Part shown: positions 1-64,000 of the stretch, piece by piece
How positions within the stretch are numbered: position 1 is the stretch's first letter
Layout of the letters: every line of letters starts with the position of its first letter
Assembly: GCA_964035545.1 (NCBI GenBank)
Contig: OZ037771.1
Span: 12,032,480 to 12,096,479, forward strand
DNA length: 64,000 bases
Direction of reading: 5' to 3'
Source: Bugula neritina
Taxonomy: Eukaryota > Animalia > Bryozoa
Position numbers and translations under genes: made by a program
The notes under the pieces: model-generated
The model's database searches: none
Told to the model about the DNA's origin: nothing
The model's input: the letters and a program-made list of their open reading frames with translations, nothing else

Positions 1-681
1 CATTTTAATCCCGTTGGAGTGAAAATGTCTGTCATTGCATTTTCAATGTTTGAACGAGGAATTAAAGTTTCTGAGTCGAGGAGAAGTTGATGTGGATCAA
101 GTTTTAATAATACAAGATCATTAAGGTATGACTTGTAGTGATCAGGAGGAGCTTCTTCTACCCTGTAATGGCGATAAGCCAAGAGAGAAGTAAACTTTAA
201 CTCTAGTTTTTCAATGGAGTTGAACATCTCCATGAGAAGTGTCGATCTTTCAATTTTGGCATGGACCTTGTCTTTTATGCATTTCAATATTTCAGGTGTT
301 ACACTTTCTGCTAACAGTTCTTCACATTCATAATTCTCTAAAAGAAAGTGTGCTGGTACTACTGCAAAATAGCCAGTATATGGATTGAGTGGATCTAACA
401 CTTTTCCTTTCATCACTAACTCACAAACAGCAGTGCTGCTCTGGATATAATTTCTGACATTGAACTTATGTAGTGAGCCCCGGATAAGCTCATTACTGTG
501 CAACATTCCTTCAATGTTTTCAGTAAATACTGTAAAAGAGTTAAAGTGACTCTGACTAACTGCTTTCCGAAGAATTTCTTGGACTTTGATAGTTGCACCT
601 TTACCAACAACTAAAAGCTCTTTGCAGTCATCGGGTGATTGGTAAACAAGAGGATATCCAACTCCATAGTCATAGCAAATT
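1..681 (-). CDS. Long open exon with putative trypsin-like peptidase His and Asp motifs
   Basis: About 226 codons with no stop after the acceptor ttattgtag. It contains YFAVVPAHFLL (His at 348-350) and YLNDLVLLKLD (Asp at 117-119), resembling the TAAHC and DIALLKL motifs of clan PA proteases. The ORF track omits it because it has no stop inside the window. Confidence 0.75.
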
Positions 682-1580
682 CTACAATAAATACAAAATA
701 TAATTGACATGTTAAAGCAAAGGTTTTCAGACTTACTACATTATCTATAAATTGACTGCAAACTGGTTGGATGATGTGAAAAACCTTTGCTGGTCAACTT
801 TCAACTATAACCTGAGACCGCATTAAGAAGCTAAGGAAACCCCAAGCCATCTGCTCATTAGCTAGTTTTAAATGCCCACAAGAGCTTAGATATGAATGAT
901 ACAATTGTGGGTAAAAAGTTGACATGCATCAATAATTTACTCAGTTATTAGATCCATCAACTTGTCTGGGATGATCCAGTCATAAGGTGAATAATCAGAA
1001 GTCATTGCCTCTAAGGAGTAGGTCTGCCCATTGATGTCCAGCTGAAAGATGGGATAATTATCAGGCTTGTCTGAACTAGAGCTCACTATATCATCATAAT
1101 CTGGGGGTGATGCTGGTTTCTCTACAATTAGTTTAAAATTTCATTGAATATAATTTTTTGACATTAAAAGGCTAACTTTCAGATATAGTTTGTCTCAAAC
1201 ATTCCGATATGCTGATAATGTGTTATAAAATTGAAAACTTGTTTGAGAAATAAATTAAACTCAAAAATGATATTTCATTTCAAAATAGTAAGTAAGTTGT
1301 AAAAAAGGTATCTGCCATAGTTTGTAATTGCTGCATTTATCCATACCTTTATTCTTATTATCGTATGCAGTAGGATGATCCAAAAAATTTCTTTGCTCAA
1401 TGTTACTCCTAAAATTACAGATACAAAAAAGTTTGAATAAATTGACACAACGGCTTTAGTATTTTAAGGACTAATTTCTGTAATGAAATAGCAGTTCACG
1501 GTCTAAGGGAAATAATTATTGCAATGGTTTTGGCCATCCAATTATTTAATAAATTGGTCCAATGAATAAAAAAATTGTTG

Positions 1581-1657
<77 letters not shown>

Positions 1658-4600
1658 TATATATATAGATATATATATATATAATTTACATATATACATA
1701 ATATACAGATTCTCTTACTCTTGTGAGATTAACATTTCATCTTGTGAAAGGTTACGGGACTTTGCTGAGACTTCTCCTGGTCCAGCTGACATTGATTGCT
1801 GTTCTCGCATTGAAAGATATGGATATTTTAATTCTTCGAGTTCATCACCCGGTGCACCTGCATTGCATATCATGCATTAAATCCCCAACTGCATAAAAAC
1901 ATGTGCATGTATGATGTAGTTATAATTGTGTACAAGGAAATGCTAGATCAATGGTTCTGTGCAACATAAATGTGCATGCTGTTTTGATTTAGAATATTTC
2001 AACTGCATCACCTAATTCAGCAGCCCCCAACTGGAGCCGATCGAGGATGTACCCGTGGCTGTAGAGGATGTCATAGGTGGCCCAATGCTACCTACAGACA
2101 AGTATCATTTGCGGGCTCCCACCTTCTGTGTGGAAGAAGATGTGGAGCAATTTATCGCTGAGTTCAGCTCAGTGGCGGCCATCTGCAGATGGCCTGCCAG
2201 AGTAACTCTGATACAGCTACGGTTGTGCTAGACAGGAACAGCCAAGTCATATGGTATTGGCCTACATGTCAACAGCATCTTCGAAGTGTTGAGAGTTTGG
2301 TTTGAACGACCATAGCTGAACCGCTTGCACAAATTGCTTTTGATGACTTGCCAGTAGAAGGCTCGAGGAGTCTTGCATTAAAGGCGTTTCTCCAGTCAGC
2401 TTGAGGCGACACCTGCAGGTAGCCAAAGTTGACTCGATGAAGAAAGCCCTCCAATTTGGGAATGCATATTTCTAAGCCTGTAGCACGTGTTGGTTTGGGG
2501 TAAATGCGCAGCAGGTAGAGGCCAAAGTTGGGCTGCCTCCGTCCAAGGCTGCTGTAATCATTCACCTGACTACAGCCACAGCAGCACTAAAAGCTACGGA
2601 GGACACGGGTGAACAACGACGGCCAACAGTAAAGTCTGCCAACTGTGGACTTTGGTTAACACCTCCGAGACTGAGGTGGGGGCCCAAGCCCAGTAAGGTG
2701 GAAAGCCCATTTTGCTTGAGTGGCAAGCCCCAGGAGAGTTAGCAGACCGCAAGGTTTGCCGAAGCCTCCAGCTTAGCTACTTGAGAAAATGCTTTGAGAA
2801 ATTGTCTATGAAGAGTAGGAACAGAAGCTATATTTCTGACGGCTCCCCACAAGACCTCGGCAACCCCTTCACAATCGAAAAGCGCAGGTGCATCCCAAAC
2901 TCCATGCACATGAGGTGTCCCCTCTAGGGACAAGCCGCTCCAGGAGTGCCTAGCCATTTGAAAGCAGTTTTGTGCCAGGCAAGCTTGCCGGCAAAGTTGC
3001 AACATTCCTGTTAGACAGGGGTCTCTTTGACATGTCAAGTGCACGATACAGGGCTAACTTGGAGCCATACAAAAGAAAACAGAGCACGTTGGCGGACAAG
3101 TCGTGCATTGCATTCTATGGTGTGATTGACCTGACATGATGAGTCGGTGATTAGATGATCAGGGAAACCTTCATCGTTACTTTGCTGAAGGAGGATACCA
3201 TCTGAGAGATGTCTTTCTTAAAGAGAAACAAGTGCCACATCGACCTTAACAAGTCAACAGAATGATGGACAGGCGTGAGCTTGCTTGTGTTGATAAGTTT
3301 GACAGGCTCTTGGTTGGGAGAGTGCAAGTGGTGTGACACTGTATTATTCTTGGGCGCTCCAGGGCTACAGTTCGCTGCAGAGTGAACTTTATGAAAATCA
3401 CTAAGTAAGGAGTGGTGAAAGGAGCACTTGGTGGCGTTTGGCTCGCGAGCAGTCTGAATCAACTGGACGAGCTTAAGTGAGTTCCTGGTACAGGGTGTTA
3501 GACCTTTCACGGAGCTGATTGAGTTTCCGGCTGGTTTGTTAGTAGGAAAGTTTCACTATGTGCAGGAGGAAGATGTCAGGCCTGCCCTGGAGACGGCAAA
3601 GGAAGCCTGTGGAGTACCCCCTACAAACAGTAGTTGACAGGTTCCTGGACACTTGGTAGACCTGTACAACAATACTTGTGGTGACTGTGAGAGTAACAGG
3701 GAGCGCCAGATAGTCACGCAATTACTCTCTGAGTACTATGATGTGTTAAGTCATGGTGACCATGACATGGGTTTGACCATGGCTGTCTGTTATGAGATAC
3801 ACCTGGCAGCGGAGACAGGGCCAATTCTGCAGCCGACTCGCTGGTTAGGTCCTGAGAAGGAATAGAAAGTGAGCCATCATCTTCTGAGCTGGGACCTGAT
3901 TGAGACAGCCCATAGTGCATGGAGGTTTTCAGCTGTCCTCGTTCAAAAAAAGGATGAGAGCCCGATGTTTTGCGTAGACCATTGCAAGCTGAACAGCGTG
4001 ACTATCCAGGATGTTTACCCTCTTTTGAGGATGCATCAGTCGCTGAATGCCTTAGCTGGTAGCAAGTTTTTAAGTATGTTAGACTTGCTGAGAGGGTACT
4101 GGCAAGTGCCTCTGAGTCCTGATGCACAGGACAAGGCTGCGTTTATAACTCGGAATGATGGTGGGCTCTGAAAGTGGAAGATGCTGCCGTTTGTACTTTC
4201 ATCTGCTCCGGCGACTCATGAAGCAGGTTTTCAGTAGGTTATACTGGAAAACCCTGCTCATCTACCTTGATGATTTCATTTTCATCTCCCCAACTTCGAC
4301 ACCCATATCAGTCGGCTCAGGGCTGTGTTCGATAAAATCTGAGCCACCACTCTAAAGCTCAAACCCTCTAAAAGTGCGTTGCTGCAGCCAGAGGTCAAGT
4401 ACCTAGGCCATGTAATTGGCCAGAATGGGTAGCTATTGACCCCGAGAAGGTATGAGCTGTAAGATACTGGTTTGTCCCTCTAAACCTCCACAAATTGCGG
4501 ATATTCATTGGGTTGGTAGGGTATTATAGACAGTGTATCCCTGACTTCGCAGGAATTTCACAGCTACTGAATTGGTTGACAGCAAATGGGGTTTGTTAGC

Positions 4601-7600
4601 AGTGGATATATTTGAGAATCTTAAAAATTTGTTTGATGAAGACACCTAACTTGGCACACCCCGATCTGACAAAGGAGTCCATCCTCGATACCGATGCCAT
4701 CAACTACAATGTGGGAGCTGTGCTGTCTCAGGTCCAGGATGATCGCAAGGTGATAGTGGCTTACTACAGTAAAGCAATGTCGGCCCTTAAAAAGAACTAC
4801 TGTACCACCAAGAAGGAACTCCGGGCGGTAGTGAAGGCTTTTAAGCACTTTAAGTCATATCTATTAGGGCTCTCGTTATGACTGCCAATAGATCAAGCAT
4901 CTGTGATATGGCTGTGCAGACGAGCTGAGCCCTCTAGTTAAGTTGCGCGGTGGCTTGAGTTCCTGGCCAAGTTTTCACACCGGATCGAGCACCGATCTGT
5001 AAAGAAACATGGTAATGCCAATGGATTGAGTCAGCGACCTGGGGAAAAGTGTTAGCAATGCTAGAAGATTGAGCAGGGGAAGTGGTTAGGTGTGCAGAGT
5101 TTAAGTACTTTTGTGATTGTTGGGACTTCCTTAAGTTCAATAGTGATGGGCTGCTGACAATAACGTTAGCAGCTGGTACACATCATTAGGAATGTGAAAG
5201 GGTAGTCTGTCCGTCTGCCCTGCGCCAGAAGCTCATCTGAGACACCCGTAAGCAAGCTCTTGCTGAAGCTGGGTGAATGACCAAGTGCCTACAGCTCTGG
5301 TGGCATTGGCCCAGGTTGACCCAGGACGTCTGACTTTGAGTGCGAAAGTGTGAGATATGCCAAGCTGGTAAACATGGCCTCTCCACTTGACCACGATGAG
5401 GCAACGCCTTCACGCTGGTCGGTTGTGGCAAATAGTTGTCGTAGATCTGGTGGGCTTCATGCCTACGTCTGAGAGGAGTAACTGGATACTGGTGTTGACT
5501 GACCATTTTACCCGGTGGGCTGATGCCCTGACTATTTCTGATGTGTTAACCTCCACGGTGGCCAGGACCTTGGATCAGAACGTGTTTTGTTATTACGGCT
5601 TGCTGAAGCAGATGTACACTGACAGGGTGCCCAGTTTCAATCGCAACTGATGGGCAACCTCTGTAAGGCATGGAAAGTCAACCAGAGCTAAGCTACTCTA
5701 TTTCATTCGTAAGGGGATAGGGTTGTTGCTAGACAACTCTTTGAGAAGTCTGCTACTAGATAGAAGTCAGGAAAAGTAGGACTTGTGTTGCCGAAAATTA
5801 TGTGAGCATACCGTAGTACCCCTGACTCTAGCACACTAGAGATCTCGAACTTTCTCATGCTCGGTAGAGAAACGAGAGTTCTTGACCACTTGACTTACCA
5901 TGTTCCTGCTGAAAAGAGCAATGTTCAGGAGTACGTGGAAGAGCTCATTACGGGCATGATGACGGCTCACAAGATTCTACGTGAGCAGCTATAGCGGTTG
6001 AGGAGTGACGACTCTGCTGAGCAGATTCCTCCACTCTTGGAACCCACGATCCGTCCCAACATGAGGGGAAGGCCGAGGTCCAATCAAGTTGGAGGTTATT
6101 GTGCAGCGGCTGGAAGAAGAGGCTGAAGAGCCGCTTGATCGGGCCCAGCCACCCCTACCACCAGTGGAGCTGGCTAGCACACCTGCAGTCCCAAGTGAGA
6201 TGAAACTTCCTCTGAATAATGAGGATGATAACATTGCGGAGAACCCACCTGTACAGATGGACCCCACGCACTGGAGGCACCGCTCGTAGTGGTGACTTCG
6301 CCAGGTGCAGCAAGTCCCTCAGTAACGTTGAAACGTAGTCAATGCACTAAGAGTCCCCCATCTTGTTTAAAATATTTATTTTGCGACTTAGTATACTGGC
6401 ATACTATATTATCAGTAAAAAGTAGTTGCAAAAGAAATTTGGGACCGATAATTGAGAGTTGCGTTCTCTAATTGAAACATTGATTTACTTCAACTGGGGA
6501 GTCACCGTAGGAAGAGCCAACTCACCGGTCGAGTGAACACTATATCATCTCTCTCATCATGTGGAGCGTTCTTTTTAATTGTGACTGTTGGAGGGAAAGC
6601 ACGCACTTGTGGCAGCTGGCAACCTCAGAGCCCTAAGTTGACAGTATGGCTGGGCCAGCAACTGTCGAAAGGGGTAAATCTATTAGTGAATTTTTTTTAT
6701 TTTACTTAGAATTTAGCCTAGTAGCCAATTGCAGTCTTGCTCTGTCATAATGATAGATTTGGAACTCCTGATGTCAGGTGATGTTTCTGACAGCTTTGAA
6801 GTTGAGTAATGGCCAGGATAGTTTACTAAAACCAGGAGGTTGATCGATTATTCAACTTGGCCGATGTGTAGTACTGACTAGGTGGTGTTCCCTACAACGG
6901 AGTGTGTGATTTTATGACTGGTACAAGTTTTGAATCTATGTACTCTGTTGCAGGTGAAACTGGTCTCAGTTCTTCGATGATGCGGGAATTGGTAGATCTA
7001 CCTCCCACACCATAGGAAGAGATCTCTGATTATTGGTTTGAGCTCTTGTCCAAACTGCATTTCTCCACACCGTCAGCCGAGCAGCCACCACTTGTCGTTA
7101 ATGCCATGCATACTGTAATATTTTTGGGTGGTGTGAAACGGATTAAGCAGTGTGCTTGTAGAGCAACAAAAAGAGTTGTATAAGCTTGAAATGATAATGT
7201 CTTTATTGTTCGTCTAGTTGTGTCCTGGGCGAGCTCTGGTGGAAGACTGACTAACAACCGTGAGCTCACCTCCTTATATAGTAGCAAAAAATCTAATAAA
7301 TAGTGATATAACAATATTATATGTTTTAAACTTTGTACCAAATCAGATATATTATAAAGATCCGTAAGGCAAGCATACGCTACGCAACCCTGAGGCCATG
7401 CATCATTACGCTAGCTTAGCTAAATTGACACCCACAGTGATACGCTTTGCTACCCTTTCATTGATTGGCTACCGATCACCTGATCATATGCCATAAACTA
7501 GATCAGCTGCACGTATGTAAAAGACAATCTTGCGTCAGCCCCACGTTGTCTAGCAGTGGAGCCGGCTTAGCTCAGTAGTTATGTTTTATTATTCTAGTTT

Positions 7601-9097
7601 AGTCATATAACATCTTGTATCTTGTATAGCTTTTCTTACTCTTGTATTATTCGGCATGCAATAAACATTATATAATTGTTGCACTCCGATTGTTATTCTG
7701 GATGATTATCACCAGCGCTGGCATTGTAAATACGTATGCTAGTTTCAATAACCCACACATTGTAATTCACAACAATATTTCTACAATGCAAAAGTTAATC
7801 GACAGCAAATCCGGTCTTTGTAGTTTTGAAGAATTAACAGCTATAACAGCTGCTTTAAAAATGTTATTTTACATAAATTAAACTGCATGCAGGCCACAAA
7901 ATCAATTATTTTTATAAAATTTATAGGCAGAAGGAACCTCTCAAATTTTTAGTGAATGAAGTTTTTCGAAAAACTGTATAATAAATTATCAATTTTAAGA
8001 GTTATATTTTTGGTTTTCAAACTGTTGACTGCAGCCTCTGACAAGCTATAACTATAGTGCTGCTAAAAATTATTTTGCAACACTTGATCGAAACTAGAAT
8101 ATATACAAGAATCAACAACATAACATTTGTAAGCTTGACAGGTGAGCTGAGTATGTGACATGTAAGCTGGGTATGTCACAGGTGAGCTCATATAATAAAA
8201 GATAGTAGAGAATCTGTCAGCCGTAAAAATAATTTTTCTAAAAACGTGATTATAATATGGCTGCTTTTTTGTGTTTCAAGAATAATAGAAGCAGTTTTAC
8301 TTACGTCTACCTACTGCAGCCTGAAAATGTCTGTGATGATCAGTTTGTGGTTGGTGACTCTCTTCACCATGCTCTTCACCTTGACCTTCTCCTGGGAGAT
8401 CATCATGAGAATGTTCTTCACTGCTCGTAGCACCATCTTCTCCTTGACTTCTACTTGAGAGATCATCATGAGAATGCTCATCACTGCTAGTAGCACCACC
8501 ATCTTCATCTGTTGGTGTTTCAGTTTCCTCCTTAGTCTACGCAGTAATAGAAGGAAGGAAAGGAGAGAAAGAGAGAGATTGCTTAGTGCTTAAACATTTC
8601 AAGATTTTAGCTTTGCTTGTTTAGATCAGTCCTAGTAGCTTGTATAGCCAGAGAAAAGACTGAATCAAAATTAAATAATGGTAATAGAATGAGATATAAC
8701 TTTGCGTCACTGCAATATTGTTGTGACAGATCAAAGTTTGGTTTTCTACCAAAAAAACCGCAACATCACTCAATTCTATTTCCTATACAGTTGTTATTGG
8801 GGGCCAGAGCTTCCTTTTTGGCCTCCATATTATTAAAACATTCAGACTGTGAAATTAAAATCAAGACCTACAAAACAAAGTATATTATAGATCGACCGCA
8901 AGGTATGTTCACCATTTTGTTATAAGGACACCTACTATTTCAGCAGGAGCTCTAAAATCTGTCTGCTTTCTCATTTCAGCCGTAGTTTTGCTCCTGCCTT
9001 TTCTGTAACTAAAGCACACCCATCCTGATATGAAAATGACTGAAATAAAAATAATCATAAGTGCTAATAGCACTGATGGATCTACTATCAGCTCCAT
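1..9097 (-). CDS. Uncharacterised single-pass membrane protein with cytoplasmic acidic region and putative C-terminal trypsin-like serine protease domain (3'-truncated by window start)
   Basis: Manual model complement(join(<1..681,941..1121,1347..1408,1719..1857,8305..8536,8936..9097)). All introns are GT-AG and phases chain 0/1/2/1/2, giving >=485 codons without a stop. It starts MELIVDPSVLLALMIIFISVIFISGWVCFSYRKGRSK (TM followed by basic stop-transfer residues). The acceptor at 1857 is weak (see findings). Confidence 0.65.
1582..1683. repeat. (TA)n microsatellite
   Basis: About 50 TA units with a few GA interruptions. Confidence 0.98.
2020..6470 (+). mobile_element. Degenerate Ty3/Gypsy LTR-retrotransposon internal region (gag-PR-RT-RNaseH-IN), antisense in an intron of the membrane-protease gene
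   Basis: Gag-like APTFCVEEDVEQFIAEFSSVAAICRW (~2110-2200). RT fragments VLVQKKDESPMFCVDHCKLN, LDLLRGYWQVPL and LLIYLDD. RNase H ILDTDAINYNVGAVLSQ...YYSK...NYCTTKKEL. Integrase WQIVVVDLVG...LVLTDHFTRWADA. Domain order RT-RH-IN is Gypsy-type. Many stops and frameshifts; no paired LTRs found; boundaries approximate. Confidence 0.93.
3720..5990 (+). pseudogene. Disrupted Gypsy pol (RT, RNase H, integrase)
   Basis: ORF fragments 3653-3865, 3869-4171, 4155-4355, 4612-4881 and 5387-5650, separated by stops and frameshifts. Confidence 0.9.
7122..7313 (-). mobile_element. Short solo LTR
   Basis: Minus strand begins TGTTATA, has TATATAAG then AATAAA, and ends CCCAAAA (probably mutated CCCAACA). ATAT on both sides (7118-7121, 7314-7317). 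Confidence 0.55.
7351..7774 (+). mobile_element. Probable solo LTR remnant
   Basis: Ends CACAACA followed by ATAT, and ATAT also precedes it (7347-7350). Internal ATTGG and AATAAA (~7660). The 5' TG is degenerate. Confidence 0.4.
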
Positions 9098-9295
9098 TTC
9101 TTTTTTCAATTTGTATAGGAGATGATGTTGTTGATAAGCCCAGCTGCTGCTGACACTTGTCTGTAAAATAAAATGACAAAACTGATGGTACTACAACAAA
9201 GTAAACAAGGATGTTCTATATTTTGCACAGAAACTATACCATGAAATAAATAAAGGCTACACTTATAGTAGTCACTCAGTCTAGTTTCAACTAAT

Positions 9296-9461
9296 TGTCA
9301 TATGGCGTCAGGAGGTGTCATATAACATCAAGTGGTGTCATATGGTGCCGTACGGTGTCAGGTGGTGTCATATATACGGTGTCAGATGGCGTTATATGTT
9401 TGGTGTTAGATAGTGTCGGGTGATGACATGATGTCAGGTGGTGTCAGGTGGTATCAGGTGG
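9296..9461. repeat. Degenerate GGTGTCA-based minisatellite
   Basis: Recurrent ggtgtca(g/tat) units. Confidence 0.8.
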
Positions 9462-9985
9462 CACAGCCATCCCACACAATCCTCAGTTAAATGGTGGTGG
9501 AGTTGAGTACCATTTGTGTCATTTCTGTACATTTCATCAATATAAATGTTAAAAAAAACCTGCTTTTGCGTTTTACTGAGAGTAGCCAGATACTAGATGG
9601 TCATTTGCAGGTTTTACCAGGGTATCAATTTGTCAGGTTTTTATGTATGATAAATTTGAAAATCTCACACTTACTCTATCCAAGATGTTTATTAAGGACC
9701 ACTGGATCTTTTACTAAGTAGATAGAAACTCACTCCACATTTCTAACTTTAGCTAAATAACTATTATGTTATTTTCTTATTGATTTTGCGTTTGCTATTT
9801 GCCCAACTTGATTTTCACTACAGAAAATTGCAGAACATTGAAACAAAAAACAAAAGTTACTAAAACTAAGGTATATGATTCACTCTCACTAAAGATATGC
9901 TGCTAAAATGTAGTTGAAGATTAAAGAAAAGCTGCAAATTACCAGGTGGTTATCAAAGTAGAAAAAATTGACAGTTATCTCTTAC

Positions 9986-10115
9986 CTTGACTTGAATCTA
10001 GCAGTAGAAACACAACCGAGGCAGGCTAAACAATTCACTTTGATAACTGCTGCGCAATAACAGTTCATGTCTCAAACTTTCCAGTTGCTCATTGTTATTT
10101 GCATAATACATCCAT
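9986..10115 (-). other. Probable 5'-UTR exon of the membrane-protease gene, containing upstream ATGs
   Basis: Strong donor AAG|GTAAGA at 9986/9985, pairing with acceptor tttacag at 9161. The 5' boundary is unknown. Confidence 0.4.
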
Positions 10116-10437
10116 GAGTTCTTAGGTTGTCAAAAGCTTGATCAAAAGGCAATTGTTATAAGCTGGGACACAATAGCAAAAACAAACAGTTAATAATGTA
10201 AAGCATTGAGCTAAAAACATTGCAGCAATTGTGGGACTTCAGTGTCAGAATTCAGTGTCAGCTTTTCCGATAAATAATTTTATAAACCTACAATACAATG
10301 CTTGTACTTGTTTTTATGTCTGTGTGTTTTCCCAAACTAAATTTTCCGTTTGGTAGGATTTGTGCAAGTAGCTCTCTCAGCCCAGCGAATAAATTTAGCA
10401 AAACTTTGCAGTCTTTACACTAGTTTTGCTATAATAG

Positions 10438-10896
10438 TGTTGTAGCTTTGTGCACTACTAGATTGTGGGTATTGTTGTGTGTTACTGACTACTGCATTAC
10501 ACTGTGAGGTTATATGAGGAACCGAACAAGTTGATCAAGGAACGAGAGAATTGTATTTAAGCAAACGGTATAAGAGTAAAAGTAAAATACATGAGTCGAG
10601 AAAATATACAAGAGTGAATATATATAGTTATTCTACTAGCTACTAGCGCTGTCCAAGACTGGCTGTGGGCGCCGGAAGAAGTTGTTTTTTATACAAGTGC
10701 TCGACTCTGATTGGTCGACATATATCTCCGTATTCTTGTCCGTATCAACTAACGGTGTTGCCGCATGTAGAGACGGCATGACTAGGAGCGGAGATGGCAT
10801 GACTTGGAGTTGCCTTTCTGACCATAAACTATTGAGTTATGTATACCAGGGGACACTGGGGGGGGGGGGGGTGGTATACTTCCGGTGGCCATTACA
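10438..10896 (-). mobile_element. Solo LTR, family X copy 1
   Basis: 459 bp with TG...CA termini and 4-bp TSD ATAG (10434-10437, 10897-10900). Minus-strand CCAAT (~10710) then TATAAAA (~10690). Colinear similarity to 47072-47536. Confidence 0.8.
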
Positions 10897-12229
10897 ATAG
10901 TACTAAACTGAATCTATTTTATAACTCATGTAATAGTTCAATCATTTAGTATGCTATAGTCAATAATTGAACTATTTTATGATTGATACTGCTCAAGGAA
11001 CGCTTTAAGTTTGTGCGAAAATCTCAATTTCAGTTCAAATTATAACTGTTGGTGTCTATTATTCATTATTAACTTGAAATACCACAGAGAATGAGTATAC
11101 AGAACGTTGCCAAACAAGGTCCAGATTTGTGGATGAGTGCTACATGGTGTGAAGTACAGAGTAATGGTAAAAGGGATAAGACTGTAAAATATGGTGTATT
11201 GACTAAAGCATTGGCACTAGATCTAAGTTGAATAAAAAAACTCTGGCGCTATTCAGTAACTTGGGATACAAAATTACACATTTCTATTTCCTTAGACTGA
11301 CATTAACACCAATAGCTATGAAAAATGATAGATTATAAATACTAAATATATTGCTAAAATCCTTACAAGCAGGCATAAAATACTTTTCAAAATTATTACA
11401 TTTATATGAAAGCAAAAAAATGTTATTTACAATTACATTTAGAAATTATTTAATCAGTGAAATCAGAGGAGAATAAAAAATTACTTATAAAACCTAATCA
11501 TGAGTCAGAATAACCGGTAAGTTGAAACAGACCAGAGTAAAGCCATGAAACTAAAAGAGTTGCAGCTAAAAATACTGAACTTAAAAGCCAAACAGTGGGC
11601 TTTTCGGGTAGAGCTAACACGGTTGACAAGATGCACAAAAATACACTATAAGACAAATTCCTTCAGCAAACTTAGAATTAGATTTTTTAAAAATATAGTT
11701 GGCGTTCACAAGAAAGAAAAAGCTATCAGCTACCAATATTAGTAGCCGCAAAATCAAAACGCAATAGCAATAAGATAATACAGTGCAAATATGAAGAATA
11801 AATATTAAATTTAGTAGCAAGCACTCTAAAAGTTAAAATATCAGAAAATTTGAGGCCAGTGATAGTTGAACTAATATTCCATGCGATTAAGTCAAAATGC
11901 TATATTATACAGCTAAAAAGTTGCATAAAATATACTGTAAGATATATAAATAGCAATGCATAGCGAGCACTTTGAATACACTGATATAAAATATGATACG
12001 TAAATCAGTCAGTAAAGCAACTAAAAGTGCTAAAAACTGTATAATGAAAGTAATAAAAACAAGGAATAATATTAGATATGACCGTATAAAGAATAGAAGA
12101 TAAATGAGCTAAGAATTTGTACAGAAGTCACATGATTGATATTATAGATGCTTCCGGAAATACAAGTTCATTTGGAGCATTGAAGGTGACTGAGAGCAAC
12201 ATTTAAATAGAATATGTGTTGAGAAGTGC

Positions 12230-15200
12230 TCAGGTCAAGCTGTCCACCCTAGAGAACATTCTAGTTCTTCTAGCACTGTGTGTGGCACTGTTGATCACTT
12301 CCATCCACCTATAATCACATAATATATCATCTAAACTCACAGCATCATGTAGAATATAAACATGTGCACATCCATCACAAACTTTCACAAGCACCTGCAT
12401 GTCACAGACACTCACCTGCCACAAAATCTCACAAGCACCTGCATGCATGTCACCTGCATGCCACAGGCAACCACCTGTCACAAACTCTCAATAGCACCTA
12501 CATGTCACGGACACTAACCTGTCAAAAGTGTATTCACTCTCTGCTCTGAAGAAGTATATATGATTCTTGAACTGCAGCTTGAAGACATAATCTTTGTTGA
12601 TGCCATCAGATGCAGACGGCTTACTTACAGAGTACCCAAGCAATGGCAGGCTGGCCAATGGGTGGTCATCCTACACAAACATGACTCATTGTTAGAACAT
12701 AGCAATACTGAGTCATAATATAGTTTGCATGATTGTAACAACTTTAGGCAATAAAAATGGTGGTTTTAACGGACAAATAGTAGTCTAAATCTATGAACAT
12801 ACTATGAGCAATTCTGGAGAACCACACAACATAGATGAATTAAACTTTGTATAAAGGAATATATCATACAAATACCTGATATGTTTTGTAGAAGAAAAGG
12901 CAGAAATTGGTAAAAACGACCCACAATTTCTGCCATCCGTTACTGTTTTTAAACTTTCTAAGTAGATATCCACTGAGCTGGTGTTTGATTGCATTCTGGA
13001 TATCTTTGATACTAACACTTGTGTTGCGGTGCCAGCATACATGCATGGTGGTGTTTGCCCTACAAAAATAGATCAGTAAAGTTGTGAGATACCTCTGCGT
13101 CTTGAAGAGTTGGCTCAAACCAGGTTCTAGCAAGAGCAGGACAAGTTATATTTATGTAGTAATGAAATCTGCAGAAGTATTGTGGATAAAACTCAAACAT
13201 AGTTTCACAGTTTTATGCCAAACGGAATTCAAAGTATAGCAAATTTTTAGCTTTGGTAACTTAATTGCCATAATGTTGTCCTGTAGGGAAAATAATTTGC
13301 AAAAACTATTAATGCTAATATATAGTTTTGTTTGTATAAGGGTTTGGTTTATCAGGTCGTTTCTTGACACTCGCTGTGATATTTGTATTGGCCAATAGGT
13401 TACAAGTGCACTAGTAATGATCTTTATCTAAGTAATTATAAGTGCCAGTTATTTCGGAGTGTTTGAAGTTAAATATTGTGTAACAAATTTCTGTTGTTAA
13501 GCAAGACTAATTTTTAACCGCAATTTGTTTTGATACTTTAATTTATTTCCTGATGATCACACAATAACTAGTTTTTTTTATTATAACCAAATTAAAGAGG
13601 TATTTTAATCATAAAACTAAGTTGGATATTTATATTCTATATATCAAACCTCGAATTAAAGTTGAAACATAAGTTACAGGTGTTTAGTTGTTCCTTTGCA
13701 GTATAATTGTACTAAACCATCAAAGTGAATAGAATCAAAGGCAACAATTGCCAACTACAACTTGTCTTTAGAAAACTTAAACAATAAGCTATTTCAATGT
13801 TCTCATGCGAAATAAATGTCACTTTTGATATCAGTGGCAGGGTAGTTAATGTTTCCCACCTAGCAGTAGGTATAGTCATTGTTGTAAGCTATTAAACAGC
13901 ACTAATAAATCTGTATATTGCAGCTGCTAAGAATAACATGGAATCCAGTTTAACGATAATCAACACTAACTTCCTAATGCTACAATCACGTCAGCAGGTG
14001 AGCTAATATTGTTAGGAGAGCCCTGTATCAGGTACCTTTCACAGGTAACCTTAATGAACAGCCTCTCCCTTAGCTTGTTCGACACCAGCATAAATATTAT
14101 ATTCTTTTAGCTTTATCAAGTAACAGAAACAACAAAACTACTGTAGTTGTGTATACCTCTATCACCCAACCTTTTCTGTCATGATCAAAATCATCAATGT
14201 GAATTTAATTAAGCAAACATTATATGCATTTGAAAAGATAGAAAGATAAATAGTTGTGGAATGTTGAAAAGTGAAGAAGAAAAGAGAAAAGCTGACCCGC
14301 TAATAATATAAACTAGCAAAGAGACGCTAACAATCTAGCCTAATAGCCAGCAAACTGCATCATACCTAACTTCTAATATTCTCGCATCTAAATCACTGTA
14401 AACACGACAAAATACTTAGGAATTGAAAACTTAATTTCACATGTTTAATAGAATGCTAAAATATTTCACTATACTAACATTAGCTATAGAGAGATGTGAT
14501 ACATAAAAAGGATTAAAATTAAATTTGATTTCACTGGAACATGACTGTATTTTCTATACAAATAAAGTGAATAGAGAAAAGCAGTTGCATAGCTTGGGAT
14601 ACCTGTGCTGTATCTGAGGAGGTTTATCTGGAGATGTGGGCGTCTCGGGGTCGTCCCCGTCTTGATTGGAGCTATTGGGAGGATTGATCGAAGGCAGTGG
14701 TATCTCCAGAAACTCCACCTGGTCACTGTTAGCCAAGCCAATAGCAAAGTTCAGGTCTTCTATCCACTTATCCTTCTCTTCTTGGGAACTATACAACAGA
14801 CCAATGGCATGAGAAGAAGCAGCAAAAATATCTTCCAGAAAATTCTTACAAAAAGAGAAAAAAAATTAGTAGCTAGAAAAGTTACCATGTGGTGCTACTA
14901 ATAATATTATTCACTTAAATCTCAATAGAACAGGCAGGGAGGGGGGGTCACAGCCCTGACTTATAGCAACATACTTAGCCGCCACTATGAGGCATCTGTT
15001 GGCAGCGTATATCGTGAAGCCATTAGACACCCCCACATTAGGGTCACTCTCTTCCAAGGTCATGCCAGTCATGGGCATGAAGCCGTGAACTTTGAACTGC
15101 AGTTGGGAGGAGCTCTGAGCACGACTCGTGTACAGCAGAACGTCGGAGAGCAGCAGGAAGAGTCGCTGCTGATATCCTCTCCTCGATAATTTCTGTAGAC

Positions 15201-18200
15201 AACCCTCTCTGATGAAATACTGCAAGTATGGAGAGTAGAACGAGATGTTAGTCAGTTTTTAGTGAGGCTGCTACTAGGGCAGCTAGACACATGTAGATGA
15301 GAATAAAACAAACATTGAAAAGTACCGCATAATCTTCTTGTTGTTAAAAAATTAGTAGAACTCCTGGAACTTAGTCTAATGATATAAATAGCCTGAGATC
15401 CTACCCTGCCCTGATGTACCAGTTCCTGTACGCCACTGATGTCTTCTTGCAGTTCAATCAGCTTCTCTGTGTTCTCGAGTTCCGCTATGATAGCTCGGAG
15501 AGAGTTGAGCAACGTGGTGACGGAGAGAGATGCTTGCCGACAGTTATCATACTCGACACTGCCCACAGAGTAGTACTCTACCAGCTCTACAAGTTAACAG
15601 GATATCATTTTACAGCCGCTGTAACGTCTCATTAATATACAAACAGCTCAGCATGACGGCAAAACAAGTGTCTGAGCAGATGCTAGTAGGTGGTGAAAAG
15701 CACATTTATTTATGAGCCATCTTTGACGCGACTTCGATATACCATATGAGCCGCTTAAACGTTGGCGCCCAGTACCAGTACCACACAGTACCAGTACTAC
15801 ATAGTACCAGTACCACATAGTACCAGTACCACATAGTACTGGTACCACATAGTACCAGTACTATGTGGTACCAGTACTATACAGTACCAGTACTGCATAT
15901 GGAATGACTTACTATTCAAAACATTCTCATAATAGAATAGCCTATGAGCTGGCTTCAACACCAGAGTGAATATGGGGAGGTAGCACATCTTCTCCGTTTC
16001 AAACTCGTGCAGTTTGGTTCCAAACTCAAGGTTGGTGTCAGAGCATTTGACTAGTTCAGTTAGAATGTCTTCCAGCCCACAGAGGTAGGTGCTGTAGCAC
16101 TGAAGAGAAATGAAAGCATTCCGTGTGTTAACTAAATTTACCAGAAGCATATAAAACACCATTGAAAGTTATCAAAATTAATTGAATTAAATTAATTTGT
16201 TGGCATATTTCAATAATGTTTCTAACAAATCTGCTTATTCTCGAACTGAAAGGACCAAAAGTTTAAATATCAAGATTTACAATTATAAATTTGAAACATT
16301 GTTTATGTTTTACCAAGTTTTACTAAGATCTATACACAGCAAAGAAATCCAGTGGAAAAACATTGTGCCAACTATTTATAAAGTCGAAAATTAAATGTAG
16401 TAGGAGCATTGCAAATGGCCGCCACTAACTGCCTAACAGAGAGGAAGAAAAGACAGTAGGAACCAGGAAGTACAAGTATAACCAGTATAGCATGTGACTC
16501 ACTTCTATGTATAAAAGTATAACCAGTATGTGACTCACTTCTATGTTATTGAAATGATCTCGTATGAGGTCACCGATCTCTACAGTCAACGAGTCAGATA
16601 TTCGACTGTCACACTGACTCATGCGTTTCTCAATGAGCTCTAAGAAAGTGGAGTGAGCTGAGTAGAGAGGCTGTAGACGGTCGTACAACTGGGCGAGTAT
16701 GCTTTGGGCCGCAGTGTCCGAAGTCATGTATTCTCTGAAGTGGACCATCACTATCGTCAGATCTTTAAGGTACGTCCTTTCGGTCATGAGGAACTCTTTG
16801 GCTATGTAGTAGGCTCTGTCCGTCAGCGGTTTCTATAAACACACGAGATATTAGAACACACTGGCCGACTTACTTTCTGACCTATTTGCTGGTCTTCTAG
16901 TCCAGTATATGAAGACTTCATTCACATTGTCAGATATTATAGAGGCAAAGCTTTTACAACACACACAACACGCACTAGTAACTGCTTGAGAAGGATTCAA
17001 GGCAGGTAAAGAGTTGCATGTGTAATCAGTAGAATAAGATAGAACTACATATTATGAACTCACAATGTACGACAAAAAATCTCACCTTTGACATTTTCCT
17101 GCTGTCAGAGAGTGTGTCCGATTTTCCAGGAGTGTGTCTCCCATTGAGCAGCTCGTTGCTGCCAACCGAGAACTGACTGTGGTTCGGACTAACTGGCTTC
17201 ACCTCCATCTGCTTTTCGTGCACTGAGTTATTATGCGGATAGGGTATTCTAGTGTGTCCAGTTGTGTCATTTTCACTATGAATACGGTGTATAGGGGGCA
17301 CCGAAGGAGGGGACCTACAGCATGGCGAGGCATTGAATGGTCAGTTACAGAAACTCTAAGTCAGTGGCACGGCTTAATGAAAGCAATGGAGCAACTTTAA
17401 CTAAAAATGCTTGGTAAAGCAGGTCTGAAATACAGTATTTTCATTGTGATGAAAACAAAATATGCAGGTTTTTAGAAATTACGCCAAAGAAGCTAAGCCA
17501 TACGTTCATATGAAAGCAAAGCATCAAGGCTCTTTATACCCCATAAAGCCCGCTAGTTTTACATTCACCCATACTCCCTGACTGAAACTGTCAGCTACAA
17601 ACTGTAAGCCAATCAGAGACCGGTTGTGCGGAGAGACAATGCAAAGACTACCGCTGCCTGACACATGCTAGTCTAAGGCAGCAGAACTACAAGGTACAGC
17701 AGACGTAAAGAAATGATGATTTTTCACTTCCTACCACTATTGGCTGACTACAACTTCCAAGCATCAAACGTGTAAAACTGCACATATATATGACAATTCG
17801 AAGTGAAGCTCCCAACTTTAGCAAAGCGATGAAGTGTAAAAACATCCTCTGGGTGACAAATTGTTGCTAAAACAGCATCGACCAACAACTACAGCAGGTT
17901 CACAAAAGCCAGGCACAGCAGATCTATGGTAGAGGATTCAGCAACCAAGTAAACAAAACATACACATGTTCTGGCGTTTCTTCCATAGCAGTGTTATCAC
18001 TAGATACAACATCATCTGAGTGAGGTGGCAGCTCTGTTAGATTACTAGGATATGCTTGCAGCTCAGAGTTGAAAGGCACAGTGACAGGTGTGTCACAGAA
18101 CATAACCACCTTGACACTAGTGTCACGAACCTCAGTGACACCAGAATCAGGTGACTTATTGACATCAGTGGCAAGGGGAATCTGAGCTGCGCTGTCAGCA

Positions 18201-21200
18201 GACACATCATCAGAGATGCTAGGTGACACATTGATGGGAGTGGCAGATGATTCACTAGCTGGGATGTCAGGTGTCACCTTGGCAGGGGTGTCAGGTGACA
18301 CATTGGCAGGGGTGTCAGATGGGGAGCCGACACAAGCAACAGGTGAATGAATGGCAGGTAAATCAACATGAGGCACTTCATTAGGAATGTCAGAAGAAAC
18401 CTCATTGCAAAACGTAGTCTGATTGGAGCAGACAGCAGTTGGATCACCAGACTTATCTACTGTTGCGCAAGAAGGAATATCAACTGATATCACAACTAGT
18501 GCACTATCCAAGGATTCACAAGGGGGAGAAGGGTCAACCAATTGGGACTCAGCAGTCTGAGTGCTGCTACTAACACCCTCTACCCTTCTACAACATTGCA
18601 ACATATAACAACAATTAAAAAAAAATCTATAAAGGAATACAATCTACACACCAAAACATTAAAACATTCAGGGACATAACTCCAGATGACTTACAACTTT
18701 GTCTCTTCAGGTGACTCAGTGCCCACAACCATCCGAGGCAATAACTCCGATGGAGCCTCCACCTGTTCAGGTATGTTTGCACACTCTGGAGCTCTACAAT
18801 GGCAACAATGGTCAGATCAGCTGTGATTCTAGTAATCACAGCTAAAAGGCAACTGAATATTGCAATGATTGGCAAACCACATGTGTAAGTTCGATCAGGG
18901 TGACAGAGCATGCATCTAATTCTACATTTCTAAAAACCTCATTGATTTAAGAGTTGTCTGTATGTAGTAACGCAACATAACGACCTGCTGACAATGCGTT
19001 TACATGTTGTAGGTTCTAAACATACCTGAATAATTTCGAGTCATCGAGACTCAGGTCGTGGCCTTGACCCAGTACAGGTTCAGACTGCTTCCTGTCTATA
19101 CCGAGTGGAGGCGTGGGCCGAGCTATGGGAGGGCTCGGAGCTATTTCGACAGATCTATCCATTGGAGAAGAGCGCGTGGGAGACGCCGGAGTCTTTAAGC
19201 CTTCAGAATGTAATATTTGCTAATTACAGTATCTTGGAAAATTTGTTTAACAAAATGTTACAACTTTTAACAAGCAGTTGGAGGAAATAACTCTAAAACA
19301 GCTTCAGAACAGCAATAACCACAACTGCTATGACTCATAGAATATTCTTGTTTTCTCAAGTGTAATTTAAAAGATAGTATATTCACCGATTTTTAGTTTG
19401 CTTTTAATGGATCCATATGGATGAATTTGTGGTTGCGGTTTCATTTGATTGACAATCATCGAAGAAAAATACATTCAATAATGTGAAGCAATGGAAACGC
19501 AGTGATTGTAATAGAACAAGATGCATGTTACCCATTTGCTAGCTAGATATGTAGCTCTAAAACTAAACAATTTTTTAACCTTGTCATGCGCAGCGTCCAT
19601 ATATGTGCCACATTCATATAATGCCAATCAGTAACAAGAAACTTCATGCATGAAATGGTTGATGGAAGTATTTCATACTCATAAGTCAGCAGACCAGCAC
19701 ACATCTCAATACTGTGCAGAGAGAAAATTACCTGAGTGCTGAGACTCGCTGCCGCCTAGAAGATGGCTGCCGCTGCTCAACGTCGACGTCTCCTGCTGAA
19801 ACTCCTTCTTGGAATTGAGAGTTTCAGAGCGACTTGTGACAAAGCTCCTATGACCAGCTAGAGTGTGACGAGTGCTCAGCGTTCTACAAGTGTAGAGAAC
19901 CGTCGTGACCACCAGTAACTTTGCATAAGGAAGGGGGTCATGTGTGAACCCCCCCCCCCTTTTATGAGATATGCAACTTGGTCAACTATTGAGATTATAC
20001 GAGGAATGGGTTTAAACCTGGAGTTGTCTGCTCAAAACTCTCATTTCAATTTTTGCATAATATATTCATCTAGATTTAATCAAATATAAAACTTGTATAT
20101 AGTTGTAAGAGCAGCTAGCATATAACTACTCAACCATACCTTTCAAAACTTCTGCTTCCTTTCACATAATTCTCCCTGACGTGATCGAGAAGTTGCTTTT
20201 GCGTGCGACCAGTATACCTACCAATCATAATAACAATAACATTAATAGATGCCTGTACATGTTACAAAGGTTATAGTAAAGCTAACAGAATGCTACATCA
20301 GATTGGGAATAGCGCGGTACAAGGTACAACAGTGTGGCTACACAACGCTGTATCTTCAACATTAAGATTCATTGTTAGAACCCCCTCCCAGAATTGGTAG
20401 CGTAGTGGTTAAGAATCAATTTTAAACTGCTAAACAGGTTAGCACTGTGAGAGATGAAACCCCGCTAATGGTAGACTAATTTCTTCATCTCCCCTTCACA
20501 GTTATTACATCTTATAGAGAAATGGTCTACAGATTCCACAATTAAATAAGTTTCAACCAACTTTGAGTCAACATCAGCCCACCATGAATTTAACAAGACT
20601 AAAATATTATACATAATTTCACCAACATGGAAGAGCTGTTTAAAAGCATTGGAGACAAACATATGACAAACAACATCAACACACAGAGCAATCATATTCC
20701 CAGAGCCTATAATATGATATGTAATATATAATAGAATATGTAATATATAATAGAATATGTAATATATAATATAATATAACATATAATAGAATATAATACC
20801 TAATAGAATATAACATATAATAGAATATAATATATAATAGAATATAACATATAATAGACCATGATATACCATATAATATAATATATAATACAATATATAA
20901 TAAAATATAATAGAATATAACATATATCATAATAAAATCGTAATCAGTTCAGTGAACTTGCCTCACTTTGCATTATTTGCTAAACTACCAATTCTAATAT
21001 AGTGATACCCAATAAGAGAATATTTATTGAAATTAATTTAGCGCGAGATTCTAACAAGATCAGCCAGTAAGAAGGGTGGGTGCACTACTGTGACCGAAAT
21101 GCTTACCTGAAGGAGGAGCCTCTGGTAAGCACGGCTCTCCGGTGCTTCTTGGCCGGTGCTACGGTACGACACCTATAGAATGCGTGATGCTCGATAGACA

Positions 21201-24200
21201 GCTTCCAGAACATCTTAGACTGGTTTCTCGTGTCAAAGAAGAACTCTACTATGTTCTTGTAGTACGCCTACACGATACACACTGTCATTATACGGAGTTG
21301 TCGTTTCAATGGTACAAAAGTACATAAATGAGACAATTCCAATAGCAAAGAATTAAAATGACTAATGGAGTCAGGAGACTAGGAAAGACCACTTTTATAT
21401 TTAATAATCCAGTATTTGATACAGAAAAATTTTCAGTATTTTTCGTTAACTGCTAAGCAAGTAATTAGTAACATAACAATATGATGAGTACAGCAAGACC
21501 CATTGTACAATCACCAACCTGGATCATGAGTTCCAATAAGAACTACAGGTAAAGTAAAAAGCTCACCTGGTCTGCTGCAGGGTGGAGTTTAATTAGGAAT
21601 CGCTTTCTCTTAAAGCTAAGTTTTCTGATCATGGCCCAGGAAAATGTGTTGATTTTCTGTTGATTTTGAAAAACGAATATACCGCAGTCAGTGACAGCTA
21701 GCTGTAGCTGAACGCCTGCAACAAAACAGAAATACACACTAGGGCTATTCTATGGCATAACTCTAGTTACGCACAGCAGCTGATATTCCCATTACGTTCA
21801 TATATCACACTGAACTAGCAGATATGTAAAATAGACAACAGTGCAGGTGTATATATAGTCATAGTGTAGGCAATATTGACGGATGCAGATAGTTTAAGTT
21901 TTTGATTACTTTTGTTCATGGACAGACAACTTCTCATACTATAAACCTGGATAAGAACTGCTACTACATACAATGAGTATTGCTATGATACTATACATTG
22001 AATAATACAGAACTTGCTATTCAGGACTACCAATCCACATACATAGAAGTATGCAGCTATTTTACAACTTGGGCTAAAAATAGCCAGGATTTAAGTTGCG
22101 TTTATACCTCTGCTGAAAAAAGTACCGAGTTCCAGTTAATAAAGCTTGTCCGAGAACCCCTTTATAGTCAAACTGAAACTCGTTGAAATCATATTGATGC
22201 GGTTGCTCACTTTCTGAAATTGAAATTTGACTCGCATAATAGCTATTTGATGCCCTTTGTAAACGTCGTGAATTAGTGAAGCGGACAGCATAAAAGCGAT
22301 AATTGAGAAGGCGTAGGCTATATAATTATAACCGTATAAGTACGTTGTCTAATTCCCAAAGTAATAACTAAATACCGATGTTTACAAGGAGTTATTACTC
22401 TCTTTGAGTATTATTCTGAAATCGCCGATTAAGTTATCACAGTACAAAGATTTTTACGGGTGGCTTTTACAATGCAATGCAACTCGGAGAAATTTCAACC
22501 GGCCAAATTGAATTTCTGACTGAAAATCGTGAAGGTATAAACGCAACTTAAATTCTTTCACTGTAACTTATATACAGACAGCTCTCGTAAAGTAACCCTG
22601 ACACAAAGTGAACTAAGTACTCAGTCTAACCTTCATGGTCTTGAGCTGGGTGAAGGACAATGCCGTAGTAGTCAGTCTTTCTAGCTGTGTCTAGAAGCTT
22701 GAAGTCAGCATCTGCAGGAGTTATCCCCCTGCAACACACAGCACACAGATACAGGCACCGGGTAGCAAGTGTTTGCAGGTAGTATTACATTGTGTAACAC
22801 ATGAGGAAATATTATCGTATATACTTGAGTTCAGGCAACTATGAATAGACCAGGTTATTTATAGACCAGGTTATTTATAGACCAGGTTATTTATAGACCA
22901 GGTTATTTATAGGTAAGGTGAAAAATAGTAGATTAGAATGGAACTGCATGCTTAAACCAGGCAATCACAAAGAATACTGAAGAAAACTGTTGCATAATAT
23001 ACTTCAACTAAGCTAAGCATGGACAAACAACTTTCAATAGAGCTAAGCAATAGTACGAATGCATAATATGGTTTACAAAAATTATTTCAAAAGCATAATG
23101 AGGAGACAAATCCAAAATAAAGTTACACAGGAATACCAGACAACTACCTACTGGTGTACAGATCACAGTGGAGCATTTTTATAACTGGGAAGGCAGGTTT
23201 TAATAACAATAATTAATGGAGTGAAGCATTGGCAGGCCTTGTTTAACCCCAATTTACTCGAATGTACTAAGCATAGCTAATATCTGCAGTAATTAACTTC
23301 AATAAACTACAGCAGCCACAAAGAGAAAGTCTGCATTCCACGTGCCACACCAAACATTTACATAACAAATCAAATTCACAGACAATACAGTCACTAATAG
23401 ACTGTAGCATGCCATAATTATATGCTTATTCATTGATACCACAAGAATGAATAACATTAGCATATACTAATATACACTAAGATATACTAGTATAAACTTG
23501 TATACACTAACATACACTGATATACAGTAGTATATATTAGTATATACTAACATATTACACTAACAATACTTTATTCTAGCATGCATTAACATACACTAAC
23601 AATATAATATTATACTAGCATGCACTAACACACATTTGCATACACTAGCATACACTAGTAATACTATGTACTGGATTATAAAGATAGAATATTGTAATGA
23701 ACTTGAAGGACTTGGTATCAATCATAGTATAAGTTCAACTTAGTCTAAACCCATTGATTTATTGTATCAAACTATCAGTGCATCTCTGTTTGTGAAGAGT
23801 AAATGGTGTGACCTAGAAATGCATAGCATAATGCTATAAATAACCACATACTAAGTAACTACATGCAAAGAGCACTATGCCTAGAGAACACAACTACCAG
23901 ATTTAACCTATGTATAAGTATAACATTCAGTACATAACTAGCTTAACTCTCTGACAGTTTGACCAGTCACATCAAGGTTAGAGTCTATATTTTTGCACAG
24001 CATTGGATATTGGGTCAATAAACGCAGCCCATGCATTAAACTGCACCATAGTTTGTGTAAGGAGTAGTTTGAGGCTAAAAACTACACTGACTTGTGTGCA
24101 GCTCAAGTATCAGAAAATTAATCAATATTTATACGTGAACTTCTTTCTTTCTGTAGTAAATTGAGTCATCAATAGTATAGTATACTACAGAGTGTATAGT

Positions 24201-27200
24201 ATACTAAATAGTGTATATTATAGTATACTACAGAGTGTATAGTATACTAAATAGTGTATATTATAGTATACTACAGAGTGTATAGTATAGTATACTACAG
24301 AGTGTATAGTATACTACAGAGTGTATAGTATAGTATAGTATACTACAGAGTGTATAGTATACTAAATAGTGTATATTATAGTATACTACAGAGTGTATAG
24401 TATAGTATACTACAGAGTGTATAGTATACTACAGAGTGTATAGTATACTACAGAGTGTATAGTATAGTATAGTATACTACAGAGTGTATAGTATACTACA
24501 GAGTGTATATTATACTAAATAGTGTATATTATAGTATACTACAGAGTGTATAGTATAGTATACTACAGAGTGTATAGTATACTACAGAGTGTATAGTATA
24601 CTACAGAGTGTATAGTATAGTATAGTATACTACAGAGTGTATATTATACTACAGAGTGTATATTATACTACAGAGTGTATAGTATACTACAGAGTGTATA
24701 GTATACTACAGAGTGTATAGTATAGTATACTAAAGTGTATAGTATAGTATACTACAGAGTGTATAGTATAGTGTATAGTATACTACAGAGTGTATAGTAT
24801 ACTACAGAGTGTATATTATACTAAATAGTGTATATTATAGTATACTACAGAGTGTATAGTATAGTATACTACAGAGTGTATAGTATACTACAGAGTGTAT
24901 AGTATACTACAGAGTGTATAGTATAGTATAGTATACTACAGAGTGTATATTATACTACAGAGTGTATATTATACTACAGAGTGTATAGTATACTACAGAG
25001 TGTATAGTATACTACAGAGTGTATAGTATAGTATACTAAAGTGTATAGTATAGTATACTACAGAGTGTATAGTATAGTGTATAGTATACTACAGTTTATA
25101 GTATACTATACTACAGTGTATATTATATTACAGAGTGTATAGTATAGTATACTACAGAGTGTAGTATGCACCACTTATCCTCCCCATGTGGTACTGCTGT
25201 ATCCACCACTTACCCCAACCCCCTGTGGTACTGCTGTATACACCACTTACCCCAACCCCCTGTAGTACTGTAGTATACACCACTTACCCCAACCCCCTGT
25301 GGTACTGCTGTATACACCACTTACCCCAACCCCCTGTGGTACTGTAGTATACACTGCTCCAGCTCATCTGTCTGACTCGGCACGAAGCTGATACACTTGA
25401 GGTAGGTGTGGTCCGGCATTTCCTCCTCACAATAGTCGCCCAGCTCCCCCTGCGCTATGTAGGCCGACAGCATAGCAGTGGTGTTCATGTTACAGATCAG
25501 ACGGCCTGAGGCTAGATCCTGCTTCACTTGCAGGGCAAACAGGTACCTGTAATATATAAGGTAATAGGTATACTTGCAATATATGTAGTTGTAAATGTAC
25601 CACGAAGTCCTGGGTTAAATCCCCAGTAAAGGCCATTAGTGATGTTATAGGAAGAGCATTCAGTCATAATTTTGCTTCTGTGTCACATATGAATAAGTCC
25701 TTAGCTTGCTTAAAAAACCTTTCTATCAGGCGTTTCTCACAAGGACAGTGACTTTAAACTTGCGTGATTTGTTATATGCAGTTGTAAATATACATATAAT
25801 ATATGAAGTAATAAATATGCATGTAATATATGAAGTAATAAATATACATGTAATATATGAAGTAATAAATATACATGTAATATATGAAGTAATAAATATA
25901 CATGTAATATATGAAGTAATAAATATACATGTAATATATGAAGTAATAAATATACACGCAATATATGAAGTGTGAGAGATGGAAGTATTGAAAATGTGGT
26001 GTTGGTAAAACAGGCCAGATATGAAGTTTCCCTAAAGCAAAGGGTAGTAGCCCAATTCAACTTTGTTTCTCAAGACAAACTCTCTCTCTCTTATTCCTGT
26101 ATAGAATAGGCTACTGAAGGTGGTGGGTCATATCTTAGCTAGAAGCAGCTAGGCTGCTACTACTCACAGCAATGCTGCCAGTGAGTGTATGTATGCTGCC
26201 GCTGAAGAGAGTATTGTTATTATTAGAGTAACAAGGAGGTTGATGAGAAACAGGCCTGAAACAGAAATGTTGTTATAAACCCAGTATAAAGTAAGCAATG
26301 CTAATGTACATTAGTATACTATTTCTTAGATACATATCCCTGTGTGTATGAATATATGCATGTGTTACAGCCATGATGTGTTGAGAAGTGTATAGATTAT
26401 TACAATAGGAATTTACTATAATATGCCATACATGTCGTAAACTGGTGTATTTACACATTTGCCTTCAAGCGCAAGGTCATACTGTTTTCACATACATACA
26501 TACATATTGGAAAGGAAGCAGGACACGCCTTCCTGTGGTCTATCAATAGCTAACTTACTTGCATCAGATCCCTGAACGACTTTACAGGTGCCAATGAGAG
26601 AAACTAACCTGGTGAATTCATCTTCCAGTAGGTTCGGGTCTGGTGTGTAGAATTTGACTTTGAATTTAAAGGAGACATTTTGTGAGTTTTTGATTTGGTA
26701 ATCAATGGGCTTTTCTCTGTCCAGCCAGACCTGTTAGATAACATTTCATATATAATATATACTGTGTGTTATATAACATATATTCATATATATGTATATT
26801 GTATTCATCAGAAAACAAGTAGAAAACTGGGAGATTGTGCTTTCTAAATGGCAATGGGGAAGGCTTTAGTTCACACTTGTGATAGAATTATCCTCAACAA
26901 GCTGACTAACCCAAATTTCACAGAGCAGAGCTGACAAAAATCTGCCAGAGATTGAAGTTTCTATTCTAATGAAGCTTCTACTATAACAGGAATACCCAAT
27001 CCATGAGGACTCGGAACTTTGGAATGCAATTAAATATCATTGATAATTCTAGAATAGCAAGTTGTACCCTTTTAATAGCAAAATAATTGTCAATTTCACC
27101 CAGTATTTCACAGCTAGAGAGCTGAAGAGATAATGATGGCAAGTGCAGTAGATAATGGTTGTGTAAGTTAATCACTCAGTCTGAGATAGTCTACTTATAA

Positions 27201-27393
27201 CTGTGTTGAAATAAAGAGATGAATTGAAAAAATATTACCCAAGGTAAGGAAATCATTTTACCAACTGGGCTGGTGGTAGGGTAGGTAATGAGAGAGGAGA
27301 GAGAGAGAGAGAGGAGGTGAGAGAGAGAGGGCAGTGAGAGAGAGGGGGGAGAGAGAAAGAGAGAAGAGAAGGAAAGGGTGGGAGAGAGAAGAG

Positions 27394-27433
<40 letters not shown>

Positions 27434-30400
27434 AGAGGGGGGAGAGGGTAGAGAAGAGAGAGAGGAGGGAGAGAGGGTAGGGTAGCGAAGAGTCACGTAG
27501 GGTATGTAAGAACTGAAAAGTTGAGGTCCAGGGTGCCAGGATCTAATGTCTAGGGAAGGCTTCTATGAGTCACATATTCAAAATGAAAATTGATAAAATA
27601 AATTAGTTTGACAGCCAGTGCCTGGTCATCAGATTAGCTGCTGATGCTGAATACAGAATTTAGTCTGCTAAATCTGCACCAAAACCGAACTTTGTACCAG
27701 TACAAGAAGTCACATGGCCTTATTTCTCTGCACACTGTGAACAGTTCATATTAGAGTGGGAGACAACCAACCACTAGCTATTCCTGTGTATTTAGCCTAC
27801 ATCAACTCTGTAACAAAACAAATCTCACAGCTGCTTGTAATTCTAAGCAGAAAGTAAATATAAAGTGTGTTGGTATGTTTCTCATATTGGATATATCTCT
27901 CATTGGTTAACTCTGAAGAGCAGTGCACACCATCTCACATATACCTAGAGGGACTTTCACCCCACTCAATGGGGGTACTGAAGGGGAACTCTTCAACTCC
28001 TACACAAACACAAAGAAGTCCACAGGGCAGTAGACTGTACCTGGTTGATGTATAGAGAGTAGTATTCTGGAAGTAGTTAGTCTAGGATACTCATTTGATA
28101 AATCACAATAATTTGTCAGTCACCAGTCTTTGAAGTATGTGATACCTTAGATTTATAGATACATCAAATACAGACTTAAATTTGACAACTGAACAATCTC
28201 TGAGATTTTGAAACTCTTGTATGCCTACAGGTTTTGGTTTCTTGCAACTTTTTGAAGAGCAAACATAAAGTCCTTCAAAGATTCAATAACTCCAAACTAT
28301 TTCTTTCAGTTCATTTTATTAACGTCAAAGAAGAAAACCCATTGGGACTTGCAAGTAGAATGAAGTATTGCCAAAGAACATAATAAATACAGAGTGCTGC
28401 ACTTATTAGGTTAAAAAGACCAGAATTTCAGAGTGCAGTAACCCAATGCAGAGTTTACACACAGAAACACTGCTAAAGTATGAATACACTGAGCCCGTCT
28501 CTTCCCAATGAGCTGTTACTTCTCAACCCGACCTGCTAAACCGGTTGACAAAAGCAATCCATTTCGAACTGTCTGGACAAACAGTGTTAAATAACTCTCA
28601 CCATAGCTGGTATATACACAGACAGACACACAGGGAGACACACAGACAGACACACAGACAGACAGACACACAGACAGACACACAGACAGACAAAAACCCT
28701 GACACCATATAATATCTGTAGTGAATGTGCCAAGCTGCAACTATGACTGGATGTTCAGTTGCAGCGAAGAAAAAACCTGTCAATAGCCTCTGTTCTAGAA
28801 TATGCTTAAAAATACATTAGAAACACATTTTGTGCTAATTTGATTAACTAGAACACAAACTTTCAAAGTAATGCCCCCTTCTCTCTCTACCTGGGTCCTT
28901 GAGACCTCCTTCCTTGGCTAAAGTTATGATCGATTCTCAGCATGGCCCAATATCCAGCATGGCCCAATATCCAGCACACAATTGTAGCATGAAAAGTTGT
29001 CTGATTGTAAAAAAGGTGATGCATTCCAAACTAGAGTTTAAAAGTTGATACTTAGATTCAAACCTAGACACAAATCATAAAATTGTAAACAAAGTTTACG
29101 AAGTTTCAGAAGCATATGTCATGTGATTTAGTGACAGCAGTTGGGGAAGATGGAGATGAAATTAACAGAGGCTGGTGTGAACTTGCTGTCATGTGACGCA
29201 CATCTATAATTTGAGTTACAAAGGGCATTGTTACAGCAGCAGTTGACACTGCAGTGAGGCAGCAGTAGAAGGAAGGCAGCATCAACAGAAGGAAGGCAGC
29301 ATCAACAGGAGAGATGCATTCGAGAAGCTGTGAAGAAGGTCGTAGGTCATAGGACAGAAGGTGTTTGAAAAAGCTTACAAAGGAGCTAAGCTATAGTGCT
29401 TGGGTGTCATCCCAAATAGACATTTCCCAGTTAGACCCTATTTATTTATATTAGTGCAATCACCACATCACCACCCAAGTACCAGAAGAGGGTTTAAATA
29501 CAGATTTTAACCTTAAAGTCAATTGACAAACCAGTACTTTCAATTAAAGATTTTCAGGGAAAGAGGCTATGAAGTGTGAACAAAAGCTACCCCTTCCCCC
29601 CCTCCGAGGACACTTTACTTAGATCACAGTCTATCAGTATAATCACAGCCTACCTCTTTATCATCCTTTCTATACTCTAATCCAAAATAATCCGACTCTA
29701 GTAACTGCAGGTGCTGAGTAACCTGCGTGTACAACTCTTCACCATATGACTTTTTCTAAAAATAGAATGAAAATAATGAGTCCACATGTTGCATCATTCT
29801 GTTATGTAGTCCTAGAAATAGCAGAGTTAGATAACTAAATAGAACTAAATACAGAACTATAGATTAAACATAAATAGGACTGATAGCAAACTTTCATGAA
29901 AATAAGACTTTCAACAAAAGAAATTTTAAACAAAAAAAACCAAAATGTTTTTGGGTGAAAGGTTTGAGAAATGATGGGACGATATATAAAGTTTACAAGC
30001 TTTTCATTATTCGAATGGAACTTTCATTCAAAGTTTGAAAACAGTTGCATCAAATGAAACCACAGCCATAAGTTCATGAAAACCCACAACCACAAATTAA
30101 TCCATTCTAGGGCCATTCGAATAATGCAAGTCATGGAAACGCAATGTATTAAGCCCAGGTACTAAAATGTTACATAATTATTTCCTCTTCACAAAGAATC
30201 CAAATAGAAGACTTTGAGATAACTCTTTCACCCCTAGCAAACTGTCAAGACAGCTGTGAGAAATCAGTGGAACACATGTTAGTAGCTAACTACTAACAGA
30301 AACTACTAGCAAACAACAAGCATTAACTTTCCCTCTGCATGATTCACAGTGAAAGCTAATTATTTTGAGTCTGACAAATACATGTTCACTCATCTGAATA

Positions 30401-32804
30401 ATTAAATCACAGACTAGTTGTCAGTCATGTAGCCTGCAGGATTCACCGTCTAACTCAATCAGCTGGAGAGAATCCACTTTCACAACTAGTTTAGAAAACC
30501 TTAGCAAGTTACACAATGACTGAGTAACTGTACTGTAACTGTGCTAATACCACAACTGGGGCTATGAAATTGGGAAACAGTCCCACTAAAACAGGGTTGT
30601 CCAACAGGCGGGCCCCAGCCTACATTGATGTGGCCCTTAAAGGCAATACAGATAAAATTATTTTGCACATGTATATGAATTAGAGTGGGAAACCACATTT
30701 TACATGTCTTATTTTTATATAATATGCTAAAAACATGCAGCCTGCAGTAATTATTGGAACTTCATTGTGTAATGATTCAAAAGAATTTGGAATAAAATTA
30801 TTTGAACGTTACAGATGCTGTGGCCCCCAGCCCAAGTTTATATAGCCCCCCAAGAAATATTCCATTTCAGTGGCCCTCGCTCCAAAAAGGTTGAACACTC
30901 CTGCACTAAAACCAAGGGTGGCATATTTGTCTCCCCACGTTGTATAGTAGAGTCTAGAGCCCAGACAGATACAGACTCCTATAATGAGTAGACAGTATCG
31001 CAAGTTGCTAGACTTAGTAGGCCAAATAGAGAAAACATATTCTTGGAAATTACAGACTAGCAGGATAATTACAATCTTCGTAATCTCAACTTAACAAGAA
31101 TAACAAAGTGAAATATTGACTTTTTATGACAGCAGTACACAAAGTGTGTAGAATTAAGTGTTCCAGACTAAATCTAGCTCAAGTAAGAATGAGTGAGTGA
31201 TTTTACAGCATCTGATTAGTAAGACTAGACTTTGTAGCTGTGAAAACATTAAAGGAATCTAAATACCAGCCACAGACAGACTATGCAATAGGCTACATCA
31301 ACCAACCACACATTAGGAAGCTGCCAAAACTGTACACAACTGGAAATGCCTCTGGACTAACTTAGTCATTAGTGTGTTTATGTCACCAACCAACCGGCAG
31401 CAGCTGCCAAACTAAACTCCATCATTTGTTAAGCAAATAGATGATTAAACCCCGTTAGTGGTAAGTTATGTGAAAGGTCGTGACACAACGTGATGGTTAC
31501 TGCTGGTTACCATCACCAATGGAACAGGTCACAGCTATTCTAATAAACTAAAAGTATCTCACACCTGCAAGCACCTGCCAGAAGCTCACAATTATGATAT
31601 GCAAAAAACGTTCTCCAAATTTCCAATTTCAGTATCACTCAGTCTGTCAAGTTGTCATCAATGCTTCGACTGAAGATTTACTTGTAACAAGATTTTCAAG
31701 TAATCTTCTACTTTGCTTGCATGTAGCACCAGATATCCATTGTGAATTTTGTTATGATGTTCATGTTTTTACATACTAAACAGATTCTTGTCATTTTAAA
31801 GATGCTGAAAACATCCTTTGTATTTTTTCATGATGTATATTCTAAGCTACTGTGTCTACAGACTTCGTTTAATTGTATTTCATTTTTGGTCTCTAAGATT
31901 TGCAGGAAATATAAGAAACAATATTTCCTGAAACATCATTTTTTGAGCTGAAAATTCTACACATGACACAGGGAGTTACACTGTACTGGCCAGAGCTACA
32001 GGGAAATGCTCCCTAAGGGGTATAGGATAATAGCTCACTGAGTCATACAGGAGAAAAACCTGTTCAATAGTGATTTGGGAGTTAGTAGGTATACAGATGG
32101 CCAACAAAGTATATAACAGAATAAAGGAAACTTCAAGACAGAATGTAGAACAAAACTGCACTGTTTGTATGAGCCTGTCATGGGGGACCTGCTCAGTGGG
32201 TTTCACATGACTTTGAGCAGAACTCTGTTTTCACACATGACTAACTGATGATGAATATGGAGAAGGTATACTGTTTACTAGCAAAAGTTGATTGGTATGT
32301 GACAGTTCTTTTTGTGGCCGAAGTACACAGTGATATCTACCTGGCATTTATCAAATATCACTGTCAGAGTTGATCTAAGGTGTCAAATGAGTATGTTTTA
32401 TAAGATGTAGGAGTTAGTAACAGTCACTGGTAAGATGGTACTGTACTTTTCCAGTGAGTTGGAACTAGTTCAAATCAATGGTAATTTCTAGATAAAATAG
32501 TGAAATGCCTGCAATATTTACACCTGCAACCAATAGCAATAGTTGTGACTACAACAGGATCTGACAGCCAATTAATCACAATAGGGAATGTTTGACACAA
32601 ACTCTGGAAAAGTACTGGTCCTGTCACAGGAGTAAGTCATTCAATGTGATAGGATGACCTACATTTACTCCTCTAATCTGATAGGATGACCTACATTTAC
32701 TCCTCTAATGTGATAGGATGACCTACATTCACCGTGAACTCCGGAACTTGGTCATCTAGGAGTATGACTTTACAGAGGATGGTCTTTCCCCTTCTGAGAG
32801 TCAT
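12230..32804 (-). CDS. FARP1: FERM, ARHGEF and pleckstrin domain-containing protein (FARP1/2, Cdep orthologue): FERM-FA-linker-DH-PH-PH
   Basis: complement(join(12230..12308,12519..12670,12876..13059,14603..14788,14975..15219,15405..15586,15913..16099,16539..16832,17086..17314,17964..18587,18695..18793,19026..19200,19732..19883,20140..20217,21107..21267,21567..21715,22631..22728,25325..25546,26609..26730,29654..29755,32727..32804)). All GT-AG and in phase: 1265 aa, or 1024 aa without the two cassette exons. FERM motifs [16 protein letters not shown]...[12 protein letters not shown] and [22 protein letters not shown] motif [16 protein letters not shown] motif [23 protein letters not shown]2 motif [11 protein letters not shown]...[31 protein letters not shown]. 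The invertebrate gene is co-orthologous to FARP1 and FARP2. Confidence 0.95.
12374..12505. repeat. CACCTG/TCACA-rich degenerate tandem repeat in last FARP intron
   Basis: Repeated gcacctgcatg / cacctgtcaca units. Confidence 0.6.
15770..15893. repeat. CCAGTACCACATAGTA minisatellite with internal strand inversion
   Basis: About 16-bp units; a later unit appears as the reverse complement (tactatgtggta). Confidence 0.85.
17964..18587 (-). CDS. FARP 624-nt symmetric (phase 2-2) linker exon, acidic/Pro/Ser-rich
   Basis: Lies within ORF 17924-18604. Acceptor ttgtag and donor GTATGT; length divisible by 3. Confidence 0.7.
18695..18793 (-). CDS. FARP 99-nt symmetric (phase 2-2) linker exon [32 protein letters not shown]
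   Basis: Acceptor cattgtag and donor GTAAGT; open in the FARP frame. Confidence 0.6.
20709..20926. repeat. AT-rich low-complexity repeat (ATATAATAGAAT-like)
   Basis: Direct inspection. Confidence 0.85.
22093..22549. mobile_element. MITE family M1 copy 1 (TIR AGTTGCGTTTATACCT)
   Basis: Perfect terminal inverted repeats in a TA/TTAA context. A near-identical copy lies at ~50101-50550. Confidence 0.9.
22845..22912. repeat. 16-bp tandem repeat ATAGACCAGGTTATTT x4
   Basis: Direct inspection. Confidence 0.9.
24174..25163. repeat. ~1-kb minisatellite (TATAGTATACTACAGAGTG variants) in FARP intron 4
   Basis: 19/24-bp units with a higher-order duplicated block. Confidence 0.97.
25169..25352. repeat. 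37-bp tandem repeat spanning the FARP exon 4 splice donor
   Basis: Unit caccacttaccccaaccccctgtggtactgctgtata at 25169 (degenerate), 25204, 25241, 25278 and 25315. Confidence 0.95.
25601..25770 (+). mobile_element. tRNA-derived SINE, 5'-truncated copy
   Basis: Colinear with 52549-52756 (cacgaagtc...ggccatt.gtgatgtt..aggaagagcattcagtcataatt...aaacttgcgtga). Confidence 0.8.
25783..25970. repeat. 27-bp tandem repeat ATATGAAGTAATAAATATACATGTAAT x~7
   Basis: Direct inspection; explains the spurious YEVINIHVI ORFs. Confidence 0.95.
27290..27480. repeat. GA-rich polypurine microsatellite
   Basis: Direct inspection. Confidence 0.9.
28616..28692. repeat. (CA)/(CAGA) microsatellite
   Basis: Direct inspection. 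Confidence 0.85.
30592..30903. mobile_element. hAT-superfamily non-autonomous element (MITE)
   Basis: Termini CAGGGTTGTCCAAC...GTTGAACACTCCTG with a perfect 8-bp TSD CACTAAAA (30584-30591, 30904-30911). 8-bp TSDs and CAG termini are typical of hAT. Confidence 0.9.
32647..32729. repeat. 32-bp tandem repeat duplicating the FARP first coding exon donor
   Basis: tgataggatgacctacatt at 32647, 32679 and 32711. Confidence 0.9.
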
Positions 32805-35800
32805 GATGTCACGTGGTACTCAGTCTATCTATGTGTGTGGTCTCTTCAGACAGCAGAATTCATAGCGCTGACCCAGATGCCTCTTATGACCTCATATCCC
32901 ATAGATTATCAGACAGCAATCCATAAAACAATGAAATGCAATCACCTAAAACAATGTAAATACATTTTCAACCAGGCTAGTGTACACAATAGAAAATAGT
33001 GCATTAGCAAACTATGCTACAAGACAAAACATCAATGCTAGTAGTCAACTATTTTAGTTTATTTGTTTAGCATACGGACTTGACTTGGCCATACAGAGTG
33101 GGTTTGTATTGTAACAGTCAGGCATAGAAAGGCTGTATGTAACCAAAGTCATGCTAGTTGTGTGGATTGTAGCCCCTAGCTATGAATGAAGAATGCATTC
33201 AATGATAAATATATTTAGTAGACTTAAGTTGCTTATCAGCTGAGTTAAGTAGGATTAATAAGTCTCTAATCGCCACCAAAGCCTTTGGAGAGGTGTCAAA
33301 TAAAGTAGCTAGTGATAGCAGCTAGTTCAGTTTAGTTGTAAGCAGTCTGTTACTCAATCACTTTCACTGCTTCAACAATATAAAAGTTAGCTAAATATAA
33401 ACAGTACAAATAAGTTGTTTAGCTAAAAGTGGAACTGCTCATGGTTTTCTACTGAACTAAATCATACTCACATGACTCAATTTGAAAAAAATATGATCAA
33501 AACAAAATCAATCACCTATGTATAATACGGTGAAGGTGAAAAATTTATAGCTCTACAATGTCTGTGGGAATTACCTGCCTGCACCAAATATACAAACTCT
33601 GTTTCAAAGTGGAGGCATTTACTTTTATTATAAGCTACAGCTTCTAGAACTTCCTTTCCAGCAGCACAAATCAGCATTAAATTTATATCAATACAAGTCA
33701 TCAATATGTTTTTACAAGGTCAGCTTGATAGAGGTAAGAAAAATATCAGCATGCCTGCTTGAATTTAAAGCTTGTCAATTAGATCAATATGGTCAACTCA
33801 TGCAAAAGCTGTAATTAGTAAATTGAGACAGTAGCTTTTATGTATGCTTACAAAGTGCAAGCTTGGGCAGCAGTTAATCAACTAGGGAAGGGAATTCATA
33901 CGTCAACCTAAAATATTTATCTCTATTTACTGATGTATATTTATCTAATGTAAACAGTGCTGACAATGTTCACGAATAGAAGAAATAGGTTAGCAGAGGA
34001 GGGAATATGCCGAATGCATAAAATCAATAAATCACTAATGCTAAAGTAACAGCTTCTATCATTTGCTATGTATTTTTAGCTCTAAAAACTTATATATTTA
34101 TAACATGAGTTTTATGCAATATTTCCATTTGTATGTAAATTGATTTTTTAGGCAAACTACTCTCAAGTTATATTATGGCGCTGGAAATACATATTTATTG
34201 AAGGTATTATATTATTGTCTACATCTTTTTACTAACCCCTTTAGTGTGAAACTGGAAATTTTACTTGGTGTAATTGTTGTCCCAACAGAAAAACACAAAG
34301 TTTATAATTTAACTATTTTAGCATAAGCCTTTATTTTGGCCAAACTAGTGATATACTAAAATTATCTGAAATTTCACTTTTAGCTACTTGGCCTCTCTCA
34401 GAAATCATCAAGACTAATAAATGTTTGGCTATAATTACACTCTGTCACAATTAGAAAGTCTACACATAACCTGCGAATATTATTATTGATTTAATGCTAC
34501 AATAAATAACAATTTTTCTCTTTAAAAGAAAAGGCTTCATCTACAGCTGGGTAGGTTTTCTTAGTCAGTGTGGGTTTTACAATTCCGAGGCTGACTAAGC
34601 ACATTATCTTGTTTAATAAAATATCAAAAGTTTACATGTGCATTTGATTAGGAGACTCACTAAGTGAATTGCATTTGATTTTGAGTACTAGTAGGGTTCT
34701 CTACTCTTGTTGTTAATGTGACAACAGACTCAGCAGAAATGAGTTGTGTGAAATTTGGCTCCAGTAATTTTGTAACTGAGAATAATTGAGACAATCAATT
34801 GTAATTGTGCATTTCTTACATCTTGTTTCTTTTGCAGCTTTATTTTGCAGTTTTATTTTGCAGTGCTTGAAGAAAATATGCTCCCAGATAAAAATGTGCT
34901 ACTTTTTCAAAAATTTGTTTCGAGAATTGGCTCAAATTTCTGCTTTCTTAAATTATAGTCAAGATAAAAAGATGTTCACTTTGTTGTGAACAAAATGAGT
35001 TACGCTATACTGTTGCAAATATATTCAGCTCTAGTATGCTGCCACCAACAATGTTAAGCGAAAATGTTAGTTTATTAGTACTAATAAAACTGTTAATTTT
35101 ATAATAACTATTAGTGACAGAGACATTACCATATACAACAGTAATAATTGGGCAACAACATACATAGTGTTGAACAGAATAAGAAAAATATCCAAAAACT
35201 ACTATTTTAATGACTGCATTGTGGTATTTTCAACTTATACAAGTTTCAAAAAGTTGTTCAAACTTCAACTTGCCAGCTAACAATGTTTTGTAGTGGCATA
35301 AACAGGCTGAAGTTAAAGTAGTGTTGGTACTAATCAGTAATTGGTACATGATCAAACATTGACTGTATACAGTATGACAATGAGGATCACGGTGGTGAGC
35401 TAGAAGTCAACATATAGATGCAAAGAATGACATTGTTTTTGGCTCATTATGATTCATGATTTTTTATTGTGCTTTACAGAAAATACATTTATATCACCTA
35501 TATAACTTGGTTCCGAATTAACTTTTACCTTGAACTCAAACCAATTATGGTCACTATTATAACTATAGTTGAATACGGATGCTCTTTCACCCCATCTAAA
35601 ACTTCTATTAGTCTAACTCATGCAATTATTACTTCCTAATAATCAGTATGCATATAATTGTACCTAATGCTAATTATAACATTATAAAAATTGTTAAATA
35701 TAAATACCAATTTAGTTTTAGAGCTACTCCAACTTCAAGTCAACAGCAAGCCCAGGGGCAAATGCAACAATATGGTTAACAGTAATTGTAGGACTTTTGT

Positions 35801-36049
35801 ATTGTAGAGATAGCTTTAGGCGCACACTCCGACAAATAATTTCAACTCGATATCATTAATAAGTATAATCATCGTTATATAAAAATTCAGTGTGTATAAT
35901 CAGCATGTATGAGTACTTGCAGTAGAACATTGACTTAACTAATCATACTTATATAATTATATTCAACTTTACAAAAAGCCTGAAAACAAAAGTCAAAAGT
36001 ATTCTTAATGGTTTATCATAAGGTTAGAACCTGGCAGTGACAGTAAGTG

Positions 36050-36915
36050 TAAATGTATGCAATGCCAATAGTATTATTATCAGTATGAGTATCACTATTA
36101 GAATAACCGTGGTGATGAGCTATTGCTATAAGTATAACTATAAGTACAAGACTAAGTATAAAATAAACAATATTACACTTAGTCTCACAGTATCAATATT
36201 AGTTGCTGTTACTATTAGTATCATAACATCAATATGTTGATTGCTTATTGGTATTAATATTATATTTGGGCACTGCATTCACAGTTATTATTACAATTGT
36301 GAACATTAGGACTACTACAACTATAAGTATAACTACAAGTATTAGCATTGGGTAATAATTTAATATAATTTTGAATAAAACTATTAGGAGACCCACTTCT
36401 TACAGATAGTTATTGTTACTATTCGGGTTACTCGAGTTAATATTATAGTATAAGTTATACTCATACTGAGACTGATACTGAGACCATTTCCATACGCATA
36501 CTGATACTCAGACTGGTACTAGTATTAATTATTAGTATTATACCAATAGTAATACCTATAAGTATAAGTATAAGCTATAACTATAAGCATATGTATAACT
36601 ATAAATAAGTATTCATATGCAAATTTAAAGTGCATTTTGATGTTCAATTTCATATTTGATATTCATGCTATTAGTATAACTATCACTATTAGAGTATTAC
36701 TATTGCCATTGGACTTGGTATCAGTTTTAGCAATGCCAATAGCCATAGGCGTACCAATAGCAATAGGCAATGCGGAATATCATAGGGTATTCGCATACTC
36801 ATACTCATAGTCATAGGCATAACCAAAGGAATTTGAATTGACATCAAAATGAAATTCACTCAAATTGAAATTGGATGATAATCATAATCATAATGATAAT
36901 CATAATGATTATCAT
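36050..36915. repeat. 6-bp-periodic degenerate hexamer tract (ATAAGT/ATAACT/ATGAGT/ATCACT)
   Basis: Long runs of ATNANT-like hexamers in register. Confidence 0.6.
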
Positions 36916-36941
36916 TATGGTAAAGTGCTTTGCTGAACCTA

Positions 36942-37140
36942 CCTGCAAACTATTTTTTAAAATAACTACAAGCTATTGAGTCGATAAAAGCAATTTAAAG
37001 TTGGTTTTTGATAGAAAGCTGACAGAGGGCAGCGGTAGTATCAGTATGGCAACTAACCGAAAATAGTTATAAGTATAATCCGCTTCCACCGTTGCTACTA
37101 GAAAATGAGTAAATTGGGCGTCAGTCAGTTTCCACCACCT
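36942..37140 (-). promoter_or_regulatory. Putative FARP promoter / first non-coding exon
   Basis: Donor-like CAG|GTAGGT near 36942, local CpG enrichment, ATGGCAACTAA and GTTGCTAC (RFX-like half sites), and a UTR acceptor near 32946. Inference only. Confidence 0.3.
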
Positions 37141-38055
37141 GCCGTTTGCAAAGCTACAAGATAATTGGCCAGCAAAATTTAATAAGCCCACAATCCAAGT
37201 AAGGCTTGCCAACACTACGAAATATGGTAGGTTTTCGGTATATTAAATAAATCTATTGATCCACTTATTTATCCTGAGGCTACAAAACCATTAAAATTGC
37301 AAAGCGTGGAAAGACAACTCTGAACAGTTTAATCAGCTGAAGTTTCAAACTAAATCGTAGCTTTTGTTATTTCATGCAAGTACACGTTGAGCAATTATTT
37401 GTTTATGTTGATATATTGTCCTTCTTTATTTTAGTACGACATAGCTACTAACTTGTTAATTCGTGTATTAACCATTAGTTTTCAATTTTAATTTGAAATT
37501 CTTGCTTGCTATAAACCTCATAGCCTTACATAACTATATACTATCTGCTTAAAACGGGTATAAAAATTATTATATATGGAACATGTATTAAGGTTTTATA
37601 TTTCAAACATTTTGTAACAACAGTGATTAAGTTCTAATTTCCTATTTTGTTTGAAACTCATTAGGCTTAATATCCTACGCACACAATCGAATATATTTAC
37701 ACATTCTTCAGTTACATTGAAGCGCAAGTTCTCCGGTGCAAGAAGCATGGAATTAAGGAGTTATATTAGTGCACACCAACATTAACACTCTTTGGAAGAA
37801 AATATTGCAACTTCTCAACAAAAGATAATTTTAAAAAGCAAAAACATGTCTCTTGTGAATTAATGATAAATGTTGTATGATAAAAAATAGCATACTATGC
37901 TATATTATTATAGCATTTACATGCGTATATTATATGCATGTACAGATTGTGTTGATCTTAATAAAAATATTATTTACGCTTGAAATATTTAGTAACAATG
38001 TATAATATTCAAAATCAATGTATACATACTAAAATATAGCATTATTACTTGTAAG

Positions 38056-38083
38056 TAAGATGCATCACATGTGATGCATCTTA
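38056..38083. repeat. Perfect 28-bp palindrome TAAGATGCATCACA|TGTGATGCATCTTA
   Basis: Checked base by base. Confidence 0.9.
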
Positions 38084-38795
38084 TATTATCAGCATAAGCA
38101 ATATAGCAAATAACATTGGCATAAATTTCTTTATTGGAGCGTATAACCATGCAGATAAGTAACACAAGTTGGGAGTATATGAGTTACAATACTTAGATGT
38201 AATAATTAGGCAGAGTGGGTGACTGGTAGGCACCAGGTCATGAGTTTTAAGTTATTCCTGTACAAGTTATTTTATCTCTTCAAATGAATTTTTAATTCTA
38301 AAAGGGTAGATTTTGCTAGTGCAAATGATTATCACAAATAATTAATTACAAATATATCAATGATTAATGATTGATTGATTTATTACATATCACAGACATG
38401 AAAACCCGATGTGAAATTCAGTGTAAATACTGGCTATAATAAATAGACATGAACAAAATTGGAAAAAAAATCAGAACTCTGTTGGATCATTCAAAGTATT
38501 TACAAGTTTATACTTTATATAACAAGACACTGTATAACTATAGCTAAGTTCACAATTAACACGCTTTATCAGTAGACTTCCCATATGAAAAGTATAAAAA
38601 ACTATATAAGATTTTAAAATAAGGCAAATGTATAGAATAAATAAATGTATCAATACAACACCACAAGCTCATTAGCTTATATAAAATATATGACTACTGG
38701 CACGAAGTGGATTTTAATAATCAACTGGAATAAATTTCAGTCATTATCAAATTCTACTGTAAACGAAAATCATCTGCAACTGTATGAGTCATACT

Positions 38796-41700
38796 TTATT
38801 TTGAGAAAAGACTGAGTTGAAGAAGTGGAGTAACTTTAACTGTTGTGATGTCAGCAAGCACCGCCTACAATTATCCAGCATAGGAAATTAGATGATGAAT
38901 TTTATTAAAGGGTCTAGGCTAGCACCAGCTCTTAGACAGTATAAAAGGTTGAAAGCTTCAAACAGAAACATCCTAAGTCAGGATGTAACAGCAATTCAAA
39001 GTAAAATCTGCTGTAGAATGAAGAACAAATCTGACCACTCAACATCTCACAAGCTGTGGCAATAATAAGATAATTTAGTTGCATGTTCTATTTTAACATA
39101 ATGCCGAATTCACAATTTAATAAATATTCCGGACTTTATGATAATACATCCATATTTAAGAATGAAGCAAATTCAAACAAAAGAAAAATTCAGGCATATA
39201 CAACAAAATCTACTAGTGAAATAATTAATGCTTTAATAAAAATTGCAACTAAAACTCATAAACGAGTAAAAAGCTTATAATATTGCAATTCTTCCATTAG
39301 TACAGCTAATTAAAAAGTTCTAGAATAACTTATTGGACTAGATAAAACTTACTTCAGCCTGACTCTGAGTCTTGACTTGCATCAGATTGAGTTTACGGAA
39401 TGAGAATATGGCCACTGCCAACACTACAAGCATGATAGAAAAACATGTGTATCACTTTAAGATGTATGTATATATAAATTGAAGGTAGAGTTAAGATGTT
39501 GAAAGTTTAATTAGAATATAAAATTATCTTAAACTAATTATCTGAGAAAATTATTCCCAAGCAGTTGTAGCCGCTAGCAGAATAATCAAATTATTTAAAT
39601 CATTTGATTTGATAACACTCAATAGCTGTGATGACTGCATGAAAATACAGTTTGAGAATTAACACTTTGATTATACAAGATAAGACTGATACATGAAAAA
39701 TGCTCAATTTCTCCAAATACTTGATTGGCTCCCCAAAGTTGTTACTAATAATATAGGAATGGTTGTTTAAGAGAAAAATTGATAACGTATCAGAATACTC
39801 CACCAATTTGTTAAGAAAAAGAAGAGAAGACAAATCATTTTGATTGGCTGAAACCGCTGAGAAGCCCCAATGACTCACCAGGCAGTATCTCTAAGGAATC
39901 ATAAGCGAGTATTTTGTCCCAAAGCAGTAAGCACTCTTTGATAGACAAATAGCCCGAGAAAGCTCGCATCAGCCATTTGAACACAATTTTCAGCCTACAA
40001 GTAGAATATTCAGCTTTACAGCGGTTTATATTGTTGGAATTTGTCTGGCAAAATTCAAGAATTAGTTATTTGAGTGTGTGCAAGTGTAGAGCGTGCAACA
40101 CGCTTTACTAAGTTTGTTCACTTGAAAAACTCATACTTGTTTTGAGTCTCCAATCCTGTGAGAAACCTGAAGACAAAGCTAACTGCAGGGCCTCTCACTA
40201 TGCTGACAACATGAACTAAAGACTTTTAAAGCAGCAAAGGGGAAATTATGATCAAACACCTTTTCAGACATCACCAATGGCCTGCTAGGATTCAAATCCA
40301 TTAGAAGATTAGATCAACGCTCTAACCACTAGACAACCACTTCTCTATGAACTCATTGACTAACTTTTAGGCCAAAATTGTCAATGTCTATTTGATAGAA
40401 CTAAAAAGTAAAAATATTCGCTGGGTATCTTGTAAAGCAATAGAGTTTAGAGAACCTGAAGAATAATAAACCGCTCTCTGCGACTGGAGTTGTATCCCCC
40501 TTGAAGCTATTAACCAAAGTCAGATAGGAGAGTCATAATATATTTGGCACCTTTGGGGAGGTCAACATATGTTTATCAGAGAGCAACACAACACAAAAAG
40601 AACTTAAAACAAAGTTTGAACACACACACGCACGCGCACGCACACACACAGAAGACTGTAGCCATGTGATGTGTGGCAACGGAAAAATGTGATTAAATGT
40701 TTTTCCAGAGATATAATAATGATGGTGTCCACATGTCTTGGTGTATGACCATCACTTTATTCATCTCTGATAGAGCTGTATATCCTTTACTGTAATTCAG
40801 CAACTTATCGCTACAGTCTCGACATGGTACTATGGCGCCATTTAGATAGTAAGTAGAATTGATGCAATTTTAAGTCATAGCCTACAATTTCATTTACACC
40901 AGGCTAACATGTTAGCGTAGGGCCACACGGGGTGTATTTTCGCAGACGAAAATTTGCACAAGTAGAAAAATGTGTCCACTGTACACGAACTTCATGCGTT
41001 GAGAATTTCTGTCGCCGTTATCTAATTGGCTGGTAGTTATTTAGTGAGTCAAATTTTCTTAATTTAGTGCTACAGTCCATTAAATTGCCATTTATTGAAA
41101 GCGAGTGAGATTTAAAAATGAAAATTAAATTTATCTCGCACATGCAGCCATAGAAACAAGGCGAGCAGAAAATTTACTATTAGCCAAGAGTTTTTCGCGT
41201 TCACTGACGAAACGTCATGTGTGGTAGTCACGCCCGCTGCGTATTTCCTCAAATGAGAATTCGCACGCGAAAATACGTCCCGTGTGGCCCTAGGCTTAGA
41301 CAATTTGAACACGTCAGCTGCACCAGATTAAGAAAGTGAACAACTCACGGATGAATATCCATGGATTTCAGGTGAAAGAATAACTGAGACTCCTGAGTTT
41401 GAAGAAGAGATTCGAATGTTGTGGCCAGTCCCAGAATGCTCTGCAAAGGAAATCATTTACTCTCTATTAACATACATGTACACAACATACAATGTTAATA
41501 GAAAAAATTATGTCTACAATTAATAACTGAGAACTATAGTGATCAAATGGAGTATATTAGCTTTGTGTTTTCAGGAAGAATGACTCATACATAGTATTTT
41601 ATAATTAAACTTTTAGCATTTTTATAATTTCAATGATAGGAAAGATTTAGCTGTATTTATAACTAGAATTCAATTAGAGTGAATATAACAATAAGCATTA

Positions 41701-44700
41701 ATAAAATATAAAATAAAAGAATATTCTTTTCTCAAATTACAGTAGACAATACATTCATTATTACATGTCTATTTGAAACATTTCAACAAGTTATCTAGTT
41801 AAATTTGAAGTTGTTTTCTTTATACCAACAACACAACAAAACATTACTATTTTACGTGTATTACCTGAGTATCAGAAGAGATGATGTGCAGTTTGTGGAA
41901 GTATCTGAGATACAACTGTCTGAACATGAAGTAAAGTACGTGTACATCATCGTATACATAGCATAGGGGGGCAACTGCAAACAAATATCACTTCATATTA
42001 GTTGAGTAAAAGCGGTGTAAACAGTTCATTGCAAACGATCTGAAAGCCTAAGAAATACACTAGATATGACCCTATAAATTGAAAGACTTTTGCTACCTAC
42101 AGTTAATCCATGAAACTTTTAAAACTTCTTGTTTTCCCACGTTATACAATAGCTTTTTTCAGAATTGTTACTTTTAACTTTTCATAATAATTCGCACTAA
42201 AATAGTTTTAATTGCTCATAATCTTTATTATATTATATACAAAATGTTGCTTGAAGTTTGCAGAGAAAAACTCTAAAGGCCTGGCCACACATTCTGGAGA
42301 AATAACACGAAATCGTCTATTTGACACGAAAAAACACAAACGCACGATCAAATTTGAGGGAATTCAAACGAAATCGTGTTTCGTCCGATGAGCGTGTGGC
42401 TGGTGATAACGAGAGGATAACTCACGACAATATTCACACAAATTTTGTACGATTCTTACAAGTGTGTGGCCAGGCCTTAATATTAAACTTGACGAGAACT
42501 TGGAAGAAGACGGAACTTGATGGAACTTGTGAAGAAGACAACTCCTAAAATAGAGATGAGCTCAACATTCACCTAACATTGAGAATCCATAGAATGGGAT
42601 GATTCCATTTGGCGGATAAATCACACTGTACTCGGGTACTCCTAGCTTCCCTCGAATGAATGATTTTGCAGGAGAACTTATGCTAGTTTTAGAAAGCTCT
42701 AGAACATCTGTGTCCCTAGAGAAAGGCAGCAGTACCTACAAAGGTAAATAATTCTACATAATAGCAATGCTTTGAGTACTACAAGAGTATGCTAGAAAAT
42801 TCTATTTAAGTAATGATAGTGTTATTTCAACAGTCTGCATCTGAATAGAGCAAAAAACCAGAATATCTACATTTTGTTGACATCCAGAGCAAGCTAACCA
42901 ACGTATACATGTTCATGCAGTCAGAGCATGGAGCACACACTGCGCAGGCTATTCAACTAGTCTAACTACATAAAAAATACCAGATTAAAGCTTAAAAGTT
43001 ATTCATAGTCTTTAACGACTACGAAATAATTTTATAAATAGGATAATTTATTTATTAAAAGAATATTAATAGATACTTTGAATTGCTTTGATGTGGGAAT
43101 TCCTGTATGCTTATAAATTATCCCCATTTTATCACTATTTTTGAAAAGAAATCAATAAAAAGGGTGAAAAACAACAAGAGTTACTACAACTCACCATGAA
43201 AATGTAATCTTCAAACACAAAATATTGGTCATCATTGGTGGAGGTCAACTTAATATCCTACAAAAATTGAAACAACAACTTTAGGTTTATATGTTATGAA
43301 ATTATATAATGATTATGGCATGCATCAATATGAATATAGCCACTGTGATATACTTGCTAGATGTGAAGAGTGAGAGCAAGTGTTATGTTATATACTGAGA
43401 CCCGCATGTAAGGAAATGATCAGGTACCATTACTACTAGATGACTTGATGCAAGTGAGTATAAAATGAGTGACTGAATATACTGAGTGACTGAGTGTATT
43501 GAGTGACTGAATATACTAACTCACTCAGTATACTGAGTCACTCAGTATACTGAGTGATGAGGTATACGCACTCAATCAGTATACTAACTCACTTAGTATA
43601 CTGAGTGAGTTAGTATACCGTACGACTCATTACAAGTGATGGTACTGATAGTAAAACTATGCTATGCAAGCAGTTCACCTTGTAATATAGAAGGTCTATC
43701 AGCAGGTCATACCTTAGCACTGCTTGCTTCAACTGATCATAGTAGAGTCTATCCTGCAAACCATATACCGTGAGTTTACATATATGTGACCCAGGCAGTC
43801 AGAAAAGCACTTTGTGACAAAATTCACATTTTCAGTTAATGCTTGATTCTTATTTGCCTCTTTATACTGATTGATTTGCAGTTTAAATTTTTGAAATCGG
43901 ACTACTATTATAATAGTAGTCCGATTTCAAAAATTTAAAGTGCAAATCAATCAGTATAAAGAGGCAAATAAGAATCAAGCATTAACTAAAAATCTGAATT
44001 TTGTCACAAAGTGCTTTTCTGACTGCCTGGGTCACATATTTAAACACCTAAACAACCATAGCATTGTGTACATATAAGTTAATTGCAAAAGCCTAAAACT
44101 CCAACTGATTTTTGCCATTAGAATAAATATTTTTGTCGGACACAGTTGGATACAATGATTAATCTGTTGTTCAAGGCAAGGTTAGATCACATAGCCTAAG
44201 CTTATGTTTCCAGTAACACAAAATTAGGGGCTTACCACGTTTGTCACCTCAACTCCTAGTATTGTTTGCCAGAGACTGGCTCGAAGACCAGGGGGACAGC
44301 CTCTCTTACAGTATTCTTGTGACAGCACACTGGACTTATTGGCTAACACTGTAAACATTTACACATGCATACACAGGTATAGGAATATTCATTCATAACA
44401 CAAGCACATTTCTCACTGTACTTTTAATAATGAATTTGAGAGATTGACAATTCAGAATATAATGCCTGCATTCTTAAAAATCATCCTTAAAATGAAACCA
44501 TTACAGGTGGGGGGAATGCACGGGCAGTGATTAGTGAGATAACCAGCTACTATCATATTGCATACAAAGATATATTACAGCAGTTTATCCAATTAGAACA
44601 CAGGCTACCTTTTTTGCCCAGCCTGAACCTTTCATTAGCAAATAATTCTTGAGGGACTTCGACTTCGTCGTCTATGCCAACTTGACACTGATTGATGGAC

Positions 44701-46856
44701 ATCTCATTGTATTGTATCCTCTGAAAGTTTAGAAATGTGTGGGTACATGTTAATACTTACATATTAATCTTGATATTATATAATAAAGTTGATAATTATC
44801 GCTTAACAAAGTCTTCAATATTAAAAACAAAGCTTTTCAGTTGAATGTATAGCAGCTGAAAAACCTAGGGCTCACAATTTCATAGCATATCTAAATAATT
44901 AGCAAACAATAGAAGAAAGTATTTTTCTCGACTACAATGACTAAAACGGCCATGGTGAAAAAACCTACTCTATAAGTTTGCTATAACTGCTTACTACTAA
45001 AAAGCTTAATCTGCTATACAGATGAATAAATTCTAAAGTCTTGAATCAGTGATTGGCTTACCAATTCATTAATAGATTTGATTTGGATGGGTATAGTTAG
45101 GAGGCCCCAATTCTGACTGCAAAAGTAAAAGAAAATTATGACATGACGCAGTAAAGGCAGATAGTGTCACAAACAGGCAGATAAACTAGATTACATGTGT
45201 TGGCCATACTATTATAGAAAACTCTAAATTATAAGATAACAAAAGAAGGCTGTTTTAACCAAAACATCAACGACAAAACTAAAAGTAAACTAGTAAATAA
45301 ATATAGCACAAGATAGAAAATGGCAGGTACAGGGAGCTAGTCATTGAAAGGTGGTGACTCACCTAAGCATTTCCTCGTTTTTACAAGGCATAGATATATT
45401 GATGAGAACTTCAAGAAAATCTTTAGGGCCATAGACGGGTCTAATATTGGACGCCTCTAACAAAAACGATTATAAATTTGACCAAGAGAATTTGGATTTA
45501 GAAAAGCTCAAAGGCCAATAAGACACTATCTTCTCAACAAAACAATAAAAATTAAAACTATGTAAATAGATGCATTGATAGGGGGTCTTTCTTTATAAAT
45601 GACAGAGCCAGAAATAGTAAAAGTGTATTATCATTCGGTAATAGGTTCAAACAACAGTCTAAATACAGAAACTGACTGTGTTAGATATAGTGGGATAGAA
45701 ACTGGTTATCTCTGCAGTGAGGGAGGACCTACCCAACTCCATGGTACCAATCTCTGTCCAGTGATTTGTCAGCTCCAAAGCATCTTTATCTGCTCTCTTC
45801 TTAGCGAGAGGTAGATTCAGTTCAGTGCACATTGTGTTCAAACTTTTAGCAATTCTCCTCTCCCAGTTTTGCTACACAAGATATATCAGAAATCATATTT
45901 AAATGTGACGTCTCATCATGTTGCCTTGTAGATGCATGTTAATCCAGGAGGTTATTGTTTGCATTAGGAAATGCCATACTTGAGCTTTTCTTATAAAAGA
46001 TAGGGGCTCCCGTAGCTCTTCTTCTGATGCTAGCTGACTGTTTTCTTTGCCCTTGACCTTCAGGACTTCCTTGTAAACAGCATTCTCTAGCTGCGTGTTA
46101 CAACCTATCACAGTAAAGATACAGATTTACATTGCCGTTAACAAAACAATCTATCAAGCCCTCCATGCAGATTAGCCATGTAAAACTACATTGAACCTAA
46201 ACAGGTTTGCAACGCTATAGTTTCAACAACTAATTGTTGAAACTCTAGTGTCATCATCATTATGTAAAGCACAGTTCAGTGTTAGCTAGGTACAGTATTG
46301 TACTAACCACTTGCTTTGAGGGCTGTACTAATTCCTTTCTCAATATCTAGTCCCAGTGAGTTGCCCTGAGCAATGTAGTGCTATAAAATATATACAGCCT
46401 TACAAATAGATTATATCAACAGGAAAAATCACGCAATGTTTAAAACAACACCGCTTAACTTATTAAATAAAACTATTATACATGTTACGTGAATAAAGAA
46501 ATGGAAATGTTGTGACACTATTCCAGAGCAACTAATAATATACTAATGCTATTCTATACTAAACAATATTATTTTACATTAACTTACACTTGGCCATGTT
46601 AACCTACACATACACTAACCAATACTACTTTACAAAGACATAACTTACCTGACATCACCCTACATTTTTCTTTATAAACTTACACTAATCAACTCTAACC
46701 TACATTATACTGCATTAACTCACACTATCAACACACACTATAAACATTAAACACACCCTCTACCTGCACAGCTTGCAAGGACTGTGACTCTAGATGGGAC
46801 CCGGCTAATCTCCCCACAACTTGCTCTACAAAACTTGACAGCTGTCTGTCATCCAT
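38796..46856 (-). CDS. TBC1D19: TBC1 domain family member 19
   Basis: complement(join(38796..38864,39353..39423,39879..39994,41349..41440,41865..41974,42573..42735,43195..43257,43679..43753,44236..44348,44609..44720,45062..45116,45363..45456,45733..45871,45980..46104,46308..46380,46764..46856)). 16 GT-AG exons in phase, 520 aa. Motifs match recalled TBC1D19: EPLSFIRKAQQNWERRIAKSLNTMCTELNLPLAKKR, RPVYGPKDFLEVLIN, NDDQYFVFEDY, IRGKLG...YPPNGIIPFYGFSM, FKWLMRAFSGYL and AVLADITTVKVTPLLQ. Confidence 0.95.
40126..40340 (-). mobile_element. tRNA-derived SINE, diverged minus-strand copy
   Basis: The reverse complement has ctagtggttagagcgt...ggatttgaatcc...ggccattggtgatgtctgaaaaggtg...atcataatt...tctcacagga, matching 52549-52756. 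Confidence 0.7.
40920..41290. mobile_element. MITE with ~24-bp TIRs GGGCCACACGGG..TATTTTCGC
   Basis: Inverted termini with 2 mismatches and TA on both sides. Confidence 0.85.
42277..42477. mobile_element. PIF/Harbinger (Tourist-like) MITE
   Basis: TIR AGGCCTGGCCACACA with 3-bp TAA TSD (42274-42276, 42478-42480). Confidence 0.85.
43468..43618. repeat. TATACTGAGTGAC/GTCACTCAGTATA mixed-orientation repeat (quasi-palindromic)
   Basis: Includes the near-perfect 40-bp palindrome gtatactaactcacttagtatactgagtgagttagtatac. Confidence 0.8.
43782..44039. repeat. 258-bp spacerless near-perfect palindrome (foldback element) in TBC1D19 intron 8
   Basis: Arms of 129 bp centred at 43910/43911 with only 3 mismatches (43827, 43833, 43881). 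Termini ATATGTGACC...GGTCACATAT. Confidence 0.97.
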
Positions 46857-47071
46857 TTCCTTTCAAATCAAAATGGCAGCCAATTCCTGAGTGTCATTAA
46901 GTAATTGAACTTTTCATTCTTGAAGAAATTCTGAAAGTAGAGAATAAAAAGTAGAATTTTAAGTATTATTTTATACTTTACATGACTTGTAGAAAAAAGT
47001 TAGAAAGTACATAAATACAACATAATTATTGTAAGATATATGCTTTAAGGCATACAAGTTCAACCGCATGC

Positions 47072-47536
47072 TGAAGTAGTTTTGTGCACTACTATCAGTG
47101 GGGTTTTATTGCATGCTGAATTACTGGCACATAGCCTGACTATGAGGTTTGCAAGAGAGAACCAAAATGGAGTATCGTTTAAGGAATGTCTATATTTGTA
47201 TCTAATTACATAAAAGTAGAGTCATCAACAATTACAAAAGAATACACATAGAAAGCAGCTGTATAATATTGTCCTAATCTACATGGTAGTTATTCTCAGA
47301 CTGAGGCTGGGCACCGGAAGGCGCTGCTTATAACTGGAGAGTTTGCTCTGATTGGCCGGTGGGGATCTGGCAGTGACGACCCTTAAGAATGGTGCGGTGC
47401 CGCATGGAGATGCGGCATTTTGTCATGGAATTATCATCTCTTGGAACTTTTATAGTATAATAGAATATCAACGTCTTTTATTGCAGGTATTAGTAACTTG
47501 GAGGCTTGGGGAGCAATACTTCACACAGCCATTACA
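47072..47536 (-). mobile_element. Solo LTR, family X copy 2
   Basis: 465 bp with TG...CA termini and TSD ATGC (47068-47071, 47537-47540). Shares tttgtgcactacta, gggc.ccggaag, ctctgattgg and gccattaca blocks with 10438-10896. Confidence 0.8.
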
Positions 47537-47999
47537 ATGCTATGTATCTATCTATTTCAAACAAACATATAAACTAAAAATGTTTGTTGATTATTCAATA
47601 GTGAGTCTAATAGTCTAATAGTCAGTCTAATTGTCTAATAGTCCGTCTAATTGTCTAATAGTCAGCTTAGCAGACTAGTACTCGGTGGTTCAAAACATAA
47701 CTAAAGGAATTTTAGAAAAATAATCTTGAAATAAAATTTGGATATTCTCCCTCAGAAAATGGGCTGATTTCTTTAAAGTTTGATTATTGAAATTTCGGGT
47801 TGATTTGAGTAAAACTAACGATTAAGTAGATAAGCCTACTAAGATTAGAATCATAAACTTGAAGATTAGGCTGGGGTAGTCTCATTATTACTATGCCAAT
47901 GAATGTCATAAAATTTCAAAATTCTATCAATTATTTCACAGGTGCTGGTGTACTCAAGTCTGGTGTTTTAGTGAGCTTCTTATTGCTACTATTGCATAA

Positions 48000-48530
48000 T
48001 TATGTTACTATTAGTACCAGTATGAGTATCTGTGATACTCATACTAATACGTACAGAAAAAGTATAGTAGATTACAAGCTCATACTAATACTTACAGAAA
48101 AAGTATAGTAGATTACAAGCTCATACTAATACTTACAGAAAAAGTATAGTATATTACAAGCGTTACTAATATTAGTAATAGTTATACCACAGTCACGACA
48201 AAAAGCACCAGCATCACTATCAGCATCACTGCTTCAGTATGACTATCATTATGATTATCACAATGTCAGCATCAGCATGAGTATCACTTTAAGTACGACT
48301 ATCATTATGATTACCAGCATCAGCATGAGTATCACTTTAAGTATGACTATCAGTACCTATGAGTATGAGTATGGATTTCGCTACCCAAACAGGAAAAAGC
48401 AGAGATAAGTGAGAATAGAATGAGTATGAGTATAAATGTGGTAAAACTAAAAGGTAAATCACTAAATCAAAATGAAAATGTCTAAATCAAAATGAAATTG
48501 AAAACAATCATCATCATGATCATAGTTATG
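48000..48530. repeat. 6-bp-periodic hexamer tract plus 41-bp tandem repeat (48042-48170)
   Basis: ATGAGT/ATCACT/ATGACT runs; 41-bp unit tactaatacttacagaaaaagtatagtagattacaagctca x3. Confidence 0.7.
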
Positions 48531-48584
48531 GTGTCTCATATTTGTAGGTATAACAATGTGTGTAGTTTAAAAACTTTTATACCT

Positions 48585-48740
48585 ACCGTATATAATTACA
48601 TATTGGGCAATCATAGTTGATACAATAAAATTTTTAGTTTTCTACGGTAAGGTCTGCCGCCTACGACAAGATTTTAGCATGGCAACTAATACACAAACTT
48701 AAAAAAATGGCGTTTTTCACTATAGCCTGGGGCCGACAAT
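48585..48740 (-). promoter_or_regulatory. Putative TBC1D19 promoter / first non-coding exon
   Basis: Donor-like CG|GTAGGT near 48586, CpG enrichment, YY1-like AAAATGGCG (~48704), ATGGCAACTAA, and a UTR acceptor at 46931. Inference only. Confidence 0.3.
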
Positions 48741-49079
48741 CATGCTATTTAGTTCTGTGTTGAACAAACAAAAATAGATTTTAGTGAAAGCCGACTAGCG
48801 TGTTTGCTAGAACTTAGGTTATCACAGCTTTCCAAACTAAAACTTCTATTTTACATTTCTCCTCCAAGGATTAATTTATTAGGCATGTCATCCCTTTGCA
48901 GTTTGCAGAGGATGGCCATCACAGTTGTATTTTTTGTCGAAAATAGCAGACCAATGTTTCTTTAACTTTTATTTATCTTTATAGTAATATTTATATTCAA
49001 GCTATTGATAATTATAGTTATACTCAAACTTTTACAAACGGCTATTTTACAAACTGATAACAGTTTGTAAAAGTTACAT

Positions 49080-49380
49080 TTACTCATAGTGATACTGATA
49101 GTCATACTAATACTTAATCTTATAGTTATACTCATACTGTTATAGTTACACTTACTCTTAGTCTTAGTCTTACAGTATCAGTATTAGTATAACTATAACA
49201 GTTATACTATAAGTATGAGTATAACTGTAAGTATAAATTACTATAAGTCTATAAGTATAAGTATAACTATAAGTATAAGTATTCTGTTTTAGAATAATAA
49301 TTATTAATATTATTATTAGCTAATTTTTTATAGTTAGTATTACTTTGCTAGTACTGTTAGTGTTAGTATTAGTGTAGTGT
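49080..49380. repeat. 6-bp-periodic hexamer tract
   Basis: ACTCAT/AGTGAT/ACTGAT runs switching to ATAAGT/ATAACT runs. Confidence 0.65.
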
Positions 49381-50019
49381 ATGGTTTGCACTAAGTTTAA
49401 CTCACTTCAATCTTATTATCCATTAACTTTAAGTTTAAGGCTAATGCTCACACTCTCATTCTCACAACTGTTTTGGTAAATGTAGTTGTTATTTGGATAG
49501 TGATCACATCTAAACTTATAGTGATATATTCAATATCATAAAGGTTGATCTGCAAACTAACTGTGTAGTAATTATTATTAGCATTGGATGAAACCATCTA
49601 ACTCTAATTAGGAGAGCCAACTGTTTAAATTCGCAAATCTGTATTTACCTACTGACTGTTACTGATTCTAAAACATTGAGTAAAACATTCTAGTTATCAT
49701 CAAGTATAATTTGTTTGTTTTTGATAACAAATTGTTGGTGGCTTTGCATAGCATCAAAAGTAGGACTTAACTTGACAAGTGATTGTAACTATTTTAGCTG
49801 AAAAACTGAAAAATATAAAAATTTAAATACATCAAATTCAAAGATATAAAACTCTAAATAAATAATAGGCATAATAATAACTATAATAAACATTATTGGA
49901 AATGTGTATAATACTGATAGTATGTAATATTTAAAATGCGTTATTTGCAGTCATTATTATTTCAGTAAATATTACTCTAGAGTCTAGACTTAGTATGTCA
50001 ATAAAAATGATTTTTAGTA

Positions 50020-51763
50020 GGGGTAACGGGGGGGGGGGGCGGGGCACAACAGTCATAGGGGTACAAAAAGCCGGTCAAATTGGGAAAGAACTTATTGACT
50101 AAAATTGCGTTTATACCTCTGCTGAAAAAAGTACCGAGTTTAAATTAATAATGCTTGTCCGGGTACCCCTTTATAGTCAAACTGAAACTCGTTGAAATCA
50201 TATTGATGCGGTTGCTCACTTTCTGAAATTGAAATTTGACTCGCATAATAGCTATTTGATGCTCTTTGTAAACGTCGTGAATTAGTGAAGCGGAAAGCAT
50301 AAAAGCGATAATTGAGAAAGCGTAGGCTATATAATTATAACCGTATAAGTACGTTGTCTAATCGCCAAAGTAATAACTAAATAACGATGTTTACAAGGAG
50401 TTATTACTCCTATTCTAAAATTGGCCGATTAAGTTATCACAGTACAAAAATTTCAACGAGTGCCTTTTACAATGCAATGCAACTCGGAGAAATTTCAACC
50501 CGGCCAAATTGAATTTTTGACCGAAAATCGTGAAGGTATAAAGGCAACTTTAGAGTTGTGATTTTTTTTTAATAAAAAGGTATTAACATAATTATTCAGC
50601 CATTGTATTTTCAATACTTGCAGAGCATACATGTTGAAGAAGCGAGTCAAAACCTGTTTTTGTAACTTTTTAAAGATGTCATTAAAGCTTCATAACTTTT
50701 TACACTCAAACGTAACAAGCCTAATTTTTACTGATATTGTTGCCATTGCTTGTCTCTACGTTGCTTAACTAGTATAATAGCCAATTCTAAAATAAATTTT
50801 CCTTGAACCACATTTATTTTCAACTTAGTCACACAGGACACAATGGGCCACCTGGCCATTGCACCCTGATCACTGTTATTAGTTTGTTTGCCCAAAAAAT
50901 TAGTGAAAATGTTACTAAAATCTATAGATATAGCCATTTCTGACTTTTTTGTAAAATATTAAAGACATTATGGTAAGACTACCAAACTACAAGGTTAAGC
51001 TGCCTTAATATATGCATCTGGTGAAGTTAAAGCTTTGCCATTTTATACATCATACAAAACACTGCTGTTGCTACTAATGGATAGTCATTATATTCATTAT
51101 ACATTATATCATTGAGGGAATATACATGTATTTGACTAAAATAAATTGTGATTTGCTCATTTCCTCCCCCTTCCGCACTCCTGCCACAAACTTCAGCCAC
51201 CTTAGCTACAGTTCATAGAAAAAGTTTACCCGGAATTTTGTAGCACATGTTACTAAAGTTTTTTCTGATGAAAATTCCTGTGAAATGGAAATAGGAAAAA
51301 CAGTTTTAGTTCTAAACAGTAATGATAATGGCACCGTAGAAATGGGCGATGTGCGTTTGATTTTGCCTCCCAGCCTGCTATCTGTGGTGGCACAAACTGT
51401 ACAGCTAAAACATGATTTTTGCTGTAGATCTGAAAGAGTATTTTTATTTACTTGTGTATATTAGATAAATAAAGATCAGATGCAACCAAATCAGCAAAGT
51501 TTCAATATATATGTTGTGTCCCACCCAGTGGCCCATTGTACCCCAGTATCGGGTCACAATGGGCCAGTTTTTTCATCATGAAAATTTTGTTATTCTGATG
51601 GTTGTAAAAGAAATAGAAACAACAAACTGATACCGATAATAGACAACTGGTGTAGCATTTAGACTAGAGATTATTGAACTAGTAACTTGAAAAACAGACG
51701 AATGAGAGCAAAAAATTCAAAATTCGGCCCATTGTGCCCCTCCTCCCCCCCCCCCGTTACCCC
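50020..51763. mobile_element. 1.7-kb non-autonomous TIR DNA transposon (TA TSD, possibly Tc1/mariner-pogo derived)
   Basis: TA|GGGGTAACG(G)n..GGGGCACAA ... TTGTGCCCC..(C)nGTTACCCC|TA, with internal CACAATGGGCCA subterminal repeats at ~50840 and ~51530-51566. No transposase ORF. Confidence 0.85.
50101..50550. mobile_element. MITE family M1 copy 2, nested in the 50020-51763 element
   Basis: Colinear and highly similar to 22093-22549. Confidence 0.9.
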
Positions 51764-52548
51764 TATTTTGTATATTTCTCCAATATTATTATGAAAGTAT
51801 AATGATACGTTAAATTTTTAAATTTGACTTCTGTCAGCAGATTAGTGAGTGTCAAATCCCCCCTTCCCCCTTTCAGTCGGTGAATTCTGCCACCAGTTCA
51901 CTAAAACATCATGTGATGCATTAGAAAGTCAAATACAGGCCAGAGTTATTATCTTATAGCTGGTGCAGAATATAACAACATTTAGTTCTGTTTGGTAGAA
52001 AAAGTGCTGCCAATTTTGTTAGCTGTTTGAGGTATTGACTTGTAAATGTTTCAGATTGACGTCTGCATAATGACTTTGTGTGGCACCAATAGAATGAGTC
52101 ATTCATTCCAACTGAGCATGCTCAAGATGCTTTTTGATGAACCTGGCTGAAAGGTAAGTGTCCTGCATGTAACAAAACAAAAATTTGGTTGCCAAATTTG
52201 ACCTAATTCATTTCATATATTTGTATGCATTATTAAAAAAATTAGTAACCATGTGTTGCAAATTTTCAATGTAATTATAAATGATCATACATGCATTGAA
52301 GTGATATACAAGGTATTGTGTGTATTGTGACAAAGAGGACAACTCCATAAACATACATTTTGAAAATAAGCCTAAATAACATTTCTGTAAAGTAGTAACA
52401 CAGCTGCATGGTTAAATAGAAATGAAAAATTAAGCTATTTAGCATATAAATATATTTCATAAAGTAGTGCATGCTAGTTAGATAATTATATTTTTGTCCC
52501 ATGAAGCTTTGTATATTTTTACTACAATAAATGAATAATATTTTATCA

Positions 52549-52756
52549 TTAGTGGTCTAGGGGTTAGAGCGTTTGCTTAGTAAGCACGAAGTCTTAGGTT
52601 CGAACCCTGACAAAGGCCATTGGTGATGTTAGGAAGAGCATTCAGTCATAATTGTTTGTGTTCCCTCATCTTAATAAGTTCGGAGCTCGATTTAACAAAA
52701 TCCCTTTCCATCAGGAGTTCTCACAGGGATGGTGACTATAAACTTGCGTGAGTTTT
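52549..52756 (+). mobile_element. tRNA-derived SINE (most complete copy)
   Basis: A-box TGGTCTAGGGG and B-box GGTTCGAACCC, then a body shared with 25601-25770 and 40126-40340. No intact acceptor stem, so it is not a tRNA gene. Confidence 0.85.
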
Positions 52757-54818
52757 TTATTAGTAGTAGAGGTTTTTGCCTTGAAATGTGAAGTAAATAT
52801 TCTAATTGCATATTTTACTTTCAGCAGCTGTGGCATAGCTATGCACTGAGGAGTTGTGTTCTCTTATGTTTGGACAGCTTGACCAACACTGTAATTTGAT
52901 AGATAAATAATGTGGTTGTTTAGAAAGTAATATTGGCTTAAATATCACCTATATTATTTAAATTATGTAGTATGTTTGTTATGATTTGGTTTTTGATTTT
53001 ATGTATTGGTGACCATGGCAGCTTTCTGCAAGATACTATATAATAGTATCTTGCATACAAATTTGACTGTTTGCAACTAAATACCCCCTCCCCATGTTAT
53101 GTCATGATGTTATGACACTAGTCATAGCAAATACCTGTAGTGACATTTCAACTAGTGCATAGACAGTCTCTTTCAGCCTCTCTACTCCCCTATACACTCG
53201 TATTTTATACATTTACATTATTCTGTAATAATATAAGGTATTTTGCCAGTCTATAACATGTCCTAGTATTATTATTATCTGAATAATATTAAGATGTGCC
53301 AAGCAGTCTGCATTACTCTCTAGGAATGTGTAACTTAGAGATCATTTATATAATGTAATCTAGCCACTGATCTCAACTGAAAACAAAGCGGCCGCCCACT
53401 CACTGCCAGATAAAACCTGTTACATACCATGAACATTCGTGATAAAGTGTAGATATTGATGTTAGCAACCATTTTAAAATGGTGTAAGAGTTTATGTATT
53501 CTGTATTAAAATCTCATTGTATGACGGCCTAGGCCTACATGTAGTGTCCATTTTTATGTATTTTCTAAGAAAAACATTCATTTTCTTATCTATAAATTTT
53601 CAACATTTTGACTCATTTGATTAATTTAAGTTTATTTCACCAATTTTCTGAAATGTTTAAATCAATTTTCATGCTGTCTTTGAAATTCACGCTGACTTTA
53701 CAGTTTAAGGAAACAGTAGAAAGCTGTTTCCTCGTCTATTCTAAGAAACAGTAATCAATATGGCATGTGTTGTGTGTGTTGTTAGATTAGGTGATAGTTA
53801 ATTGAATAGAATACATGAATATATAGATCTACATAACCACATAATATGCTCCTATCTATACTCATTATTACAATAATGTGATACTCTTAGCCTGTGGTCT
53901 CTCCACACTTCACTGCTGTATGCTAACAGTGGTTAATAGCCATTTAGCATTATTGAGCTGAGGCTAAGAGATGACACCATTACCCTTTCTCAGTGAATAT
54001 AAAACAACTTTGCTCATCCAGGACTGGGCTATAAGAGCTTTACATAGTAATTAGCTGTGGATACCACATAGTGTATTATACTACATAAGCTGTGGAAATA
54101 TATTGTTTATTCTTTTCTACTTTTTGGAAATACTAACTTATTGTTTTACAGGTTGAATCAGAAGAAAGTTGTAACAGCAGTAAAATCAGTTTGTAAGTTC
54201 TTTTCCTCTTTTATGAAAAAACTAGCTGCATATATTTATTTATATTATTCATTTATATTATGCTATGATATGTCATTTAATTATGTAATATTGTGTAGTA
54301 TTTACATGTCATCGAAAAATTACAAACTTTTAACTCATAAAAAGTCTAAATGTTGATTGATAATTTATTTATTCATTATTTACATTATTTAATATTATTT
54401 ATATTATATTTATATAATATATTATTGTATTTATTCACTTATAATTTAATTGCCGTTGCTATGTACATCTGTGGTGAGACATTATTACTATATGTTGAGA
54501 AACACAATGTGTGTAGGTAATTATTATAATACTTTATACATAATAAATTTACCTGCATGGTAAATCATCCTTTTCAATTCAACCATTTTATCTCTATCTT
54601 TTTTGAAGACGTAACAGCATTTTATTTGTATGAAATTTTCCACCTACTAGCGTACCTTGTGTTTCAACTAAACTCGGTTTGCATATAAACTCAAACAGTT
54701 CACGTTTGCTTTTTATTCTACACGATAAGAAATGCTGCATAGTAAAAGTTATTTAAGGGCTTTTTTCAAATGCACTGCTGAGAGATTTTGCATAGATATC
54801 ATTATACTGCTACCACCG

Positions 54819-54953
54819 TTCTGTAAGTGGAGGGGTTTTGTAAGTGGAGAGGTTCTGTAAGTGGAGGGGTTCTGTAAGTGGAGGGGTTCTGTAAGTGGAG
54901 GGGTTCTGTGAGTGGAGAGGTTTTGTAAGTGGAGGGGTTCTGTAAGTAGAGGG
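54819..54953. repeat. 17-bp G-rich tandem repeat TTCTGTAAGTGGAGGGG x~8
   Basis: Direct inspection. Confidence 0.95.
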
Positions 54954-55156
54954 GAGAGATGTCGTTAATAACTTTGTCTCCGCGAGGTCTGGCAACTGAA
55001 CTCACCTAATTTTCTATCACTGTCTTAAGTTTTGGCTTAAGTTTTGATCTCTCGGTTTTTCATTAAGATTTCATTTTTTCAACAACACACAATAATTACA
55101 ATATTCTTATTCCAACGTGTGTATTGACTCAGTAGGAAGGCGTGGCTCCGTAGAGA

Positions 55157-58100
55157 ATGTCCGTGACCTCAGCCTCTATTCTCATAGCTCAGTACTATAG
55201 ACAGCGCAGACACAGTCCACACTCTAACCTATCAGCTGACGTGATGTCAGCATCAATAGACAAGGGCGACAACTCTTCGGCAGCGACTGTCTTGTCAAAC
55301 GTGACGTCAAAGGTTCAGCTGACCACAATGGATGAGATTATATTATCCTTTCACGCCATAGTCTTCATTCTTGCTGTCGTTGGGAATGGCTTGGTGAGTG
55401 AAATATTGCGAAACATTGTTTCTGCTTGAATGTTGGCATTCAAGGAGTTCCTTTCATTCATTTCATGAAAAGAAGGATACTAGTTTTATGCCCTATTAGT
55501 TTTATGATAAGGTATGTAGTATAATATGTGTATATTAATGTATGTATTGTGTATATATGGTAGAGTCTACATTGTATACATATGATGAAGTATGTAGTAT
55601 TTTTTATGCTAATGTATGTATGTGTTATGAATATATAATAAGTATATAATATCATGTAATAAGTATATAATATCATGGACATGTATGTATAGTAAAATAT
55701 ATATGAATTGTATATGATAAAGTATATGTATACTATGGATATATTATAGTAAGTATATATATTGTATGTATACATATATAGTAAAGTATGTAATATGTAT
55801 ATATAGTAAATTATGCAATATGTATAATATAGATAAAGTACTTTGGAAGGTTATACACTTATAGGCAGTGTTCTCAGTAATAGTAACTTACATATACTAT
55901 AGTTATGCTAAAAGTTGGTGGGACTGTACTTTAGTATGCATGTAGTATTTAGTACATGGCTAGTACCTACTAACATACATATCTCAGGCCAGAGTATAGA
56001 AGTCTCCATTGTACTGATAACATGCATGTTTGCTACATAACTTCTGTATTTACTGCATTGTCTGTAACTAAACCAGGGTTCAGCATAACCAGATCCTTGT
56101 CTAAAAATACAATTTTGATATCCGGTTACCATATTTATTGCAGTAGTGTCGAGTAGCATAAAGATCTTAATTGTGTTGAAAAATGCTAATGATTTGAAGC
56201 TCTACCGTAATGTAACACTCTGTATAATAGTGGAATCGCTACAATGTCTGGTATGTGGGCAGTTAGTGGTATGTAACTCGGTTGTTCTATTTGAACTGTT
56301 TTTATACAAAAATGTTAGGACTGCCACTTTTGTCTGCTCTAGAAAATTTTGAAGTTGTCTTGTTGATATCAAGACAAATCACATGTTTGGTAAAAAAGGC
56401 AACTAAAATCTTCAGAAAATACTGTAATTTCTAGGCGCAAGTAGACTTGTCGGAAATACTTAAATTTTTAGAACCTATTAGAAACGGTTGAACATAGCAC
56501 GGTGTCTCTGGAATGAAGTTGCAGCAATATTAAATCTACCATGAAATTGGCTTGAAGCATCACATCCTGATTGGACATTGTTTTATATATAAATTCTTCA
56601 GACTTGAATAAAGTTGATCATGTGACAGGCAGGCTCTGTTTGGATTTAAGTGCCCCTACATTCTATACATCTGATACATGAAATTAGCTGATACTGAGTT
56701 GGTGGTTCCTTCACAATGCTGATTAATAATTTTTTGGTAAAAAAGTTTTTCTAAGTAAATACTGCACTATTATATTCTGAACCAACACATAATACTACTC
56801 CTCATGTGTTATTTCTCTAAATACATATTATAGATCATATTACCTGTTAAATGCAATGTTATACTGACAATAAATAGGATTGTTATTAATTGCAATTGTT
56901 AATTTTTGTTTTAAATCAACTTGTTAGTGACTGAAGCAGCGAATAAATATGTTAGAGTCTTTTTAAACTTTTCTGAAAATTCAAGTGGATAGTTGAAAGA
57001 TTTGATTTTCTGTGCCTAAAAGGTTTGCTAAAATATACTGTATTATTTACAATCATTTACTGATTCAACATTGCGTTTATTTTGTTAACAGTTGATGAAA
57101 CTAATCTCAGGTCTTGTACAATTTTAGTTTTTCAGTCTCACAGCCTGTATTAATTGGCACTTCTATGAGTTAGGATGTTATTTCAGGTGATAGCCACGCT
57201 GGTTCAGAACAGGCGTATGCGGACGGTAACCAACGTCTTCCTCCTGAATCTGGCCGTCAGTGACTTACTTCTGGCCATCTTCTGCATGCCTTTCACTATC
57301 ATACCTCTGGTTATGGAGGACTTTATCTTTGGTCATTTCATGTGCGTCCTGGTTCGCTACCTGCAAGGTGAGCTAGACTCTTTTTATATACAGGTTTAGC
57401 TCTTTTCTCATGTAAATTTTTGCTGTGTTTGAGGTGTTTTATATGACAGCTAAAATTTCTAATATTTACCTTTTGACATGAAACAAGGCGCAGTCAGATT
57501 TTTGCTTTTCAATCTTGTTCAACTTAAATTTATTTCACTGAAGTCTTGTGATAGTTTACAATAATAGTATAACATAATGCTGTAGCAAGCAACTATATTA
57601 TATAGCTTCATGATATTTTATTGATAATTTTATTATGGTATATTGTAAAATATTATTATTTTGGTAAACAGTATTATAATTATATTATATTATATGATGT
57701 CATTATATATTACTATGTTATTATATAATATTGCAATGATTTATTAGCTGTAGAATATGTAGTAAAATATAATGATATACCGTGATTATACTTCATGCAA
57801 GAGTGTAAGTTGCTTTACGCGCTGTTTTAGGGATGTCGGTATCTGCCAGTGCCTTCACTCTGGTAGCCATATCACTGGAGAGGTTCTACGCTATATGCAG
57901 TCCTCTCACGTCCAGGAAGTGGCAACACCTGAAACACAGCTATAAGGTGAGTTGGTGGCTTCCATTAGAATAATCTTATCTCTTGTAAAATTCTTAATAA
58001 TGTTTCCTAGAACTCTGTAGGCTTGTTCTTCTCTGAAACATAATGTAAGCCAGAAGAACTTAATTGTTTTATGAATGAGAAAAAGCGTCAAATAAAAAGT

Positions 58101-61100
58101 GCAATAGTTGGTACAAGTTTAAGCAACTTGAATACCCTGCAACTAAACAGAAAACATCAATAAGCATAATATATTTTCCGTATGTTTAATGTTGTGCCTG
58201 TAAAATTGAAATCAGGCAAATTTTTGTGACTTATTTACTTCCAAGCAAAGGGCACTTAGTTGGAACAATTTTCGAATGCATTTTGTGATAGCTTGGCAAA
58301 AAATGTTCTTTTGGACTTTTTTCATAATATTTCTCACAATTTCATTCATGGTTTTTTTACTAAAGTCGCAATTCTTATCTTTAAAGCGTCAACTTTACAC
58401 AACTTTGTGATACAACACCAAAGACAGATACTGGAAAAGCTTGCAGCACAAAATTGTATCGTTACTATTCTAAAGATGAATATAAAAATAATACAAGAAA
58501 CAACCAACATGTTTATCAACAACAGACGTCTTTTTGCTAGCAGACGTCTTTTTCATTATTATTTTCAATTTCTAATATTAGTGAGGATTGGACTTATACC
58601 AAAAAGCTGGTATTACTACTGCTAATAGTTACTAAATATAATAATGTTATATTGCTAATATCCTCTAATGCCCATCTTATAGTCTGAATGTGCACCTTTG
58701 CCAACAACTTTAAGGATGCTAATGTTGCGTGGAATGTCTTTCAATTATGTAAAGCTATGCATGTTATAATGTTTGAGGAATATGTTATGGTTTAGTCGTC
58801 ATTCACTGAGATAGCGATTAACCGCTTGGTGGGGTGCTATATTCTTTATTGTGGTAATGTTGGGTAAAAATAATTTGATTTGACGTCAGAGTGAATGAAA
58901 GTATATGGTATTTTCAAAGTTGAAATAAACCTCAATATTTTTCAAGTTAATAATTATATTGTATTCTATTGTTTTGTGGACTTTTACACTTGGCAAATAC
59001 CGGCTTTAATGCCTTTCTAAACAAGCTCCTTTTCCAAATGCGAATTATGACCTCTAAATTATGGTTTATGTTATACTTGTATGTGAAACTGGACCAAAGA
59101 CATAGATGTCTGTATAAATTGGCTGCTTCTCTCAAAAATTTGTTGCAAATTCATTGTGATACTGGATTATTTCAACTGGAAATATGTTTTCTAGTGGTGA
59201 ATTGCAGTAACCATTGTTTTAGGTGATAGCTGTTATTTGGGCCACCTCAATGATCATCAACCTACCTCTGGCATTCTTCCAAACCATAGTTACTTTCCCC
59301 TCTGGGAGTAGACAGTGCTCTAATAAGTAAGTTGCTCAATCGTTATACTAGAACTCTCAAATAGAGCATATAAATTGTCAAATAAAAATTTTGCATGTTG
59401 GTGATTATATTTAGTTTATTTTGAACTAAGAGCGTAAGTAAGTTGTCAAGTGTTTGCAATTAAATCGTACACTTTCTACTCTCACTTTTTGATAACTTTG
59501 CACTAATTGAAATTTTTTTTTCAAATTATTTAATTACTATAATTTTAGCATTCGCCATTTGTATTGTCGTGACTAAAACTGGAATCACCTTTACTTTAGC
59601 ATTTTATACTATACACACCACACTGTGTATACCACACTGTGCATACCACACTGTGTATACCACACTGTGTATACCACACTGTACGTACCATACTGTGTAT
59701 ACTACACTGTATATACCACACTGTGTATACCACACAGTGTATACTACACTGTATATACCACACTGTGCATACCATACTGTGCATACTACACTGTATATAC
59801 CACACTGTATATACCACACTGTGTATACCACACTGTGTATACCACACTGTGTATACCACACTGTGCATACCATACTGTGCATACCACACTGCAATTTGTT
59901 CACAAACTCAATGCCATCACAACTGTCTGACACCTTTGAGGTGTTTCAAGAGTGTTTTGTATGAAGTATATGCACAGAATTCTTCACCATCTTCCATCTG
60001 CAGATAGTGATAAGATAGTAACAGAAACCACATCATGGCTGAAAGTGTCTATCTTATTCCAAGTTTCGGTTCTGGTTGAAAGTTTAAGTTATGTCATATA
60101 TAATTTTGAAGATTGTTTTTTGCCACCAATTACAGTGAATATTATATTGTCTACTTTCTCAGTTTCATGAATCTTCAATCTGAATATGCATTCCATGCAC
60201 CACTCACAGACTGAGACCACTAACACAAAGTGGTGCCAACAAATATAAAACTCCATACTATCTGGAAATTAACTATGTTAAACAATGCCTATCCCTGGCT
60301 AATTACACCAATTAGCTTCTCGCCCAAAGGAATTCTTATGTAAAGAAACTTTTTTATTTAATCAGAAAATCACTTTAACTCATTCTAACATTTCAAAATA
60401 TTGAAAAATAATTTACTCATTTCGTAAGCAATTGAGTCCACCATTTACTCATCGCATATTGTATTGTTTCATCATTAAGTAAATGTACCTCAGATTTTAA
60501 TGCAATTTGACCTTGACCTCAGGTGTGTGTTCCTCGTAGGTGGCCAAACTTGGTCGTGCAGCAGGTTTACTACTTCATTCACCTGGCCATTGCTGACTTG
60601 ACAGCCCCTCTTATCATCATGTGCATAGCCTACAGTCTCATAGCCAAGACTCTGTGGAACGGGTTAAAGACTACCCACATTGTTGGTAACAGAACTTATG
60701 TTTATACTTGAGGAAACTCATACAACTTCTAGAAATATTGTAGTCTGTAGCTGATCATAATTTGTGAATGAAGAGACAACTTTGTTGTTATTTCTTTTGG
60801 TTTATTCCCAATTTTGCAAAGTTTTGCAACAAAAAAATCCAAAATTCTTTTTACTTTTTTCAAAAAAAAATTTCATAAGCATTTAAAAAGATACGAGGCA
60901 ATTTGTTTCAAGCTATTGGGTAGACAACACTTACTTGTATTAGAATTATAATAACCCAATCAGATGGTAAATATAATAATTGAGAGCTCTTAGTCAATAC
61001 AGTGTGTGTATAACTAAGGTTATTGATTCATAGCAATTATATTATTAGTCTAATTCTTCTGACCACCGCATGACCTTGCAGACACCACCTTGGGAGAGAA

Positions 61101-63275
61101 GACGAGAAGGCAAATGTCGTTGACGAGTGACGGCAGCGACTTGAGTGAAGACTGTGACATGCTGCCAGGTGTCAAATACAAAAAAATTGCCAACAAAAGT
61201 TTGACTCATCAGATTAACTTCTCGCCTCAGAATTCAAAGAGTTGCGGGCGTCAAGACACAGTGATTAGCCTCAGGAGTCATGTTTCAGCTGTGAGTTGAG
61301 ATACTAAGGCTATGTTATGAGTTGCAGCTACCATTGGGATTTCCCAGACTGCTGGTTGTGAATATACTATGTAGTGGTTACTATGTGACACTTATTATAC
61401 AATTGTTCTTAGAAATAACATATATTACACTTTTAAAGTAATATATAGTATGCTAAAGGTTTTTCCTTTCTAGCATTATTTATATCATTAAGAGATTTGT
61501 GTCATACTGATCTTAATCAGTGTAATGATTTGTTACTCTTTCGACATTTATTTTATTAATACAGTTAATTTATATTTATTACTATTTATTATTATTATTA
61601 ATATTATTTATTAATTAATAGTTTGGAAGATGTACCATTCGGGTATTGCATACATGGTGTATACGCAAGACACTCTGTCTTCCTGTGCTAACGATTTTAT
61701 TTTCTTGCTTCTGGCATATTTTTGATAGGCAAACTTTGTACATTTCAAAACCTCTTACGATATTCTATCAGGATATAGTGATAGTGATGTAGTATGTATT
61801 GTATGTATTGTGATAGTGATGTAGTATGTACTGTATGTATTGTGATAGTGATGTAGTATGTACTGTATGTATTGTGATAACGTTGTAGTATGTACTGTAT
61901 GTATTGTGATAGTGATGTAGTATGTATTGTATTTATTGTGATAGTGATGTAGTATGTACTGTATGTATTGTGATAGTGATGTAGTATGTACTGTATGTAT
62001 TGTGATAGTGATGTAGTATGTACTGTATGTATTGTGATAGTGTTGTAGTATGTACTGTATGTATTGTGATAGTGATGTAGTATGTACTGTATGTATTGTG
62101 ATAGTGTTGTAGTATGTACTGTATATATTACAGTCTAATGTGAAGTCTAAGAGAAGGGTCATACGGATGCTGTTTGTCATAGTCATGGAGTTCTTCATCT
62201 GCTGGACTCCTCTCTATCTAGTCTACCTCTGGAGTCTGTTAGACAGCGCAAGCGCCACTAAACACCTGCCCTCTCCTGGAATACTCCTTTCTATATTTCG
62301 TCTGTTAGCCTACACTTCCTCTTGCTGTAATCCAATCACGTAAGGGCTTACATCCTAGGTTGTACAGGGTGCTGTGCAATGAATGTTTTAGATTATGTAT
62401 TCTTCTATTCTTTAGTTAAATATATATGTAGCTTTCTCAGACAATAATAATATAGTAAATATTCTTCATGTAATTTGTTTAACAAACGGCTTTTAAGCGT
62501 CCAAAGAAAATGTTGAGAAATTGTCGGTAATATGGAGCAGTTTTATTTGGTTTTAATACGCAAAGATGAGACTTTGAAGTATTTGCAGTAGTTATTGTAA
62601 AATGTTACCAGCTACCTTAACCATTATTTGTTGTGTTTGCATCACACAGTCATATGTTATGCAGGTTAAAATGCACTTTATTAGAGAAAATAATATTGAA
62701 ATTCTTTTTAATCTCTGAAAGACGGGCAACTTGTATAGTTACCTGCCTATTAAGTAGATTTACCTGATGCTATGTTTTTGTGGCTTTTTTTAACAAATCT
62801 AAAAAACTTCCAGTTTATTTCTATGGTTGAATGCAACCTTAAGATAAACCAAGTGGTACCAGATGTTATATAATGATGTAATGTGGGTATAGATAGCACA
62901 GTTAGTGCAGACCGTCTTTGTATTGGTAAGCTATCTGCAGAAAAGTCATAGTCTCAAATGAATATGGCTGAGAGAAAGTTTGTTAGTATATATATTATTT
63001 ATCTTACATTTAGGTACTGCTTTATGAGTAAGAAGTTTCGAGCTGCTTTCCTAACAGCGTTTAGATGTTCCAAGTTACACAGGAGATCAACGATCCAGAG
63101 CACTCAAATCACGTACTGCGACAATAACGGGACGAACAACAATCACCCCCTCCTTCAACGACAAAGTTCTCGATCTAAGCGCCTGAGGTCCGTCTCAAGT
63201 AATGGCAGCATCCAAATTATGAAACTGCCTTTGGAAAAGGAACTCTCAAATGGCAAAGGCGTTGCGTTTTTCTAA
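55157..63275 (+). CDS. CCKAR: Cholecystokinin/sulfakinin-type rhodopsin-family GPCR
   Basis: join(55157..55393,57187..57367,57831..57946,59223..59326,60540..60685,61082..61290,62134..62339,63014..63275). 8 GT-AG exons in phase, 486 aa. Motifs: GNGLV, NRRMRTVTNVFLLNLAVSDLLLAIFCMPFT, AISLERFYAICSPLTSRKWQ, KRRVIRMLFVIVMEFFICWTPLY and YTSSCCNPITYCFMSKKFR. N-glycosylation sequons in the N-terminus. The invertebrate receptor is co-orthologous to CCKAR and CCKBR. Confidence 0.93.
59613..59891. repeat. 14-bp tandem repeat ATACCACACTGTGT x~20
   Basis: Direct inspection; explains the overlapping spurious ORFs. Confidence 0.97.
61778..62123. repeat. 32-bp tandem repeat TGTGATAGTGATGTAGTATGTACTGTATGTAT x~11 abutting a GPCR acceptor
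   Basis: Direct inspection. Confidence 0.97.
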
Positions 63276-63282
63276 TTTATTC

Positions 63283-63288
63283 AATAAA
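63283..63288 (+). terminator. Candidate polyadenylation signal AATAAA just after the GPCR stop
   Basis: AATAAA 7 nt after TAA. The context is AT-rich, so it is not unique. Confidence 0.3.
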
Positions 63289-64000
63289 ACTTGCATGATC
63301 GAATCAATTTGTACAAATACAATTACCACCCACTTGGGTAGACTGGTTACAAGATAAAGATTAGAATTTACAGTATTTTAAAGGCCACAATCCTTGTAAA
63401 GTTACTATAATAGCTTTATGTGATTAATAATTAAATGTAATGTGCTTAATTTCTGTGCTCAAAACTAAATATTTTTATTGATTTGCTTCTGTATATTACT
63501 TTAATTATTTGACTGGTATATCATTTTATGCCACAAGTGTAGTTTGTATTTGATGTGTGAAATGCCTATATGTTTTAACCATGGACAATCTCTTAAATAT
63601 TGGTTTTCAAACTACTGAATAATATATTTTTTGTTAAAATCTATTTTTATAATTTGTCTCTCTGTAAACTTCTTTTATAGATGTCTATTTTATTTCAATT
63701 TATTTGATATATAAAGATTTTGGAAACCTGCATTGCAAACTTTTACATTGTATTGCACCTTATATTACAGTATCTTATATTACAGCGCCTTATATTGTAG
63801 TACCTTATAATATTACTGTATTTTATATTACAGTATCCTATATTACAACATCAACATCTTATATGACGTCATGCATGGTAGATGGGATTTATATAATATG
63901 TCTACTATCAGTAGATTTTATTTTCTGTAGACTTTTTAACTAAGTGTTTACTAAAAACAATAATTATATGGATCAAGGTTCTATATTGCATTATTTTGTA

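Follow-up and report, generated by a model that had tools for sequence, protein, structure and literature searches.

NAL1, the product of a plant yield gene, is a cytosolic and nuclear trypsin-like serine protease of rice. In vertebrates, the replication and antiviral protease FAM111 is nuclear and soluble and carries PCNA-interacting, ubiquitin-like and DNA-binding parts at its N-terminus. Ssy5 (S64) of yeast is a cytosolic chymotrypsin-fold protease that sits at the plasma-membrane SPS sensor and clips latent transcription factors. The catalytic triad of NAL1 consists of H234, D291 and S385 (PMC12012508), and autocleavage and virus restriction are described for FAM111A (PMC10920703, PMC10469034).

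We analyzed a window of 64,000 nucleotides from the bryozoan Bugula neritina (contig OZ037771.1, positions 12,032,480 to 12,096,479). On sequence comparisons and a structural model, we consider it probable that one seven-exon minus-strand gene, running from the window to just beyond its first position, encodes a protein of ~769 aa that combines a transmembrane (TM) anchor, an acidic linker and a cytosol-facing NAL1-like protease (Table 1). Three structure searches each ranked rice NAL1 (PDB 8PMI, 8PMM, 7Y77, 8HAU) first (Z 16.1-16.8, 270-284 residues). The match takes in the two beta-barrels together with the subdomain ahead of them, and the His-Asp-Ser order is common to both proteins. Neither has a zymogen activation peptide, and both are intracellular, which for the bryozoan protease is a prediction. 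One is a plant and the other an animal protein, however, and they share only 10-12% identity. NAL1 also lacks a TM helix, an acidic PPxY linker and a long C-terminal tail, whereas the bryozoan protein has all three.

Other known systems resemble parts of this layout. FAM111A and FAM111B (PDB 8S9K, 8S9L) form the second fold family (Z 13.0-13.4, ~196 residues) and, like the bryozoan protein, place an intracellular clan-PA protease behind long non-catalytic N-terminal regions. The fold is similar, but it places after NAL1 and the match is confined to the barrels (model residues 70-363), and the N-terminus here consists of a TM helix and an acidic linker; we did not assign the protein to FAM111. 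In function, Ssy5 is the closest analogue of a cytosolic PA protease tethered to a membrane, and a Peptidase_S64 cluster was found among the language-model neighbours; it differs in being fungal, peripheral and held by partner proteins rather than by a TM helix of its own. The animal membrane trypsins (TTSPs) share the single N-terminal TM helix and the C-terminal trypsin-fold domain, but in the opposite predicted orientation. The bryozoan protein also lacks their activation motif, disulfide framework and S1 signature, and its stem is disordered and acidic, whereas TTSPs have extracellular modules there. Finally, adaptors of the LAT, PAG and NTAL type and PPxY adaptors of the NDFIP type have a very short ectodomain and a single TM helix, followed by a juxtamembrane Cys and a long disordered cytosolic tail with Tyr and PPxY motifs. 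This is a resemblance read from the sequence, and the adaptors have neither an enzyme domain nor sequence similarity to the bryozoan protein.

Gene model and paralogous copies

The earlier note had assembled six exons in the window, and we rebuilt all of them exactly, on the minus strand, with AG/GT borders and compatible phases throughout and a total of 485 aa (E1-E6). Translation would start at an ATG in good context (positions 9097-9095, gaaATGG). The E6 frame stays open for another 203 nt past window position 1, ending ...VVEDW/gtaaga, and is followed by a seventh exon that opens with PLINGHSGTIVYV and closes with a stop codon. From E1 through E7, splice sites are canonical and phases compatible at 6/6 junctions. 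An alternative E3 donor (c/gtaacc), which would skip E4, was dropped: it is not conserved in the paralogue, unlike GA/GTAAGA and the 62-nt E4.

Table 1. Features of the locus, with positions counted in the window unless stated otherwise; a slash marks the exon border.
Feature	Coordinates	Strand	Content and borders
Exon 1 (E1)	8936..9097	minus	54 codons, ends in phase 0; donor ATA/GTAGGT
Exon 2 (E2)	8305..8536	minus	77 codons + 1 base; acceptor gcgtag/, donor GAC/GTAAGT
Exon 3 (E3)	1719..1857	minus	2 + 45 codons + 2, APGDELEELKYPYLSM...; internal coding; acceptor cag/, donor GA/GTAAGA
Exon 4 (E4)	1347..1408	minus	62 nt, SNIEQRNFLDHPTAYDNKNK; acceptor ttttag/, donor AAG/GTATGG
Exon 5 (E5)	941..1121	minus	181 nt; PPDY (PPxY), several Tyr motifs, LDINGQTYSLEAM before the globular domain
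Exon 6 (E6)	1..681	minus	window part, first 226/294 codons; open frame
Exon 7 (E7), outside the window	contig positions 12031485-12032136	minus	Ser of NGHSGT, last strands, ~150-aa disordered tail, stop
Conserved stretch 5' of the start codon	9098..9347	minus	blastn against the paralogous locus; candidate 5'UTR or promoter

Existing annotations cover the 3' part of this model. The E5/E6 and E6/E7 junctions agree with GenBank KAF6024483.1, and in the Watersipora RefSeq model two introns flank the big exon at matching positions, with an equivalent E5-E6 junction. The GenBank protein opens with an exon, MLSKGIMSVILLHMLARIK, located in the E4-E5 intron; since the window copy has no ATG there, we treated this exon as an annotation artefact.

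A tandem paralogue (L013), ~32 kb away, keeps all exons, splice sites and phases, and exon lengths differ from ours by multiples of three. E2 measures 232 nt here and 223 nt in L013 (a difference of 9 nt, with sites and phase kept), E3 differs by 6 nt, E4 is again 62 nt, and E5 is 85% identical. The exons stand out as islands of conservation among non-aligning introns, with a long conserved 5' flank at E1 alone. Because the paralogous locus retains every exon, splice site and phase, though the introns hardly align, the gene model is not a product of chance. E3 and E4 are also present at the GenBank Bugula locus (L020).

The locus might instead be a decaying or unexpressed tandem duplicate whose open frames are left over from a recent duplication. 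The family is indeed multi-copy and includes truncated or TE-disrupted members (L006 lacks E1-E5), and a retroelement lies within intron 2. Such a pseudogene is nonetheless very unlikely, as the reading frame is open in each of the seven exons, no splice site is damaged and the catalytic residues are preserved. Moreover, dS against the paralogues is 0.16-0.44 and dN/dS in the domain exons is 0.2-0.45, which shows long-term purifying selection. By exon, dN/dS was 0.55-0.65 in E2, 0.46 in E3 (0.17 over its first 16 codons), 0.26 in E4, 0.31 in E5, 0.41-0.44 in E6 and 0.22-0.24 in E7.

The genome contains at least six close copies of the protease, and the Ser exon has as many as 18 matches at exon level. 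A search of representative proteins returned 39 matches among 1.84 billion proteins, from which a spurious Streptococcus repetitive protein was excluded before alignment; the named relatives are uncharacterised bryozoan proteins. A homologue search with a Watersipora protein retrieved just its own isoform, a result that has no bearing on rarity. The family is fast-evolving and multi-copy and by sequence has been met almost solely in bryozoans, and by modelled structure it is nearest to plant NAL1.

Protease domain and its nearest folds

The protease domain comprises ~365 aa and is followed by a disordered C-terminal tail of ~150 aa. E6 supplies the larger part of the double barrel, preceded by a beta-alpha-beta subdomain. 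Its AVVPAHFLL and NDLVLLKLD motifs, previously proposed to carry the catalytic His and Asp 77 residues apart, were found at that spacing and in the expected places (codons at window positions 348-350 and 117-119, respectively, on the minus strand). The catalytic Ser had been expected beyond the window start, within a G-x-S-G motif, and it is present there in frame, as NGHSGT in E7. The three motifs thus follow the order His-Asp-Ser (AVVPAH, NDLVLL, NGHSGT). The G-x-S-G form is GHSG here and GDSG or GQSG in paralogues, with one of these three variants in 6/6 close paralogues. Among relatives, the His is conserved in 41/43 sequences, the Asp in 41/43 and the Ser in 9/9.

Sequence searches used the exons individually rather than a joined spliced model. 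With E thresholds as loose as 1-10, the trypsin-type Pfam models PF00089 and PF13365 matched none of the exons, KAF6024483.1, the Watersipora proteins and 50 family members, and Peptidase_S64 (PF08192) matched none of the database relatives and the 50 family members. The NAL1 family models NAL1_N (PF25608) and Nal1_C (PF25819) were also unmatched, apart from Nal1_C in 1/50 members at E 0.063. Sequence and profile searches of the PDB returned only noise.

We modelled the fold on Bugula neritina KAF6024483.1, the closest natural protein (85% identical). Its AF2 model (pLDDT 90, pTM 0.88) had rice NAL1 as best Foldseek match. VIA-align gave Z 16.8 for NAL1, with 284 residues aligned (model 1-367 against NAL1 105-449), followed by FAM111A (Z 13.4) and HtrA/DegS (~12), and an exhaustive structure search left this order of NAL1, FAM111A and HtrA/Deg unchanged. 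NAL1 stands ~3 Z units over every other protease, and its alignment includes the pre-barrel subdomain, starting from model residue 1. The top 50 matches in three structure searches were all PA-clan proteases (Z 10-17). A shape search of the ESM Atlas returned a NAL1 cluster (TM 0.59, 276 residues) together with mollusc clusters, and language-model neighbours were annotated as Nal1_C, Peptidase_S64 or Trypsin. As in chymotrypsin, the His lies in a turn after a strand, the Asp at the start of a strand and the Ser in a loop before a strand. Altogether, the modelled domain is a chymotrypsin double beta-barrel (clan PA) serine protease in which the His-Asp-Ser triad is intact. The model and the structure searches agree with the trypsin fold that had been suggested, and the proposed kinship to FAM111- or NAL1-type proteases is borne out with NAL1 as the best fold match and FAM111A next. 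From its motifs and model, the protease is presumably catalytically active.

TM exon, linker and predicted topology

E1 encodes an acidic N-terminal stub of 8 residues (MELIVDPS), a single hydrophobic helix of 21-23 residues (VLLALMIIFISVIFISGWVCF), and then CFSYRKGRSK, which provides a juxtamembrane Cys and begins a basic cluster (SYRKGRSK..MRK). The hydrophobic stretch is longer than a cleaved signal peptide allows. Scanning for a TM segment followed by basic residues yielded E1 alone on the sense strand and none on the antisense strand. The charge balance around the helix is -2 on the N-terminal side and +5 on the C-terminal side, so the positive-inside rule predicts a signal-anchor topology with the N-terminus outside and the C-terminus in the cytosol. 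The cytosolic C-terminus claimed in the earlier note fits these charges, the PPxY conserved in Watersipora and the intracellular location of the nearest folds; the orientation itself stands as a prediction.

The linker encoded by E2-E5 (201 aa; 44 D+E, 14 K+R, 37 S+T) is disordered, acidic and rich in Ser and Tyr, and has a conserved PPxY (PPDY here, PPAY in Watersipora XP_067946648.1). Its first part, from E2, is acidic and Ser-rich and contains two repeat units of ~21 aa (DG(G)ATSS[DE]EHSHDDL...).

With a TM helix near the N-terminus and a trypsin-fold domain towards the C-terminus, the layout could also be that of a type II protein with an extracellular or lumenal catalytic domain, as in the TTSPs hepsin, matriptase and TMPRSS2, and TMPRSS2 and other S1 enzymes do appear low in the fold list (Z ~10.6). 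We regard this orientation as highly improbable, since the charges are opposite to those of a type II protein. An R/IVGG-type activation motif (none is found in E6) and the S1 disulfide pattern are missing, Pfam Trypsin is unmatched, and the nearest folds, NAL1 and FAM111A, are intracellular. The acidic, phosphorylation-prone PPxY linker is, in addition, typical of a cytosolic tail.

Genome-wide, E1 occurs in two copies, each upstream of a NAL1-like protease, and E5 likewise in two copies, both with a NAL1-like protease. The TM exon of L013 ends in the donor CTA/GTAAGT. An island of blastn conservation at 8916-9347, where the paralogous locus is 78% identical, reaches 250 nt 5' of the ATG, and further conserved pieces extend upstream of E1 to 9514. 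The stretch directly 5' of the ATG is likely a 5'UTR or, more conjecturally, a promoter.

Extent of the transcript and proposed working

From this comparative evidence, we infer a single transcript that carries both the TM exon and the protease exons. The locus could alternatively hold two transcription units, with E1-E2 encoding an acidic single-pass membrane protein of ~133 aa and E3-E7 a NAL1-like protease that is soluble, like the one of Watersipora. In that case the two units would look fused through lying side by side, or the fused form would be no more than a minor isoform. The Watersipora orthologue (RefSeq XP_067946648.1) indeed lacks the TM exon, with none found in a search upstream of the gene, and its N-terminal region has roughly the length that E3-E5 encode without E1 and E2. 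The GenBank Bugula model begins inside the E4-E5 intron, with no exons called farther 5', and the E2-E3 intron spans 6.4 kb and contains a retroelement; each of these points counts against a fused gene.

The borders of the two putative units give further evidence on this question. In the window copy, an in-frame ATG lies five codons 5' of the E3 acceptor, but in L013 the E3 frame has an in-frame stop upstream and no ATG between this stop and its conserved portion, which is under purifying selection ahead of the first Met, so E3 needs an upstream coding exon. Conservation extends only ~40 nt upstream of E3, which suits an internal exon, against at least 250 nt at E1. Reading through the E2 donor meets a stop codon 3 codons on, in favor of two units, yet this donor matches the consensus and has the same phase in both copies, and no polyadenylation hexamer (AATAAA or ATTAAA) is found in the 700 nt beyond it.

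Two other observations weigh against the fused gene. E1 evolves neutrally (dN/dS 1.19), although this fast-evolving sequence has retained its frame and hydrophobicity. E1 and E2 are also missing from the other paralogues: no TM exon was found within 10 kb upstream of L008, L009 and L010, no E1-E5 within 30 kb upstream of L006, and neither TM nor PPxY exons upstream of any of these four. The TM anchor is therefore not a family trait and is limited to two tandem copies. All in all, we find two separate transcription units rather doubtful and favor the single seven-exon gene.

Expressed from such a gene, the protein would be held at the membrane, where its intracellular endoprotease would cut cytosolic substrates, or itself. 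The PPxY and Tyr/Ser motifs of the linker may serve as docking sites for partners, for example kinases or ubiquitin ligases with WW domains, and these could in turn control the place, turnover or release of the protease. We put forward, as a tentative possibility, that Bugula-type bryozoans have a new kind of animal protease, NAL1-like and cytosol-facing, with its own TM anchor and an adaptor-like PPxY/Tyr/phospho-Ser tail. It might serve close to the membrane as a "tripwire" for signalling or immunity, with Ssy5-like or FAM111-like logic, and might belong to a rapidly duplicating, unrecognised lophotrochozoan family of NAL1 type.

By modelled structure, the bryozoan proteases form a new and distinct NAL1-like branch in an animal phylum, within a family known only as hypothetical proteins and invisible to Pfam. 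The predicted membrane-tethered, cytosol-facing layout is unusual among animals. If the TM fusion is true, it would be a rare trypsin-fold protease that is tethered to the membrane and has a cytosolic active site, which mirrors the arrangement of animal TTSPs, and it would be a simple system for studying what determines the place and control of intracellular PA proteases. Current gene models of the family lack their 5' part, the one for Bugula in GenBank being an example.

A probable seven-exon protease gene

The gene under study lies in a 216-Mb animal genome and would comprise seven exons (E1-E7), the last of which falls in flanking DNA. Rebuilding the six exons proposed in the earlier note gave a phase-consistent model with AG/GT sites, and the product within the window has 485 residues (54+77+1+45+1+20+1+59+1+226), exactly the figure reported there. 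E1 reads MELIVDPS, then VLLALMIIFISVIFISGWVCF, then SYRKGRSK, which bears out the single transmembrane (TM) helix described after a very short N-terminus, with basic residues behind it. The linker encoded by E2-E5 is acidic, as also claimed (44 D+E versus 14 K+R in 201 residues, with 37 S+T and 8 Tyr). The open frame of E6 contains AVVPAHFLL and NDLVLLKLD, and its catalytic His and Asp codons agree with the 77-residue spacing already noted. The catalytic Ser had been expected beyond the window start. Extension into the flanking DNA revealed an in-frame G-x-S-G in E7, which opens with PLINGHSGTIVYVIDA and encodes ~65 globular and then ~150 disordered residues before a stop; the predicted Ser is therefore present, and the conceptual full product (E1-E7) is ~769 aa.

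Exons and neighboring features. Unprefixed positions are those of the window (G000:C7:12032480-12096479); L004 is its flank and L013 a piece of the tandem paralogue. Borders of E1-E6 were read from DNA; all show canonical AG/GT sites, and the phases fit.
Feature	Position	Strand	dN/dS	Details
E1	9097-8936	minus	1.19	ATG 9097-9095
E2	8536-8305	minus	0.55-0.65	
E3	1857-1719	minus	0.46	first 16 codons, dN/dS 0.17
E4	1408-1347	minus	0.26	
E5	1121-941	minus	0.31	
E6	681-1, +203 nt beyond window	minus	0.41-0.44	ends ...FVVEDW at gtaaga donor (flanking DNA)
E6 open frame	680 to 1	minus		226 codons
His codon	348-350	minus		
Asp codon	117-119	minus		
E7	G000:C7:12031485-12032136	minus	0.22-0.24	last exon, after short intron; ends in stop
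E7 tail with [RK]xHSEP	L004:9006-9440	minus		
LTR-type retroelement remains	2000-6300	plus		intron 2, antisense to gene
Gag-like piece	2055-2231	plus		
(TATA/ATAT)n microsatellite	1560-1700			long; intron 3
20-bp tandem repeat	8136-8212			intron 2
Same repeat, paralogue	L013 7535-7855			many more units
472-codon open frame	L004:7584-9002 (G000:C7:12030063-12031481)	minus		just outside window

A NAL1-like protease branch in bryozoans

New here is a bryozoan branch of NAL1-like proteases, one that sequence models fail to detect. No Pfam model matched the protease family, and a PDB sequence search, family profile included, returned no match to the protease; by sequence, it falls outside the Pfam NAL1 family. 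The closest named protein is a hypothetical one from the bryozoan Bugula neritina (KAF6024483.1, 85% identical); next comes an uncharacterised protein from another bryozoan, Watersipora subatra (XP_067946648.1). On the strength of these two, the genome is assigned to a Bugula-like bryozoan. Among 1.84 billion representative proteins there were 39 matches, nearly all of them ~300-aa single-exon calls, together with the two bryozoan records just named.

We folded residues 55-425 of the natural protein KAF6024483.1 with the family alignment (pLDDT 90, pTM 0.88). Foldseek against the PDB placed rice NAL1 at the top, then hundreds of clan-PA proteases, upholding the proposed trypsin-type fold, and an exhaustive structure search independent of Foldseek gave the same ranking. 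VIA-align superposed model residues 1-367 on NAL1 105-449 (Z 16.8, rmsd 5.6, 284 aligned), with the FAM111A protease domain (13.4), Streptomyces proteases (~13) and HtrA/DegS (~12) ranking lower. Among the structural matches, only NAL1 covers the beta-alpha-beta subdomain that precedes the barrels. An ESM Atlas shape search listed a cluster of plant NAL1 proteins, along with unnamed clusters from molluscs. In language-model neighbours, Nal1_C, Peptidase_S64 or Trypsin is carried by a minority of the members. Judged from the predicted structure, the nearest known relative is NAL1, whose catalytic triad is H234/D291/S385 (PMC12012508).

Neither the fold nor the triad is unusual for clan PA. Across 50 aligned family sequences, His and Asp are each conserved in 41/43 and Ser is kept in 9/9 true last exons. 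Six close copies of E6, every one open, and two distant ones occur in the genome. For E7 we counted 12 matches with E < 0.01, rising to 18 when E up to 0.2 is allowed; its Ser motif reads NGDSGT, KGDSGS or PGQSGS in paralogues.

Linkage of the TM exon and predicted topology

Exon linkage was assessed by comparing the window locus with its tandem paralogue, genome-wide copies and relatives. The paralogue, ~41 kb away, whose exons lie in L013, L007 and L019, carries all seven exons and retains every splice site and phase. Between the two loci exons align and introns do not, the extra alignments being the 20-bp tandem repeat and transposable-element pieces; exon lengths differ by 9 nt in E2, 6 nt in E3 and 0 nt in E4. 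Despite its dN/dS, E1 retains its frame, helix and basic cluster in the paralogue. E3 would be an internal coding exon by its behaviour: the paralogue has an in-frame stop just upstream with no ATG after it, and the conserved upstream flank is only ~40 nt, versus at least 250 nt for E1. No polyadenylation hexamer occurs within 700 nt past the E2 donor. E1 has exactly two genome copies, as does E5, both at the window gene and the tandem paralogue. Because these lines combine with the dN/dS values, we favour, with moderate confidence, a single transcript joining the TM exon to the protease exons. The probable fusion of this NAL1-like protease to a TM anchor and adaptor-like tail is new as well.

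The anchor appears not to be universal in the family. The Watersipora RefSeq gene has introns flanking the big exon at the same positions, a PPAY motif and an N-terminal region about as long as E3-E5. The 10 kb upstream of it lack a TM exon, and so do the 10 kb upstream of the more distant paralogues; none of E1-E5 lies within 30 kb upstream of paralogue locus L006. The GenBank Bugula model begins in the E4-E5 intron, leaving out E3, E4 and half of E5, which are all present and open at that locus; the model is therefore truncated at its 5' end.

Ahead of the helix, the flank is acidic (residues E2 and D6); of the 15 residues past it, six are K/R and one is E. Under the positive-inside rule, most of the protein would face the cytosol. 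The hydrophobic stretch, at least 21 residues, would be longer than a cleaved signal peptide permits. The linker resembles cytosolic adaptor tails in carrying a PPxY-type motif (PPDY; PPAY in Watersipora), multiple Tyr motifs and SS[DE]E clusters that recur, and the nearest folds belong to intracellular enzymes. Because of these charges, helix length, linker and folds, we infer a membrane-tethered endoprotease facing the cytosol, whose linker would recruit regulators and which may clip nearby substrates or itself. Analogues for such clipping would be Ssy5, a protease at a membrane sensor, NAL1, which degrades transcriptional regulators, and FAM111A, which is reported to autocleave and to be antiviral (PMC10920703, PMC10469034).

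Family layout and surrounding repeats

Family members on contig C7 (11.98-12.04 Mb and 12.43-12.44 Mb) form two mirror-image groups ~400 kb apart, with L009 (type B), L007 and the window gene (type A) on the minus strand and L006 (type A) and L008 (type B) on the plus strand, which suggests an inverted segmental duplication. Exons 1-5 are lost or displaced at L006. A dozen more weak E7 matches (E 1e-4 to 0.2) on contigs C8, C6, C2 and C1 may point to a larger superfamily of these proteases in the genome. The disordered C-terminal tail carries an [RK]xHSEP motif in Bugula copies (RRPHSEPYDVNAQS) and in Watersipora (VKHSEPSKD, residues ~480-500 of XP_067946648.1), which may be a phospho-dependent docking site.

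The retroelement remains match reverse transcriptase (weakly), RT-RNase H (E 6e-26) and integrase core (E 1e-5); their frames are fragmented into many short ORFs, and their G+C is 0.47-0.50 versus 0.33-0.36 around. The 472-codon frame, for which Pfam yields no match up to E 0.01, begins four bases past the protease stop codon, in the same frame. It starts with a (TA)n-type microsatellite, followed by YRDDG-like and YIG...RFNNHK-like motifs, which suggests a retroelement with a GIY-YIG-type nuclease.
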